A DNA stretch of 57,378 nucleotides, filler included, from Basidiobolus ranarum (lineage: Eukaryota): the NCBI GenBank assembly GCA_040143965.1. It is 2 parts of 2 records of this genome, joined end to end, with 100 filler letters (N's around TTAATTAATTAA, not from the genome) between each part and the next. Parts side by side here need not be neighbours in the genome. Positions count along the whole stretch, not along the records: positions 1 to 28,668 come from JASJQH010006987.1; 1 more part is not named here. The stretch is one strand, 5' to 3'. Positions 1-57,378 of this stretch are shown piece after piece (positions within the stretch are counted from its first letter, which is position 1; the number at the start of each line of letters is the position of its first letter). The notes under the pieces are model-generated. The model worked only from the letters and a program-made list of their open reading frames with translations, did no database searches and was not told the DNA's origin. The position numbers were made by a program, and so were the translations under genes.

Positions 1-1146
1 ACTAAGAGCAATGTGGACGCTGGAACCGTTTATGAGACTGTTACTATCAAGAACAATGCCCCGGTATCGATCGGCGCGCAAACTTTCACCGTCACAGGAT
101 CTCACGGTCAAGTCGAAACTATTGTTGAACGTACTATTGTTGTCCTACCTACCGTTGCCCCTCAAACAGTAACTAAGACCAATGTTCGCATTGACTCCAA
201 TGTCGATGCTGGAACCGTCTATGAGACTGTTACTATCAAGAACAGCGCTCCTGTATCTATCGGAGCGCAAACTTTCACTGTCACAGGATCTAATGGTCAA
301 GTCGAAACTATCGTTGAACGTACTGTTGTTGTCCAACCTACCGTTGCTCCTCAAACAGTTACGAAGACCAATGCTCGCACTGACTCCAATGTTGACAATG
401 GAACGATCTTTGAGACTGTTACCGTCAAGAACAACGTCCCTGTGTCTACCAGCGCCAAAACCTTCACCGCCACAGGATCAAATGGTGAAGTCGAAACTAT
501 TGTCGTACAAACTGTTGTTGTTCAACCTACTGTTGTATCTCCTGCAGTCACCAAGACTAAAGTTCGCACTGACCACCATGGTGATATTGTAACCTTACAT
601 GAGACTGTTACCGAAACTGTTACTGAAACTGTTACTGAGAAGAACAATGTACGCACAATCACCGTCACGGTCCCTACTGGAGCACACACTTTCACCGTTA
701 CAGGATCTAATGGTCAAGTCGAAACTATCGTCGAGGATACTGTTGTTGAATCAAACCGAGCATCGCCAACGAAATCCAATACTAAGGCTACCCTTTCAAT
801 CGATTCTCTGAAGCATCGAACTGTCGGTAACTCTTATAGTTGTGCCCCTGGTTGTGCCACCTCCACAGTGACACAGCAATTAGAGGTTGTTCGAACCGTG
901 TTTGTAACAGGAAAGGTTGCTCGTACTCATAGATTTTCTGATACTGTCACACTCACGAAAACCAATCAAGTGCGTCCAACCAATGCTATATGTGAACATG
1001 GAGAATTCAGGTGTCTAGAATCTGGAGTTTCCCCCGTCTTCTTCCAATGTAGTAATGGAGAATATTTCGAAGATTATTGTGGTAAAGGAACCGTTTGCAA
1101 AACTAATGGTAAATCAGTTATTTGTGACTGGGCTGAAATAGCGTAG
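1..1146 (+). CDS. Thr/Val-rich repeat cell-surface protein with C-terminal CBM19-like chitin-binding domain (5' partial)
   Basis: Frame is open from base 1. 63-aa (189 bp) repeats start at 13, 202 and 391. The C-terminal CEHGEFRC...FFQCSNG...CGKGTVC...ICDW cysteine pattern is typical of CBM19. Confidence 0.75.
   Translation, partial: TKSNVDAGTVYETVTIKNNAPVSIGAQTFTVTGSHGQVETIVERTIVVLPTVAPQTVTKTNVRIDSNVDAGTVYETVTIKNSAPVSIGAQTFTVTGSNGQVETIVERTVVVQPTVAPQTVTKTNARTDSNVDNGTIFETVTVKNNVPVSTSAKTFTATGSNGEVETIVVQTVVVQPTVVSPAVTKTKVRTDHHGDIVTLHETVTETVTETVTEKNNVRTITVTVPTGAHTFTVTGSNGQVETIVEDTVVESNRASPTKSNTKATLSIDSLKHRTVGNSYSCAPGCATSTVTQQLEVVRTVFVTGKVARTHRFSDTVTLTKTNQVRPTNAICEHGEFRCLESGVSPVFFQCSNGEYFEDYCGKGTVCKTNGKSVICDWAEIA
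13..580 (+). repeat. 189-bp coding tandem repeat (about 3 copies, plus a degenerate partial copy near 680-750)
   Basis: VDAGTVYETVTIKN..TFTVTGS.GQVETIV units spaced exactly 189 bp apart. Confidence 0.9.
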
Positions 1147-1466
1147 TCTTTAGATTAGATCAATATGTTCAAATTGAAATAAAGAGATTCTTATTATTGA
1201 AATTCCAAAGCTTTTGTAGTTATATTTTGATTATGTGTTGAATAATTTTCGTGACGGAATATTCATTTATTAATGTTCCTTCTAATAGTTATCAATTTAG
1301 GGTTAAGTTGATTTGATTGGTTAAGTTGATTTGATTCATGGGATATTTGTTCTTTTTACTTTTCCTTAAATGACACCAAAAGTTCAGGCTGTATATTATA
1401 TGTAGCAAATAACCTTTATATAATGACATTGTTTGCAATCGACATAATTATGTGCCATACAAAAGT

Positions 1467-2708
1467 TTAACATTGTTTGTGGCTGTCGCGAGTCTCAGTA
1501 GACTTGCGAGAATTGTGGTTCTCGGAAGACTTGTGAATTCCATGAGTCTCGCTGGGCTTGTGAGAGTCGTGAATCTGGTAAGAATCGTGGGTTTCTGAAG
1601 TCCTGCGAGTTTCGTGGGTCTCAGGTGATTTGTGGGAGTTGTAACTCCGAGTAGTTGGGTGAGTTTCTTGAGTCTGCTCAGACTTATGGGTGTCGTAACT
1701 GGCGGTTGACTTGTACGAGTCGTGAGTCTTTGCAGACATGTGCGTGACATGGATCTCGGCAGTCTTAGGAGTTTCATGAGTGTCGATAGACTTATGCGAG
1801 TCGTAAGTCTCGGTACGCATTTTAGAATCGTACGTATCCGTAGACTTGTGAGAATCGTGGGCCACAGTAGATTTCTGAGTATCATGGGTCTCCGTATACC
1901 TGTGAGTATCATCAATTTGAGTGGATTTAGGAGCGTCACGGGTTCCCGTCGACTTACGAGTGCGAGTTTCATTAGAATTGGGAACGTCATGAGTCTCCAT
2001 AGACTTGTAAGAATTGTAGGTCGCGATAGACCTGGGTAATTCATGAGTCTCAGTAGTTTTGGGCGATTCGTGAGCCTCGGTAGATTTGCGAACGTGGAGA
2101 CTATCAGTAGACCAGTGATTGATGTGACTCTCTTGGGAACTTTTGTTGTCATCAGTATCAGAGGGCCTGTGAGAGTAGTGAGTCTCCGTAGGGCTGTGAG
2201 AGTCGTGAGTCTCGGTAGATTTGGGAAAGTTGTGGGTCGCAGAAGACTTGTAAGTGTCGTGAGTGTTAGTTGACTTAAAAGTATTGGGTGTTTCAGTAGG
2301 GTCGTCAGTCTCGGTGGACTTGTTGGTGACGTGAGTCTCGGTAGGCTTAGAAATATCATGAGTCTTGGTAGGTTTGTGAGTGTCGTGAGTCTCAGTAGAT
2401 TTATGAGTATCAGGAGTTTCGGTAGTCTTAGAAGTATTATGAGTCTTGGCAGACTTGAGGGTATCGTGAGTCTTGGTAGGCTTGAGAGTGTGGTGAGTCC
2501 CGGTGGACTTGTGGGTATTGTGAGTCTCGGTAGACTTGTAAGTATCGCGAGCCTCAGTAGGCTTGTGAGTGTCGTGAGTCACTGTAGACTTGTGAGTATC
2601 GTGAGTCTCGGTAGACTTGTGAGTATTGTGAGTCTCTGTAGACTTGTGAGTATTGTGAGTATTGTGAGTCTCGGTAGACTCGTGAGTATTGTGAATCTCG
2701 GTACTAAG
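1467..2708 (-). CDS. His/Thr/Ser/Lys-rich 9-aa repeat protein exon (THDTHKSTE)n; no usable start, so either a spliced exon or a truncated gene
   Basis: Open frame 2708->1467 built from 27-bp repeats. In-frame TAG at 2709-2711 lies just after an ATG at 2720. The ORF-track start at 2582 is GTG. Confidence 0.55.
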   Translation of the reverse strand, partial: LSTEIHNTHESTETHNTHNTHKSTETHNTHKSTETHDTHKSTVTHDTHKPTEARDTYKSTETHNTHKSTGTHHTLKPTKTHDTLKSAKTHNTSKTTETPDTHKSTETHDTHKPTKTHDISKPTETHVTNKSTETDDPTETPNTFKSTNTHDTYKSSATHNFPKSTETHDSHSPTETHYSHRPSDTDDNKSSQESHINHWSTDSLHVRKSTEAHESPKTTETHELPRSIATYNSYKSMETHDVPNSNETRTRKSTGTRDAPKSTQIDDTHRYTETHDTQKSTVAHDSHKSTDTYDSKMRTETYDSHKSIDTHETPKTAEIHVTHMSAKTHDSYKSTASYDTHKSEQTQETHPTTRSYNSHKSPETHETRRTSETHDSYQIHDSHKPSETHGIHKSSENHNSRKSTETRDSHKQC

Positions 2709-2734
2709 CTATATAGTCATATATAGCTTAGTAC
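2701..2734. repeat. Perfect 15-bp inverted repeat with a 4-nt loop
   Basis: GTACTAAGCTATATA-gtca-TATATAGCTTAGTAC. Confidence 0.9.
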
Positions 2735-3325
2735 TTAGTTATCTTATAATGAACTAAGATATTATCCATTATTCTCATAAGGAATTTACTTAGAAGTTTG
2801 AAGATATATAGATTTTTTAAAGAAGCCCCAAACTTTGCACACATGTTCCTGAGACCTTCCTTAACACATTCTACACATTAGTTTGTTTACATCTTGACAA
2901 AACTACAAATGCCAACTTTCTACTCAATAAATCAATAAGTGAAAACCACCAATTCCTCTAATTCTCCAAACCACTTCCAACAGGCTCCCAAATACTTTAA
3001 CATAAACATCAAGTGTTTGGTCCTAAGCTCTGACATTGATAGTATGTAGTACTAAACACGCAAGATATAAGAATCTGCTTGTCACTGATACATATTTACC
3101 TTGCCATACTTGTGGTGTTACTTAATGGTGTATTATGTGGATTTTAAGGAAATGAGCAGTCCGCACGCGGGAGTCGATTACCATTGGCTTGGCTGCCGAA
3201 AATACCAAATTATTGAAAGGCTTAATTATATTGAATGCCTTGGTGATGTAATTTTTTTCATCAACAATTATTTATTTACCATAACCAAAGCCAACCGCGT
3301 TAGTTGATTTCTTCTGAAGTAAACA

Positions 3326-5337
3326 ATGTCTAACCAAATTCTTTCAGTCGGGTGTATACCTCCTAACGTAAATGATCTCGAAAAGACACTAGAGTGTTCG
3401 CAAGAAGGAGGGTTTAACTTCCTAGTCACCCAGATCCTTCAAAAGTCCGACAATCCCGAAAAGGAACCAGCTAGTTTAGAGCCAAAGCCATTTCAAGAAA
3501 ACCAACTAATCATTAAGAATTCATGTCAGTATATTTGAAGCTTCGACCTTCTCTTGTAAACTTTTTTCTCACTAATTTAACATAGTTTCCGCCGAGAGCA
3601 TTGTGGCCCAAGTGTCCGAATGGATTGATTTCGAACATGATGATCATAGCTTGCGCATTTCTTCTGAACAGGTGAGAACTGTTTGTAAGCCAAAAAAAAC
3701 CCACAATAATATAGCTAATATTTTACTTAAAGGCATTCAGGCAGCAAGTTGAATGGGCTTCATATAATGGTGTTTCTGCAGTACTGTTACCTACTGTTGC
3801 CCGCATGAGCTCAGTGGTGAATTTTGCGAGATGTGTTAATAATTCCATCGATTTGCTACGTTTTTCGGGAATTTGGGCTCGAGTTCCCCTGCATTCCGCC
3901 ACTAATAACGAAAACGACGCTTGGTTGAAATGGAATCAGCTACGTACTCTATGTAGCCACAATCCTGCTCTTGGAATTGCTCTGGAACTAACCAAACACC
4001 TACCTGAAGATGAAAGCGTCCTTCGACGATGGCTTGCGGAACCAATTCGTTCGGTTATCATCCCAACTGACATATTTACACTGAATGCAAAAGGATACCC
4101 CGTTCTTGGTAAACAGCATCAAAAGTTCATTAATGAACTTTTCCGATTAGGTCCATATTTTATTCTTTCTGGCGATGATTCGGAACTTTTTGGCCAAGGG
4201 CAAGAGTCTCTCCATCTTCAATATTTAAAATACTTATACCGTATTAAGCCCGATCTTACTCTATTGGAGCAACATGCTGATGGTTACGAGGATTGCTTAC
4301 AAGCTCCCTTACAGCCACTTATGGACAATTTAGAATCATCTACATATGAAGTTTTTGAGCAATGTCCCATGAAGTATGTTCAATACGAAAAGGCAGTGTA
4401 CCATGCTCTCTTGGAGCGCGTTCCCCCCAACTCCGATATCACCACGGTAATCATGGTGGTTGGAGCGGGACCACGTGGTCCATTAGTTCAGTGCAGTTTA
4501 CGTGCAGCTGAGAAGGCTCAGCGCAAGGTAAAACTCTACGCCGTTGAAAAGAATAGACATGCTTTTGTTACGCTTCAGGCTACGAAAGAAAGGATTTGGG
4601 GAGATCAAGTAGAGATCGTTTTTGAGGATATGAGAAAATGGAAAGCGCCTGAATTGGCAGATATACTCGTCAGTGAACTCTTGGGATCTTTTGGAGACAA
4701 TGAGCTATCACCTGAGTGTTTGGATGGGGTCCAAAAATTCCTAAAGCCAGATGGGATCTCTATTCCACAATCCTATACTGCTTACATATCCCCTTTGTCT
4801 TCAGCCAAGCTTCACAAAGAAGCTTGTAACTATAAAGATCGTAAGAATCTGGAGACTCCCTACGTCGTTATGTTTAAAGCTGTTCATGAATTCGCTGCTC
4901 CGCAAAAAGTATGGGACTTTACACATCCCAACACTCAGGTCCACGTGGACAAAGATGGACATCCATCCAATAATCTGCATAATACTCGCTACTCCCATAA
5001 CATATTTACCAGTACAAACGGAGGTGTTCTCCATGGCCTTGCAGGCTACTTTGACTCCGCACTGTATAAAGGCGTTGACATCAGCATTCATCCCGAAACT
5101 CACACGCCCTCGATGTTTAGTTGGTTCCCTATCTACTTCCCCATAGAAACCCCCATCCAAGTGCCCGAAGGAGCTAAAATAGAAACTCATATCTGGCGAC
5201 TCACCGATCAACGTAAAGTCTGGTATGAGTGGTCCGTCTCTGTTTCCATGGCATCACCCAACCACCAAAAAGATATTATAATCCACACCACGCCAATCCA
5301 CAACTGTGATGGTAGATCATCTTGGATAGGCTTGTAA
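3326..5337 (+). CDS. PRMT5: Protein arginine N-methyltransferase 5 (PRMT5/Skb1/Hsl7), 3 exons
   Basis: LQAPLQPLMDNLES, YAVEKN, DILVSELLGSFGDNELSPECLDG and MFSWFPIYFP motifs. Introns approx. 3525-3585 and 3672-3732. Confidence 0.95.
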
Positions 5338-5908
5338 CTCAGCTTCCATTTGTATAATTTTTGACATAGATATGTGTATGTTAGACACGCCGATGTATAT
5401 TTATTTATACAGCTTTCTACTCTTTACTATTTGTTAATCAACAATCATGTCTGTTGCTTACAATCCCTAGTCCACATTCGCACATCCACATCCACCCACA
5501 TCCCCATTAAAAAGAATATGTGCACATTATTCGAGCTCTTAGCAAGTATTATAAGATATTTTTGAAACGCCCGAAAGCCAGAATTGCTGTAAGGCTTAAG
5601 CGAAAAAAAAGAAAAAAAGGAGGGAAAATTTTTAGGCCATGTAAATCCCCTATTTTTCCCAATCTTTACCCTATGTTATTATTATGTGTACGTCACCTAT
5701 TAAAATTAAATCATTTACTTATCGATATTTTGATTCTTGATTTTTTTTTACATCAAAATTCATTAATTTGTTTGATTTGATCTAAGGCATACTTAGTGGG
5801 ATCCCCCTCCTTGCTGAAAGTTCCTCTAGGAAAAAAAGTCTTTTTTCTGTTTTTTGTCTTTCTCTTTCTTTCGCCATAGAATTGGTTTGTTGTTAGTAAT
5901 TCTTCAAC

Positions 5909-7494
5909 ATGGCTCAAACTGAAGCTATCCAGGTAGATCTAACTACCCTCAATCCCTTATCCCCTGAGGTCATCTCTCGCCAGGCTACCATTAATATTGG
6001 TATTTTTAAACGCTTCCTTGAGCCATTTCATTTCTGAAAGTTAACCTTAATACAATGTGTAGGTACCATTGGTCACGTAGCTCACGGTAAATCCACTGTT
6101 GTCAAAGCTATCTCCGGTGTCCAGGTATATTCTTTCTTCGATACAATGTTACTTATTTTATGTATATTAATCTTCAATACCAATCTTCTCGTCAAATAGA
6201 CTGTTCGTTTCAAGAATGAACTCGAGCGTAACATTACTATTAAATTAGGTTATGCTAATGCCAAGGTACGATGTGTTCATTGAAACAATCAAATCATACT
6301 TCTTATTGGATTACTTGTACTCACACCGTTACCTTTTGAACATTACAGATTTACAAATGTGACAACGAGGCCTGCCCCAGACCTGGATGTTACAGATCCT
6401 ACCGTAGTGATAAAGAAGAAACTTTCTCATGTGAACGTCCATTCTGTGGTGGTATGATGAAGCTCCTTCGTCACGTCTCTTTCGTCGATTGCCCTGGTCA
6501 CGACATTCTTATGGCTACTATGTTAAACGGTGCAGCTGTAATGGACGCCGCTTTGTTATTGATTGCCGGTAACGAATCTTGCCCTCAACCTCAAACCAGT
6601 GAGCATTTAGCTGCCATTGAAATTATGAAGTTGAAGCATATCATTATCCTCCAAAACAAGGTTGATTTGATTAAAGAAAGTGCAGCTGAAGAACATTATC
6701 AAAGTATCCTTCAGTTCGTCAAGGGTACCGTCGCTGATGGTGCCCCTATCGTTCCTATTTCCGCTCAGTTGAAATACAATATCGATGCCATTAATGAATA
6801 TATCGTCAAGAAGATTCCCGTTCCTGTTCGTGACTTCACCACTGACCCTAGAATGATTGTTATCAGATCCTTTGATGTTAACAAGCCTGGTTCCGAGGTT
6901 GATGAGCTTAAGGGAGGTGTTGCTGGTGGTTCTATTCTTAACGGTGTTTTGAGAATCGGAGATGAGATTGAAATCAGACCTGGTATCGTCTCAAAGGACA
7001 GTGAAGGTAGAATGGTATGCAAGCCTATTCTCTCCAAGATCATCACTCTTTTCGCTGAGCAGAATGACTTGAAGTTCGCCGTCCCCGGAGGGTTGATTGG
7101 TGTTGGTACCAAGGTCGATCCTACTCTTTGCAGAGCTGATCGTTTGGTCGGTCAAGTATTAGGATCAGTTGGCAAGTTGCCTGCTATCTACTACGAACTC
7201 GAAATCAATTACTTCCTTCTTAGACGTCTTCTCGGTGTTAAGACCGACGATAAGAAGCAAACCAAGGTACAAAAACTTACCAAGGGTGAAGTACTCATGG
7301 TAAACATTGGATCCACCTCTTCTGGCGGTCGTGTTTTGGGTGTTAAGGGAGATTTGGCCAAGATCATGTTGACCCACCCTGCCTGTACAGAAGTTGGAGA
7401 GAAGATTGCTTTGAGTAGACGTATTGACAAACATTGGCGTTTGATTGGTTGGGGTAAGATCAAGAGAGGATCCACCATTGACTCTGATAATTAG
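5909..7494 (+). CDS. GCD11: Translation initiation factor eIF2 gamma, multi-exon
   Basis: [40 protein letters not shown] and HWRLIGWG motifs. ATG at 5909 and three short introns before 6350. Confidence 0.97.
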
Positions 7495-7855
7495 ACTATA
7501 TAAGCTATGTTTCATCACTATTATATAAAGAAAACTCAGCAAACCATGAGTCCTTTTCATTAAACCAAAAATATAAAGAATTCAATAATCAAACATCATT
7601 GGTGCTTAGTGCTCGTTTGTTTATAACCAACGAATCCAACATCGTCGTGCTCTTGTTTATCCGCTAACCTACATATACGGTAAAGGTTAGGGTTAGGGCT
7701 AGAAACTAAGAGACACTGGCAAGAAATCGTATATTCCATTGATGTATGCATGTGAGGTGTAAAGGGATGTGAGAAAAGAATAAATGTATATTTGAAGCAA
7801 GATATTGATTATCCAAGTTTTATTGTGTATAATTCGTGTATAATTCTTAACAAAT

Positions 7856-8461
7856 CTAGAACTTGGCGAATTGCTTGCTGCCTTGAGCTTTCTTCTGAAC
7901 CTTGAGAACGTTGAAACGGACAGTCTTGGACAAAGGACGGCATTGTCCAACGGTAACAACATCACCGGCTTCAACACGGAAACAAGGGGAAACGTGAGCG
8001 GCGAGGTTCTTGTGACGCTTCTCATAACGGTTGTACTTGGGAATGTAGTGAAGGTATTCACGACGGATGATGAGAGTGTTCTTCATCTTGGTGGAGATGA
8101 CAACACCGGAAAGGATACGTCCACGAATGCTGATATCACCGGTGAAAGGGCACTTCTTGTCGATGTAAGTACCTTCGATGGCCTCCTTGGGGGTCTTGAA
8201 ACCGAGACCAACATCTTTGTACCAGCGGAGGTTGCGGCTCTTCTTACCAGAGGCAACTTTAGCGTTTTGGAAAATACCAACTTGCTTTTGGAAAGCCTTC
8301 TCAACCTGGACGAATCGAAAGCAAAGGTTAGATTTGTGTTGATATTAAGATGAGTTTGAACATCTCTACGGAAGAAGTAGCGTCCGCAAGTGGGTTACGC
8401 TACTCGTTCTGATGATAGCCATAGCCTTATTGAAAATGAATCTTACTTGCTCAGCAGACAT
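7856..8461 (-). CDS. RPS11: 40S ribosomal protein S11 (uS17), 2 exons
   Basis: [13 protein letters not shown]...[10 protein letters not shown]...[11 protein letters not shown]...[12 protein letters not shown]. Intron approx. 8307-8446. Confidence 0.97.
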
Positions 8462-8958
8462 GATTTGTAAAAATTAAGGGAAAAACGCTTCCGCTAAAGA
8501 GAAAAAAGAAGGAACTCCACAACGAAAATCCTCGTATTTTGTTACCCTACCGAACCCGAATCCATTTTGGAGGAAAATTTTATTTTATTACCCAGGCCCC
8601 CAGAGATCACTCAATGATTGGTTCAAGCAAGGAATTTTTCATGAAAAAGAATTTATCAAAAAAAACCAGAATTACAAGTCAAATTGAACAAGTACTATCG
8701 AATAGCGCAAATAATGGATTCTATTTACTGATTCTATAGACTAATTGAGGTTAATTCCAAACAATGATTAATTTTGCTTAGCCACCACGCACCACACTCA
8801 GACGTTACTAGGTTGATGTAGATAAGAAAAGTAAAAAAAAAATTAGTCGCTTCTGATTTTGGGGACCGAGTAATCTTCTGTCATAAAATATCTGGTGAAC
8901 TGAGAGGAGAGTTCCCCCTCTTACTTCAATTATCCATCGGCTGACTTTGTATCCAACG

Positions 8959-9470
8959 ATGGTCAGTATAGAATCCACCTACTTTGACGTTATCTCTCCA
9001 ACAGAAATCTAATCCTTTGTAACCCCAATTACAGGCTAAAGTCAAGGCTTACGAACTCCGCAACAAGTCCAAAGATGAACTCAAGAAGGATCTTGATGAG
9101 CTCAAGCAAGAGCTTTCTTCTTTGAGAGTTCAAAAGATTGCTGGTGGTGCTGCTTCCAAGTTGACCCGCATGTAAGTATCCAGATTATTGTTCGTTAGGT
9201 CTTATGGGCTAGAACTAACGGATTTTTTTTAGCAATGCTGTCCGCAAGTCTATTGCCCGTGTCCTCACCGTCATCACCCAAACCGAACGTCAAAACATTC
9301 GTCTTTTGTACAAACAAGAAGGTCGTAAGTATCTTCCTTTAGATCTTCGTCACAAGAAGACTCGTGCTATTCGTCGTCGTTTGACCAAGTTCGAGACCAC
9401 CCGCAAGACCCTCAGACAACAAAAGAAGGATATCCACTTCCCTCAACGCAAGTTCGCTGTCAAGGCTTAA
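8959..9470 (+). CDS. RPL35: 60S ribosomal protein L35 (uL29), 3 exons; not in the ORF track
   Basis: ATG|gtcagt, then [18 protein letters not shown]...[11 protein letters not shown]...[17 protein letters not shown]...[10 protein letters not shown]. Confidence 0.97.
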
Positions 9471-9924
9471 GTGCTTTCTAGTTTCTATTGATATACTCCT
9501 GACGCAACTTGTCGATTGATGAGGAATTTGTATTCAGGCAAATGTCTCCCTTAGCAAGAAAATAAATCGTTTTAGTAGACTTGTTATCGTTGTTCTTATA
9601 AGAGTGTCATTTCATTTCAGTTTTCCGTTGTGATACAAATGTGTTATGTGGTCAATTAGGGTTTATTTCCAATCCACACTGAGATTGAGCGCTTGGATAT
9701 CGCTTGAAAGATAAACTGTTCATTACTGATGTATATGCATTGAGTATCGACTTCATGTATCTCATGTCTGCTAGAAGTTCAGGTATATTGATGCATTGTT
9801 CAAAGGTTCTGAATCCGTAATATGTGATAAAAAGTGAATATTTATGAGTTAAATATCGAACTAGTGTAAAGGAGTATATTATATATTATCGCGATGTATG
9901 CATATTAAAGTTATCATAGATGGC

Positions 9925-11247
9925 TCATCGATCGAGGTGATCCTGGCCATAGGAGATAAAGACATCCCAGAAATAATCAAAATCTTGAGCGTATCCACCT
10001 AGTGTATCTAGCACTCTTAGGCCACCAATCTTTTGAAGACCTGGGGCAAGTGGTACAAAGTCAAGAGAGAAGTCAACGGAGTCGTTTGCAGGAATGTCTC
10101 CTAAGGTTTTACTAGAATGGCCCGTGATTAGAATGGATCCCATCTTTGCTTTGTTTGTAGTAAGGTTGGCACGCATAGGTGAGGATGTACGATTAATCAT
10201 TCTGCATTGAACTCGGAATGGCTCCTCTAAGAATATGTCTTTTGGTATTTCTATTACGTTTAATTCAATCTTTTCGAGCACAGGTGGCTTACGCATAAGC
10301 GGACTAGTTTGAAGTCGACCAAATTCACCTAATACTGAGCGCCACATAATATCGAGTTTACCTAGCACGTTCGTAGTGCGAGCAGTAATATCATTTGGTT
10401 TCTTCGGACTCAACATATAAACGTATTGACGTACATCTTTTGGTGATAAAAAGTCACCTACTCCAAATATGCTAGGTTGATCTTCACTAGGTGCTCTCTG
10501 TTCGTTACTGGGATATGAAGAATCCTTTACGATCTGATTTAAGTCGGTGTGGCTGAAAGGCTCCGCCGGTTCGAAACGTAAATTCTCAAGATGCATAGAA
10601 CTTGCCGCTACATTCTGTAATTGAATTTCCAACAACATTTTACCACCTTGACTGTTATTTACTTTTGTTTTTACAGCTAAAGGATTTTGAATTTGAAATT
10701 TAAAGAATTTTCGAAAGAACTTCCTCTCTTCAGTATGAGTAAGGTACTGAACTGAACAAACCAAAATATGAATACCAAGTTCTTTAACTTCGTGTTGAAC
10801 TACGAGTTCGTTGGTTTGATTGGGCACGAAGTTTTCAAGTGGTGCAGTGGTAGTATCTGCCAAAGGAAAGCGTTTTGAAGTGGTTTGAAGTTCAACTTTT
10901 ACACTAAGTTCTCTAACTAGTTGGGTACTCTCATTATTTAGACAGAGATAACAAGTAAGATATTCACCAAGATAGATGTTCCCCCAAGAATTAGGTAAAA
11001 TTAACGTTTCGCTTAGACCAAAGTCTCGGAGTTTAAGGGAATTCGTATCTTCAGTAATTCCACCTTTCTTCTCAAGTACAATGGGATCGTTAAGAGCAAG
11101 CTGTTGTAAAGTTTCAGCAAGTGAACTCGTACCATTTTCATAAAATATTGGTTGTGCCAAAGCTAAAGATGGTCGTGAAAGTCTCATAAGTTTTAGACCA
11201 ACTAGTTGGTCATCTTTATCCGAATTTTGAGTTTGCGAAGCAGCCAT
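9925..11247 (-). CDS. TRAPPC13: Trafficking protein particle complex subunit 13 (DUF974)
   Basis: LKLMRLSRPSL, LPNSWGNIYLGE, HEVKELGIHILVCSV, FRKFFKF and LGKLDIMWRS..GE.GRLQTS motifs. Confidence 0.92.
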   Translation of the reverse strand: MAASQTQNSDKDDQLVGLKLMRLSRPSLALAQPIFYENGTSSLAETLQQLALNDPIVLEKKGGITEDTNSLKLRDFGLSETLILPNSWGNIYLGEYLTCYLCLNNESTQLVRELSVKVELQTTSKRFPLADTTTAPLENFVPNQTNELVVQHEVKELGIHILVCSVQYLTHTEERKFFRKFFKFQIQNPLAVKTKVNNSQGGKMLLEIQLQNVAASSMHLENLRFEPAEPFSHTDLNQIVKDSSYPSNEQRAPSEDQPSIFGVGDFLSPKDVRQYVYMLSPKKPNDITARTTNVLGKLDIMWRSVLGEFGRLQTSPLMRKPPVLEKIELNVIEIPKDIFLEEPFRVQCRMINRTSSPMRANLTTNKAKMGSILITGHSSKTLGDIPANDSVDFSLDFVPLAPGLQKIGGLRVLDTLGGYAQDFDYFWDVFISYGQDHLDR

Positions 11248-11685
11248 TGATACTCTTAATTTTGCAAACTGATTATAAGAGAAGGAATTTGTCTACAAGA
11301 GAAACGTATAGTCGAGATGTACAAAATCAGGACGAATACTTCTCCAAAGAGTTTTATTACCTAGATATGGTGATAAGGTGTGACGCGGGCTTATAAGCCT
11401 ATATTCCATTAAGTGAGATTTAGTTAATAGGTAAGTACGAGCTATGATTGAATTTAATCATAATATTGGTCCAAATAAATACAAACTTGATTTGTTTTTA
11501 TTTCAAGTATGGTTATTTTCTCTCACATATTTCAGACTAGCATATAGAGAGGGAATATAATTACAGAACATATTCAAAGAGTAGATAGTAGTCTTAAAAA
11601 TATCCTTATCGTCTTCTTTTTAAAACCATTTATAGAGTAAACTGTATATTCTGAAGTCATCGAACATAGAGATCTACTTGAAAAT

Positions 11686-14600
11686 ATGTCTTCCAAGCGA
11701 CGAAGTTTTTCAAAAAAACCTGAAGGGTAGGGTGCTTATTAACACATTTAACGTCATAATATGACGAAGTTCCATTTTCTGAATACTTACAAATATTCCA
11801 CTTTCGTGATTTTCTATTGACACAAAAGAAATTCACTTATTACCAATTTTTTCGGTAAAGCGAATGTAGAAACTAAAGAAAAGTAATTTCATTTTATAAT
11901 ACTTTGAAGAGAAGGTTGAACAATTCTAACTAGCTCGAATGTATTTCTCTTATATAGATCGAATTTACCACAAGTCCTTGTATCGAAAACCGAAACTAAC
12001 GACAGCGACAGTCTTAATCAGAGTAAGCACGAAGCGGAAACTATCTATATGATTGACAATATGGCTTACTCCAAAACTATAGAACAAACTCTAAATATAC
12101 ATAGAAAGCATATATCAAAACCTCACCTTAGCGACGACTCAGATTTGAGTGACAGTGAGGCAATTCCGGAGGTATGACTTTACTACGAAGCTGAAGTTGA
12201 TTTATTATATATCTTATAATATATATATATATATGCAGTTTTTAGATGACGAGGACGACGAGCTAGTGAGTCATGTACATCATGAACATAAGTATGAGCC
12301 GAGGTAGTACATCAGTGATCTCTTTTGGAAGTTTGAACTTGCTCGCAAGGCATCTATTCTAATGACAAGTTGATAATGATTTATCAACTTAATATAGTGT
12401 TCAAATTGAAATTCGCCGGCGCTCGTTACCAGAGAAAAATGAAGATAAAGAGAACCTTAATTCTAATCAGTTGGTGGATGAGGCTGAAGTGGAATTCAAG
12501 CCTTACCAATTTTCGTTGAATAGTTTACTAAGCGAAAAGGCTTCTCTCGATTCTTCTGGGTTCAGCTTGCAATCTCTGGACAAAATATTGAAAGAAAAGA
12601 GTGTAATTATTATATGATCAAATTATGGATCTTTGCCTACGGTTGGTGTATAGCCTTACTCATCCTTGAAGTTCTCAATAGTTGTTGGATAGTAATGAGG
12701 AAGACGTTACAATGTACGATACCACTGAGTTATCTACTCAAATTCTGCCAGAAGAAAAAGGAATGAGATTAGCGGAGGTAAGCTTTACACAGATGTTTTT
12801 TTATAAGGCGCTAGATGAAGTATTGCTTGTTTTAATATCATGGTCTTAATTGATTTGTTGTTGAAGATTTTGGCTAGCGATTTAAACGAATACCAAGACA
12901 TCAAATGCCTGTTCTTTGTAAATTGGCCTCAGGTATTTTTTTCTGTCAACTTGAGAGTATGCTTAATTGATAAATTGGTGATTAACTGACAAGAAACCTT
13001 CTACCAACCAGAGTTTACCAGTACCGAAGCTAAAGCTACCTCCATCTCATCCCTTCTTCCGCGTTGTCGGTCAATTTGCTAAAGGTAATATGTTATTTGT
13101 AAAAGAAGCTAAATGTGTATACTGACTCTATTGATTTAGATCCTGAATCGACACTCACTTTACTAAAGAGCGGTCTAATCCAGTTGTATTGTGATTCGGT
13201 AGAAACGTTACCACCTGATATTTATAAATGGTTGCGTAATATTGGTTCGGCAAAACTTTCTAAACTCTCCCAATGTAGCAATATAATAATAAGGTTGATT
13301 TTATGCTAGCCATGTACGACACAAATATGCATTGTGCAGATGCTGCGTCTACTACCTTGATGTATGCCTTGTCTGTGACGGTAAATGAAATTATTCTGGA
13401 TTCAAGATAGCCTTTTGTTAATCCCTTATTGCTCCAAACAGGATTTACATATACCTCTTGCCGACTTTATAGAATCTCTAAAGATATTTGGAGCGAATCC
13501 AGAGTTTCTTGATTACGGATTTAAATTCATCGATCATCTCTCTCCTGTTGGGTCTGCTATCGATGGAACAAATGCTTCAACTTTAGGTTTGCTTCAATTA
13601 TATCTGGAAAATGATTCTTCACCTTCTCATATCCATTTATCTTTTTTTAGAAGAGTCCAGTACACATCCACCATCCCTTCCGGTGTTCAATCTTCAACTT
13701 TCGATTCGTCTCATCGTTTATTCAATCAAGCGAGGGTATCTATTTAACTATACATGTCATTGTGAACATACACGAGACTAAATTGCTTTATGTTCAGAGC
13801 AAGGCATTACAAACCCGAGGAGATTCACCAATTCATCCGTTTGTTGATGATCCTCCTTTTAGATAACACATTAACCGAGCTATTTTACGATATAGAGATA
13901 AGCTTGAATGTTCTTTTAAGCGAGTTTTTCTCCGAAGAGGATTGGGCATTAGAGGTATAAATAGTTTAACCCAACTATCCATTGCTAGCTAAGACGATTC
14001 TTGTGAGATTACTCTGACGCTAGTTCATAAATTTAGTGTAGGAAAATTGTTGAGTATATAGCTAAGTGTTTCGAAGGCTCGCTACGACATCAAATCCGAT
14101 TGTTAGAGACATTATCCAAGTACTCTGCAAGGGGAAAGCAAATTCGTCGAGAGTTATCATTGAAGTTTCTACATTTGACGCTTGATACTGAGAATCCTCA
14201 TCAAATGGTTCTAGAGCGCCCAGGAAATAATATGTGGAGTGAAGTTGCTCAAATGATAATTGACAATCCAAGATTTGTCATTCATCAAGATACTAACTAT
14301 AGAGAATTATACCTCATCGTCATCTTATTGGATTTTATTTTCGATGACGAAGAAGAAATGGCTCAGTCCCCGGTAAGTTATTTCGCCTTTCTCCATATAG
14401 ATAATGTAGAATATACGAAGCACTAGTGTTAACAATCAAATGTTGTTTTGATTAGAAACCAGTTCAAATGATCTCGGCTTTCTTGAGAAAATTAAATGGA
14501 AAGATTGGTGAGTATCTACCTTTACCCTTCATCCCGATAAATGTTACTTCTCCTTTAGATATGCAATTCTAATATCATTCGAAAAATAGTTGATTCTAAA

Positions 14601-14821
14601 GCAGCCTTCCTGGATCGAACTAGAGTAAGTACTTTTACAAGTGTGCGGTAAATTCGTTGACACTAAAAGAATAGTATTTTTAGGTTAAAGATATCATTCA
14701 ACGTCTATCAGTTCGCTTGTTTTTTGCTGTCTCACAGGTCAGAGATACGAATTATCAACAGCCTAAGCTTGAATTCGCACCTTCATCTGGAGGATCCTCT
14801 CCTAACGATCACCATCCATAA
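11686..14821 (+). CDS. Multi-exon protein with SLF2/Nse6-like (CANIN) C-terminus; candidate SMC5/6 loader subunit
   Basis: A chain of short exons with GT-AG introns. Disordered N-terminus. The spliced C-terminus LRKLNGKIVDSKAAFLDRTRVKDIIQRL resembles the SLF2 motif [20 protein letters not shown]. Exon boundaries are only partly resolved. Confidence 0.6.
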
Positions 14822-15262
14822 CTTTACAACAGTCTGATAATCATTTTGGATAGTACTTGAAGAGCTACTGAAACTACATATAACATTTACGATCAGATAA
14901 TAAATTAGAATTGCATAAATACGAATTTTAGTGCATCGCAGAAACCCAAACCAATTGGTATGATTAAAACTGCTAATTATGCTGGTTATATTTCATCAAT
15001 AATCTGGAAGAATCGTAGACTGCTTAGATGATCAGGAGAGTAGTGACGTATCGATTCTTAATTTGGTAAGATAGAGCTAAAGCCTATAAATCCTGAATCT
15101 AATAGATACATTTGTTCTCAAGGAGACAAATCTCCCAAGTTTAGTATAGTAACTATACGAAGCTATTCCTCCGTCACGAACCTCCTTGAATACGTGTATT
15201 CTTTGCTAAGAGTTTTTCTTTATCTCTATTGCTTTTACTTTACTTGTTTCTAATGAATAAGA

Positions 15263-18094
15263 ATGTCGAGTAATTTTAACGCTTTCTTATCACCCGATTT
15301 TGTATTAAAAGACTGGATCAACCATTCACTTTCAAGCGAGACATCCAATCGTATCTTAAAATCGAAACTTTCCAATACGGACGATGTTTCTTCGGAATTT
15401 AGTGCGTTGAGTACTGAAAGTGAAGAACCAAAGGTAACTACTGAAAGTGAACCCCTGAGTACAACCCTGGAGAAGCAGGTTTTCATGTTTGTCACTAGGT
15501 TACAGTTACTCAGTCACGAGTTGAATAAACGGTTAGAAACTACCTGCGATAATGTCACCAAAACACTACCAAGAATTGTATATGACCTGGAAACTATAAA
15601 ACAGGAAGCGGTTGTAGCTAAAGGAACCATCGTCAGAATAAACCAAGATCTGGCTAATATTGTTGAGAAAGAAGAGAACGCTTTATATAGTTTGGTACAA
15701 CTTGAAAGGATCAAGTCTCGAATGGAAGCCTCTAAAAATGTTTTATGTGAAGCCGAGACCTGGAATAATCTTGGAGCTGAAGTTAGTTCCCTAATGGCCA
15801 AGAAAGCATACCTTGATGTTACCAGTCGGCTAGAAGAAGCTCAAAATAGTTTAGCTATGTTTCAAGACTCCGATGAATATGATGGGAGACTAACCTTGCT
15901 AGATAATTTAAAGACTCAACTAGAACATGCGTTACAACCTTTATTAAGCACGGCAATTGATGATAGAGAGGTCCAGGATTGTAAGAACCTCTACAATATT
16001 TTCAGTAGAATTCACAAAGAAGAGGTCTTCTTGAAGACTTATTTTCGCAGTCGCGAATCCGCCTTAATTGACCTGTGGAAAGAGTCTTTATCGGACCGAT
16101 TGAATGATGATAATATTACAACAGAAAACCATGTGGCAAAGATTTCTTCCTCAAATTTCAATGATTTTCTTTCAAAGTTTTTCGAGGAAGTGTTTATCAT
16201 GTTAAATCAGGAGAAAAGTTGGTGTGTGGAAATCTTCCCTAAACCAAGCTCAGTTATTTACGCTCTTATCTGTAATATCTTCAGTTCCTTGACACCTTCA
16301 TTGCCATCACAAATCAATATGTTGGCGGACCTGCAACCCATTACCGATTCTCTGCCTGAACTCATAAGGGCTTTTAAAGCTTCGGAGAAGTTTGGCACTA
16401 CTGTAGAACGTTTACTTGAGCAATTACGAGAGCAGAAGCAAACCGATTCAAAAATTGACTTGAGGCATTGGGGTGATTCCATCTTTGAAGGATTCTTGGC
16501 TCACCAGTGCAAGTACTCCGATTACGAAAGTGCTTATCTGGATACCACCCTTGACAAACTTCTGAAAATTGACCCAACTAAGGAAACAGGAGAGATGTTG
16601 GTACGTCACATGCTAGACATAGCATCCAAGTCTTTCAACGTTATCAATGCAGCTCTTTCGAGGTGTCTCTACTTTACTCATGGATTTGCCAGTGTTGGGA
16701 TGAACAAGTCGGTCTCGCAATATATTTGCAAGTTGATAAACAAGTTCAACACATACTGTGATCAGTTATCATTTATGTTTAACGATGAAAACCAAATCAC
16801 TCAACCTCAGATATCAGAAGAGGAAGGGATAGAAATCGATGAATATCAGGAAGTGAATTGGCCGCTGTTTCAACTTGGTTTAGAGTTAATCAATGTCTGT
16901 CAAAAAATATCGATTCAAATCGAAGAATATGAGAAGAATGTAAGAAAAATCATTTCATTTACTGAGAACATCCTAAATGAAGAATTCGAACTCGGAAAAG
17001 AAAACATCTATACCACTGTATTAGGTGGAGATAGTCCAACTGATTTCTCGATCCCCGTTCAAGACATCACAGTTGCCTCCTTGACATTATTAAAGGAGTC
17101 AACACTTAACAGTCTGGAATTGCGTAGTTTGTTGGTTAAAGTCAGAAGTAAACCATTCCGTCTGCTGGAGGAACCATACCTTGTATCGAAGAAATTCACT
17201 GGACATTGTCAAACATATTTATGTGATATTCTCTTCGCAACCATTAAGAGGCAGTTTATTGACTTCGAAAAGAATGCAGCTTGGGTCGCCAATGAGCCAC
17301 AGTACAATTCATCACGGCAATTACAAATCCCAAAATTCAGTCTTTCACCATCTACATATATCACCCGTATTGGTGAGTACTTGCTAACTTTACCTCAACA
17401 GCTGGAGACGTACACTGGACATGAATCATTCGGCTTTTCTTTGGATACTTTACCTTATAGTCAACCCATTACCAGCGAACATATACCACCTCCTTCGAGC
17501 AATACATCGTCGCCAAAGATGTCTCCCAATAAGCCTAACTCTCGTAATCATACTAACTCCACAGTTGGTGACCGATCTAGTCCACCAGGATTGAATCGCA
17601 CATGCTCGTTCTCTACAGTATCCTCCGATCACTCCAACCTCTCGAGCCACACTTTCACAACACGGCAGCGCCGTAGCTCCTCTGTCTCAGGAGCACACCC
17701 GCGACTTGTGCCAGCCAATTCTTCGGAACCAACCCATGAAACGAATCGACGTATTGAAATTACACATCGATGGATCACGTCAGTAGCACAAGTCACTCAG
17801 AGTAAACTATGTGAGTTGATTCTCAGATTGGAAAAAATTACGCCATTTGGAGTTAAACAAATAGCTACAGATATCGAATATTTCACCAACATATTGTTAG
17901 CTATCGACATCACTCCTGGGTTTAAATTAGTGGGAATCTTTAAAGCTTTGGAATGGTCACCCGAAACACTTGTATCATTAACAAAAGAAAAACAGGATTT
18001 GAAATCGGAAATTTCGGAGGAAGATAGAGAACTGCTTGATTACCCAGAAATTCGGGAGGTTCTTACTAAGGTTACGAAGATTCGTGGACTGTAG
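15263..18094 (+). CDS. COG7: Conserved oligomeric Golgi complex subunit 7
   Basis: N-terminal F....F..KDWIN, LCEAETWNNL, FSLSPSTYITRIGEYLLTLPQQLE and QIATDIEYFTNIL motifs. Confidence 0.9.
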   Translation: MSSNFNAFLSPDFVLKDWINHSLSSETSNRILKSKLSNTDDVSSEFSALSTESEEPKVTTESEPLSTTLEKQVFMFVTRLQLLSHELNKRLETTCDNVTKTLPRIVYDLETIKQEAVVAKGTIVRINQDLANIVEKEENALYSLVQLERIKSRMEASKNVLCEAETWNNLGAEVSSLMAKKAYLDVTSRLEEAQNSLAMFQDSDEYDGRLTLLDNLKTQLEHALQPLLSTAIDDREVQDCKNLYNIFSRIHKEEVFLKTYFRSRESALIDLWKESLSDRLNDDNITTENHVAKISSSNFNDFLSKFFEEVFIMLNQEKSWCVEIFPKPSSVIYALICNIFSSLTPSLPSQINMLADLQPITDSLPELIRAFKASEKFGTTVERLLEQLREQKQTDSKIDLRHWGDSIFEGFLAHQCKYSDYESAYLDTTLDKLLKIDPTKETGEMLVRHMLDIASKSFNVINAALSRCLYFTHGFASVGMNKSVSQYICKLINKFNTYCDQLSFMFNDENQITQPQISEEEGIEIDEYQEVNWPLFQLGLELINVCQKISIQIEEYEKNVRKIISFTENILNEEFELGKENIYTTVLGGDSPTDFSIPVQDITVASLTLLKESTLNSLELRSLLVKVRSKPFRLLEEPYLVSKKFTGHCQTYLCDILFATIKRQFIDFEKNAAWVANEPQYNSSRQLQIPKFSLSPSTYITRIGEYLLTLPQQLETYTGHESFGFSLDTLPYSQPITSEHIPPPSSNTSSPKMSPNKPNSRNHTNSTVGDRSSPPGLNRTCSFSTVSSDHSNLSSHTFTTRQRRSSSVSGAHPRLVPANSSEPTHETNRRIEITHRWITSVAQVTQSKLCELILRLEKITPFGVKQIATDIEYFTNILLAIDITPGFKLVGIFKALEWSPETLVSLTKEKQDLKSEISEEDRELLDYPEIREVLTKVTKIRGL

Positions 18095-18444
18095 ATTCAG
18101 CGAGTTAAATCTACCATTCATAGTATTATGCTATAAATTATAGCTCTTCATATCCTCCCTTCGTTGTTCTATGGAACACCAACTGAGATTTTTGGATGGT
18201 AAACTTTATTGCTCAACAATAATGTAAAAGGTTTCTCTGAACACTTCTTCACAATGAAATCTATATAAATAATCATGCTCTAAATGGCTACAAACATTGA
18301 AGAATGAAGTAAACCATCGTTTTCGTAAAGAAATTTCTCTCTGGATTGAACCACGCTTCTATCAAAGTAAAGCTTAAATACTGTAAACTAAATAGTCTCT
18401 AAAAGAATTAAGACATCTGTTGAATGATATACAAACATGTTACT

Positions 18445-18885
18445 TTAACTTTTGCTAACTCTACCCTTGAGAGAACGAAGAATATTTACGAGATTTTGTG
18501 AATTGAAGGGAGCACCTGATGGAAGGGTTCCTGAAGTCTTTAGTTCTTGTATAATTTGTTTGATTTTGTTCAAATTCTTGGGATCCTTAAGAATATCGCT
18601 TACGCTTTTAGTATCCAGTCCATTTGAGTTACCAACCCCAAGTATATCCAAAAGACCATCCACACCAGAACGAGTCGCACCCGTTATCCTACCTAAAATG
18701 GAGCTATAGTAACGCAACTCGCTTACTGTATCAGAGCTTTCAGATTCACTCAGTCCTCCTCTTTTCATGAACCTCATTCCTGTTACATCGCTTTCACCGT
18801 TGGATACATCGATTGGTGCAGGGGCAGAGAAGCCAATACCTACGAAAGAGCACACCATAAGGAGAGCGAAAGACTTGTACATCAT
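18445..18885 (-). CDS. Small secreted (pre-pro) protein of unknown function
   Basis: Hydrophobic signal peptide ending FSA-PAP, a dibasic KR site at about residue 42, single exon. Confidence 0.7.
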   Translation of the reverse strand: MMYKSFALLMVCSFVGIGFSAPAPIDVSNGESDVTGMRFMKRGGLSESESSDTVSELRYYSSILGRITGATRSGVDGLLDILGVGNSNGLDTKSVSDILKDPKNLNKIKQIIQELKTSGTLPSGAPFNSQNLVNILRSLKGRVSKS

Positions 18886-19254
18886 GTCTTTAACGTGTGA
18901 ATTTGCTGGAAAAGAGGAAGAGGCTGATAGTCATGTCCTGGAGGGATATTTCACTCATTTTATACTACAGAAGAACTGCACATATCTGCAAACCATAACC
19001 TCACTAAACACTACGTCCTGGTTTGATAAATGGTCTCACATATGAAACAACTTGGTCACTTGGTCGAAATAGATTTACTTGGTTAAAACTCTCCGACTTC
19101 GATGTAAGTTTAATTCATTCATGCTAGGGATTGAAAACTGCGTATTAAAAAAAGAATTTATAAAATTGAGCTCTTGATGCAAGTTTTGAAAACAAAGAAC
19201 TATTGGAACAAGTCCAAGTAATTTATTAATCAATAGGGTTCGAAATGAATCAAA

Positions 19255-19620
19255 TTAAGCATCAGCAATGGTAACTTCGACCTCTACTCCGGGTTCGATG
19301 GAGATGGAGGTGATTTGCTTAACGATCTCAGAAGGAGAGTGAAGATCGATGAGACGCTTGTGGATTCTCATTTCGAAACGATCCCAGGTCTTGGAACCCT
19401 CACCGTTAGGGGTCTTACGGGTGGTGATACGAAGGACCTTGGTGGGGAGACGGACAGGACCCTTGACACGGAGTTGCTTGTCCTTAGCACGAGAGACAAG
19501 GTCAGCGCAGACCTTTTCAAGATTCTTGACATTACGAGAAGTCAAAGTGATACGAATCTTGTGGATCTTTGCTTCGACTTGTTCTTCGAAACCGGGTTTT
19601 CCCTTAGCGACGTAAGCCAT
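19255..19620 (-). CDS. RPS20: 40S ribosomal protein S20 (uS10)
   Basis: [14 protein letters not shown]...KGPVRLPTK...[14 protein letters not shown]...HKRLIDL. Confidence 0.98.
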
Positions 19621-20075
19621 GGTTGAGAATATACACTAAAATTAACAAATTAATTAAACACCACGGCGCAGCGGTGACTAGAGGATTTGTTGAAAGGAGA
19701 AAGAGGTCACCACACTCTAAACAGTTTATATTCGCACTCCAGGCTTTTTTTTTCAACATCTGGAGGGGGCTGTCCAATCATCTCTAGGTAGCATATTCTT
19801 GGAAATTGATCTAGAAGATTACGAATGAACTTATGAATTTACAAAATCATTCAAGATCATTCAGAATTACCCAAAATATAATGACTGTTGGTAGAAATTT
19901 TATGCATGGTGTTCATGAATTTCCCGTGTCACAGAGCTCAAGAAAAAAAGATCTAAGGAAAATAGTGGTGTCCTATTCGACAAGGGGATGGAAATCAAAT
20001 GAATTAAAATCTAGCGGATTTGTTGTTGGTCCATCCTTTCCGCTCTTCTTTACTCCGTCGAGCTAATTATTCAAG

Positions 20076-20591
20076 ATGGGTCGCATGCACACTCCTGGGT
20101 ATGTATTGAATCTATAATACGAATGGATGCATCCAACAACCACTAACTATTTGTACAGTAAGGGTATTGCTTCTTCAGCTCTCCCCTATCGTCGTACTCC
20201 TCCTTCCTGGGTCAAGTCCACCCCTGAGGAAGTTTGCGAACACATTTGCAAGCTCGCCAAGAAGGGTTTGACTCCTTCCCAGATCGGTGTTCTCCTCAGA
20301 GATTCTCACGGTATCCCCCAAGTCAGAAGCGTCACCGGTAACAAGGTTCTTCGTATCTTGAAGGGTAACGGTTTGGCCCCTGAGATTCCTGAAGATCTTT
20401 ACCACCTCATCAAGAAGGCCGTTGCCGTTCGTAAGCATTTGGAACGCAACAGAAAGGACTGTGACTCCAAGTACCGTTTGATTCTCATCGAATCCAGAAT
20501 TCACAGATTGGCCCGTTACTACAAAACCGCCGGTCAATTGGCCCCTAACTGGAAGTACGAATCTTCTACCGCTTCCGCTTTGGTCGCCTAA
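20076..20591 (+). CDS. RPS13: 40S ribosomal protein S13 (uS15), 2 exons
   Basis: [18 protein letters not shown]...[13 protein letters not shown]...[17 protein letters not shown]. Intron approx. 20099-20158. Confidence 0.98.
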
Positions 20592-20760
20592 GTCCTTTTC
20601 CTTATTTCATATTATTTGAAGAAATAAAAGTGTAAGGTATACATTTTTGCATTTCTTTTTGGTTAATTTGTATTTGGTTTTTACTGGTTGCATGGTGATT
20701 CTTTGAATTACGATGCTAGGGGAATGGGAACAGGTTTAGCACGGAGTATTTGTTCGTTTC

Positions 20761-20841
20761 GGAAATGATGACTACTTTTATTTCGAGATTAAATGCCACT
20801 ATGTGGATTTATGCTCTAGTTGTATTCACACTGTCTGATCC
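20761..20841 (+). ncRNA. Box C/D snoRNA copy 1 (guide for the LSU rRNA site equivalent to yeast Um2729; snR51/SNORD41-type)
   Basis: GGA/TCC terminal stem, C box ATGATGA, D box CTGA. The guide TTGTATTCACACTG is complementary to the recalled 25S sequence CAGUGUGAAUACAA. Confidence 0.85.
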
Positions 20842-20868
20842 ATTAATGAACAAACTCTTGCTTATTCC

Positions 20869-20937
20869 GTCTAATTAGCTCTATGGTAGAGCGTAAGATT
20901 TATCTTAAAGGTGTGGGTTCGATTCCCATGTTAGTCT
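20869..20937 (+). ncRNA. tRNA-like element 1 (tRNA-Lys-like body, 4-nt anticodon loop)
   Basis: GTCTAAT TA GCTC TATGGTA GAGC G TAAGA-TTTA-TCTTA AAGGT GTGGG TTCGATT CCCAT GTTAGTC. A and B boxes are present. Confidence 0.8.
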
Positions 20938-20966
20938 TTTGAGTGCAAGTATATTCACATTGTTTT

Positions 20967-21046
20967 GGATATGATGACTTTATTTCTTCGAGATTAAATG
21001 CCACTATGTGGGTTTATGCTCTAGTTGTATTCACACTGTCTGATCC
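20967..21046 (+). ncRNA. Box C/D snoRNA copy 2
   Basis: GGA..ATGATGA...TTGTATTCACACTGT-CTGA-TCC, with the same guide as copy 1. Confidence 0.85.
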
Positions 21047-21080
21047 TCTAATGAACATAGTATATATGCATGCATAATTC

Positions 21081-21151
21081 GTCTAACTAGCTCAAATTGG
21101 TAGAGCGTAAGATATATCTTAAAGGTGTGGGTTCAATTCCCATGTTAGTCT
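21081..21151 (+). ncRNA. tRNA-like element 2 (4-nt anticodon loop)
   Basis: GTCTAAC TA GCTC AAATTGGTA GAGC G TAAGA-TATA-TCTTA AAGGT GTGGG TTCAATT CCCAT GTTAGTC. Confidence 0.8.
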
Positions 21152-21181
21152 TTAAAGAGTTGATAAATTGCAATTAGTTCT

Positions 21182-21261
21182 GGATATGATGATTTTATTT
21201 CTTCGAAATTAAACGCCACTATGTGGGTTTATGATCTAGTTGTATTCACACTGTCTGATCC
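21182..21261 (+). ncRNA. Box C/D snoRNA copy 3
   Basis: Same boxes and same guide, with a C'-like ATGATCT. Confidence 0.85.
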
Positions 21262-21292
21262 AATCAATTTGCAATTTATCCATTCAAAATTC

Positions 21293-21364
21293 GCCTAACT
21301 AGCTTAAAATGGTAGAGCATAAAGATATATCTTAAGGATATGGGTTCGAATCCCATGTTAGTTC
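21293..21364 (+). ncRNA. tRNA-like element 3 (4-nt anticodon loop)
   Basis: GCCTAAC TA GCTT AAAATGGTA GAGC A TAAAGA-TATA-TCTTA AGGAT ATGGG TTCGAAT CCCAT GTTAGTT. Confidence 0.75.
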
Positions 21365-21759
21365 ATAATATGAATAGTGATGATATTTAACCATGTGAAT
21401 TATTCAATAAATTCAAAATTCATCTTAATTTGCGCTTGTAAAGTTGAAAGTAAAAGAGTGTTGTTTATTAACAAAAGCTGCACCTTGACACTGCTATTGA
21501 CCACAAAACAAACAGGTCTCTAATCCATTCATACTTAGATTCGTATACACGAGTGAGTAAAGTTATAAATTTTTGGCTGTTGCGAGGGGTTTATTGTGAA
21601 AACATGGGAAGGTATTAGGGAGCGAGCGGCATTGTTCAGTTATGGTGTTGTTTTTATAAGCGTGAAAAAAAAGAATGGTAACAGGAAGCATAATGGCAAG
21701 TGTGGTAAGAGAAAATTAGAGTAAAATCTTGATCTAGATTGGATTCTACAACATCTGTC

Positions 21760-23461
21760 TTATTTTAAATCAATAATAAACTCCCACCTTCCCTCTGACA
21801 ATCCCTTGGCAGTATCTTCTAGAACAACTTCTCTTCGGCTAGCTACGTAAACACTCTTATCAAGAACATTCTGCTTTAATTCGGTGATCTTGGTAGGAGC
21901 AATTGGAGTTTCAAGAAGTTCACTAAGTTGTTCAACAGCCATCTCTAGATCTCTTTGATTATCTTCAAATAGAGCGGTCATGTTGTTTCTTGCGAGATAG
22001 AACGCAAATGCGTAAGTCCATTTAAGAGTCATACGGCATTCCACTACAGTATCTAATGCTCTTTTAAGAAATTGTACTTCAATCCAAGATAAATCTGACG
22101 TTTGTTGCATCTCTTCCATCTTCTTCTCGGTTTTGGAATACATCTCTCTATCCAGTTTGGCACTCTGCTCGTGATTGGCATACCGATTATAATACTACAA
22201 TGATGGAGTGATTAGTTCTATGTTGATGGCTTTTGTAGAAAGTAGTGATGCTTACATGAAGGTAACGTTCTAGAGTGGCCCTAGAGTCAGCTTGTTTATC
22301 TCTGGCATCTGTGCTACTTTTCTCATCATAGCGATTGCAGTTGTACCAGTTTGTTCCATGCTCTGACCAAGGACCCATGCATACCCAACAGAACTCATGC
22401 CGACATTTTCTACAAGTCATATGGTTACATCCTCCGTTCTTTTCGATGGTAGAGTGACAAGCTGGACATTCCTTGGTGTTTGCAGAAATCCAGTTGGCTG
22501 TCTCTGAATCGTCTTCACATTTTTTGATCCACTGTTTGACTAGAGCACAAATGCATGGTTGATGATCAGCTACACCACAACCAAAACAGAATGTATGGCC
22601 ACATTTGCAGACTACAGTTGGGACGACTGACGAAAGTGAAGTGTGAGGGATGTGGCAGGAGACTGCATATTCACAATTAGGAGCAGGGCACCATCTCAAA
22701 TGGTCGTTGTCATCAACATAGGTACGATTTAGAAGCATCCGATATCTATAAATATACGAGGGTTATTAGGGACATGTCAATGTAACGTTTTCAAAGTAGA
22801 TTTACCTTTCATAAACAGTTGGACTGACAAGTAGCTCCACGGTTTTCGCGTCAATAACTAAATTACAGCATTCACCGGGGCATTGAATCTTCCGACTTTC
22901 TCCTTCTTCCTTGATTTTTTGAACGAGGTAGTGTTGATAACAGTTGATGCAAAACCTATGATTACATGGCAAAGAGACTGTATCTAGATCTGGATCATCA
23001 TCACAGCAGATATCACATACAAAGCCAGGAACCTTGGCGATTTTTACAGGACTTTCGTCGTTTGTGAGGATTCCAGCGTTGGATAAAATTTTCTCCGGTG
23101 TATCCATGTACCTTTCTATCAAAGATTCTTTGTTCCAACGGAAAAATCTAAGTAAGGTAGCAGCTTGTTGTTCTGGAAGTCCAAGAATATTCGAGACGTG
23201 GGTAATCTCTTTATTTTGACATTCAACAATATCTTCAATAGATAGAATAGTGAAGTCAACTTCGTAAATTCTTTTCTTATTTTTTTCTAACATTACAGTA
23301 CTAAAACCCATATCATCTCCGTCCAGTTCATAGTCGTCTTCTAAAACATCGTCATCGTCCTCTTCCTCTTCCATTTCAAATTCACTTCCTTCCTCAAAAG
23401 CGTCGTTTTCTTCAAAACTGCCATCGTCTTGGTATTCTTCGTCGAAATCCATGTCAGACAT
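21760..23461 (-). CDS. ARIH1: Ariadne-family RBR E3 ubiquitin ligase (ARIH1/Hel1), 3 exons
   Basis: Acidic N-terminus, RING1 (CDICC..CNHRFC), IBR (WCPAPNC), RING2 (CPACHSTIEKNGGCNHMTC) and Ariadne domain (LSWIEVQFL..TLKWTYAFAFYL). Confidence 0.95.
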
Positions 23462-24210
23462 TTTTATGAAATATTTTGGTTTCTCTTCACAGTCAGATAA
23501 ATAAGTTTGGGAGGTGAGAAAATCAAAGTGTGAAGTAAAGTGAATAGGGAGTAGATACTATGAAAGTTTACTTCAAAATGTCGCTTTCAAGAAAGAGTAA
23601 ATGAGAAACTTTATGTCAAGACTATTTCGTTGCCGTAGCTTTCCTAATTCTATGTTGACGCAGCTCGATTCCTTTTTACCATAAAATGACCCAACAATCA
23701 CATGATACCGTTCATATCCCTGATCTGGTAACAATAATACTATGCCTTGATCACGTGATATGATGATCATTGGCGGTGGCTAACTACTTGTATGCTAGAA
23801 CTTCAAAATCAGTATCTAGAGTTCAGATAGGTTATGTCAGTCATGCAGTTACGTGATATCAGTTAGGAGATCTAAGATAGATTTAAGCAATCTATTCTAC
23901 AAATATTCCAAATAGGCAGGTTTATATTTATGTATGAAGAATGTTTACAATCAATCACGAATTAAAGACTACCAACTGGTGAGCCATAGAGAGCCATAAT
24001 AAATTATCCAAGTATACAGTTCATTGAAGACTTGATTTCGGATTCTGTGGAGTATTTCGAAAGATTACAATCATCAAGTGTAAGAGAGAGTGATGCATAC
24101 AACTTATTAAACCAATGCTATTAGTTTCTTATAATGTATAACTCATTGTTCGTGAAAATAAGTCGGATTTGTGGATACGAACAACTATGACAGATATTTT
24201 GGTTGAAAGG

Positions 24211-24895
24211 TTAATCTTCCTCCACCAAACCTAGTATCATTCTACGGATATTCCATTCAAATTGATGTTAGCATAGAGTAAAAGGATAAGACCTATATAA
24301 ACCTCACCTGTATAAATAGTAAAAGAAGCACAGCAAGTAAAATGCCAACTTCAAAAATGTCTCTTTCTTATGAGCTGTGAGGGTACGAAATATTTCCGTT
24401 GCGTCATACATATGTTGACCATTTGTTATACTAAATAGAGTGCAAGTTAGCCTATCTCCCATACACAAAAAGGTACAGTAAAGCTTACCGCATTGTGTTG
24501 AAGGCCACTACTGGAAGGTTTATTATCAGTGCCATCCAATTTCCACTCAGCAGAAATATACCAGATATCAAATATTGGCCAATGTACTCCGGAAGAATAA
24601 ACTAGGCGCCAAGATATTTTTATTACTACCGACGAACCTTACAACCTCACTAAACTCTGTGTACTGTACCTGATTTAACCTATTACATAGATCGATTGGG
24701 TTGATATAGTCACACTCTAAATCGCTTAACATGATGGCCTAAAGAAAGGTAAATTAGCTTTGTCAGTTAACCCATACTAGCTTCCAAGTCGAAATATGTA
24801 AATAGAAAGGAAGAACAACATACATAGAATACCATGCCGAACAAAAAGAGGGCAGAAAATATCACTGCAAATAGGAAAATAAAAACATCACTCAT
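24211..24895 (-). CDS. ERV14: Cornichon/Erv14 ER cargo receptor, 5 small exons; not in the ORF track
   Basis: Spliced reading: [11 protein letters not shown]...[28 protein letters not shown]...[11 protein letters not shown]...[24 protein letters not shown]. Confidence 0.93.
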
Positions 24896-25304
24896 TCTTG
24901 GTTTACTCTTGTCTTTGACGTTCTAATATTAAAGGATGAAAGTAAAAGATGTGGAGAATATACTTTCATTAAGATTAACAATTTCCTATACATAAACGCA
25001 TATCCTTTGACGTCACGCAAATTGATTACGAAATAGCATGACAATTTTCAATTAAGTAATGCATACAAGACAAATTCTTGGATAACTACAACTCCATTGA
25101 CAAACCAGAATTTATTCCTATACAACAAAAAGTAGCACTAATTTAATCATATTAATAGCTCTCACAATGTAACGTACTCTGAAGAAGAATATCAACTAGT
25201 AAAGTTGACGAATAAGAAACTAAAATTTATGTACAGCTCCATTGCGCTACCAAAATACTCTGCAAAACATACAGGCAGTAATCAAAACAATTCTAGACAC
25301 TAAA

Positions 25305-27902
25305 TTACCCTCTACGCTTCCTGGGGTGTGTGGGTTTCTGCTCCAACTTCGCTGGCTTCTCCGAGGTCCGGCGAAGGCGTTTTGAAGGTGTGTTAGAGTG
25401 GTCATTGTCGTCGATAATCCAGAATTCTCTAGGCTTACGAATACTACGACCTGAGCGGGTAATTCCTGGTTCACTATCAATTTCTTTCTCCTTGTTACCG
25501 GTCTTCTCGGATTTGGTTTGGTCATGCTAAAAAAAATTGAAGTTTAAAAAACATCCCTTCTCTTTCAGTGATGCAAATTACTTGTACCTTTGAATCTTGA
25601 GACTTTCGACGCTGTGTGGATTTCGCTGCTACATTCAAACGTTTTTTTGGAGTCTCCGGATGTACTGTAGTTGCTTTCATACTTTCCGTAGGCAACTCGT
25701 CTGATAATGATACAGATGTTTGGTGACTTGGGGTAGGGATATGGGGCTCAGGTGAATTATTTTCAGCATTCGTGGGTGAGAGTGTCTCTTTGACCGGAGG
25801 TTTATCAAGTTTCATTTTCAATTTCTTGGATGAAGTCTTTATGGATACGGACTTTTTTTCTTGAGGGACTATAATCTGTTTGTCCAATACGGCATCTAAG
25901 CCATGGATTTCATTTGATTCTGGCTCAGGCTGTTCTTTCTTTACAGCCTTACGTGTTCTTTTTCTGACCACAAGATTTAAACGAGGTTTTGGTTTTCTAC
26001 CTGATCGACGGGGAGCTTTGCTTGGTGTTTGTTTGTTGATCTGAGGATCCTTATCATTATCTACATTCAGATGATCGTCATTATATGGAAAGTCAAAGCC
26101 CTCATTATCAAATTCTAAATGATCGTCAGGTTGTTGTGGAGATATGTTGGCGATCTCAGTAAGAGTAGTTGGAGCATCTTTTGTCATATTTTAAAGAATT
26201 ATACAACTATACATTTTCAGAGATTTTACAGTAAGACGAACCTTTTTCTCGTGTGTTCTCTTCATTTGAATCGTTCAGTTGGTTTTTGGACTTTTTGTCT
26301 GAATTTTTCTTTTGCGAAGAAAGTTCACCATCAAATTCAACGCATATCCAGGACTTCCATTCTTCGGGAAATCCGTCTTTGAACAAATTAGTAAACTCGG
26401 GGGAGAAACCTATACATAAAATAAATATCGGGAATATTGATACTATCCATTAATCGAGAGTTAACTTACCAGCCACAGACATTCCTTGTGGAGATATAGG
26501 ACCGGAGATCTGGTAAACAGACCCACTAAAGGTTTTTAGAGTGGTTCGATCGACACGTTCAGCAATTAAAGAGCTATGCCAAACCTAAGTATTTAAATAA
26601 AGATACGCTAAGTGAATGCTCTTATATAAATGTTCGAGGCTATAAAAATGTCTATATATGCTCACACGTTCGTTTTGATCGCCCATCACTCTCAATCCTT
26701 CAATGATAATCCAGAATTCGAAATTTGCGAGCTATAATCAGAGTTAAAGTAAATCACATTTGTAAGGGACTAGAAAAGACACTTCATAACTCTACCTTAT
26801 TCCCGGTACGCGCCTTCCTAAGTCTCCATTCTTTTAGAACAATTGGCTCACTAAGATCACTCTTGCCAGACTCAGAGACTGGCTCGAGAGGAGGGTCTGG
26901 TAAACGCTGATCTGTAGATTTGTCGCTAGATCGGGTTGGTAACTTTGTCTTTACTTTTGGTTTGAGTGTAGCCGTCTTATTCATAGATTTGGAGACAGAT
27001 TTAGCCGCAACATTGACGCGTCGTTTAGATACACGCGTTTTGGAAATATTAGTTGTGGCCTCGGTTGAAGGGTAACTTGACTCTGGAGCAGACTCCATAT
27101 TTGCATTCATTATTGGAATTTCTTTGGAGGTCTCATTTTGCAGTGTAGAGTTCTTAATAGATTGAGAATCAACATTATTATTTTTCGAAAGTGAGCCTTC
27201 CGGTAGAACTTCAGGAGATACTTTAGACTTTAATAATGAGGTTTTCGAGGCTCTTTTTGGTTGTGTAGATTTACTTGTGACTGGGGGGAGGGTTGAACTA
27301 GATTTGGAAGATACTGTTTCAGCTACTTTCTCTAAAGAGTTATTATTTGTTTGCACCTCCTTCGCTTTGAGCTCAGTTGACTCGATATGGGAATACGTTC
27401 GTCGGATTAGCTTGATAATATACAAATAATAGCATCAATAGAGTGTGGAGATAATACGGAGAATTTGTAAGGGGTATACCTGAGGGATAGGACTAGCTAC
27501 AGAAAGTCTCTCAAAAGATGAGTTATTATTGTTGCCAAACATGTCAGTCAACGGGATAGATGCTTCTCGTATTCTTGGAGGCAGTGTTGCCTCTCTTCTG
27601 AAAATTGCCGAATCAAACCCACTACAACTAAGACGTTAGAGAGTTAAAGATTGAAGTATAAATCGTTAATATCCTCACCCAGTATTCATTAGTGGTTGAG
27701 CTTGGGGTGTACCAATACGTGAAATTTGAGAAAATCTATTCGACTTGGAAGGAGTCATGCTATTAGATTCATGTATGGCGCTTGTCGCCGCTGGTGTCAT
27801 ACATCTTGATACAGAACGAGAACGAGGTGTAGGGGAACGTAGTACTGAGAAGTCCGGAATTCGGAAGATGGCCTCCGAAGGGACGCGATCTTGACACGAC
27901 AT
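25305..27902 (-). CDS. KNL2: KNL2/Mis18-binding protein 1 homologue (SANTA domain plus C-terminal CENP-C-like motif), multi-exon; start uncertain
   Basis: Spliced SANTA domain: IVLKEWRL..FWIIIEG..VWHSSLIAERVDRTTLKTFSGSVYQISGPI..GFSPEFTNLFKDGFPEEWK. The last exon carries TRSGRSIRKPREFWI. Confidence 0.8.
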
Positions 27903-28313
27903 ATATAATACGCAAACACGAAAGAATAATTTGAACAAAGGGACAAAACTGTTGACCCTGTGGAAAGTAAGAATAGAAATTGATCTTTTGTTTGGAATTT
28001 CCCATCATCAAATAAAGCAGTCGAGTCCATTTGGCATAAACTTGACTCTGATAGTTAAGTTAATGAAAATGCGGCTATTATCAGTACATGGTGGAAAACA
28101 TGCTATCATAGAAATTGCGAAATAAACAGGGATGAATCTCGATACTGTAAATATGGGGTTGAGAAAATGATCACAATAAAATTATCAGATCTGACCAGAA
28201 GATGTAAAATTTGGTGATTGGTGGAGGGCCAGAAAGATGGAAAATTAGGTGGTTTATAGGTTTGGCAATTGTTCCCATTCTCTTTCTCTTTTCCATCCTC
28301 TGGACTTGTAGAC

Positions 28314-28668
28314 ATGGTAAGCACAAATCTCAATATATTATTGGAAACAGATATATGGTTTCGTACTGCATGATGGATGGATTTTCTTCTTTCAACGATG
28401 TATAATGAAATCGCAGCTTATACAAATCACCAAAGAATGTTTTCCATATCTCACTGAGTTGTATCTAACCGATCTTTTACTCTAGCCTACTACCCTTCAT
28501 AAGAACAGAAAGAAGCGTGGACACGTTTCAGCCGGTCACGGTCGTGTCGGTAAACACAGAAAACATCCAGGAGGTCGTGGTCTTGCTGGGGGTCAGCATC
28601 ACCCCCGTATCAACATGGATTAATACCCTGCGGGTTAGTTCGGTAAGGTGGGGATGCGTCAATTCCAT
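28314..28668 (+). CDS. RPL28: 60S ribosomal protein L28/L27a (uL15), 3' truncated at the gap, with two in-frame stops near the contig end
   Basis: ATG|gtaag, intron 28317-28485, then [42 protein letters not shown] at 28621 and TAG at 28636. Confidence 0.85.
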
Positions 28669-28768
28669 NNNNNNNNNNNNNNNNNNNNNNNNNNNNNNNN
28701 NNNNNNNNNNNNTTAATTAATTAANNNNNNNNNNNNNNNNNNNNNNNNNNNNNNNNNNNNNNNNNNNN
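28669..28768. other. Artificial contig linker / assembly gap
   Basis: 44 N + TTAATTAATTAA (stops in all six frames) + 44 N = 100 nt. Confidence 0.97.
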
Positions 28769-31348
28769 ATCTCAAACTGAGTTCGTCTAGAACCAATAGT
28801 CAAGTTTTATACCGAATACTCAGATTTGCCTAGGCTTGAATCCACATTCTGTAGGATGCTGCTATTCCAGCTACAGGTTTTGTTGTGATTCATTTAAGAA
28901 TGGTCTCGCAAGAGTACGTATGAGCATGACGTAGGTATGTACATTGAGGGTTGAGAAAATGTCTACGTGACATGGAAATAAACGGAATTAACTGCAACTA
29001 TGCTTTGTTTATATCATAAAGGAACCGGGTTCATCTCCAGAGTCACTATTTTTGTGGGTTTTTGTTGCGGCGTTCAATAGTCGCGGCAATTCAATACTCA
29101 AATGGGCTCTTTATCTATTAATACAGTCTCTTCACCTCCCGCATATTCACAACGCCCTCCTATTATCCCACACCTGATGAATCTGACCTCCTCAGCACTT
29201 CTCTGACCCGTTGCTGTGATTCACTAGTAACTAATTTTATATTTTAAAAGCTCTAGGTTGGTTCACCTTATCAATATAAACGCTCTTACTGGTATTATTA
29301 CTCATGGATATGCCTGCCAAGAGCAATACTAATGTCTTTGGAAAGCGACTTAAATGCAGGCTCTAGATTACAGCTAGACCATTAATCTACTAGCAAAACC
29401 GATTCAGTGTTGAAATTAGAAGATGAACGTATTGAGGCGAATGCAATAAACAGGTAATGAATCCTCATAGATGAGCTGCATTAAAAACAATCAATGATGC
29501 CTATTGCTCGTTCCATATCCCAATCGCTACATTGGATGTAGCCTTTGTACACAGTCGAAAATATGATCTGGCACAATGTTTCCATTTTTGGTGTGCTTGC
29601 TTAGAAAGGCAACGTAGCTAGAATAAGCTACTGAGCCTAAATAGTAGATTTCGAAATTTCGATTTCAATATCATAATTGACTAAATTGGCTTATAGTTTC
29701 GCAATCAAACTTTGCTCCTTTTTCTCCACTTCCTGATTTGAAACTTCTTGCAATAATAGTCACGTCATGGTGCCATATTTAGACAACTGACGGAAGGATG
29801 GCGAACTAGTATTTAGAAATTGTTGAGCGAACACTTCATCACCTCGCTAAATAGAAACATCTCGTATCGACCCTCTAATGAGCAGGGCCTGTAGCTACAC
29901 ATGCTGTGCATTGGATTGGTTTTCTACCACCTCAACCTGCGAACCTTTGGGAAGAATATTATGCTGTACTGGGCTGACGCAAACCTGTCTAATCACTCAT
30001 GTGGTAATATCCTAATGCAGGAACTGCATGGGATTATCAGACAAAACTGGACTACAGTATAACTAAACAACTCGGAGGATTTTTAATAGTGCTCCTTTCG
30101 TAATCAACAGATTCGCTCGTCTGAGCCTCTGGGACCTGTATCGCTAAATTGGATAACCTTGATCTTTCCCCATCCGAGCCGTGGTGATTAGCATATTTAT
30201 CATTCAATGTTTAGATGTTAATGAGAGTATTACGACATTTATTAAACCACGTCTTTTGGAAGAGAAGTCAGGAGTCCTGTTGGCTCATGTCCATACCTGG
30301 CCATGTATAAACACATACAGCTCTATCCTGCACTCGATTCTAGAAAGGCGTATTTGCTGTACATCCATTCGTAACATTTCGGGCATCCACGCTCAGAACA
30401 TGGCGTCTGGTGAAGACTTACTCTTGTATTACAAATCACAAAGTGCAAATACAGTGTGGCCAAGCTCAGGCTAACGAAGAACAGCCTAAAATCACCAATC
30501 TTTCGCCCTACCTAGCTGCCACCAATGGCTTAAGAAAGTCTGCTGATTATGATCGATTTTTCAGTTTGGAAACCAGTTTTGTGGATTTTAGAATTGGCGA
30601 TCAAAAGCAGAGCAATATTATTTGCTTTCCTTGCATATTGTGGTGTAGTGCTCGTATTGCTGATATCAACTACTCAGCAATGTAGCATTTCCACCACTCA
30701 ACCGCCTGAATCCCATCTTCAACGCAGATTCGACACCTATTGCATCACTGAAATTGCCGATACATGGAATAAAAATGATCATCAAGGTGTCTTTTGATTT
30801 GATCTTTGACATTCTAAATATACAGTGTAAATTCATTGCAACACTCAAAATAGGCTGCTAAACCAGAGAAGAAATTCATCGTAAAATAATCATACTCCAA
30901 TAGATTTGTTACTTTTGTGGAATACCATACTGATTCGGTTCTGTGATCCCATATGAATAACTATCTAGCCCCACTTTGGGTGTCCTAAGATCTTTCATAT
31001 TGACTTTTCCGCCAAGTGGTTTTCTCCTTTCCTGCTTTTTTGAGTTCTCTGGTTCCTTGCAAACCTTAATAATAGCACAGCCCTGTTTTTTATTCCCCTA
31101 TTACTACTACTTTATTTATTACAATACAGGCAAGACTCTCATCACTCATAAGTTACTTACAGACTTAGTACTGCTCAAACTCTGAATTCGAACCCTACAA
31201 TCATTTCAAACTTGGGTTAGTCCAAAGTTGTGACGAATTCTTGATTTCGTAAAATTGTTTAGTAAAAATATTCAACAATTGCTGAAAGCGATCAAATACA
31301 GATTCAACAGGCATCTTACGTTCCTAATAACTAGAAAACGATAGGGCA

Positions 31349-34075
31349 ATGCGTTTATCTTTTCTGAGGCGTGGTAGATCTCCACCATCACCTGCCAGGT
31401 CGTCCTTCTCTGGTGGACCTGACCCTAATACTTGTGCCATTCTTCTGGTGGATAGCTTATATTTAGCAGGAACTTATCACTTAACCCCCTATGGATCCCC
31501 TCAACCTTCACCCACTGTGGAAGAGTATGATGATAATTTTGACTCTGAGGAATGCAATATCCCTGGAAGTAGAAGATCTTGGAAGCGTGAGTGCCATGAA
31601 GCAGCCGAATTTATACAACAACTACTAGAGACCTATAAACAGGGTATTATTTTCTTTGAATTTTATATTGTCAATCCTTTCAATTTAATAATCAACCTTG
31701 ACACCAGTCACCGCTGTTACTTCGGGGAATACTGCCATGTCGTTTCTTCATGATCTTCCACCTGAACACGTGGGACACACCATTCTGCTAATTGACCTTG
31801 ACCACCACACTTCTAATAGTTTATTCACGGACCGTAGGATGACTGATAAGAGTGATAAATCACTGGAAGCGGAAAGTAATTCAGACATTCTTTATGGCCT
31901 TGAACTGTTAAAGGTGGTTGCCAAAGAGTTGGAGCTGGGTGTCGTGTCAAGTGTTATACCTATTGGTAAGCATAAGCTTAAGACTCTTTACTTTTGACCG
32001 TCTGTATAATTTGAGTTTTTGGTAACTCCAATAGTCCTATCGCGTAATGAATCTCCACAATTAATGGGTAATTGTTTGGAACTTGGAGCAGTTGATTATT
32101 TGGTCAAGCCAGTCTCCACTCAAGTCGTTAAAACGCTCTGGCTAGTAAGCTTAGTTTACAATATTTATTCCTTAATAGCCCGCGCAACAATTTTGACCTG
32201 ATTTTTCTGACCATATTTAGAATACTTCTCGAGTAAAGCGTCAAATTCGCTCGCCTGATAGTGGGGATGAAGCAACTTCAAAAATGGCTCGTTTAAATTT
32301 AAGGACAGGAGATATCCGTGATATTGAAGAGAAGTTGAGCGAAGTGCTTACTAGAGATAAATGGTAGGATTTCTTGATGCTCTGACTTCGTCAGTTTAGA
32401 AACTAAATTTACTTATTCCTCACTTACAGGCTTGAAGAAATGATTATCAACCATTATGCACCGCCTTATCATCATATCAATCTCTCTAAATTCCCGCAGT
32501 ATGTGAACCTAAAATCATTTGTAAAGTTGGCATGTCTAAATCATTATCGGATGTGTAGGTTGGATTCTGCTTCAACCGAGGAACGTGTAATTGCCCTAAG
32601 AGGGATTCTTTCCAATTGGGAATTTTGCCCATACGACTTATCAGAGGACGATCTTCTTCGTTGTATATTGATAATTTTTCAAGATTCCCTATCGATGAAA
32701 GGATTGAAGAATATATACATGTCGACAGGTAAAGCCGTCTTAGATATAGTAGTGTCTCTGATGTGTTAACAACATCCTCTTTCCATCAACCTGATTAGAA
32801 ATGCTACATAGGTTCATACTCACCGTCCGCATTTCATACAATGATCTGAATCCTTATCATAATTTTTACCATGCCGTTGATGTGCTACAAGCGTCATATT
32901 ACACACTTCGAAAACTTGGCCTAATTGGTAAAAACCCATCATACCCCGCACATTCGCCTACGGGAGGCAAACGGTGCTTACAAGAGTTTATGAGGCCAAA
33001 TGATGTCTTTGCTCTCATTGTAGCCAGTCTGGCCCACGATCTTGGTCATCCTGGGGTTAATAATGCCTACATGATCAATGCTCACACACCCCTCGCACTT
33101 CTATACAACGATCAGGCAGTTCTAGAGAATTTTCACACCATGTCTTTGTTTCTGCTCATGAAGAAACACGGGTTTGACTTTTTCACTGATCAATCATCTC
33201 AAGAATTCAAAGGTATTGGTTGATATGTTTGTTGTCCTGTCACCTTCCATGATACTTAAAGTTCGTGTTAGATTTTCGGAAATTGGTAGTCAGAGCAATT
33301 TTAGCGACAGATATGAGCGCCCATTTTGACTACATACGCAACTTCGTGGAACAAAAGAACAGACTAGCCACGCAGAAAACCTTAGACCCCGAATTAGAAC
33401 GTATTGCATTTTCCACAGCCATTATTAAATGTGCTGATATCAGTAATTCGGTAATACACTATGATAGGCCACTATCACCTGGGATGATCACAGCTAACAC
33501 CAGAATTCCTAGGCTCGTCCCTATCACATCTCGGAAAGATGGACTGATAGTTTGATGCATGAGTTCCATAATCAGGTCTACATGCCATTGTTTATCGAAT
33601 GTTTTTTGCTCAACTGAATATAACTGACGATTCCGTGCATCTCTTTATAGGCCTCACTTGAAGCGAGTAGAGGTTATCCACTAATAATGAACCCACAACA
33701 GTCCGAGAAGGACCGCGCTCAAGGTCAAATCGATTTCATTGTGAAACTGTCTTTACCACTCTTTAGCGTGGTGGCTGAGAACATCCCTGGTATTTCATTG
33801 TTTGTCTGCATTATGCTTGTTTCTAACATCTGACCAACCAATCTTCTTTACTAAACATGAAAGAAATCGCGTATTGTTTGAAGATAATGAAGAGCAATAT
33901 AGTTGAATGGGAGAGTGTCAGAGACAAATGTCCATCTTCTATGCTGCATGACTCTGATTCGGATTTAGAAGAAATCTCTCTCTCCGCGGTGCCAGCGTCA
34001 AGCCAGAAGAATACAGAATTTAATAATGGCATGTATATAGAGCCTGCTGCCTCAAACTTCACTGAAATCCACTAG
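31349..34075 (+). CDS. Class I cyclic-nucleotide phosphodiesterase with N-terminal response-regulator receiver domain, multi-exon
   Basis: PDEase_I motifs NPYHNFYHAVDV, AHDLGHPGVNN, VLENFH, ILATDMSAHF and IIKCADISN. REC motifs ILLVD, ILLIDLD, IPIVLS and GAVDYLVKP. Confidence 0.9.
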
Positions 34076-35144
34076 GCAGCTAGATATTGATCGACATGTC
34101 CATTTTTATTGCCGGATTGATCACCGCTCACAGCTACTTGGCAACATTTAATTCCTCATGCCTATTTTTAATGCTTATCCTTGTTCTTCAAAAGTTGATG
34201 ATTTCTTTTGTATAATTTTTGAAATTCTCAAGCTCAGTTTGACTGTGCCTCTTTACCCTGTTTACTAGTCATGTTCAAAGTAGCTGGAGTGGTATTTACT
34301 ATCTGCCAAAAAGATAGTGCTCCATGACTCCCATTTGGACCAGTGCCTGATCTATGCATATATTTATGTTTCATTTTTCGTACTATTTTTTAAAACTTCA
34401 TTCCATCGAGGTTTATCCCTTCGCCCTGAAAAAATTATTTTGTTTACTTTTTACTATCCTTTAGTTAGTTTACAACTTTCTAGTTATTTCCACTCATTCA
34501 TCTGTTTTATCCACCCTTTTCAACATGCTCATTCTCATGTGCTGTAAATATAGAGATTTCTTATAAAGTTCTAATGTTTTTCAATAACTAACTATTTTAG
34601 TGAAACCAATAGTATAATGTAATGGTCAATTCCGTACGCACTAGAGCGCACTTGAAATCCAGTTTAGGTTACCAACAGAGACAAAAATGTCCACCTTTCG
34701 CTTTAATATTGTGGCCCTCTGTAGTGTGCTGGCTCGTCCTCGTTTCATTCTATCAGATTTTAAATGAATTTTCTACATTATAGATGTCGTAGTTGTAAAA
34801 TGAGTTCGTTCCTCAAATATAAAGTTATGACGGAGGTCATAAAGTGTAGCTTCGTCCAACTTAAAGAAACTTTTTCAATGGACTAAACCTATCCTCTCAT
34901 GGTTAGGAATAAATTACTTGGTTATCTAAGCTAGTCAGTCGAGAAGCAGAATGACTGTAGACTATTCATAAGAATCCAAATATCGCGTAGTTCAAAAATA
35001 AATCCATAGCAGTCTTGAATCATTGATATGTCAATTATGATCAATAGATCGAATAAATTTGTAAACAGAGAGCCGCAATTTTATTGACCTCAAAGTTATT
35101 ATCATTCAGATTGTCTTCTCTGTAATCATTCTTTTACTCATATC

Positions 35145-36479
35145 ATGTCTAATACTGCGGGCACAGGTGTATCATTCTTTGGAACAATTCGTGCTTTAAA
35201 GCGAAAGTCGAATGAGTGCGAAGCACTAAAAATACTTCAACAAATGGCGTCACAGGTGAGTTATTGAATCAAACCTTTTGATAGGGTTTCATAATTGTAA
35301 CCTTTTCAAAAGGTTACTATATACATTATCACCCAAGAAATCACTGAAAAAAAACAAAGTAGTTAAAGAAGAATTTCTCTCTGACTGGAACATAGGTTAA
35401 ACCCATTATGAAAAAGAGAGGTTGGAAAGTGGGTATCTTGCGCGAATTTTTTCCAAAAAACCCCAATTTACTTGGTACTATTTATATTGGAGTTTTGTTA
35501 TTTACTTTTCAAATATACTTACCATATAAAACTATTTTCTTCATTAGGTTTGAATAAAAATTACGGGCAGGAAATTTGTATTCGCTTGAGACCCTCAAGC
35601 AATGACTCTCAATTTTTACCTTACGAATCACTTCTCGGAACTTTATTACATGAACTAACTCATATAATACGAGGTCCCCACGATCAACAGTTTTATAAGA
35701 TATTGGATGAACTAACTACAGAGTGCGAAAATCTCATGGTTAAAGGATTCACTGGTGAAGGCTTTTATGGAATTGGACATCGTGTAGGTCAGGGAATCTC
35801 TCATAATCTACCACCTCATATTTCCCGAGGCGTTGCTGTGGAAGCCGCAGAGAAAAGACAACAAATTAATAAGATCTTGGGTCCTGCTGGTGGTCGCAAG
35901 TTGGGTGGTAAATCTGTATCTAAGAACTTAGAGAAGCTTTATTCACCCCGTATGCTTGCCGCCATGGCTGCTGAGCGACGTGCTCAAGATAACATTTGGT
36001 GTGCTGGTAATGTTGAAAGTGTGGAGATATATGAGGAGCCAAAACCACAGTCAAATACCAACACCATAGACGACAGTAAACCTTTAGAGATGAACAAACC
36101 AAAAGCAGCTATTATAAAAATCCCCAGCTCTTCTGGTGTCACTAAATCAACCCAATCTGATACATTACCGAAACGTGATCCACAAGTTTACTCTAAAAGT
36201 TCTCACCACGATAGTGAACAACAGATTATCCTAGGGAAACGATCGCGCGAAACAAGTGATGAATGGGTATCATGGACGTGCCCAACATGCACTCTGGTAA
36301 ATTTACCTTTGGTTTTAGCTTGTGGATGCTGTCTTACAGAACGACCATCAGATCAAGACTTGACCTCTGTTACTAAACTATCAAAAGTCACTCGGGAATG
36401 GAGTTGTCCGCAATGTACATTGCTTAATGCTCCTGATACTCCTAAGTGTCAGATCTGCGAATTTGTTGTTCCAGTATAA
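35145..36479 (+). CDS. WSS1: WLM-domain metalloprotease Wss1 with two RanBP2-type zinc fingers, 3 exons
   Basis: VKPIMKKRGWKVG.LREFFP, GLNKNYG, TLLHELTH..RGPH, WTCPTCTLVN and WSCPQCTLLN motifs. Confidence 0.92.
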
Positions 36480-37637
36480 TCTGAGTTTTGTGGAATATCG
36501 TTAGAGATTTATGTTATTATGTACATTATTTAATACGAGAAGTAAACGTGGACATGCTAGAATATCCAAGGAAATGACCACATAAATTGCCACTCTAATC
36601 ATCAAACAGATTATTATCATATGCTTAGGGTATAATCTAAGAACGTACTTGGTATAAATATTGCTGATATATATTCTTACATATCACGACGTACTAACTT
36701 TGAAAGTACAAACGGGCACTGGACATAAAGACGTTAATCACTGGTAACTTCCGTGGAGGAATACGCAAAAGCGCAATGCTCTGTTATAGACAGCACATAA
36801 GAACTACTAGCACTAATGATTCGACATACTTCATGCGTTCATAATACATTCGCCAAGGTTGCAGTTCGTCGTAGTCACGTATGAATGAAGTAATGTATCA
36901 CCATATGTTATTGAATACAAGATATATGCTTGTCGCAGTACCATTATAACAAATGCATATCTTTTGAAGCCGATCTGCGTTTCATATTTGATAGTTTCCG
37001 AAGCAGGAGAATTCACCATGCAAATGAACATCCTTTTATCGAACGTCGAGTAGTACATTATAAGATCTCATCTCAGCCAATGAAACGTTAAATTTGCATC
37101 CATTATATTTAGATAGCAACTCCTGCGATGATCGTAATTGTTCAGACAACATCTGGCTGTAAAACGTCAAACGGTGATTCATCCTAGAATAACAACGGAA
37201 ACAAAACAATTAAGGTTGAGGAGATTTTGGCTTTTCATCGGCAACATCTGAATCACCTCATCATTACTTTGTGAGCATTAACTACACAGCGTTATAATCA
37301 TGTGGTGATCTAATGTATAGTCATCAGGGTCAGGTTTTGTGAAATTTGCTTTGTTGATGGTCACAACTCCTCTATTGATGACAATTATATGCTTGGAAAT
37401 ACAAAGACAGGAGAAACAATAATTCATGCGCGTCATTATTGATGTCCAGAATCATCGGCTATCGAAGATGCATATCAAGTCAGGATCTCTACTTGGCTTA
37501 TATGAAAGCCTTGATTGCTGCGTTTTTAACTTTCACACCAATATCAGCTCTACTTCTCACCAAGCACAGCTTGATCTAGACCTTACTACTCTCCTTCCAA
37601 CTCCAATACCACTCATTGAATCTTTAGTCGCTCTATT

Positions 37638-38552
37638 ATGAGTAAATTCACCAAGTGTATCAACTCAGAGATCGCGCGAACTTTTTACGCACTGGTTTTC
37701 TTGTTCATTGTTGTATACTTTATGGTCATAATGCAGCAGGTTTCTGACAATCGCTTTCTTGGTTCAGGAGAGGATAAACCGTTGCGAGATGTGGGTTTTG
37801 AATGGTTCAACTTCATCTCTTCTTACAGCGTTCCCGATATCATGGTATTTTCATCTCTTGGAATCATGTTGGTTGGAGTCACGATTCTGTCTAATAGCTG
37901 GCGAAAACGATTGATCTTTTGGCGCCGGTTCATTTGGATTACCGGGTTTTTATACTTTTATAGAGGATTTACGATCGTCTCCACCACCCTCCCACCACCA
38001 AAGGAATGTGTACCAATATATACATCCAACTTTCGGGATCTGCTCCAACGTGGATCTCTTATGATTGTAGGAGCTGACCGTTCGTGTACTGATAACATTT
38101 ATTCGGGACATACTATGATACTTACCTCGAGTTTAATCAACTGGTTTATTTATGGCCGCTTTCGAATTCTAAAGTTGTACGCCATTTTACATGCAATCGC
38201 TGGCTATTACACTATTATTGCGTCCCATCTTCATTTCACCGTGGACGTTTTGCTGGCGATTTTCATTACATATGCAATCTATATCATATACTATTCCCTT
38301 GTTCGATCCGCAATGCTAAAACGCTATCATGTAGAACTTGGTCATCCAGAGCTTGATGAGCGTTTGAATGCTGACGTACAATATCAAAAGATTGCTCACA
38401 CCCCACACATTCTGAATCGCCATCTGATCCCCGTAATAACTTGGATGGATGGGCTGGACCTTCGCTGGAAAAGCATCGACCTTACAGCAACCTTGCCCAT
38501 GACCCAGCCCAATCGCGAGATGTCATATGCCTCTGGTCCTATGGTAATCTAA
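37638..38552 (+). CDS. Sphingomyelin-synthase-like PAP2_C membrane protein
   Basis: PLRDVGF, YRGFTIVSTTLP, CTDNIYSGHT and HLHFTVDV motifs, with several transmembrane segments. Confidence 0.85.
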   Translation: MSKFTKCINSEIARTFYALVFLFIVVYFMVIMQQVSDNRFLGSGEDKPLRDVGFEWFNFISSYSVPDIMVFSSLGIMLVGVTILSNSWRKRLIFWRRFIWITGFLYFYRGFTIVSTTLPPPKECVPIYTSNFRDLLQRGSLMIVGADRSCTDNIYSGHTMILTSSLINWFIYGRFRILKLYAILHAIAGYYTIIASHLHFTVDVLLAIFITYAIYIIYYSLVRSAMLKRYHVELGHPELDERLNADVQYQKIAHTPHILNRHLIPVITWMDGLDLRWKSIDLTATLPMTQPNREMSYASGPMVI

Positions 38553-39656
38553 GTCAGTGACCCTCTTTGGAGTATTCAAAATTTCTCCCATTCGTCAATA
38601 CATGGCTATCTCAATGCCGATCAAGCGTAAATACTCTATCCTAGCATCCATCGATATTCAACCATATGCTTCACATAATGGCATGAGGGCCTCTTCAATC
38701 CTGTTGGTTGGTTATACCTGTGTACATAAATAAAATAGACATTCTGAACATTGGCAAGAATTCTTCAGATATTTTTGTAGTACCCCTGGTTGACGCAAAT
38801 CAAGCAGATTACTGCCTAACGTGCGAATTGGTAGCCATAGTTAAAAGACTATCTTGCCATTGGTCAGTATTCGTTACGAAGGATATACCTCGCTCATTAT
38901 TCATATGGAGGATGAAGGATTGTCACAACGAAGTCATACTCTTATGTCTCCAGCGTACCAAGCAATTAAAAAGAATTCTACACGGAGCATGTTTGAGCCA
39001 AATGTTGCATGTAAGATTTCTTACTAAGGGCTAGCCAACATTTGCCGTTCACAGCATCGATTCTCTCATTCACTAAGTTGCCTGCTTGGAAGTCTTGCAA
39101 GTATTCTAGTATCACATGAAAATAGTGCTTATCAGTCTTGTAACTTACTTCACGAGCTCATCCGAGCGCAACTTACATGCAGTTAAATGTAGTGATGGTG
39201 CAGATTAGCTTGCCATATAGTAGACTTGGAAGTTTTAGAACAGTGAATGTATGATCTGATTGACACAAGATTATTCACATATGCAACTAGGAGATCTTCC
39301 CCACGTGGATGGTACACGTGAATGCATGCCTAAATTTATTACCAATATAAGCTTCATACATCATTCTCCGAGAATATTGGGTTGTTAGCATGTGCCAAAT
39401 GAAGGACCTGAAAACTGATATCACATCATTAAATTAAACCACATTACTTAGGCATTTGCAGTAGGTTACGACTCAGTCTTGATGGGCTATTAGTCACATA
39501 AAGACATTGAAGTCACTACAGGAAACCCGAAACTTCATATATTATTGGCTTCAGCTGAAGATCTAATGTCGCCCTCAGGTGTAAATAAGTAGATGCTCAT
39601 ACTCCTCGGGGTCGATATACCATTGAAGGGGATAAGGGGTTGAGGGTTAGTTTTAG

Positions 39657-41381
39657 ATGCGCATCATTGTCGTGTTTAAACAGTTGTTTGTTAATGCAGG
39701 TTTCCCAGGGATTTTGGCAAGTGTCCTCGTCATACCTCGAATGGTCTTCGATTCATGTTCTGGATTCATTTTTAAATGCAAATCAGCTACCATATTAATC
39801 AGTGATTGGGTTCTAAAGGATTTTGTTGAACTCACTTTCAACGATACAAAACGATCTTTCGCAAGCTTTATTGTGACCTCAATGGGTGTATATCCTTCTC
39901 GAGAACTCAACCTCTCCGATAGACAACTTCAGGTGATACCTTCGGATATTCACAAACACTCGAATGTTCAAAAATTATATATGAGAAGAAACAATATTAG
40001 ACATGTATCTCCGGAAATCACTCGTTTGGAGAAGCTTACCGAATTATCTTTACGTGAAAATAGACTCAAGATGTTCCCTGTCTATATTTTGAACTTGAGA
40101 AGCTTGACCAAACTTTCGTTCTCGTTCAACGAATTAACAGAAATCCCCTCCGAGCTTGGTTCACTTCGTCACTTGGTACTCTTGACGTTGGCGGGAAATG
40201 CGTTGACTTCACTTCCAGAGGAACTTGGTAATCTTGAGAAACTTGTTTCTTTAGATATTCAAAGAAATCATTTTACGGAGCTTCCAAGTTGTATCGCTAA
40301 AATGAGGAATTTAACTATCCTTTCTGCACAGAAAAATCAAATCAGTCATATTACATGTGATACTTTTGCTAAGCTAAAGAAACTGATTTCCCTCAATCTG
40401 AGTTATAACCTATTGAATACTCTTCCAGAAACTTTGAGTAAACTACGCGAGTTAGAGCACCTGATCATCTCCTCAAACCTCTTTACCTCTATTCCTTGGC
40501 CTATCTTCAAATTGTTGAGGTTAATCAACCTCGACTTGCATACAAATCAAATCGAATTCATTCCACCTGATATTGGCTCGCTGACTTTACTGAAACGTCT
40601 TAACCTCGCCATAAATCGACTGACCATACTTCCAAAAGAAATAGGCAAGCTTGAGGTACTCGAATGGCTCAATCTCAATGATAATCGACTAGTGGAGTTA
40701 CCAGAAAGCATGGGGAATCTAAAGTATTTGACCAAAATGGGAGTAGTTCAAAACAGGTTAACTTCGTTACCACATACGTTCGGACAACTGAGGAATTTGT
40801 ACAAACTTGACCTTCGAAGAAATGAGATTAACCTATTTCCATTCACGGTGGTTCAAATGAGTAAATTAGCAAACCTCTTGGTAGCTGATAACCCATTATG
40901 TGATAAATATGGAGTTTATTCACCCAATGGAAGAATTCCAAAATTGAGCGAGTTTGCAGCTAGAATGTTACTTAACGACTCCAGGAACAAGCACCTCTTG
41001 CAAAAACATATCCAGTTTTTACCAAATTGTCTGCAAGAACTTGTAACACGGACGTCCAAATGCGATCACTGTAGGATTAATTTATGTAGGTTTTGGTTGG
41101 ACTATGTTGAACTAGCGTCAGTTTGTGAGGAACGGGTGTGGATACCCATTCGATATCGGATGTGCTCTCAAAAATGTATTGATCAACGGAAGTCTTGTGG
41201 AGCGATTTCAAAGTACAATATGTACCGAACAGATGCTGATGGTAAGTCACGAGTTGCAACAAAGAAGTACATTTCCTTTATTAAACTCTCTTCTTTGCTT
41301 TCAGGAATCCCAGGTGAGTCGACTCTTCCATTGCAGCGTCTAATAGTGATGGAAATGCGCAAGGCACTAGAACGATTCTGA
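39657..41381 (+). CDS. Leucine-rich repeat protein with C-terminal BC-box-like and Cys motif (LRRC58/LRRC28-like); true start may be ATG 39882
   Basis: About 14 LxxLxLxxNxL repeats, then IPKLSEFAAR..LP..L..CDHC...CSQKC. Confidence 0.8.
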   Translation: MRIIVVFKQLFVNAGFPGILASVLVIPRMVFDSCSGFIFKCKSATILISDWVLKDFVELTFNDTKRSFASFIVTSMGVYPSRELNLSDRQLQVIPSDIHKHSNVQKLYMRRNNIRHVSPEITRLEKLTELSLRENRLKMFPVYILNLRSLTKLSFSFNELTEIPSELGSLRHLVLLTLAGNALTSLPEELGNLEKLVSLDIQRNHFTELPSCIAKMRNLTILSAQKNQISHITCDTFAKLKKLISLNLSYNLLNTLPETLSKLRELEHLIISSNLFTSIPWPIFKLLRLINLDLHTNQIEFIPPDIGSLTLLKRLNLAINRLTILPKEIGKLEVLEWLNLNDNRLVELPESMGNLKYLTKMGVVQNRLTSLPHTFGQLRNLYKLDLRRNEINLFPFTVVQMSKLANLLVADNPLCDKYGVYSPNGRIPKLSEFAARMLLNDSRNKHLLQKHIQFLPNCLQELVTRTSKCDHCRINLCRFWLDYVELASVCEERVWIPIRYRMCSQKCIDQRKSCGAISKYNMYRTDADGKSRVATKKYISFIKLSSLLSGIPGESTLPLQRLIVMEMRKALERF

Positions 41382-41666
41382 GAGTTGCCAATATTCTGAC
41401 ATGCTACAATAATCTGTGGTGTACTTCGATGCTGTAAATGTCGTATTCCTTCATAGTGACTTACCCTTGCACTGTAGTGAACCCACTAATCCATTCATGG
41501 GACAACATGATTGGCTGCGCACTCACAGAATCCTATTATATTTCATATTCTACACTTTAGAAGATAGAATTTTCAATTTAGTAAAATAGTATTAGACCTA
41601 TTGAAAAATGTTCAACATTTTATTCGTTCTTCAATGAAAATATCAACGACATGTTAGCTTAAACTT

Positions 41667-41978
41667 TCAAATATTATCGTCAGCTATAGACTGACATCTG
41701 TAGGTTGGGCCAATACAAAGAGTCAAATCACACCTAGGAGCATAGACGCAGTCCATGCCAGTTTGGCAACCTGTTACCCGACAATCTGTTGATTGTATGC
41801 GCATACACACCTGGCATTTGCATACTCCTGGTGCTCTGACCTCTTGTCCCTGTGGACAACTCTCAGGAACGTTGGGACACTTTGGTTGTGGGAAGCATAC
41901 TATCCCTTCGACCGGCTCCACCGTCAGCCCAACAAAAAGACTAATTAGACCACACAATAAAGCCAAGGTAGATCTCAT
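41667..41978 (-). CDS. Small secreted cysteine-rich protein
   Basis: Signal peptide and 12 Cys in the mature part of about 78 aa. Confidence 0.75.
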   Translation of the reverse strand: MRSTLALLCGLISLFVGLTVEPVEGIVCFPQPKCPNVPESCPQGQEVRAPGVCKCQVCMRIQSTDCRVTGCQTGMDCVYAPRCDLTLCIGPTYRCQSIADDNI

Positions 41979-42771
41979 GTTTTGAAGAGGATAATTAGAA
42001 CAGCAATAGAGAACCTCACGTACTGCAGATGATGTTTATAAGGACCAGAGACCTCGTTTCATAAGATAAGCTCTTAGGTAGCCATTACTTTCGGTTGCCG
42101 CGGAGATAAGTGGAGTGAATCGAACGTACTTGGGCAAAATCAAGCCAATGCACATCATTATTTAGACATTGATGTAACTTTCTTCAGCTGCTTCAAACTA
42201 CGTTTCACATCAGCAAAGGATAATATATGAGAGAATCCAAGCCACAAATGGTTCGAAATACACCATTGGGGCATTTATCAATGATCGCTCAACCTATAAT
42301 AATCAGTGGTTGTCTTGTCTCACACAAGTCTGGGTCAATATTCATCAACACTTCAACAACCCTCGCAAATTATTTATCGCTTTGAGCCGCAAAAATATAC
42401 TTCGACCATCTTACGGCTGATGAGAGAAATCCTGAGATTGATAAGTATCGAATTTTATTCAGGTTAGAAATCCTTGATATAACAGGGTTTATTCGAACTT
42501 CATCGAATTAGATTTAAATGTTGGGTTAAACGATTGATTGTTAGCTATGGATCAGCTAATCAAATAGTCAAACAAATAGGGAAACGGCCTAGATTCGTAA
42601 AACACTCGGGAAAACAATGACCTTACAAAAACGGATATATTACATCACTACAGCAAGCTGATGGTGTTACATATTTGTACATTGTTTGAAGCCTTGGTAA
42701 CTGTTAACACAGCCTGTAGCAATAAATAATCCTTTCAGCGGAAGTGATTCTTGAGTTCGATATTTTCAAGC

Positions 42772-43432
42772 TCATAAATTATAACAGCTCTCTTTTACCT
42801 CCTCAACTAAATCTTTACTATCGAAGAAAATGAGTGGGCTGTAAACAAGTCGACGCACCCAGTTGCAAGTTAAGGGAAGTGCTAAACAATGCATATGTAA
42901 ATGATTCACACGAGAAAAGGAATTCGGCAAGAATCCCATCCTAAATGTAGACTAAAGTTAAAGTCTAAATGAATAGTAAGGACACAGATGTTTAAAACAT
43001 TACCTTTTAGGCATATTCGGCTCGCATACTTGGTCAAGCAACTTAATGCCAACAGTTCGCATATGCTCCACTATAAATATTGAAATGTAAGAATTAAGCA
43101 ACTCAATTGTCTATAAACAAATTAAAATACAAAGGAATGATAACATACAAAGGCTTATATCTTTCTCTGAAAGACTATTGTAATCAGAGATATGGATTTT
43201 GCTAAGCACAATAAAATGGTTTTCCGAGTCAGGGTAAGGATCTCGAAATGCACATACTCTGGAATCCTACGAAATTCATGGAATGCATGTTGGGCTACTG
43301 CTCGTGTATAGCAATTCCTTGCCAAGAACAAAGTAAAGGACTTACATCGTAAACGAACACAGTGTCCTTTTCGTTACCTGAAGCTATATTGCAGTAAGGG
43401 CAACCAAGATAGAGCTTTCGCACAGTAGCCAT
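42772..43432 (-). CDS. HIT-family nucleotide hydrolase (HINT3-like), 4 exons; largely missed by the ORF track
   Basis: Spliced reading: CPYCNIASG..VYD|DSRVCAFRDPYPDSENHFIVLSKIHI..|LEHMRTVG..|MGFLPNSFSRVNHLHMHCLA, which contains the HxHxH triad. Confidence 0.85.
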
Positions 43433-44995
43433 AGTAATAACAAAGGTTTTCAAAATGTCGCCCTTTTTGAAGTCCACTCAACCAAGACAATGTACGGTTT
43501 ACAAGGTTGAGAGGGTTTAAGTACAGAATACAAGCTAACACTTTTAATTAGTTCGATAAATACAATGGTCTCAATGAATTCAAGATAACTCGTGCTTTTG
43601 TATTCCATGATTGAGCTGAATTGTATATTTACTTTAGAGAGCAATGAAGTCAACTTGACTATTCTACGAATTTACCTTGCACAACAGAATTTTCTTATAA
43701 TAAACTGGATTCCTTTTGAATAATAAGAAGTTGTGGAACAATGGTCCTAAGAATAGATTTACTGGGATTCTAGGATCGGCTCTACTGAGTCCTAGTCCTA
43801 GATTCAGACCTCGTTGTCCCAGTAAACGTGATTATCCAACATAATCCTAATTGCAGTAAGTATTGATAATTAGGCATGTTACGGTAATAACGATCATGTC
43901 TTCACCTGAAATTACTTGTTCTAAATAGAACGATGTTGATATATTAATGGTTAAGCAAGAACCTCCTTTATCTCTGACTCAAAAAGAAAAAGTACTAATT
44001 GAAGTCGTGATCAAATTCAAATCACCACCACAAATTAGCCTAAATGTAGTATTTGGTAAATCTCTATCGATAGTAGCACAAATCACTTGAGATCAGGTTG
44101 CCAAGCCTTAATCCAAGAACAGTAATCAAACAAATAGCACCGTTGACTGGAGATCAATGCTAATATAGTACAACAGACGAATGGTAGAATGGCCTGGGAA
44201 TCTTGCCCGGTGATTTTAGACGGACTTCGGAGTACAAATCTCCTGGAGGTATATACGGTCTTCAACAGATGCCTGTGAAATCAATAGCTAATATTCTGCT
44301 CTACACTTACGCTTGAGAATTCACTATTTGTCCTCGGAACAATATTACGTGTATTCACTGGCTCATGGGGTGCTTTCACATAGCATACCTTTGCTTCATT
44401 TCGGATAAATATGAGCCTTAGTTTCCATTGTGCTGATTAAAAGCACTAAAGCTGAAGGATTCGAACTTTCGCTCATTAGTCAAGTCGTTCAATATTTATA
44501 AATCAGGTCGTACAACTTGGCATCGTTTCTTTTCGGCAATATTTAGTACCTACTTAGGGTGAAAAGAAATCTTGGGCGAATTTTCCTGACCCTAACCCTT
44601 TTCAGATGATGGCATTGTAGAGTGGATAGTAAATCTTCACCAAACTCCATTTTGCCTCAATCCTAGTATCCATCATCGCTTGTTAATTAGTATCAAAATG
44701 GCAATCATGTATGATTGGATGAAAAATACGGCAATCCTCCCGTAATTTGCTTGTTTTGTCTGGTCAACCCCAAAATGCTTTTATTCATTATCTGATAGGT
44801 TTGATTGGATATTAGCAAGCTGATTTGCAGTTGCTAGTCATTTTTCACTCGACACTTTATCATACACTGTGAGGCAGGTTAAGCTATATATATAGCATTG
44901 CACGGTTTATGCAGGACAACAAAATTGGTCACAATAAGGGTCTACTAAATTTCAATCACAATCCTTTAACTATCGCCAAACCTATTAACCACATC

Positions 44996-46696
44996 ATGTC
45001 TGAATACTACAATCAGCAGCCTAATAACAATTACGGTGGTGCATACGGTCATAATCCTTATCCGCCTCCAGAACAACAATACACTCCTTCCGCTCAACCA
45101 CAATATTATTATCCTCCGCCACAACAAGTGCGTACTAACAGTTACTCTCAAACTGGCCAGTATCAACATCCATCGCCGCCGCCGCCTCCACGTCCGCCCA
45201 CTCATGATTCTTCTAACTATCACCAAGATGATTCTGGTCATAAACCTTCAACAGGCGAGAAATTTTCTCCACAGTCTGGATTCCAAGATGTTTGGGCAGC
45301 CATTTTATATTGGCTACATCTCGCAGCCTTTCTTGGGATAAGTGCAGTTTCGCTCCGTTCAATAACGCAGACAACACAAAATATCAATGGTTCATATAAC
45401 CAAGAAATGTTTACCTGGGATAACTCTATGTTACTTTTGGGTGTGTGTGCTATTGGCTTCGTGCTCTCCCTCATTTACATTATCTTGATGCAAAAGTAAG
45501 CCTTCAACATCTTCTTTCCAATTGATATATATACTAATTTGTCGATTTATAGAGTTCCTGGTGCCTTGATCAAAATATCTTTTTTTGTATCAGTTCTTAT
45601 CTACTTTGCCACTGCAGCTTACTATGCTACTGTACGTCAATACTTCCTTACTGCTGTGTTTGCTATCTTCGGAGTTCTCTATTTGTTAGCTTGGTTTTGG
45701 TGGAAATCACGTATTCCGTTTGCTACCATAATTATGAAAACTGTTGCCAATGTCACCCAAAAATACTATGGAGCAATCTTGGTAGCTATTTTAGGATTAT
45801 TAGTTCAGTTCGTATTCAGTGTTTGGTGGAGTCTCACCACTGCTGGTGCTTATAACTACTTTGGTGGTAATGACATGTGCAAAACCAGCATAGACAAAAG
45901 TGGCAGACAAATCCAGCAGTGCTCACCTCCTGCTAAACTCATCGTCGTTCTCGTTTACTGTTGCTTCAGTATGTATTGGACTACTCAGCTTTTAAAGAAT
46001 CTTGTACACGTAACAGTATCCGGTGTATTCGCCTCTTACTACTTCTTTTACGGTACCCCTCAAGCTGAGTCTTCACCTACTCCAGGCTCTTTGAAACGCG
46101 CATGCACAACATCTTTTGGTAGTGTGGCTTTTGGTTCATTACTGATTGCACTCTTCCAAACAGTTCGGGCGATTGTACGCGAGCTTACGAGCAACTCGGA
46201 TAGTTTATGCGGTAGTGTCCTTGCATGCTGTATTCAATGCTTACTTTCTTGGATAGAAGGAATGATCGCATACTTCAACCACTACGCTTTCACACAGATT
46301 GCCATCTATGGCAAGCCCTATTGCCAAGCTTCGAAGGACACATGGACCCTTATCCAGGATCGAGGCATTGATGCAATGATCAATGATAATTTGATCGGAA
46401 ATGTACTAACCATGGGAGGATTACTGGTGGCGACAATCACTTCTATCATAACTTACGCCTTCATCCAAGTCTATAAGCCTGAAGTTAATGGAAACGCAAA
46501 TTTCACTACAGTATTTGTGTTCTTTGGCTTTGTTGTGGGATACTCATTATTCTCCCTAACAGGAGAGATTATACAAAGCGGTACAGCCACCACCTTTGTA
46601 TGTTTGGCTGAAGATCCTGTAGCTCTTCAGAGATCCCAACCTGAACTCTTCGAACAAGTTCGTATTACCTATCCTCAGGTTGTACAAAGCGTATAA
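44996..46696 (+). CDS. PNS1: Pns1 / choline-transporter-like membrane protein, 2 exons
   Basis: Pro/Gln/Tyr-rich N-terminus, FQDVWAAIL, SRIPFA, TTSFGSVAFGSL, FNHYAFTQIAIYGKPY and TTFVCLAEDP motifs. Confidence 0.9.
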
Positions 46697-47135
46697 GATG
46701 AGCAACGAGAGTCTTGCAGTCTTTCGAGTTTTGAACATAAACCCCATATTAATCTCCATCAAATTTTAACCCTTCAAAATAATGTTTCTCACATGTAAAT
46801 TTGTCAAGATAATCAATAAATTTCAACTTATCTTTGAACTAATTGCATCGGAGCACGGCGGGTAATTTCAGACTATATACGATTGGAATGATCACACTTA
46901 TGTCGGGGATCACATTGACTCCATACCGAAATATCACCAATGTATTTCATTGGCAGTCAAAATATATGCCCGAAATCTGAAGATCTTTTGATATTTGAGT
47001 CAATCGCATTTTAATATTACGAAAGCCCATGATGATTAAACTCCATGTTTGTTGGCTTAGGTCTGAAAAAAACCCAACTTAATATCCAGGCTTCTTGAGT
47101 CAGTGAACTTACTCCCAACAAAGTTTAGTCTAAAG

Positions 47136-48684
47136 ATGGTTTTTGAAAGCTTCTTTGATACCATACAGGGTACTTAATAACCTATATTTTATAATATCAA
47201 AAATGCCTTATTTAACGTTATTCACCATTAGGTTCATCGCTCCTATCGGCTGGTGTTGCTGTAAGTGCAGTTTTTGGCGCTCTTTGGGTGACCAGAATCA
47301 CTCTTAGCTTCGTCAAAATGCTAATTGATGTTTACCTTAGAAAGGGCGTTAGCGTAAGTATAAATCACAAAAACCGATTTTTAAAAATAATATGTTCAAG
47401 TACAGTTATTATTAGTTAGAGCAGTACGGTGCTGGAAAGGGTTCTTGGGCTAGTAAGACGTTAAATTGTTTATCTTTGCGTTGACCAAATATCTAACCTA
47501 AGCTTATAATTAAAAGTTGTTACCGGTTGTACTGATGGGATTGGTAGAGAATTTGCCCTTCAGCTAGCCAAGAAGAAGTTTAATGTTGTTTTAATCTCTC
47601 GTACTTTGTCGAAACTTAATTCATTGAGCTCCGAAATTGGTTAGTAAGTCTATTTTACGAATGCGAATTTACACATTGAAACTCATTTCTCCCATTTATT
47701 TGTAGAGAGTCAATATTCTGTGGAGACGAAAGTTTTTCCTCTTGATTTTACTAACAAATCACCGGAAGATTTTGCCTCTCTAAAAACCCTTTTAGAGTCT
47801 CTTAAAGTCAGTGTATTAGGTAAAGAATGACCATTTTACCCAAGATGGTATAGTACGCTGATCCCCCTCTAATTAATTGTATGTAGTTAACAATGTTGGT
47901 ACCAACCATGAATTCCCAACTCCGTTTGCCATCGAGACCGATGAAATTGTTCAGAAGATTATTGAGGTTAATGTTAATGGTATGCTTAAAATGACGAAAA
48001 TGGTCCTTCCAGAAATGGTCTCTCGGTGAGTTTACCAAAATTTTGCCAGAATCATGGAGTTGAAATATTAACACTAGTCTTTTGCATTTACAGTCAGAAT
48101 GGCCTTATTATCAATCTTGGCTCTTTCTCTGGCCTTGTTCCAACTCCTTATCTTGCCACATATTCGGCTAGTAAAGCCTTCTTGTGCACCTTCTCTCAAG
48201 CTCTTGGCGCCGAAGTTGCTTCTAAAGGAGTGGTTGTTGAGAACATTAACACCTACTTTGTGGTACTTTCCTTGACATTTGATTTTTGAAGGAAAAGTGT
48301 AGTTCGTAATAGCCTATTATTTGCATTTAGACTACTGCTATGTCGAAAATACGCCGTCCCTCGTTCTTTATCCCATCTGCTAAGCCATTTGTAGCCTCTG
48401 TTCTCTCTCGTATTGGTGTTACCGGTGGTGCTTCCACTCCATTCACTTCCACTCCTTACCCTTCACATGCTATCGCCAACTGGTTTGTTGATAATACCTT
48501 CAGCATGGGTTTTTGGGTGATGAAGAATTTAGGTACGATGAACATAATATGAGTGGTATTTATCATGCAACCTCTTAACATTTGTCTTCATTGATTAGCA
48601 ATGCAAATTGATATTCGTAAACGTGCATTGAAGAAGAAAGAGCGTGAAGCTCAGAAAGCCAAAGAAGCCCAGCAAAGCCAGTAG
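47136..48684 (+). CDS. IFA38: Very-long-chain 3-oxoacyl-CoA reductase (SDR), multi-exon
   Basis: [38 protein letters not shown] and MSKIRRPS motifs. Confidence 0.9.
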
Positions 48685-49078
48685 GCTCTAATGGCTGCGA
48701 AGTGAACTGTTGAATCTTACAAAAAGAAACTCGTTGTTTCACGGGTATTTTTGGTGCATACGCCATGTACTCTTGAAATAAAAGGAATTTTTTCAACATG
48801 TCAGTATTCCGTTAGTGGTATATTATATTTATTTTTGATTTTATTGATGCCAAATTATGGATTTCATTATCTAATCTACCCTGAGTTGGAGAAAATATGG
48901 TGATACTTCAAATCATTGATCGATAAAAAAAATGATCTTCCTGAAAAGGGAATCGATTTCTCGGTAACCTCAGAGATTTGGCATGTCGACCTATAAAGTT
49001 GAAATCCGTAAGGTTGCATCTTTCCTTTTACCTGACTGTTATTGAACTTGACGGGAAGTGCCTATTTACTACAGCAAT

Positions 49079-50412
49079 ATGGATTCTTTTATCTTGCGTG
49101 GAACTCTTACAGGTGATTCTAATTAATAAAGAAATCAGTTTTTGCGTCGCTCTCTGAACTCTCTTTCTATGTGTTGATTACACTTTGTATATCATCTCTG
49201 GAATGGATGGATTGAAAACCCTTACAGATACGTAGAAAGTGCACTGACTTCTAGCGATTTGTAGGTCACACCAACTGGGTTACTGCTATCGCTACTTCCC
49301 CTGAGAACCCTGATATGGTTCTGTCCGCCTCCCGTGGTAAGTTTTAGTTGTACGATACTACGCAACACTCGGGTGTGGATGGTTCTCCCTTTCTCGATAA
49401 GTCCAACATCATTAGGAATCTTACCCGCGATGAATCCAACTATGGTGTTCCTCGCAAGGCTCTTCACGGCCATAACCATTTCATCCAAGACCTTGCCATT
49501 TCCTCCGATGGTCAATTTGCCCTTTCTGCTTCTTGGGATAAGACTCTTCGTCTTTGGGACCTCAACACCGGTGCCACTACTCGTAGATTCGTTGGACACA
49601 CTGGTGATGTTATGTCAGTTGCTTTCTCTGCTGATAATCGCCAGATCGTCTCTAGTGGCCGTGATAAGTCTATCAAGTTGTGGAACACTCTCGGTGAATG
49701 CAAATACAATCTCACCGAAAATGGTCACAGCGAATGGGTTTCATGCGTTAGATTCTCACCTAACCCCGCCAACCCTGTCATCGTGTCTGGTGGTTGGGAT
49801 AAGCTTGTGAAGGTACATTTTCATTTCTTTTCATTTGCTTTTTTGGAATATATGATGTTTGAATATATTTGCTACTTCAGAGAAGGTTACCTTTCAATGA
49901 GACAAACAATCACCAATATCTGATCCAACATCTTGAAATCTCTCCACCTCTTTTGAAATCACTTCATATTGACCTTGTTGCATTATCAGGTTTGGGACCT
50001 ATCCAAGTGCAAGATTCGCACCAACCACATCGGTCACACTGGCTACATTAACACCGTCACCATCTCTCCTGATGGTTCTCTCTGCGCCACCGCTGGTAAG
50101 GACGGTGTTGTCATGTTGTGGGATCTTAATGATGGCAAGCACCTTTACTCCTTGGAAGCTGGCGATGAAGTCAACGCTTTGACCTTCAGCCCCAACAGAT
50201 ATTGGCTCTGTGCTGCTACCTCATCTGGTATTAAGGTTTGGGATCTTGAATCCAAGTCTGTTGTTGATGAACTTCGCCCCGAATTCGTTGGTGTTGGTCG
50301 CAAGTCTAACGATCCTTACTGCGTCTCCCTTGCCTGGTCCGCTGACGGAAATGCTTTGTTCTCTGGATACACAGATAACGAAATTCGTGTCTGGCAAGTT
50401 ATCAGAGCTTAA
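49079..50412 (+). CDS. RACK1: RACK1 (Asc1/Cpc2) WD40 ribosomal protein, 3 exons
   Basis: [37 protein letters not shown] and [12 protein letters not shown] motifs. Introns approx. 49113-49264 and 49813-49990. Confidence 0.97.
49845..49926 (+). ncRNA. SNR24: Intronic box C/D snoRNA U24/snR24
   Basis: Lies in RACK1 intron 2. TTGGA/TCCAA stem, variant C box ATGATGT, guide ATATTTGCTACTT before D' CAGA, C'-like ATGAGAC, and ATCACCAATAT-CTGA. Yeast snR24 is hosted in the ASC1 intron. Confidence 0.9.
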
Positions 50413-50992
50413 GTATTCCCCTTGCCCTACTATACTATCTTATTTCTCATTTTTGGAGACTTCATATAATAAAATTGCGACTGCACTTCACTACGAACTC
50501 ATTCATCAACCAAACATAATGACGTGGACTTGGCTTATACTGATCAATCAGTTGAAATAGGAAACAATATATACCAAGTGTTCTATTGAATGCATTAATC
50601 AGTCAACCCGAATGAAGTAAAAATTCACCATCCTTAATTGAGATTATCAACCAAATCATGGGCCAATGATGAGCGTTCCTGTAATCACACTGGCCTTATC
50701 ACTCAGCGGAGATAGCGAAGTGTATCGATAAACATATAAATTGATACACACCAGTTTCTCTCTACTCTAATAATTTTCAAGCAAGTTTATTCACTGTCGT
50801 GGAGGATTGAATTGAGCCGATTAGAATTCGCCATTAATCAGGCCAAGATAATTTCTAGAAATATTGGTGTAACTTCGGTATGTCATGGATTTATTCAAAT
50901 GATTTTTTTGTTGAATTTCTATATTAGTCTGTTCAACGTTTATTTTTTTATTGGGAAATTTTAGGCGTCGTAAAGTCGAAGTCTGACAAACA

Positions 50993-52525
50993 ATGGGAAA
51001 TACAAATTCATACCAACCCGAAAGTAAAGCTCCTGAGGCAGTTACATATACTTCACAAGAACACCATGACAATCAGTCCTCGGAAACTTCTTCTCAACAA
51101 AGAAAAGGAAGTGACGGTTCATTCGATAGCTCTACTTCTAAGAACTCGAGACCACTCTCCATTCGTAAAGTGTTACTGAATAAACCACAATTTCAACCCA
51201 ATGTGTCGAATTCACCTTTTGTGGGGTCCCCTTTAATGTCTACGGAGGATTTCGGCACGCCTACCAGTTCTCCAGCTGTTAGAATTGGCTCACCTTCCGC
51301 TAGTAGACATACTTTACAACCGGATTCGTTTCCCTCAAGTTTTCAAAGTAATGGAGGATACTCAAGTAATAGTGAATGTATGTTGCCTGGGAGATATATG
51401 TTTGTAAGGAATAGCTGCTGACCATTATATTTAGCTTTTGTCTCCTCTGAAGCTAGAGTGATTCACGGCTTTGGTCCTGTATCAGAAGGTAATTGTATAT
51501 CCAAATTGATATTCCTCAATGGAGTTCCTAATCAACCTAACCCCCAATTCAAATCGAACAGAGGTGGATTCTCTTGTACCAACCATAATATCTTGGACCC
51601 AAGGAGGTACCAATGTCTATGTTACTGGAACATTTAACGAGTGGAAGCATAAAATTCGACTTAACCGAAGGTAAATTTTAACCATTAGTTATATTTAAAC
51701 GATTGAAATCCTCTTGAAGTAACCCAAAGAAAATCCCCCCTTTCATGCCTGAAATCCTCATCTTTACAATCCTAGTACCACCGATTTTACCACGGTTATC
51801 AATTTCCCCCCTGGTAGACACAGATTGAAGTTTATTATAGACGAGGAATGGAAATGCTCTAATGATCTGTTAATCGCACCCGATGCCGATGGAAATTTGG
51901 TCAACTTTATTGACGTTTCAACTGGGTATGAGATATCTGGACTTCAATGTAATCAAGAAGGAGATGGTAACTCGGAAAATAAGAATGAATTAGGTTTGTA
52001 TCAAATCCATTTTGTAATTCCACTCCAATCCATAACAGTCGAATATCTCCACTCATTCCATATGTAACAAAGAAAAGTTAACACTTTATCATCACTTTTG
52101 ATATTAGCATCCCCTTTGGGATCTCCATCTGGAAGCTATTCAAACGATATCCCAGAATACTTGACAAGTCTAGACAAGGGTGATTCATTTGCCTCACCTA
52201 GTTCCACCACAGATAAAGTCACTAAAAAGCCACCAACCTTGCCTCCACATTTGGAAAAAGTATTACTGAACAGTGCTAATGTTTCTAAGGATGATACTAT
52301 GATGCTACCAGTTCCAAACCACGTCGTTCTAAATCATCTCTATGCTTGCTCCATACGTGATGGTGTCATGGCAGTTGCTGGTACCACTAGATACCGACAA
52401 AAAGTAAGTGCTTTTTCGGAGGAAATGAAATCCTCTTGAACATACTTTAGCACCCGGAAAACTTACCCTCTACAATAATTTATTAGTATATGTCTACCGT
52501 TTACTACCGGCCGGTTGTCTTGTAA
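50993..52525 (+). CDS. AMPK/SNF1 beta subunit (Gal83/Sip2-like), multi-exon
   Basis: MGNTNS myristoylation motif, CBM (SWTQGG..VYVTGTFNEW; KFIIDEEWK) and ASC domain (PPTLPPHL..LPVPNHVVLNHLY..TTRYRQK|YMSTVYYRP). Confidence 0.93.
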
Positions 52526-53283
52526 AAATAAAGGGAGAATGAAATGATATTGAGAAAAATCATCAAAAATCCCACATTCGAAACTTTTATAGACCTATTG
52601 AAGGGTGAGCAAGTTCCATCATTCCATGAACTTTTCTAGAGATTCTCACTTCAAGATGGTCTCTTATAAGTAGGCTTCTATACCGAACATCATTTCTTCT
52701 TTGTGTAAAAGTTCTATCTTCAACCTTCCCTCTCCCTCAAGGAACATTTCTATTCGCACTTGGAATATCTTCATCCTTGGTGGTTAACTAGCGTGCATTA
52801 TGTATTAATTGAGCTTTCTGGATTATTCTCATCTTGCTCAAGTTACAACAAACACCTTTTGACATAACTTTCCTTGTATCCCCCTATAATCGTACCATTT
52901 AATGTAGATGTATCAGAATATGTTTCATTTACAGATAACCATAGAGTACTGATGTTCTTAGGATAGAATCTATGAATTATCGATAAAGAAACGTAGGTAA
53001 ATGAAGTAGTAATAGATTCATGAGGGAAAGTTAAAATTCAAGCGAATATATTTTATTGTTTGAGAAACTAAATTACACTCGTATTCGATATGGTATATTC
53101 ACTGGAAAGTAGTTGAACTGATAAAAAGAAAAGAATATAGCTCACCGGTTAAGCTAAAAGTTATAAACAATTAAGGTGATGCAAAATGAACAAGTACTTG
53201 ATAAAAAAAACTAAAATATTTGTATATTGCAGAGAACGATAAATGAATAAGAAATGGTGAGAATTATATAAGCCACCATCGAC

Positions 53284-54891
53284 TTAATTGAGTTTAACGT
53301 AGTTGGCAGGGAACTAATCGTTGAACATAGGGTTAGTAAATTGCAAACCAAAGTACATATAATGGAGAAACTATAAACTTACGTTGCCCTCACGACCATT
53401 AGATCTACCCTTCCACCAGTCATTTTGACTGTCGGTTTTCTTAACAATTACAACGATATCACCTTGTTTGAGAGGTAAGTCATCAGGCTCAATAGCATCA
53501 AAGTCGTATAGTGCAGTTGCGGTCTCCTCGTTTCTTTTAGGTGGTGGGGGTGGAACCGCTCTTCCTCTGGAGGCTGATAATGACACACTCTTGTAACCAT
53601 CAGATTGATATGGGGGAGCTGCCACTGGTGGCTCATATTTATTATGCTCCGGTTGATAGAAGGAATCAGTTTTAGTGTCGAGTTTGTTGGAATATCTGTC
53701 CGAAAATCTATCAGAATTAAAGGTATCTCTGTTTCGACCACTGGATGCGTTTGATACGGATCTATTCAATCCCGAGTTATCAGAAGACGCATATGGGTTG
53801 ATACTGGATTGACCATATGAAGGGTAGCTATTTCTGGTGGCTTTAATATTAAGCGCACGAAGTAAGATACCAGAATCAGGTGGAGCAGGAACGGCACCAG
53901 ATAAAATTTCTTTAGCACCAATTCTACGCCCATAAAACTTTGCATTGGCATCCTTTCTTTCCACAATTACGGAACCTTCAATAGAGACACCTGAAAAGGA
54001 AGAAATAATAAATCATTTTAATTAGAAATACAGGTTAAAATATCCGGAATTCTATGAATCATGGAAATTTACCTGCAAAGAGTCCCTTTGTCTTGCTTTG
54101 AATCATTGACAATGGAATGTTGAGTATATTGAAGTAAATAAGGATAAAACTTGATTTCTCTATACCTGTATGAGTAAATTGCTGCTAGATTACCAATGGT
54201 TCCAGCTGCTTCAGCGTTACGACCAATAGGTCCAGCCGCAACTAAAGAATTTGGTTAGTGTGAGATATCTTCACTGATTTCAATCCAACTTTCTTTTTCT
54301 TACCTGATAAATTTCCACCCAAGGTAACGTTTCCGCCATGACTAAACGCCTTCACAGCAGCAGTAGTATTCAAAATGACCACGAAATCTGTTACTTCGGC
54401 GCCGATTTGACCACCAAAGCCCTGAAAACGTCAATTTTATTAGTATCGATATTTTTGGATATTCTATATACCTACTTACCATACCGCCAGTACCGATGCA
54501 AGAAGGACCTGACCAGCTTCCATCCGGTAAACTAACGTTCATCAAGAGTTGATTTCAATAAGTTTAATCCGGCAAATGTTCAAAAGAACTGCAGTTAGTA
54601 CTTACCGAGCGACAACTACGCCTGTTCCAACTCGACCAGACCATAGGAAACCAGCTTTAATAACGGTAAAAATAGCCAAACCTTTGGCGTTATTCAAAAT
54701 ATTGGGAGGAATAATGGCATCAGGACCTTTCTGGGAAGAAGTGTCTATTATCAAGGTAAACAAAACGTCAACATACAGTATACCAGGAAAAATGAAAATA
54801 CGAAAGTAGATCTTTTACCAATGAAACTGTTAATAATTTTGGAAGCTTTTCTGCATTCACCAGCTAGATCACTTGGAAGGGGGTTCACCAT
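53284..54891 (-). CDS. YSC84: Ysc84/Lsb3 (SYLF + SH3) actin/endocytosis protein, multi-exon
   Basis: NPLPSDLAGECRKA, KAGFLWSGRVGTG, GGQIGAEVTDFV, SKTKGLFAG and an SH3 domain (ALYDFD..WWKG..FPANYV*). Confidence 0.92.
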
Positions 54892-56064
54892 ATTTTCAAA
54901 AAGTGTTCAAGACAAGTTGTGCTGGATGTGTTGTATTGATAGATGTAACAAAAAAAAAAGAAGGAACAAAGCTGGAGAATTTATCTAAATTTAATGAACT
55001 AAAATAGTTTAGTATGATAAATCCGTCAAAGTATTGGGGAATTGATTGAAATAGGAACATTTACACAGTCCATTGGGAACTAAAAAGGTACCATCATTAC
55101 CTGCTATATTGTTAATCCGCAAGTTTTGTGATGTAATGAAGGTCGGGAAAAATGGTTTATTAATGGGCGATGCTCACGTCACACTACTGTTTCATGAGTA
55201 TGTCACCTCCTCAGCTCCTGATTATTTTCATGTAACAAATATACGCGATTGCGGATAAATTTGCCGCTCATACCATGTGACATCTGTTACAAATGAAGAT
55301 CGATGGAAATCAAATCAAAAAGCAGGAGTTTGAGAAATCACATGTGAGCAGCCTTCCAATCGTTCCTCCGTTGCTCAGGGGCACCCCTGAAGCAGATCGA
55401 TTGTCGGGACATCTGGACAATGTCCGGCGTCATTAAAGACGAATATCCGAAACGTGCCTTATATATTCGATCCGGCATTTCATTTCCGACACAACAATAG
55501 TTGACTTCCAACGTGCATTTTCACGATAAATTGTACTAACTCAATTTGTCCTTTGCTCTGACATTTTCTTAATCGAAATCCAAATATTTCGTCATAGTTA
55601 GTTGCTTGAATAGGATTTAAAGTTCACAATCTTAGGTTTAGGAAACTGTTTAGATCTCATGTTCATCGGTAATTCTCTGTTTAAATCACCTGAATTATGA
55701 ACCAAATTCAAAGCCCAATGCATCAGTATACCATATATATACTTTAAAAAATACCGTATATCTGCCCCATATCAATTAATCATTGAAGCAATGTAGTCCA
55801 TATAGACATAGCATTCTAGTTATACGAAATTTGACTATCTACAAAATAGTCAGTGCTAATCCACAATTCATCAAGTACTTTGCTCATCATTTCACAAGGA
55901 GATAGGTTTTAATATCTCGTCTACTGTGCATTTATGGAATTTATATGGTATCAAGTTGAAAAATGTAAATGAATGTACAACGTAAGAATGGCAACGGTAC
56001 TCATAATATATATATGCATTCCTTTCGGTAAGAGGGGGGAATTATGACTCGTAACAGTTTCAAT

Positions 56065-56950
56065 TCAAACAGTGATTTTAGAGTCATATTCCTCCAAACT
56101 TCTTGCTGGGAAAAGGGAGGGGCCAGGAGATAATTTAATGAATGAATTATTGTTGTTTAACAAACCTACGGCTGCGTTATACCAAGCAAGCAGTGATGCG
56201 GTAATACCGCAAAAGCCGCCAATTCTGATCCAAGTAGTACTACCAGTAAAGGTACCAATTGTGAGCACTGTACAATTACATACCACAAATATGTTAAGAA
56301 GCAGGATGGCTATCGGAGCACGAAGAGATCCCATAAGCATTAATAGCGCAAATATAACCCAGCCTATTCAATAATGATCCGTAAATAACTGTACATTTGA
56401 AGATATTAGTCGATTCAATTTCAAAATTACCAATATTGAAGTATCCACTGGCGATAGCAAAATTGTTATCAGCATAATCGCTTTGAATACCCCATGAGTT
56501 CATGATAATGGGTGCATAGGAGAGCCAAAAACCTCCCCAAGAGCCAAATAGAACCGCCTCGAAGGAGTTAGTACAAACAAGGTGCCATATCCCGCAAACT
56601 AACTGAAGACACATGAATCACATGATCATTGAATGAAATCCATATGATATCGAAAGTACCTGTATAAAGCCACCATAGAAGAATGCTAAGCCAATAACAA
56701 TACTAGGAGTATTGGTGGTGAATCCGAGGTTGATGCATCCCATCACAAAGGTTGTCATAGCAAAAGCACATAAGCCCAGCGGTGTTGCAGCATGGCCGCG
56801 TTGTTTTCTGGCCACTTCGGGATCATAGTTCATGTCTGTATAAGATATTGAAAAGTGTATAACGAGAGAAAGTATATTGGTGCAAAATCTCACCACTGTT
56901 GGTAGTTATATACAGTCCAAAGTAGCTTCCATCGAATTCGATTCTTCCAT
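56065..56950 (-). CDS. GPR1/FUN34/YaaH (Ady2/ATO) family transporter, about 4 exons
   Basis: PLGLCAFAMTTF, FFYGGFIQ, GGFWLSYA and GGFCGI...AWYNA motifs. Likely first exon MEESNSMEATLD starting at 56950. Confidence 0.85.
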
Positions 56951-57378
56951 ATTGAAATACTATAAAAACCAAAGTAGAATACGGCAATATCCTAATGTGA
57001 TCAACTTATTAAATTCATCGTTAATTGAGTTGGACAGAAGCAGAGTGATTGGTGAGCACTCGAATGGTCTATAAGCCCTGCTTGAGTAGATGCTGTGAAT
57101 TCTCCACCTCGACTTCCCAGTTGGTTGACCAGCCTCTGACGCACAGTGGTAATTAGTGTAAATACACATCATTCTAGATGTACATCGAAATCCATTGAAC
57201 TAGTCCATAGTAGATTTCATTGAATCTAAAGAACATAGCTTCATATTAATCGCCACTATATCTACGTTTCATATTCATGACTACAACGGAACTTATCATA
57301 TGCCTACTGTACTGTACAGGAGTTGTATGCGCCACAGGCTAATAATAAGGATGGTGGGGTGGGGGCGTCCCGCTGGAT

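What the first reader, a model, noticed from the sequence alone, without database searches (positions are those of the whole stretch)
20761..21364. Tandem array of three [C/D snoRNA + anticodon-less tRNA mimic] units directly downstream of RPS13
Seen in sequence: three units with periods of 206 and 215 bp. Each is a C/D snoRNA (ATGATGA...CTGA, GGA/TCC stem) followed about 30 nt later by a cloverleaf with acceptor, D and T arms and Pol III A/B boxes. The spacers have diverged while both modules are conserved. The array starts 170 nt after the RPS13 stop on the same strand, begins with a snoRNA and ends with a tRNA-like element, so the unit is snoRNA then tRNA-like. No run of 5 or more T interrupts it. 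Established: plant tRNA-snoR43 dicistrons, Pol III-transcribed yeast SNR52 and MALAT1/mascRNA processing are precedents. The plant dicistrons and SNR52 place the tRNA or A/B-box leader upstream, and none of the three is a repeated array. Inference: this is a natural tRNA-punctuated polycistron in which RNase P/Z cut at non-decoding tRNA mimics to release snoRNA precursors, possibly from RPS13 read-through. Alternatively, the mimics act as Pol III promoters for copies 2 and 3. I do not recognise this architecture as described in fungi.
Basis: partly seen in the sequence, partly recalled or inferred. Interest (0 to 1): 0.9.

Follow-up and report, generated by a model that had tools for sequence, protein, structure and literature searches.

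The report
snoRNA array punctuated by anticodon-less tRNA look-alikes
Just after a ribosomal-protein gene, a Basidiobolus-like fungus carries three copies of a small rRNA-modifying guide RNA, each followed by a tRNA look-alike without an anticodon; these look-alikes most likely mark where tRNA-trimming enzymes cut a long transcript, but no RNA data could be examined.

Summary
Window 20760-21364 (+) holds three tandem units. Each is an ~81-nt box C/D snoRNA, a 27-34 nt spacer and a 69-72 nt cloverleaf that scores as tRNA in Rfam (47.4, 46.6 and 38.7 bits; threshold 29). The cloverleaf's anticodon arm ends in a 4-nt loop. The array starts 170 nt after the RPS13 stop codon.

Both modules are 79-95% identical between copies. 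The spacers are no more alike than shuffled sequence. All four substitutions at cloverleaf positions that pair keep the pairing. So both modules appear selected at the RNA level, and the tRNA-like cannot decode.

The snoRNA's 3' guide aligns with the SNORD41 guide (yeast snR51 site, 25S-U2729), but no Rfam snoRNA family threshold is reached.

My best reading (about 0.5) is a polycistronic precursor cut by RNase P and RNase Z at the tRNA-likes. Which polymerase makes it is unresolved. Nothing about transcription or cleavage could be tested: no genome, no read data and no relatives' DNA were available.

In the searches I ran I found no paper describing this layout. I class it as a new variant of a known kind (plant tRNA-snoRNA dicistrons, MALAT1-mascRNA), known so far from one locus.

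The parts
20077..20591 (+). RPS13 (uS15) gene: exon 1 at 20077-20099, a 59-nt intron at 20100-20158, exon 2 at 20159-20591 with the stop codon at 20589-20591.
   Evidence: Pfam Ribosomal_S13_N (88.4 bits) and Ribosomal_S15 (52.9 bits) on the exon 2 translation. ORF end. Intron borders read from the sequence.
20623..20682 (+). Likely RPS13 3'-end region: AATAAA at 20623 and three T5 runs at 20644, 20656 and 20678.
   Evidence: Motif and T-run listing. That it is a poly(A) site is inference.
20760..20841 (+). Box C/D snoRNA copy 1: C box 20765-20771, D box 20835-20838, GGA/TCC stem. Its 5' guide region differs from copies 2 and 3 by an indel.
   Evidence: Weak Rfam C/D matches (snoZ122 22.8 bits, SNORD41 19.5 bits), all below gathering.
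20842..20868 (+). Spacer A1, 27 nt, unstructured.
   Evidence: Minimum free energy -1.0 kcal/mol. Identity to the other A spacers is 0.48-0.56.
20869..20937 (+). tRNA-like 1: a cloverleaf with a 4-nt anticodon loop (UUUA) and B box GGTTCGATTCC.
   Evidence: RF00005 47.4 bits. The minimum-free-energy fold is the cloverleaf. B box.
20939..20965 (+). Spacer B1, 27 nt, unstructured.
20966..21046 (+). Box C/D snoRNA copy 2: C box 20971-20977, D box 21040-21043.
21047..21080 (+). Spacer A2, 34 nt, unstructured.
21081..21151 (+). tRNA-like 2: a cloverleaf with a 4-nt anticodon loop (UAUA) and B box GGTTCAATTCC.
   Evidence: RF00005 46.6 bits. ARAGORN 'tRNA-???'. Cloverleaf minimum-free-energy fold.
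21153..21180 (+). Spacer B2, 28 nt, unstructured.
21181..21261 (+). Box C/D snoRNA copy 3: C box 21186-21192, D box 21255-21258.
21262..21292 (+). Spacer A3, 31 nt, unstructured.
21293..21364 (+). tRNA-like 3, the most diverged copy. It has one extra A in the anticodon stem and B box GGTTCGAATCC.
   Evidence: RF00005 38.7 bits. ARAGORN 'tRNA-???'. Its minimum-free-energy fold on its own is not the cloverleaf.
21570..21574 (+). First T5 run downstream of the array. It would be the first Pol III stop if Pol III reads the array.

Best explanation
The locus encodes one long precursor RNA, read left to right from the RPS13 side. My favoured source is Pol II, either by read-through past the RPS13 poly(A) site or from a start in the 170-nt gap.

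The precursor carries three paralogous copies of a SNORD41/snR51-type box C/D snoRNA. Each copy is followed by a tRNA-derived cloverleaf that has lost its anticodon loop. The cloverleaves serve as cutting marks:
- RNase P cuts at the 5' end of each tRNA-like. This leaves the upstream snoRNA with a 27-34 nt trailer, which 3' exonucleases then trim.
- RNase Z cuts after the discriminator base. This leaves a 27-28 nt leader, which 5'-to-3' exonucleases trim back to the next snoRNP.
- The last tRNA-like gives snoRNA 3 its 3' cut, so no poly(A) site is needed there.

In this reading the tRNA-likes do the job that RNase III (Rnt1) hairpins do in yeast snoRNA clusters.

Shown: the anatomy, the lack of an anticodon, selective conservation of both modules, stem-preserving substitutions, and the absence of any other structure between the snoRNAs. 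Inferred: every step that involves RNA, enzymes or polymerases.
For: 1. The elements are tRNA-derived but cannot decode. RF00005 scores are 47.4, 46.6 and 38.7 bits against a gathering score of 29, and the anticodon loop has 4 nt in all 3 of 3 copies. ARAGORN finds no anticodon in the 2 copies it calls.

2. Both modules look selected. Between copies the snoRNA is 0.85-0.95 identical and the tRNA-like 0.79-0.92. The best global alignments of the spacers give 0.47-0.62, which matches shuffled spacers (mean 0.54, sd 0.04). Pooled, the modules match at 406/463 columns and the spacers at 72/128 (Fisher p = 1e-13).

3. The constraint is on RNA structure, not only on the A and B boxes. In the cloverleaf, 60 of 63 pair cells are standard pairs. 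The 4 changes at pairing positions all keep the pair (GC to GU, CG to UG twice, GU to AU) and none breaks one. 5 of 42 paired columns vary, against 11 of 30 unpaired columns. The acceptor and anticodon stems lie outside the promoter boxes and are conserved too.

4. The elements that RNase P and RNase Z use are intact. These are the acceptor stem, the T arm with its GGTTCRANTCC loop, and the GG of the D loop. The anticodon domain is dispensable for RNase P recognition, according to passages of PMC3858429.

5. The five spacers are 27-34 nt long and unstructured, with minimum free energies of 0 to -2.4 kcal/mol, no better than shuffles. The cloverleaf is therefore the only candidate processing signal between the snoRNAs.

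6. The phase of the array fits 'each snoRNA needs a downstream cut'. It begins with a snoRNA and ends with a tRNA-like, and the flanks hold no decayed extra copy.

7. There are precedents. The plant tRNAGly-snoR43 precursor needs RNase P and RNase Z (PMC3858429 passages; PMC2566860 passages). An archaeal tRNAVal-C/D sRNA8 pair is described in PMC3491384 (passages).
Against: There is no RNA evidence of any kind.

Only one locus is known. The tRNA-like pattern found 0 matches in metagenome contigs, genome contigs and viral contigs.

The three metagenomic C/D RNAs that share the same guide (L027, L057, L062; 3 of 69 loci fetched) have no tRNA on their 1.5-1.9 kb contigs. An unidentified eukaryotic RPS13 contig (L070, 74% identity) has none in the 3 kb downstream of the gene. 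So the linkage is not general.

With three sequences there are no double compensatory changes, and the shuffle control has no power.

tRNA-like 3 does not fold into the cloverleaf as its minimum-free-energy structure. The minimum-free-energy fold of the whole 636-nt array does not keep the cloverleaves either.

The B boxes are intact, so TFIIIC binding and Pol III transcription are expected from the sequence alone. That favours the Pol III rival.

A likely RPS13 poly(A) signal and three T5 runs lie between RPS13 and snoRNA 1, so simple read-through is not guaranteed.
Confidence: 0.5

Rival explanations
1. Pol III units of the plant type. Each tRNA-like is an internal A/B-box promoter. It starts a Pol III transcript that runs into the next snoRNA, and RNase Z then makes that snoRNA's 5' side. 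The functional unit would be tRNA-like followed by snoRNA. snoRNA 1 and tRNA-like 3 would be left-over ends of the array.
For: - A B box is present in 3 of 3 tRNA-likes (perfect in copies 1 and 3, one purine change in copy 2) and nowhere else in the window. A-box-like D arms are also present.
- The 608-nt array has no T5 or longer run; only 185 of 5000 composition-matched shuffles are as clean. The 561 nt of flanks hold 5 such runs.
- The T runs directly behind the tRNA-likes are only 4, 3 and 0 long, so Pol III would read on into the next snoRNA.
- snoRNA 1 and tRNA-like 3 are the most diverged copies of their kind.
- Known dicistronic Pol III genes always have the tRNA first (PMC2566860 passages).
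Against: - snoRNA 1 has no tRNA-like upstream and three T5 runs lie just before it, yet it keeps its C and D boxes, its stem and an identical 3' guide. It is 0.85-0.90 identical to the other copies while the spacers are noise.
- tRNA-like 3 has no snoRNA behind it. There is no significant similarity to the unit downstream (51 of 500 shuffles score as well). It still scores 38.7 bits and keeps all its stems.
- The pattern 's2 resembles s3, t1 resembles t2' is what one unequal crossover between two older units would give. It need not mean that the end copies are decaying.
- No terminator follows any snoRNA. The first T5 run is 206 nt after the last tRNA-like.
Confidence: 0.25
2. The tRNA-like has a function of its own and is only a neighbour of the snoRNA. 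It might be a stable small RNA like mascRNA, or a TFIIIC-bound chromatin element or boundary. It would have been copied along with the snoRNA by tandem duplication, while the snoRNAs are processed by other means.
For: Conservation shows constraint but does not say for what. TFIIIC sites that help to express neighbouring small-RNA genes are known from trypanosomatid tRNA-linked U3 genes (PMC2784804 passages).
Against: - The acceptor and anticodon stems are conserved and their changes keep the pairing. This points to an RNA rather than a DNA site.
- Same strand, strict 1:1 alternation, and spacer lengths that stay within 27-34 nt although the spacer sequence has turned over.
- There is no other processing structure between the snoRNAs.
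- There are no dispersed copies in the 57 kb window.
Confidence: 0.12
3. Neutral relic: a tRNA pseudogene that happened to lie next to a snoRNA and was triplicated with it.
For: Tandem duplication does copy neighbours together. Only one locus is known.
Against: The spacers have diverged to the level of shuffled sequence while the tRNA-like stays 0.79-0.92 identical and scores far above the Rfam threshold in all 3 copies. No substitution breaks a stem. The same 4-nt loop is found in all copies, so the loss of the anticodon predates a long period of conservation.
Confidence: 0.05

Closest known systems
Plant dicistronic tRNA-snoRNA genes (Arabidopsis tRNAGly(GCC)-snoR43, 12 copies; rice tRNA-eMet-snoRNA). 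Kruszka et al. 2003, seen only as cited in PMC2566860 and PMC3858429; the paper itself is not held.
   Same: A box C/D snoRNA shares a strand and a precursor with a tRNA fold. Release depends on the tRNA enzymes RNase P and RNase Z (passages).
   Different: In plants the tRNA is a real decoding tRNA, it lies upstream, it supplies the Pol III promoter, and the copies are dispersed paralogues. Here the fold has no anticodon, the array begins with a snoRNA and ends with the tRNA-like, the units stand head to tail, and no terminator follows any snoRNA.
MALAT1-mascRNA and MEN-beta (NEAT1) 3'-end tRNA-like structures of vertebrates (recalled; no paper read here).
   Same: A non-decoding tRNA-like lies downstream of the functional RNA on a Pol II transcript. 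RNase P cutting makes the 3' end of the upstream RNA without a poly(A) site.
   Different: Those are single elements at the end of a long non-coding RNA in animals. This one is repeated, it alternates with snoRNAs, and the organism is a fungus.
Yeast and other fungal Pol II polycistronic snoRNA clusters, for example snR72-78 and snR41-70-51 (snR77-73 cluster: PMC5824354 passages; the Rnt1 role is recalled).
   Same: Several C/D snoRNAs lie on one strand a short distance apart. Endonuclease cuts in the spacers are followed by exonuclease trimming.
   Different: The yeast clusters hold different snoRNAs, separated by RNase III (Rnt1) hairpins. Here three paralogues of one snoRNA are separated by cloverleaves, and the remaining spacer is unstructured.
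tRNA punctuation of mitochondrial transcripts, plant mitochondrial t-elements, and the synthetic polycistronic tRNA-gRNA design.
   Same: tRNAs or tRNA-like folds are used purely as RNase P and RNase Z cutting marks between other RNAs (t-elements: PMC3858429 passage). The synthetic design (PMC4982333) was seen only as a search listing.
   Different: Those cases are organellar or engineered. This one is a nuclear, natural array that releases snoRNAs.
Dicistronic tRNA-5S rRNA and tRNA-RUF70 genes of Yarrowia lipolytica (PMC2566860).
   Same: A fungal case in which a tRNA fold helps to make another small RNA (passages).
   Different: There a real tRNA lies upstream, Pol III transcribes the gene, and the copies are dispersed.
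SNORD41 / yeast snR51 (guide for 28S-U4276, which is yeast 25S-U2729).
   Same: The 3' guide of the window's snoRNA aligns column for column with the SNORD41 consensus guide next to the D box, differing at 2 of 12 guide letters. SNORD41 targets 28S-U4276 = yeast 25S-U2729 (PMC8609340 passage), and snR51 guides U2729 (PMC3938493 passage).
   Different: The Rfam score is 15-19.5 bits against a gathering score of 41. The 5' guide is unassigned. The host's rRNA was not available, so pairing with it is untested.

Membership tests
Box C/D snoRNA (class) | C box RUGAUGA near the 5' end and D box CUGA near the 3' end, joined by a short terminal stem. | tested here: met
   ATGATGA, CTGA and a GGA/TCC stem are present in 3 of 3 copies.
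Box C/D snoRNA (class) | A guide of at least 10 nt next to the D box that is complementary to rRNA. | tested here: inconclusive
   The guide is identical in 3 of 3 copies. It aligns with the SNORD41 guide. The same guide plus D box occurs in 3 metagenomic C/D-like RNAs of very different G+C content. The host rRNA is not held, so complementarity to the LSU rRNA rests on recall.
Rfam SNORD41 (RF00588) or any other Rfam snoRNA family | A score at or above the family's gathering threshold. | tested here: not met
   The best scores are snoZ122 22.8 bits (threshold 38), snoZ102_R77 21.2 (40) and SNORD41 19.5 (41).
tRNA (RF00005) | A cloverleaf that scores above the gathering threshold. | tested here: met
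   47.4, 46.6 and 38.7 bits against a threshold of 29.
tRNA (functional, decoding) | A 7-nt anticodon loop carrying an anticodon. | tested here: not met
   The loop has 4 nt in 3 of 3 copies. ARAGORN reports 'tRNA-???' for the 2 copies it calls.
Plant-type dicistronic tRNA-snoRNA gene | A decoding tRNA lies immediately upstream of the snoRNA and supplies the Pol III promoter. | tested here: not met
   The fold does not decode. snoRNA 1 has no upstream tRNA-like. 2 of 3 snoRNAs do have one 27-28 nt upstream.
Plant-type dicistronic tRNA-snoRNA gene | A Pol III terminator (T run) behind the snoRNA. | tested here: not met
   The array has no T5 or longer run. The next one is at 21570.
Plant-type dicistronic tRNA-snoRNA gene | Pol III transcription and RNase Z cleavage shown on RNA. 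| not testable with these tools
   No read data or genome is available.
mascRNA-type 3'-end tRNA-like | A non-decoding tRNA-like lies directly downstream of the functional RNA on the same strand. | tested here: met
   There are 27-34 nt between the snoRNA stem and position 1 of the cloverleaf in 3 of 3 units.
mascRNA-type 3'-end tRNA-like | RNase P cleavage makes the upstream RNA's 3' end. | not testable with these tools
   No RNA data.
Yeast-type polycistronic snoRNA cluster | RNase III (Rnt1) stem-loops in the spacers. | tested here: not met
   The five spacers are 27-34 nt long, with minimum free energies of 0 to -2.4 kcal/mol, no better than shuffles.

The most novel reading that the evidence does not exclude
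This fungus uses anticodon-less tRNA look-alikes as dedicated, evolved cutting marks in a nuclear Pol II transcript. This would be a natural counterpart of the engineered tRNA-gRNA arrays. Cleavage at the RPS13 poly(A) site would open the 5' side of the first snoRNA, and the last tRNA-like would end the transcript without a poly(A) site. snoRNA output would then be tied to a ribosomal-protein gene. The same device may release other snoRNAs across Basidiobolus and related early-diverging fungi, in place of RNase III sites.
Probability: 0.35. Interest if true: 0.8.

Novelty: new variant of a known kind. Interest (0 to 1): 0.62.

Why it matters
Three ideas are already known: tRNA folds as cutting marks, tRNA-snoRNA co-transcripts in plants, and RNase P making 3' ends at MALAT1. 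A nuclear, repeated array with all of the following features appeared in none of the papers my searches returned:
- the tRNA fold has been stripped of its anticodon;
- it has been kept under selection only as punctuation;
- it lies downstream of each snoRNA;
- it sits next to a ribosomal-protein gene.

If it is confirmed, it would show three things:
- The RNase P/Z route to snoRNA release arose independently in fungi.
- A tRNA gene can be converted into a pure processing signal in a nuclear genome.
- The design principle of synthetic tRNA-gRNA arrays already exists in nature.

It would also give a defined natural substrate for studying how nuclear RNase P and RNase Z recognise minimal tRNA shapes in an early-diverging fungus. 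The caveat is that the case rests on one locus and on sequence evidence only.

Tried and rejected
- **Whole genome and read data.** Expression, RNA ends and other copies in the genome could therefore not be examined.
- **More copies of the tRNA-like elsewhere.** The 33-nt degenerate pattern matches the 3 window copies. It found 0 matches in metagenome contigs, genome contigs and viral contigs.
- **snoRNA homologues.** The guide-plus-D-box pattern gave 69 metagenome loci with 72 matches. Only 3 (L027, L057, L062) have a C box 46-60 nt upstream together with a terminal stem. 4 others carry a C-box-like word at an unsuitable distance (13, 18 or 106 nt) or lack the C/D layout, and the remaining matches have none, so I take these 66 loci as chance matches. 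None of the 3 has a tRNA or any Rfam match at E <= 0.1.
- **Synteny.** Searching genome contigs with RPS13 gave 7 loci: 4 archaeal, 1 weak bacterial and 2 eukaryote-like contaminants. L070 (74% identity) has no tRNA and no Rfam match at E <= 1 in the 3 kb downstream. L071 is only 300 nt long. No Basidiobolus DNA was reachable.
- **A decayed fourth copy in the flanks.** Local alignment of units 2 and 3 against 20592-20756 and 21365-21760 scored no better than shuffles (452, 492, 300 and 51 of 500 shuffles scored at least as well). The C-box-like word near 21377, with a weak SNORD33 match at E = 1.8, is therefore not counted.
- **Folding the whole array.** The minimum-free-energy fold pairs the repeats with each other and does not keep the cloverleaves. 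I do not treat this as informative for a co-transcriptionally folded, protein-bound RNA, but it gives no support either.
- **Earlier findings of this scan.** There is nothing for this genome or this sequence. Word searches returned only prokaryotic and viral cases.
- **Kruszka et al. 2003.** The paper is not held, so the plant system is cited through two papers that describe it.
- **Target of the 5' (D') guide.** It could not be assigned without the rRNA sequence.
Full report
**What is there**

Between 20760 and 21364 on the + strand lie three head-to-tail units. Tandem Repeats Finder reports one array (20782-21362, period 215, 2.8 copies, 83% matches). The repeat finder resolves it into an 85-nt family spaced 205 and 215 nt and a 56-nt family spaced 214 and 213 nt.

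The first module of each unit is an ~81-nt box C/D RNA at 20760-20841, 20966-21046 and 21181-21261. Each has ATGATGA near its 5' end, CTGA near its 3' end, a GGA/TCC terminal stem and a small internal hairpin.

The second module is a 69-72 nt cloverleaf at 20869-20937, 21081-21151 and 21293-21364. These three are the only matches in the 57 kb window that reach an Rfam gathering score: tRNA RF00005 at 47.4, 46.6 and 38.7 bits against a threshold of 29.

In the Rfam alignments every tRNA feature is in place except the anticodon loop. Present are the 7-bp acceptor stem, the D arm with its GG, a 5-nt variable loop, and the T arm with GGTTCRANTCC. The 5-bp anticodon stem is closed by only four bases, UUUA in copy 1 and UAUA in copies 2 and 3. 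ViennaRNA returns exactly this cloverleaf as the minimum-free-energy fold for copies 1 and 2, but not for copy 3. ARAGORN calls copies 2 and 3 as 'tRNA-???'.

**Setting**

The COG7-like protein of the window is 70% identical to a Basidiobolus meristosporus protein and 68% identical to a B. ranarum protein. The next hits are at 29% or less. The window therefore comes from a Basidiobolus-like early-diverging fungus.

The array lies in a convergent gap:
- RPS20 on the - strand (19258-19620) and RPS13 on the + strand (20077-20591) are a head-to-head pair.
- The next gene downstream is an ARIH1-like RBR ubiquitin ligase on the - strand, ending at 21760.
- Between the RPS13 stop codon and the first snoRNA are an AATAAA (20623) and three T5 runs (20644, 20656, 20678).
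- After the array, the first T5 run is at 21570.
- No ATG-started ORF longer than 47 codons lies between the RPS13 stop and 21760; the longest that overlaps the array has 37 codons.

**Is it functional or a relic?**

The three copies give an internal test.
- Pairwise identity is 0.85-0.95 for the snoRNA and 0.79-0.92 for the tRNA-like.
- The best global alignments of the spacers give 0.47-0.62. Shuffled spacers give the same (mean 0.54, sd 0.04, maximum 0.67).
- Pooled, the modules match at 406/463 columns and the spacers at 72/128 (Fisher p = 1e-13).

The copies are therefore old enough for neutral sequence to have been randomised, yet both modules were kept.

In the cloverleaf, 60 of 63 pair cells are standard pairs. 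The four changes at pairing positions (GC to GU, CG to UG twice, GU to AU) all keep the pair. None breaks one. Pair 2:71 is unpaired in all three copies. Five of 42 paired columns vary, against 11 of 30 unpaired columns.

The acceptor and anticodon stems lie outside the A and B boxes. Their conservation therefore points to a folded RNA rather than only a TFIIIC binding site.

The 4-nt loop is shared by all copies, so the anticodon was lost before this long period of conservation.

The limits of this evidence are these: there are three sequences, there are no double compensatory changes, and the shuffle control has no power.

**The snoRNA**

No Rfam snoRNA family reaches its threshold. The best scores are snoZ122 at 22.8 bits (threshold 38) and SNORD41 at 19.5 bits (threshold 41).

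In the SNORD41 alignment, however, the 12 letters before the D box line up with the SNORD41 consensus guide and differ at two adjacent letters. SNORD41 guides 28S-U4276, which is yeast 25S-U2729 (PMC8609340 passage). In yeast this site is guided by snR51 (PMC3938493 passage). From memory, the complement of the window's guide occurs at that site in fungal 25S rRNA. I could not check this, because no rRNA of the host is held.

The same guide plus D box, with a C box 46-60 nt upstream, occurs in 3 of 69 metagenome loci with G+C contents of 0.30, 0.39 and 0.63. This fits a widely conserved guide.

The 5' guide is unassigned. In copy 1 it is shifted by an indel relative to copies 2 and 3.

**How it most likely works**

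The five spacers are 27-34 nt long and unstructured (minimum free energies of 0 to -2.4 kcal/mol, no better than shuffles). The cloverleaf is thus the only structured element between consecutive snoRNAs. It retains just the parts that RNase P and RNase Z read. The anticodon domain is dispensable for RNase P recognition (PMC3858429 passages).

I therefore favour one precursor in which RNase P cuts at position 1 of each tRNA-like and RNase Z cuts after its discriminator base. Exonucleases would then trim the 27-34 nt tails back to the snoRNP.

The phase of the array fits this. It begins with a snoRNA and ends with a tRNA-like, and the flanks hold no decayed extra copy. So every snoRNA has a cut site downstream of it, and the last tRNA-like can end the transcript.

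The 5' side of snoRNA 1 could be opened by cleavage at the RPS13 poly(A) site or by a separate start in the 170-nt gap. This is inference.

**The main rival**

The B boxes are intact and found nowhere else in the window. The array has no T5 or longer run, which only 185 of 5000 shuffles match, while the 561 nt of flanks have five. The T runs behind the tRNA-likes are only 4, 3 and 0 long. Pol III could therefore start at each tRNA-like and read into the next snoRNA, as in the plant tRNAGly-snoR43 genes.

Against this as the whole story:
- snoRNA 1 has no tRNA-like upstream, and T5 runs lie just before it.
- tRNA-like 3 has nothing behind it.
- Both are nevertheless conserved.

That the two end copies are the most diverged of their kind is equally well explained by one unequal crossover between two older units. 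Such a crossover would make s2 resemble s3 and t1 resemble t2.

Both models share the RNase P/Z step and differ in the polymerase.

I give lower odds to a separate function for the tRNA-like and to a neutral relic.

**What I could not do**

No genome and no read data were available. The tRNA-like pattern has no match in the three collections I could scan. The only RPS13 neighbourhood I could fetch is from an unidentified eukaryote at 74% identity, and it has no such array. The three metagenomic relatives of the snoRNA have no tRNA on their short contigs. So the linkage is not general among eukaryotes, and whether it is conserved in Basidiobolus is open.

**Literature**

Full-text searches were run for:
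- snoRNA with tRNA-like, polycistronic and fungi (6 papers)
- tRNA-snoRNA with dicistronic (40 papers)
- snoRNA, tRNA-like, RNase Z, RNase P and precursor (20 papers)
- 'snoRNA-tRNA' (39 papers)
- snoRNA with zygomycete taxon names
- Basidiobolus with tRNA (42 papers)

Judged from the listed titles and abstract openings, and from passages of the six papers I opened, none of these describes a snoRNA array punctuated by tRNA-likes.

The fungal snoRNAome survey (PMC5824354) has four mentions of tRNA. The two shown to me (a modification-target note and a reference) are unrelated, and the paper does not mention Basidiobolus at all (passages only).

The supplements of these papers were not seen. Subscription-only papers are not covered by the library.

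**Verdict**

I class the finding as a new variant of a known kind.

Noticed in passing
window 49841-49930 (+): A second box C/D snoRNA candidate scores 36.7 bits for SNORD24 and 34.8 bits for snoR64, both just below gathering. It lies inside an intron (about 49814-49990) of a RACK1/Asc1 gene. The exon translation matches solved RACK1 chains at E about 1e-79 to 1e-82. So this genome also uses the ordinary intron-hosted layout. From memory, yeast snR24 lies in the ASC1 intron in the same way..
   Followed up: partly
window 19258-20591: RPS20 (Ribosomal_S10, - strand) and RPS13 (+ strand) are a head-to-head pair about 450 bp apart. The snoRNA array therefore lies in a ribosomal-protein gene neighbourhood.
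   Followed up: no
window 20772-20790, compared with 20978-20995 and 21193-21210: The 5' (D') guide region of snoRNA copy 1 differs from copies 2 and 3 by an indel that shifts the T-rich guide by about 3 nt relative to the following GAGA. The copies might direct methylation at different positions, or this guide may be inactive.
   Followed up: no
window 21108-21121 and 21322-21335: The anticodon arm of tRNA-like 2 is a perfect 14-nt palindrome, and a 12-nt core of it recurs in tRNA-like 3. In the minimum-free-energy fold of the whole array many predicted pairs join different units rather than forming the cloverleaves.
   Followed up: no
window 21370-21423: A C-box-like GTGATGA lies just after the last tRNA-like, with a weak SNORD33 match (19.3 bits, E = 1.8). 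It shows no significant similarity to the repeat unit. It is probably nothing, but it is where a fourth snoRNA would lie.
   Followed up: partly
L027 about 1153-1250 (+); L057, minus strand, about 790-890 in + coordinates: Two metagenomic C/D RNAs share the same 3' guide and the same GGAT...ATCC-type ends as the window's snoRNA. The L027 copy is followed directly by a T8 run. Neither has a tRNA nearby.
   Followed up: partly
L070 and L071: Eukaryotic RPS13 coding sequence (74% and 82% identity) sits on contigs filed under a 'beta proteobacterium' MAG and an actinobacterial assembly. These are probably contaminant contigs in prokaryote bins.
   Followed up: no

Follow-up and report, generated by a model that had tools for sequence, protein, structure and literature searches.

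How endonucleases free snoRNAs from polycistronic precursors is understood for budding yeast, where RNase III does the cutting, and for the tRNA-snoRNA genes of plants; to our knowledge the process is essentially unstudied in early-diverging fungi. Chanfreau et al. reportedly demonstrated in 1998 that Rnt1, an RNase III, cuts the polycistronic snoRNA clusters of yeast. Plants have dicistronic genes, tRNA-Gly(GCC)-snoR43 in Arabidopsis and tRNA-Met-e-snoRNA in rice (Kruszka et al., 2003, as reported in PMC2566860 and PMC3858429), and the same two accounts describe 12 Arabidopsis snoR43 copies located 3' of tRNA-Gly(GCC) genes, with RNase P and RNase Z as their processing enzymes. In the vertebrate lncRNAs MALAT1 and MEN-beta, according to the account in PMC4919922, RNase P makes the 3' end of the upstream RNA and RNase Z frees mascRNA or menRNA. 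Plant mitochondrial t-elements are described as degenerate tRNA-like sites that RNase P and RNase Z cut between polycistronic genes (PMC3858429). As summarized in PMC2566860, a tRNA-like structure upstream of the 5S rRNA of Haloferax volcanii is cut by tRNase Z, and Yarrowia lipolytica has tRNA-5S rRNA genes. Finally, polycistronic tRNA-guide RNA arrays have been engineered for CRISPR multiplexing, in which RNase P and RNase Z free each guide (outlined in PMC4982333).

Here we describe an array of alternating box C/D snoRNAs and tRNA-like elements (TLSs) in a window of 57,378 nucleotides from Basidiobolus ranarum (assembly GCA_040143965.1), whose positions 1 to 28,668 come from JASJQH010006987.1. 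The array consists of three tandem snoRNA-TLS units of about 213 bp each, directly 3' of RPS13, and starts about 165 nt after the RPS13 stop codon. An Ariadne-type gene, convergent with RPS13, bounds the intergenic region on the other side. In all three units the non-decoding fold lies directly downstream of the snoRNA and on the same strand, at a distance of 25, 34 and 31 nt (units 1-3), and the gap from a TLS to the next snoRNA is 27-28 nt (TLS1-snoRNA2 and TLS2-snoRNA3). Literature searches, which covered few subscription journals, found no published description of such a snoRNA-TLS array.

Features of the snoRNA-TLS array and its flanks (positions count along the window)
Feature	Position	Strand	Evidence
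RPS13 (ribosomal protein S13, uS15), last coding exon	20127..20591	+	Pfam Ribosomal_S13_N 1.3e-25, Ribosomal_S15 4.8e-14
RPS13 stop codon	20589-20591	+	Sequence reading
AATAAA downstream of RPS13 stop	20623-20628		Sequence reading
Box C/D snoRNA copy 1 (snoRNA1)	20760..20842	+	Repeat-family search and alignment
Spacer snoRNA1-TLS1, ends in ATTCC leader	20843..20868	+	Fold -1.0 kcal/mol, within shuffle range
TLS1 (tRNA-like element 1)	20869..20937	+	Rfam tRNA 47.4 bits; minimum-energy fold is the cloverleaf
Box C/D snoRNA copy 2 (snoRNA2)	20966..21047	+	Repeat-family search and alignment
TLS2	21081..21151	+	Rfam tRNA 46.6 bits; ARAGORN 'tRNA-???'; minimum-energy fold is the cloverleaf
Box C/D snoRNA copy 3 (snoRNA3)	21181..21262	+	Repeat-family search and alignment
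TLS3, most diverged copy	21293..21364	+	Rfam tRNA 38.7 bits
Ariadne-type RBR E3 ligase gene, three ORF pieces	21760..23461	-	Pfam Ariadne, IBR, UBA_ARI1, RING

The first-pass annotation of this DNA had placed three tRNA-like cloverleaves within 20869..21364, and Rfam recovered every one of them there (38.7-47.4 bits, against a gathering score of 29 for RF00005; window-wide E-values of 5e-7 to 1e-4), each on the + strand and over the full model (positions 1-71). ARAGORN called TLS2 and TLS3 as 'tRNA-???' with a 2-nt 'anticodon' and missed TLS1 (2/3 called). All three elements have the outline of a canonical cloverleaf, with a 7-bp acceptor stem, a D arm, a 5-bp T stem and a 7-nt GTTCRA loop; in TLS1 these are a 7-bp acceptor stem with pair 2 mismatched, a D arm and a T arm with GGTTCGATTCC, followed by the discriminator T. 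Standard pairs fill 60/63 pair cells over the three TLSs, compared with 33-49% when the partners are slid by 1-3 columns. With energy folding alone, TLS1 and TLS2 come out as cloverleaves; TLS3 does not, its cloverleaf reaching -6.2 kcal/mol versus -15.3 for an alternative fold, and the folding z-scores of the TLSs are weak (-1.2 to -1.7); both results count against the processing role proposed below. Given such z-scores, the case that the fold goes beyond chance stands on the Rfam scores and not on energy. In a fold of the whole array (641 nt) the repeats pair with one another, which is uninformative on the cloverleaves.

Our reading of the anticodon arms agrees with the earlier one, in which a TAAGA/TCTTA stem closes 4 nt and cannot decode. 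In TLS1 the arm runs from TAAGA (20894-20898) through the loop TTTA (20899-20902) to TCTTA (20903-20907), and in TLS2 the stem strands at 21108-21112 and 21117-21121 enclose TATA (21113-21116). TLS3 has the stem of TLS2 with a bulged A in its 5' strand and the loop TATA at 21326-21329. The arm is thus 14 nt long in TLS1 and TLS2 and 15 nt in TLS3, so that a 5-bp stem with a 7-nt loop is impossible, and all three copies carry 4-nt loops where a canonical decoding tRNA has a 7-nt loop that presents a 3-nt anticodon.

The remaining details of the annotation were borne out as well. The copies vary at acceptor pair 7 (T.G, C-G and C-G in TLS1-3), in the D stem (GCTC, GCTC and GCTT against GAGC) and at the first T-stem pair (G.T, G.T and A-T), they have in common a mismatch at acceptor pair 2 (T/T, T/T and C/T), and each is preceded by the ATTC(C) leader (ATTCC, AATTC and AATTC). 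Pair 1 of the acceptor stem is G.T in TLS3. In 3/3 copies the features used by RNase P and RNase Z are intact: the acceptor and T stems stack over 7+5 bp, the T loop has 7 nt and contains GGTTCRA, and the D loop keeps its GG. RNase P is described as binding chiefly the acceptor/T-arm domain, the anticodon domain being dispensable (PMC3858429); the same account would make sense of the retained stump of an anticodon arm. The anticodon stem does not vary among the three TLSs, a constancy that RNase P and RNase Z recognition would not by itself strictly demand. Each copy has a perfect or nearly perfect B box (GGTTCGATTCC, GGTTCAATTCC and GGTTCGAATCC), and the A-box-like TAGCT..GG is kept in all three.

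Concerning their parentage, the strings that had been read as tRNA-Lys-like are not unique, as a phage tRNA-Met(CAT) shares the strings of the D arm, anticodon stem and variable region and reaches 51.6 bits with a model whose only input was the three TLSs. A tRNA-Lys origin of the TLSs is unproven. When we searched prokaryote genomes and viral contigs for relatives, the five pattern matches were this phage tRNA-Met(CAT) and four sequences without a cloverleaf, and they were rejected. Within the 57-kb window, the TLS-specific model finds just the three tandem snoRNA-linked copies, and the next match scores 13.7 bits.

The three partner snoRNAs all have the C box ATGATGA, the D box CTGA with a guide preceding it, and a terminal stem of GGA/TCC (C and D boxes at 20765-20771 and 20835-20838 in snoRNA1, 20971-20977 and 21040-21043 in snoRNA2, 21186-21192 and 21255-21258 in snoRNA3). 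All three copies carry one and the same guide directly before the D box, and it may match a site in the large-subunit rRNA. No Rfam family passed its threshold on the array snoRNAs (best 22.8 bits vs 38). A metagenome scan with the C box, guide and D box returned 7 loci with the array guide and D box, two of them identical over the aligned stretch, though some may be chance matches, a few of which are expected by a rough estimate. No tRNA or TLS was detected near any of them (0/7; Rfam at E<=1, ARAGORN, and the TLS model with a best score of 7.2 bits), and the snoRNA-TLS arrangement is therefore not general for the array snoRNA. One of these loci passes the Rfam threshold for snoR38 (45.7 vs 45) through its D' guide and not through the array guide, so this name is not transferable to the array snoRNA. 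A further snoRNA in the window, at 49841-49930, lies within an intron and is not accompanied by a TLS; the TLSs thus go with the array outside introns, where release requires an endonuclease.

At the ends of the array, neither the TLS-specific model nor nhmmer found a TLS upstream of snoRNA1. A decayed TLS in that position was rejected because the alignment is no better than those of shuffled sequences (308/500 score as high). A decayed fourth unit after TLS3, suggested by GTGATGA at 21378, was also discarded (61/500 shuffles as high, no nhmmer match), as was SNORD33 for the same region (Rfam 19.3 bits vs 44). With no TLS before snoRNA1 and no snoRNA after TLS3, the complete functional pair is a snoRNA followed by a TLS.

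We then compared the units with each other. Identity is 85-95% for the snoRNAs and 78-88% for the TLSs, against 33-56% for the snoRNA-to-TLS spacers and 26-55% for the outer flanks. The TLSs are more conserved than the spacers (Fisher p = 8.4e-6, 4.8e-6 and 1.5e-6) and do not differ from the snoRNAs (p = 0.62, 0.22 and 0.054). Because a diverged spacer lies between two conserved blocks, a single gene-conversion tract cannot account for this pattern, and because the 4-nt loop is common to all copies, decoding appears to have been lost before the duplications, with spacer divergence coming later. Within the TLSs, variable columns are rarer among paired positions (5/42) than among unpaired ones (12/31; p = 0.011). 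It had been claimed that the stem differences keep pairing. This stands for 4/4 substitutions in standard stem pairs, but not as covariation, since all are one-sided transitions to or from wobble pairs and the three TLS paralogues contain 0 two-sided compensatory changes. In a simulation with 15 randomly placed substitutions, 0.028% of 100,000 runs broke no pair. The view that selection acts on structure or promoter function rather than on translation fits the 4-nt loop, the snoRNA-like conservation beside near-random spacers and the stem-sparing substitutions; drawn from three paralogues only, these observations support a constraint that would bear on the tRNA body or the promoter boxes and not on decoding. 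The first-pass annotation had left structure and promoter open as alternatives, and the anatomy, with snoRNA plus TLS as the repeated unit and spacers devoid of other structure, points more specifically to processing punctuation.

Fold energies of the five spacers (about 25-34 nt) range from 0 to -2.6 kcal/mol and in no case go beyond those of shuffles, and by folding all five are free of the extended hairpins of RNase III (Rnt1) clusters. As the spacers are unstructured, the TLSs are the sole structured candidate cut sites between the snoRNAs. The reading we prefer, to which we give an even chance, is that the TLSs are domesticated, non-decoding tRNAs at which RNase P and RNase Z would cut a polycistronic precursor of the snoRNAs. 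According to this proposal, tRNA genes would have lost three nucleotides of the anticodon loop before the unit was triplicated, and the TLSs would have been retained as cis-acting processing modules. The whole array would be transcribed as a single precursor, with RNA polymerase II as the most likely enzyme, which would start at a promoter within the 165 nt that follow RPS13 or read through from that gene. The 'elbow' formed by the acceptor, T and D arms would be the target of nuclear RNase P and tRNase Z. Cutting at the TLS 5' end, RNase P would leave the upstream snoRNA with a trailer of 25-34 nt, which 3' exonucleases would trim back to the snoRNP, while a tRNase Z cut after the discriminator would create a 5'-phosphate entry point for 5'-3' exonucleases, which would rid the next snoRNA of its leader of 27-28 nt. 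The short anticodon loop would bar the excised RNA of about 70 nt from translation.

The best-surviving alternative, which we consider unlikely, is that the TLSs are Pol III leaders: the A-box/B-box promoter of each would drive the downstream snoRNA, tRNase Z would separate the two, and decoding would have been lost as unneeded. Plant tRNA-snoRNA genes and the tRNA-like/pre-miRNA units of murine gammaherpesvirus 68 are models for such a design. The preserved A-box-like and B-box sequences speak for it, as do the semi-conserved leader directly 5' of each TLS and the position of snoRNA2 and snoRNA3, each 27-28 nt behind a TLS. The T runs can be read in both directions. Runs of at least five T are absent from the array, and five T5 lie in its flanks (three of them 5' of snoRNA1), as a Pol III unit would have it. 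T4 runs, in turn, lie between TLS1 and snoRNA2 (20937-20940 and 20963-20966) and within snoRNA1 and snoRNA3, and they would act as terminators against this alternative if four T suffice here; the T4 at the TLS1 discriminator is also what an ordinary Pol III tRNA gene shows, and together with the good B boxes it suits the Pol III alternative equally. The Arabidopsis snoR43 copies 3' of tRNA-Gly(GCC) provide a precedent, as described in PMC2566860 and PMC3858429. The plant layout has a tRNA before every snoRNA, but snoRNA1 is as conserved as the other copies (85-90% identity to them, with identical boxes and guide) without an upstream TLS, so a non-TLS promoter is needed for it; nor does any snoRNA lie 3' of TLS3. 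One and the same TLS could serve both as Pol III promoter and in processing.

We regard as improbable that the TLSs are inert passengers, that is, a tRNA pseudogene whose anticodon loop had been deleted and which was copied in tandem with the adjoining snoRNA and has no function. Such a sequence would be expected to decay as fast as the spacers, and the conservation of the TLSs counts against it: while the flanking spacers are down to 26-56% identity, the TLSs still retain 78-88%, and the substitutions shun stems and break no pair (P = 0.0003 under random placement). In its favor, the evidence base is three paralogues devoid of two-sided compensatory changes, TLS3 is weaker than the others (38.7 bits, a bulge, G.T at pair 1 and a poor cloverleaf energy), and the snoRNA guide is found elsewhere without a TLS, as in the metagenome loci. 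Equally improbable is that the TLS itself is the product or a DNA element, whether a stable tRNA-like RNA (in mammals mascRNA is a stable by-product), a TFIIIC site between the convergent RPS13 and Ariadne genes or a tRNA-derived SINE, since the strict one-to-one pairing with snoRNAs at fixed short distances would not be expected if the element were an independent RNA gene or an insulator, and a SINE is at odds with only three tandem copies in the 57-kb window and with the lack of A-rich tails after the three copies on sequence reading, even though the perfect B boxes suit such an element and RNase P and RNase Z alone leave the invariant anticodon stem and the common mismatch at acceptor pair 2 unexplained.

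If the processing reading holds, fungi would have enlisted the tRNA-processing machinery in snoRNA maturation independently, and a tRNA gene of a nuclear genome would have been domesticated purely as an RNA-processing signal, beyond the case of vertebrate lncRNAs. A bolder version, which we hold tentatively and with somewhat less confidence, is that in an early-diverging lineage disabled tRNAs took over from spacer hairpins the task of punctuating Pol II snoRNA polycistrons in general, with RNase P making 3' ends and RNase Z opening 5' leaders; the excised TLSs might then accumulate as a small RNA class of their own, and related TLSs would be present in many other Basidiobolus snoRNA clusters. 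At about 640 nt, the array is also compact enough as a substrate to probe the anticodon-arm needs of nuclear RNase P and RNase Z.

The locus resembles yeast Rnt1 clusters in that several snoRNAs would share a Pol II precursor, with an endonuclease cut in the spacer and exonuclease trimming, all three proposed here; the yeast spacers contain RNase III hairpins, whereas ours are unstructured and a tRNA-like module takes their place. As far as the accounts cited in our opening describe them, the other systems compare as follows. As in the plant tRNA-snoRNA genes, one transcript would join a box C/D snoRNA to a module shaped like a tRNA, in several paralogues, and tRNA-processing endonucleases would free the snoRNA; co-transcription and cleavage are proposals in our case. 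The plant tRNA is a normal, decoding one that stands upstream as Pol III promoter in a dicistronic gene, whereas in this fungus the units alternate in an array and an element with a 4-nt anticodon loop follows every snoRNA, the first of which has no such element upstream. Like mascRNA and menRNA, the TLSs are non-decoding cloverleaves directly 3' of a functional non-coding RNA (MALAT1 and MEN-beta being Pol II transcripts). The mascRNA type, in contrast, has one element per vertebrate lncRNA and end protection by a triple helix, while the Basidiobolus element is repeated, with processing proposed and with snoRNA ends protected by the snoRNP. Mitochondrial t-elements are organellar, lie between mRNAs and are often more degenerate than these nuclear TLSs, some lacking the D and anticodon domains. 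In Haloferax and Yarrowia, too, a tRNA or tRNA-like fold sets the 5' end of a stable non-tRNA RNA downstream, but this RNA is 5S rRNA, which belongs to an archaeal rRNA operon in the first case and in the second is paired with a decoding tRNA in a Pol III dicistron. The engineered CRISPR arrays come close in layout, as small guide RNAs alternate with tRNA modules; they are synthetic and use a decoding tRNA-Gly, and the Basidiobolus locus would be their natural counterpart with a disabled tRNA, a design that would then have pre-existed in nature.

Three tRNA-shaped elements (TLSs) alternate with three box C/D snoRNA copies in the 1.17-kb gap that separates the convergent RPS13 and Ariadne-type E3 ligase genes. 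The COG7 protein encoded in the window shares 70% identity with that of B. meristosporus and 68% with that of B. ranarum, which places the source among relatives of Basidiobolus. The first-pass annotation had described them as cloverleaves in which a TAAGA/TCTTA stem closes only 4 nt, and our coordinates and loops match it: the 5-bp anticodon stem closes TTTA in TLS1 and TATA in TLS2 and TLS3, with one additional bulged A in TLS3. All three align full-length to the Rfam tRNA model (gathering score 29 bits); relaxing the cutoff to E ≤ 1 revealed no further tRNA anywhere in the 57-kb window. ARAGORN missed TLS1 and labeled the other two "tRNA-???", giving each a 2-nt anticodon. The features recognized by RNase P and RNase Z (12-bp acceptor/T stack, T loop, and GG of the D loop) are intact in every TLS, and acceptor pair 1 of TLS3 is G.T. 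Folding z-scores are weak (-1.2 to -1.7), and the TLS3 cloverleaf is 9 kcal/mol less favorable than an alternative fold. The invariant anticodon stump (20893-20907 and its TLS2 and TLS3 equivalents) reads GTAAGA ... TCTTAA and so includes GUAA and UCUU, the motifs that Nrd1 and Nab3 bind when they terminate snoRNA transcription in budding yeast; here, both would be base-paired within the hairpin.

Positions of the array, its elements, and surrounding genes, with scores against Rfam models
Feature	Position	Strand	Description
RPS20 (S10p/S20e)	19255-19620	-	small-subunit ribosomal protein gene
RPS13	20127-20591	+	ribosomal protein S13/S15, small subunit; stop 20589-20591; AATAAA at 20623
snoRNA-TLS array	20757-21365	+	three tandem units, ~213 bp each
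snoRNA1	20760-20842	+	box C/D snoRNA copy
TLS1	20869-20937	+	tRNA model, 47.4 bits
snoRNA2	20966-21047	+	box C/D snoRNA copy
TLS2	21081-21151	+	tRNA model, 46.6 bits
snoRNA3	21181-21262	+	box C/D snoRNA copy
TLS3	21293-21364	+	tRNA model, 38.7 bits
Ariadne-type E3 ligase gene	ends at 21760	-	convergent with RPS13
Second box C/D snoRNA candidate	49841-49930	+	below threshold: SNORD24, 36.7 bits (threshold 41); snoR64, 34.8 bits (threshold 45)

In all three units the TLS starts 25–34 nt 3' of its snoRNA, and the next snoRNA follows 27–28 nt after the TLS. The complete pair is therefore "snoRNA then TLS", since snoRNA1 has no TLS upstream and TLS3 has no snoRNA downstream. The five spacers are unstructured: their folding energies lie between 0 and -2.6 kcal/mol, and no spacer folds better than its shuffled versions. 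This leaves the TLS as the only folded element between snoRNAs. Passages of the literature describe RNase P as binding mainly the acceptor/T domain, with the anticodon domain dispensable (PMC3858429), and human nuclear RNase P as tolerating loss of the anticodon stem-loop or the variable region, not of both (PMC4919922), a limit that fits the kept anticodon-arm stump. We place about even confidence in a reading of the arrangement where the TLSs serve as RNase P/RNase Z cut sites that free the snoRNAs. The snoRNAs and TLSs would be co-transcribed as a polycistronic precursor, probably by Pol II, RNase P and RNase Z would cleave at the TLSs, and exonucleases would trim the released snoRNAs to their snoRNP borders. 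RPS20 and RPS13 lie head to head directly upstream of the array, which may be regulated together with them as part of ribosome biogenesis.

A Pol III leader role for the TLSs, the arrangement that passages of PMC2566860 and PMC3858429 give for plant tRNA-Gly-snoR43 genes, is compatible with a processing role, but we consider it unlikely. In its favor, the B boxes are intact, the next snoRNA is only 27–28 nt away, and the array holds no run of at least 5 T. However, a leader role explains neither snoRNA1, which is preceded by three T5 runs and conserved like the other copies, nor TLS3 with nothing behind it, and it is strained by T4 runs at 20937, at 20963, and within snoRNA1 and snoRNA3.

Comparison of the units, with gaps counted as differences, gave identities of 85–95% for the snoRNA, 78–88% for the TLS, 33–56% for the snoRNA-to-TLS spacer, and 26–55% for the outer flanks. 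In the three pairwise comparisons, the TLS differed from the spacers (Fisher p = 8.4e-6, 4.8e-6, and 1.5e-6) but not from the snoRNA (p = 0.62, 0.22, and 0.054). A single conversion tract or recent duplication is ruled out as the cause of this conservation, because a diverged spacer lies between two conserved blocks. Variable columns of the TLS number 5 of 42 among paired positions versus 12 of 31 among unpaired ones (p = 0.011). Alignment bore out the details reported earlier for acceptor pair 7, the D stem, the first T-stem pair, and the pair-2 mismatch. The claim that most stem differences keep pairing was correct: all four changes in standard pairs are transitions that preserve pairing, but none is two-sided among the three paralogues, the only sequences compared. 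Random placement of 15 substitutions (10 transitions, 5 transversions) left zero broken pairs in 0.028% of 100,000 simulations. That the TLS is an inert passenger pseudogene is thus improbable, given pair-preserving substitutions and conservation far better than that of the spacers. The 4-nt loop common to all three copies implies that the ability to decode disappeared ahead of the duplications, with the body retained since.

When the window was searched, filters disabled, with a covariance model built from the three TLSs, only these three came up (90–102 bits; next match 13.7), and a profile of the complete unit, searched with nhmmer, recovered the three units (E 1e-71 to 2e-64; next E = 2.5). 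The dispersed copies expected of a SINE were accordingly not seen in the window, where the copies are tandem. A stand-alone small RNA, TFIIIC site, or SINE, the last judged within the 57-kb window, is about as improbable as the passenger reading, since it leaves the one-to-one linkage to snoRNAs unexplained. No decayed TLS was detectable in the window upstream of snoRNA1. A fourth snoRNA at 21366-21540 (+) was rejected: nhmmer gave no support, SNORD33 scored 19.3 bits against a threshold of 44, there is no CTGA D box, and alignment to snoRNA3 was not significant (61/500 shuffles). The region carries a C-box-like GTGATGA at 21378, 13 nt past TLS3, and an inverted 7-nt pair, TATGAAT ... ATTCATA, flanking ~165 nt. 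Scanning prokaryote genomes and viral contigs for the TLS pattern returned only chance matches and one phage tRNA-Met(CAT). The latter reaches 51.6 bits with the TLS model and has the same D-arm and anticodon-stem strings as the TLSs, so the proposed resemblance to tRNA-Lys is not specific.

The snoRNA copies (~82 nt) all have a C box (ATGATGA), a D box (CTGA), a GGA/TCC terminal stem, and an identical guide upstream of the D box. Scanning metagenomes for C box, guide, and D box yielded 7 loci with the same guide, none of them near a tRNA or TLS (0/7). One, L007 (1115-1201, +), combines a snoR38-type D' guide with the D guide of the array and reaches the Rfam snoR38 threshold through the former. 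Because the window copies differ from one another just past the C box and show no evident D' box, they look like single-guide relatives. Both snoRNA2 (21008-21015) and TLS1 (20911-20918) contain the octamer TGTGGGTT, identically oriented, with equivalent sites in the other units; it lies in the snoRNA internal hairpin and where the TLS T arm begins, and its recurrence may be coincidental or a remnant of common origin. The second snoRNA candidate sits in an intron (~49813 to 49989) of the RACK1 gene, whose downstream exon matches solved RACK1 chains (E 1e-77), and has no TLS or tRNA-like neighbor. RACK1 is also the host gene of the U24 snoRNA in budding yeast.

No description of such a snoRNA-TLS array was found in the literature searched, which included a minority of subscription-journal papers, nor in the passages of "The fungal snoRNAome" on tRNAs, clusters, and polycistronic units (PMC5824354). 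By analogy, the locus would operate like known tRNA-like processing signals: mascRNA and menRNA, plant mitochondrial t-elements, the tRNA-like fold ahead of 5S rRNA in Haloferax, and the tRNAs of plant tRNA-snoRNA genes and synthetic tRNA-guide RNA arrays. In MALAT1/mascRNA, too, the complete pair is a functional RNA followed by a TLS. What sets the locus apart from each of these systems is a combination of four properties: it is nuclear and fungal, its tRNA is decoding-dead, each snoRNA has a TLS after it, and the two alternate along the array.
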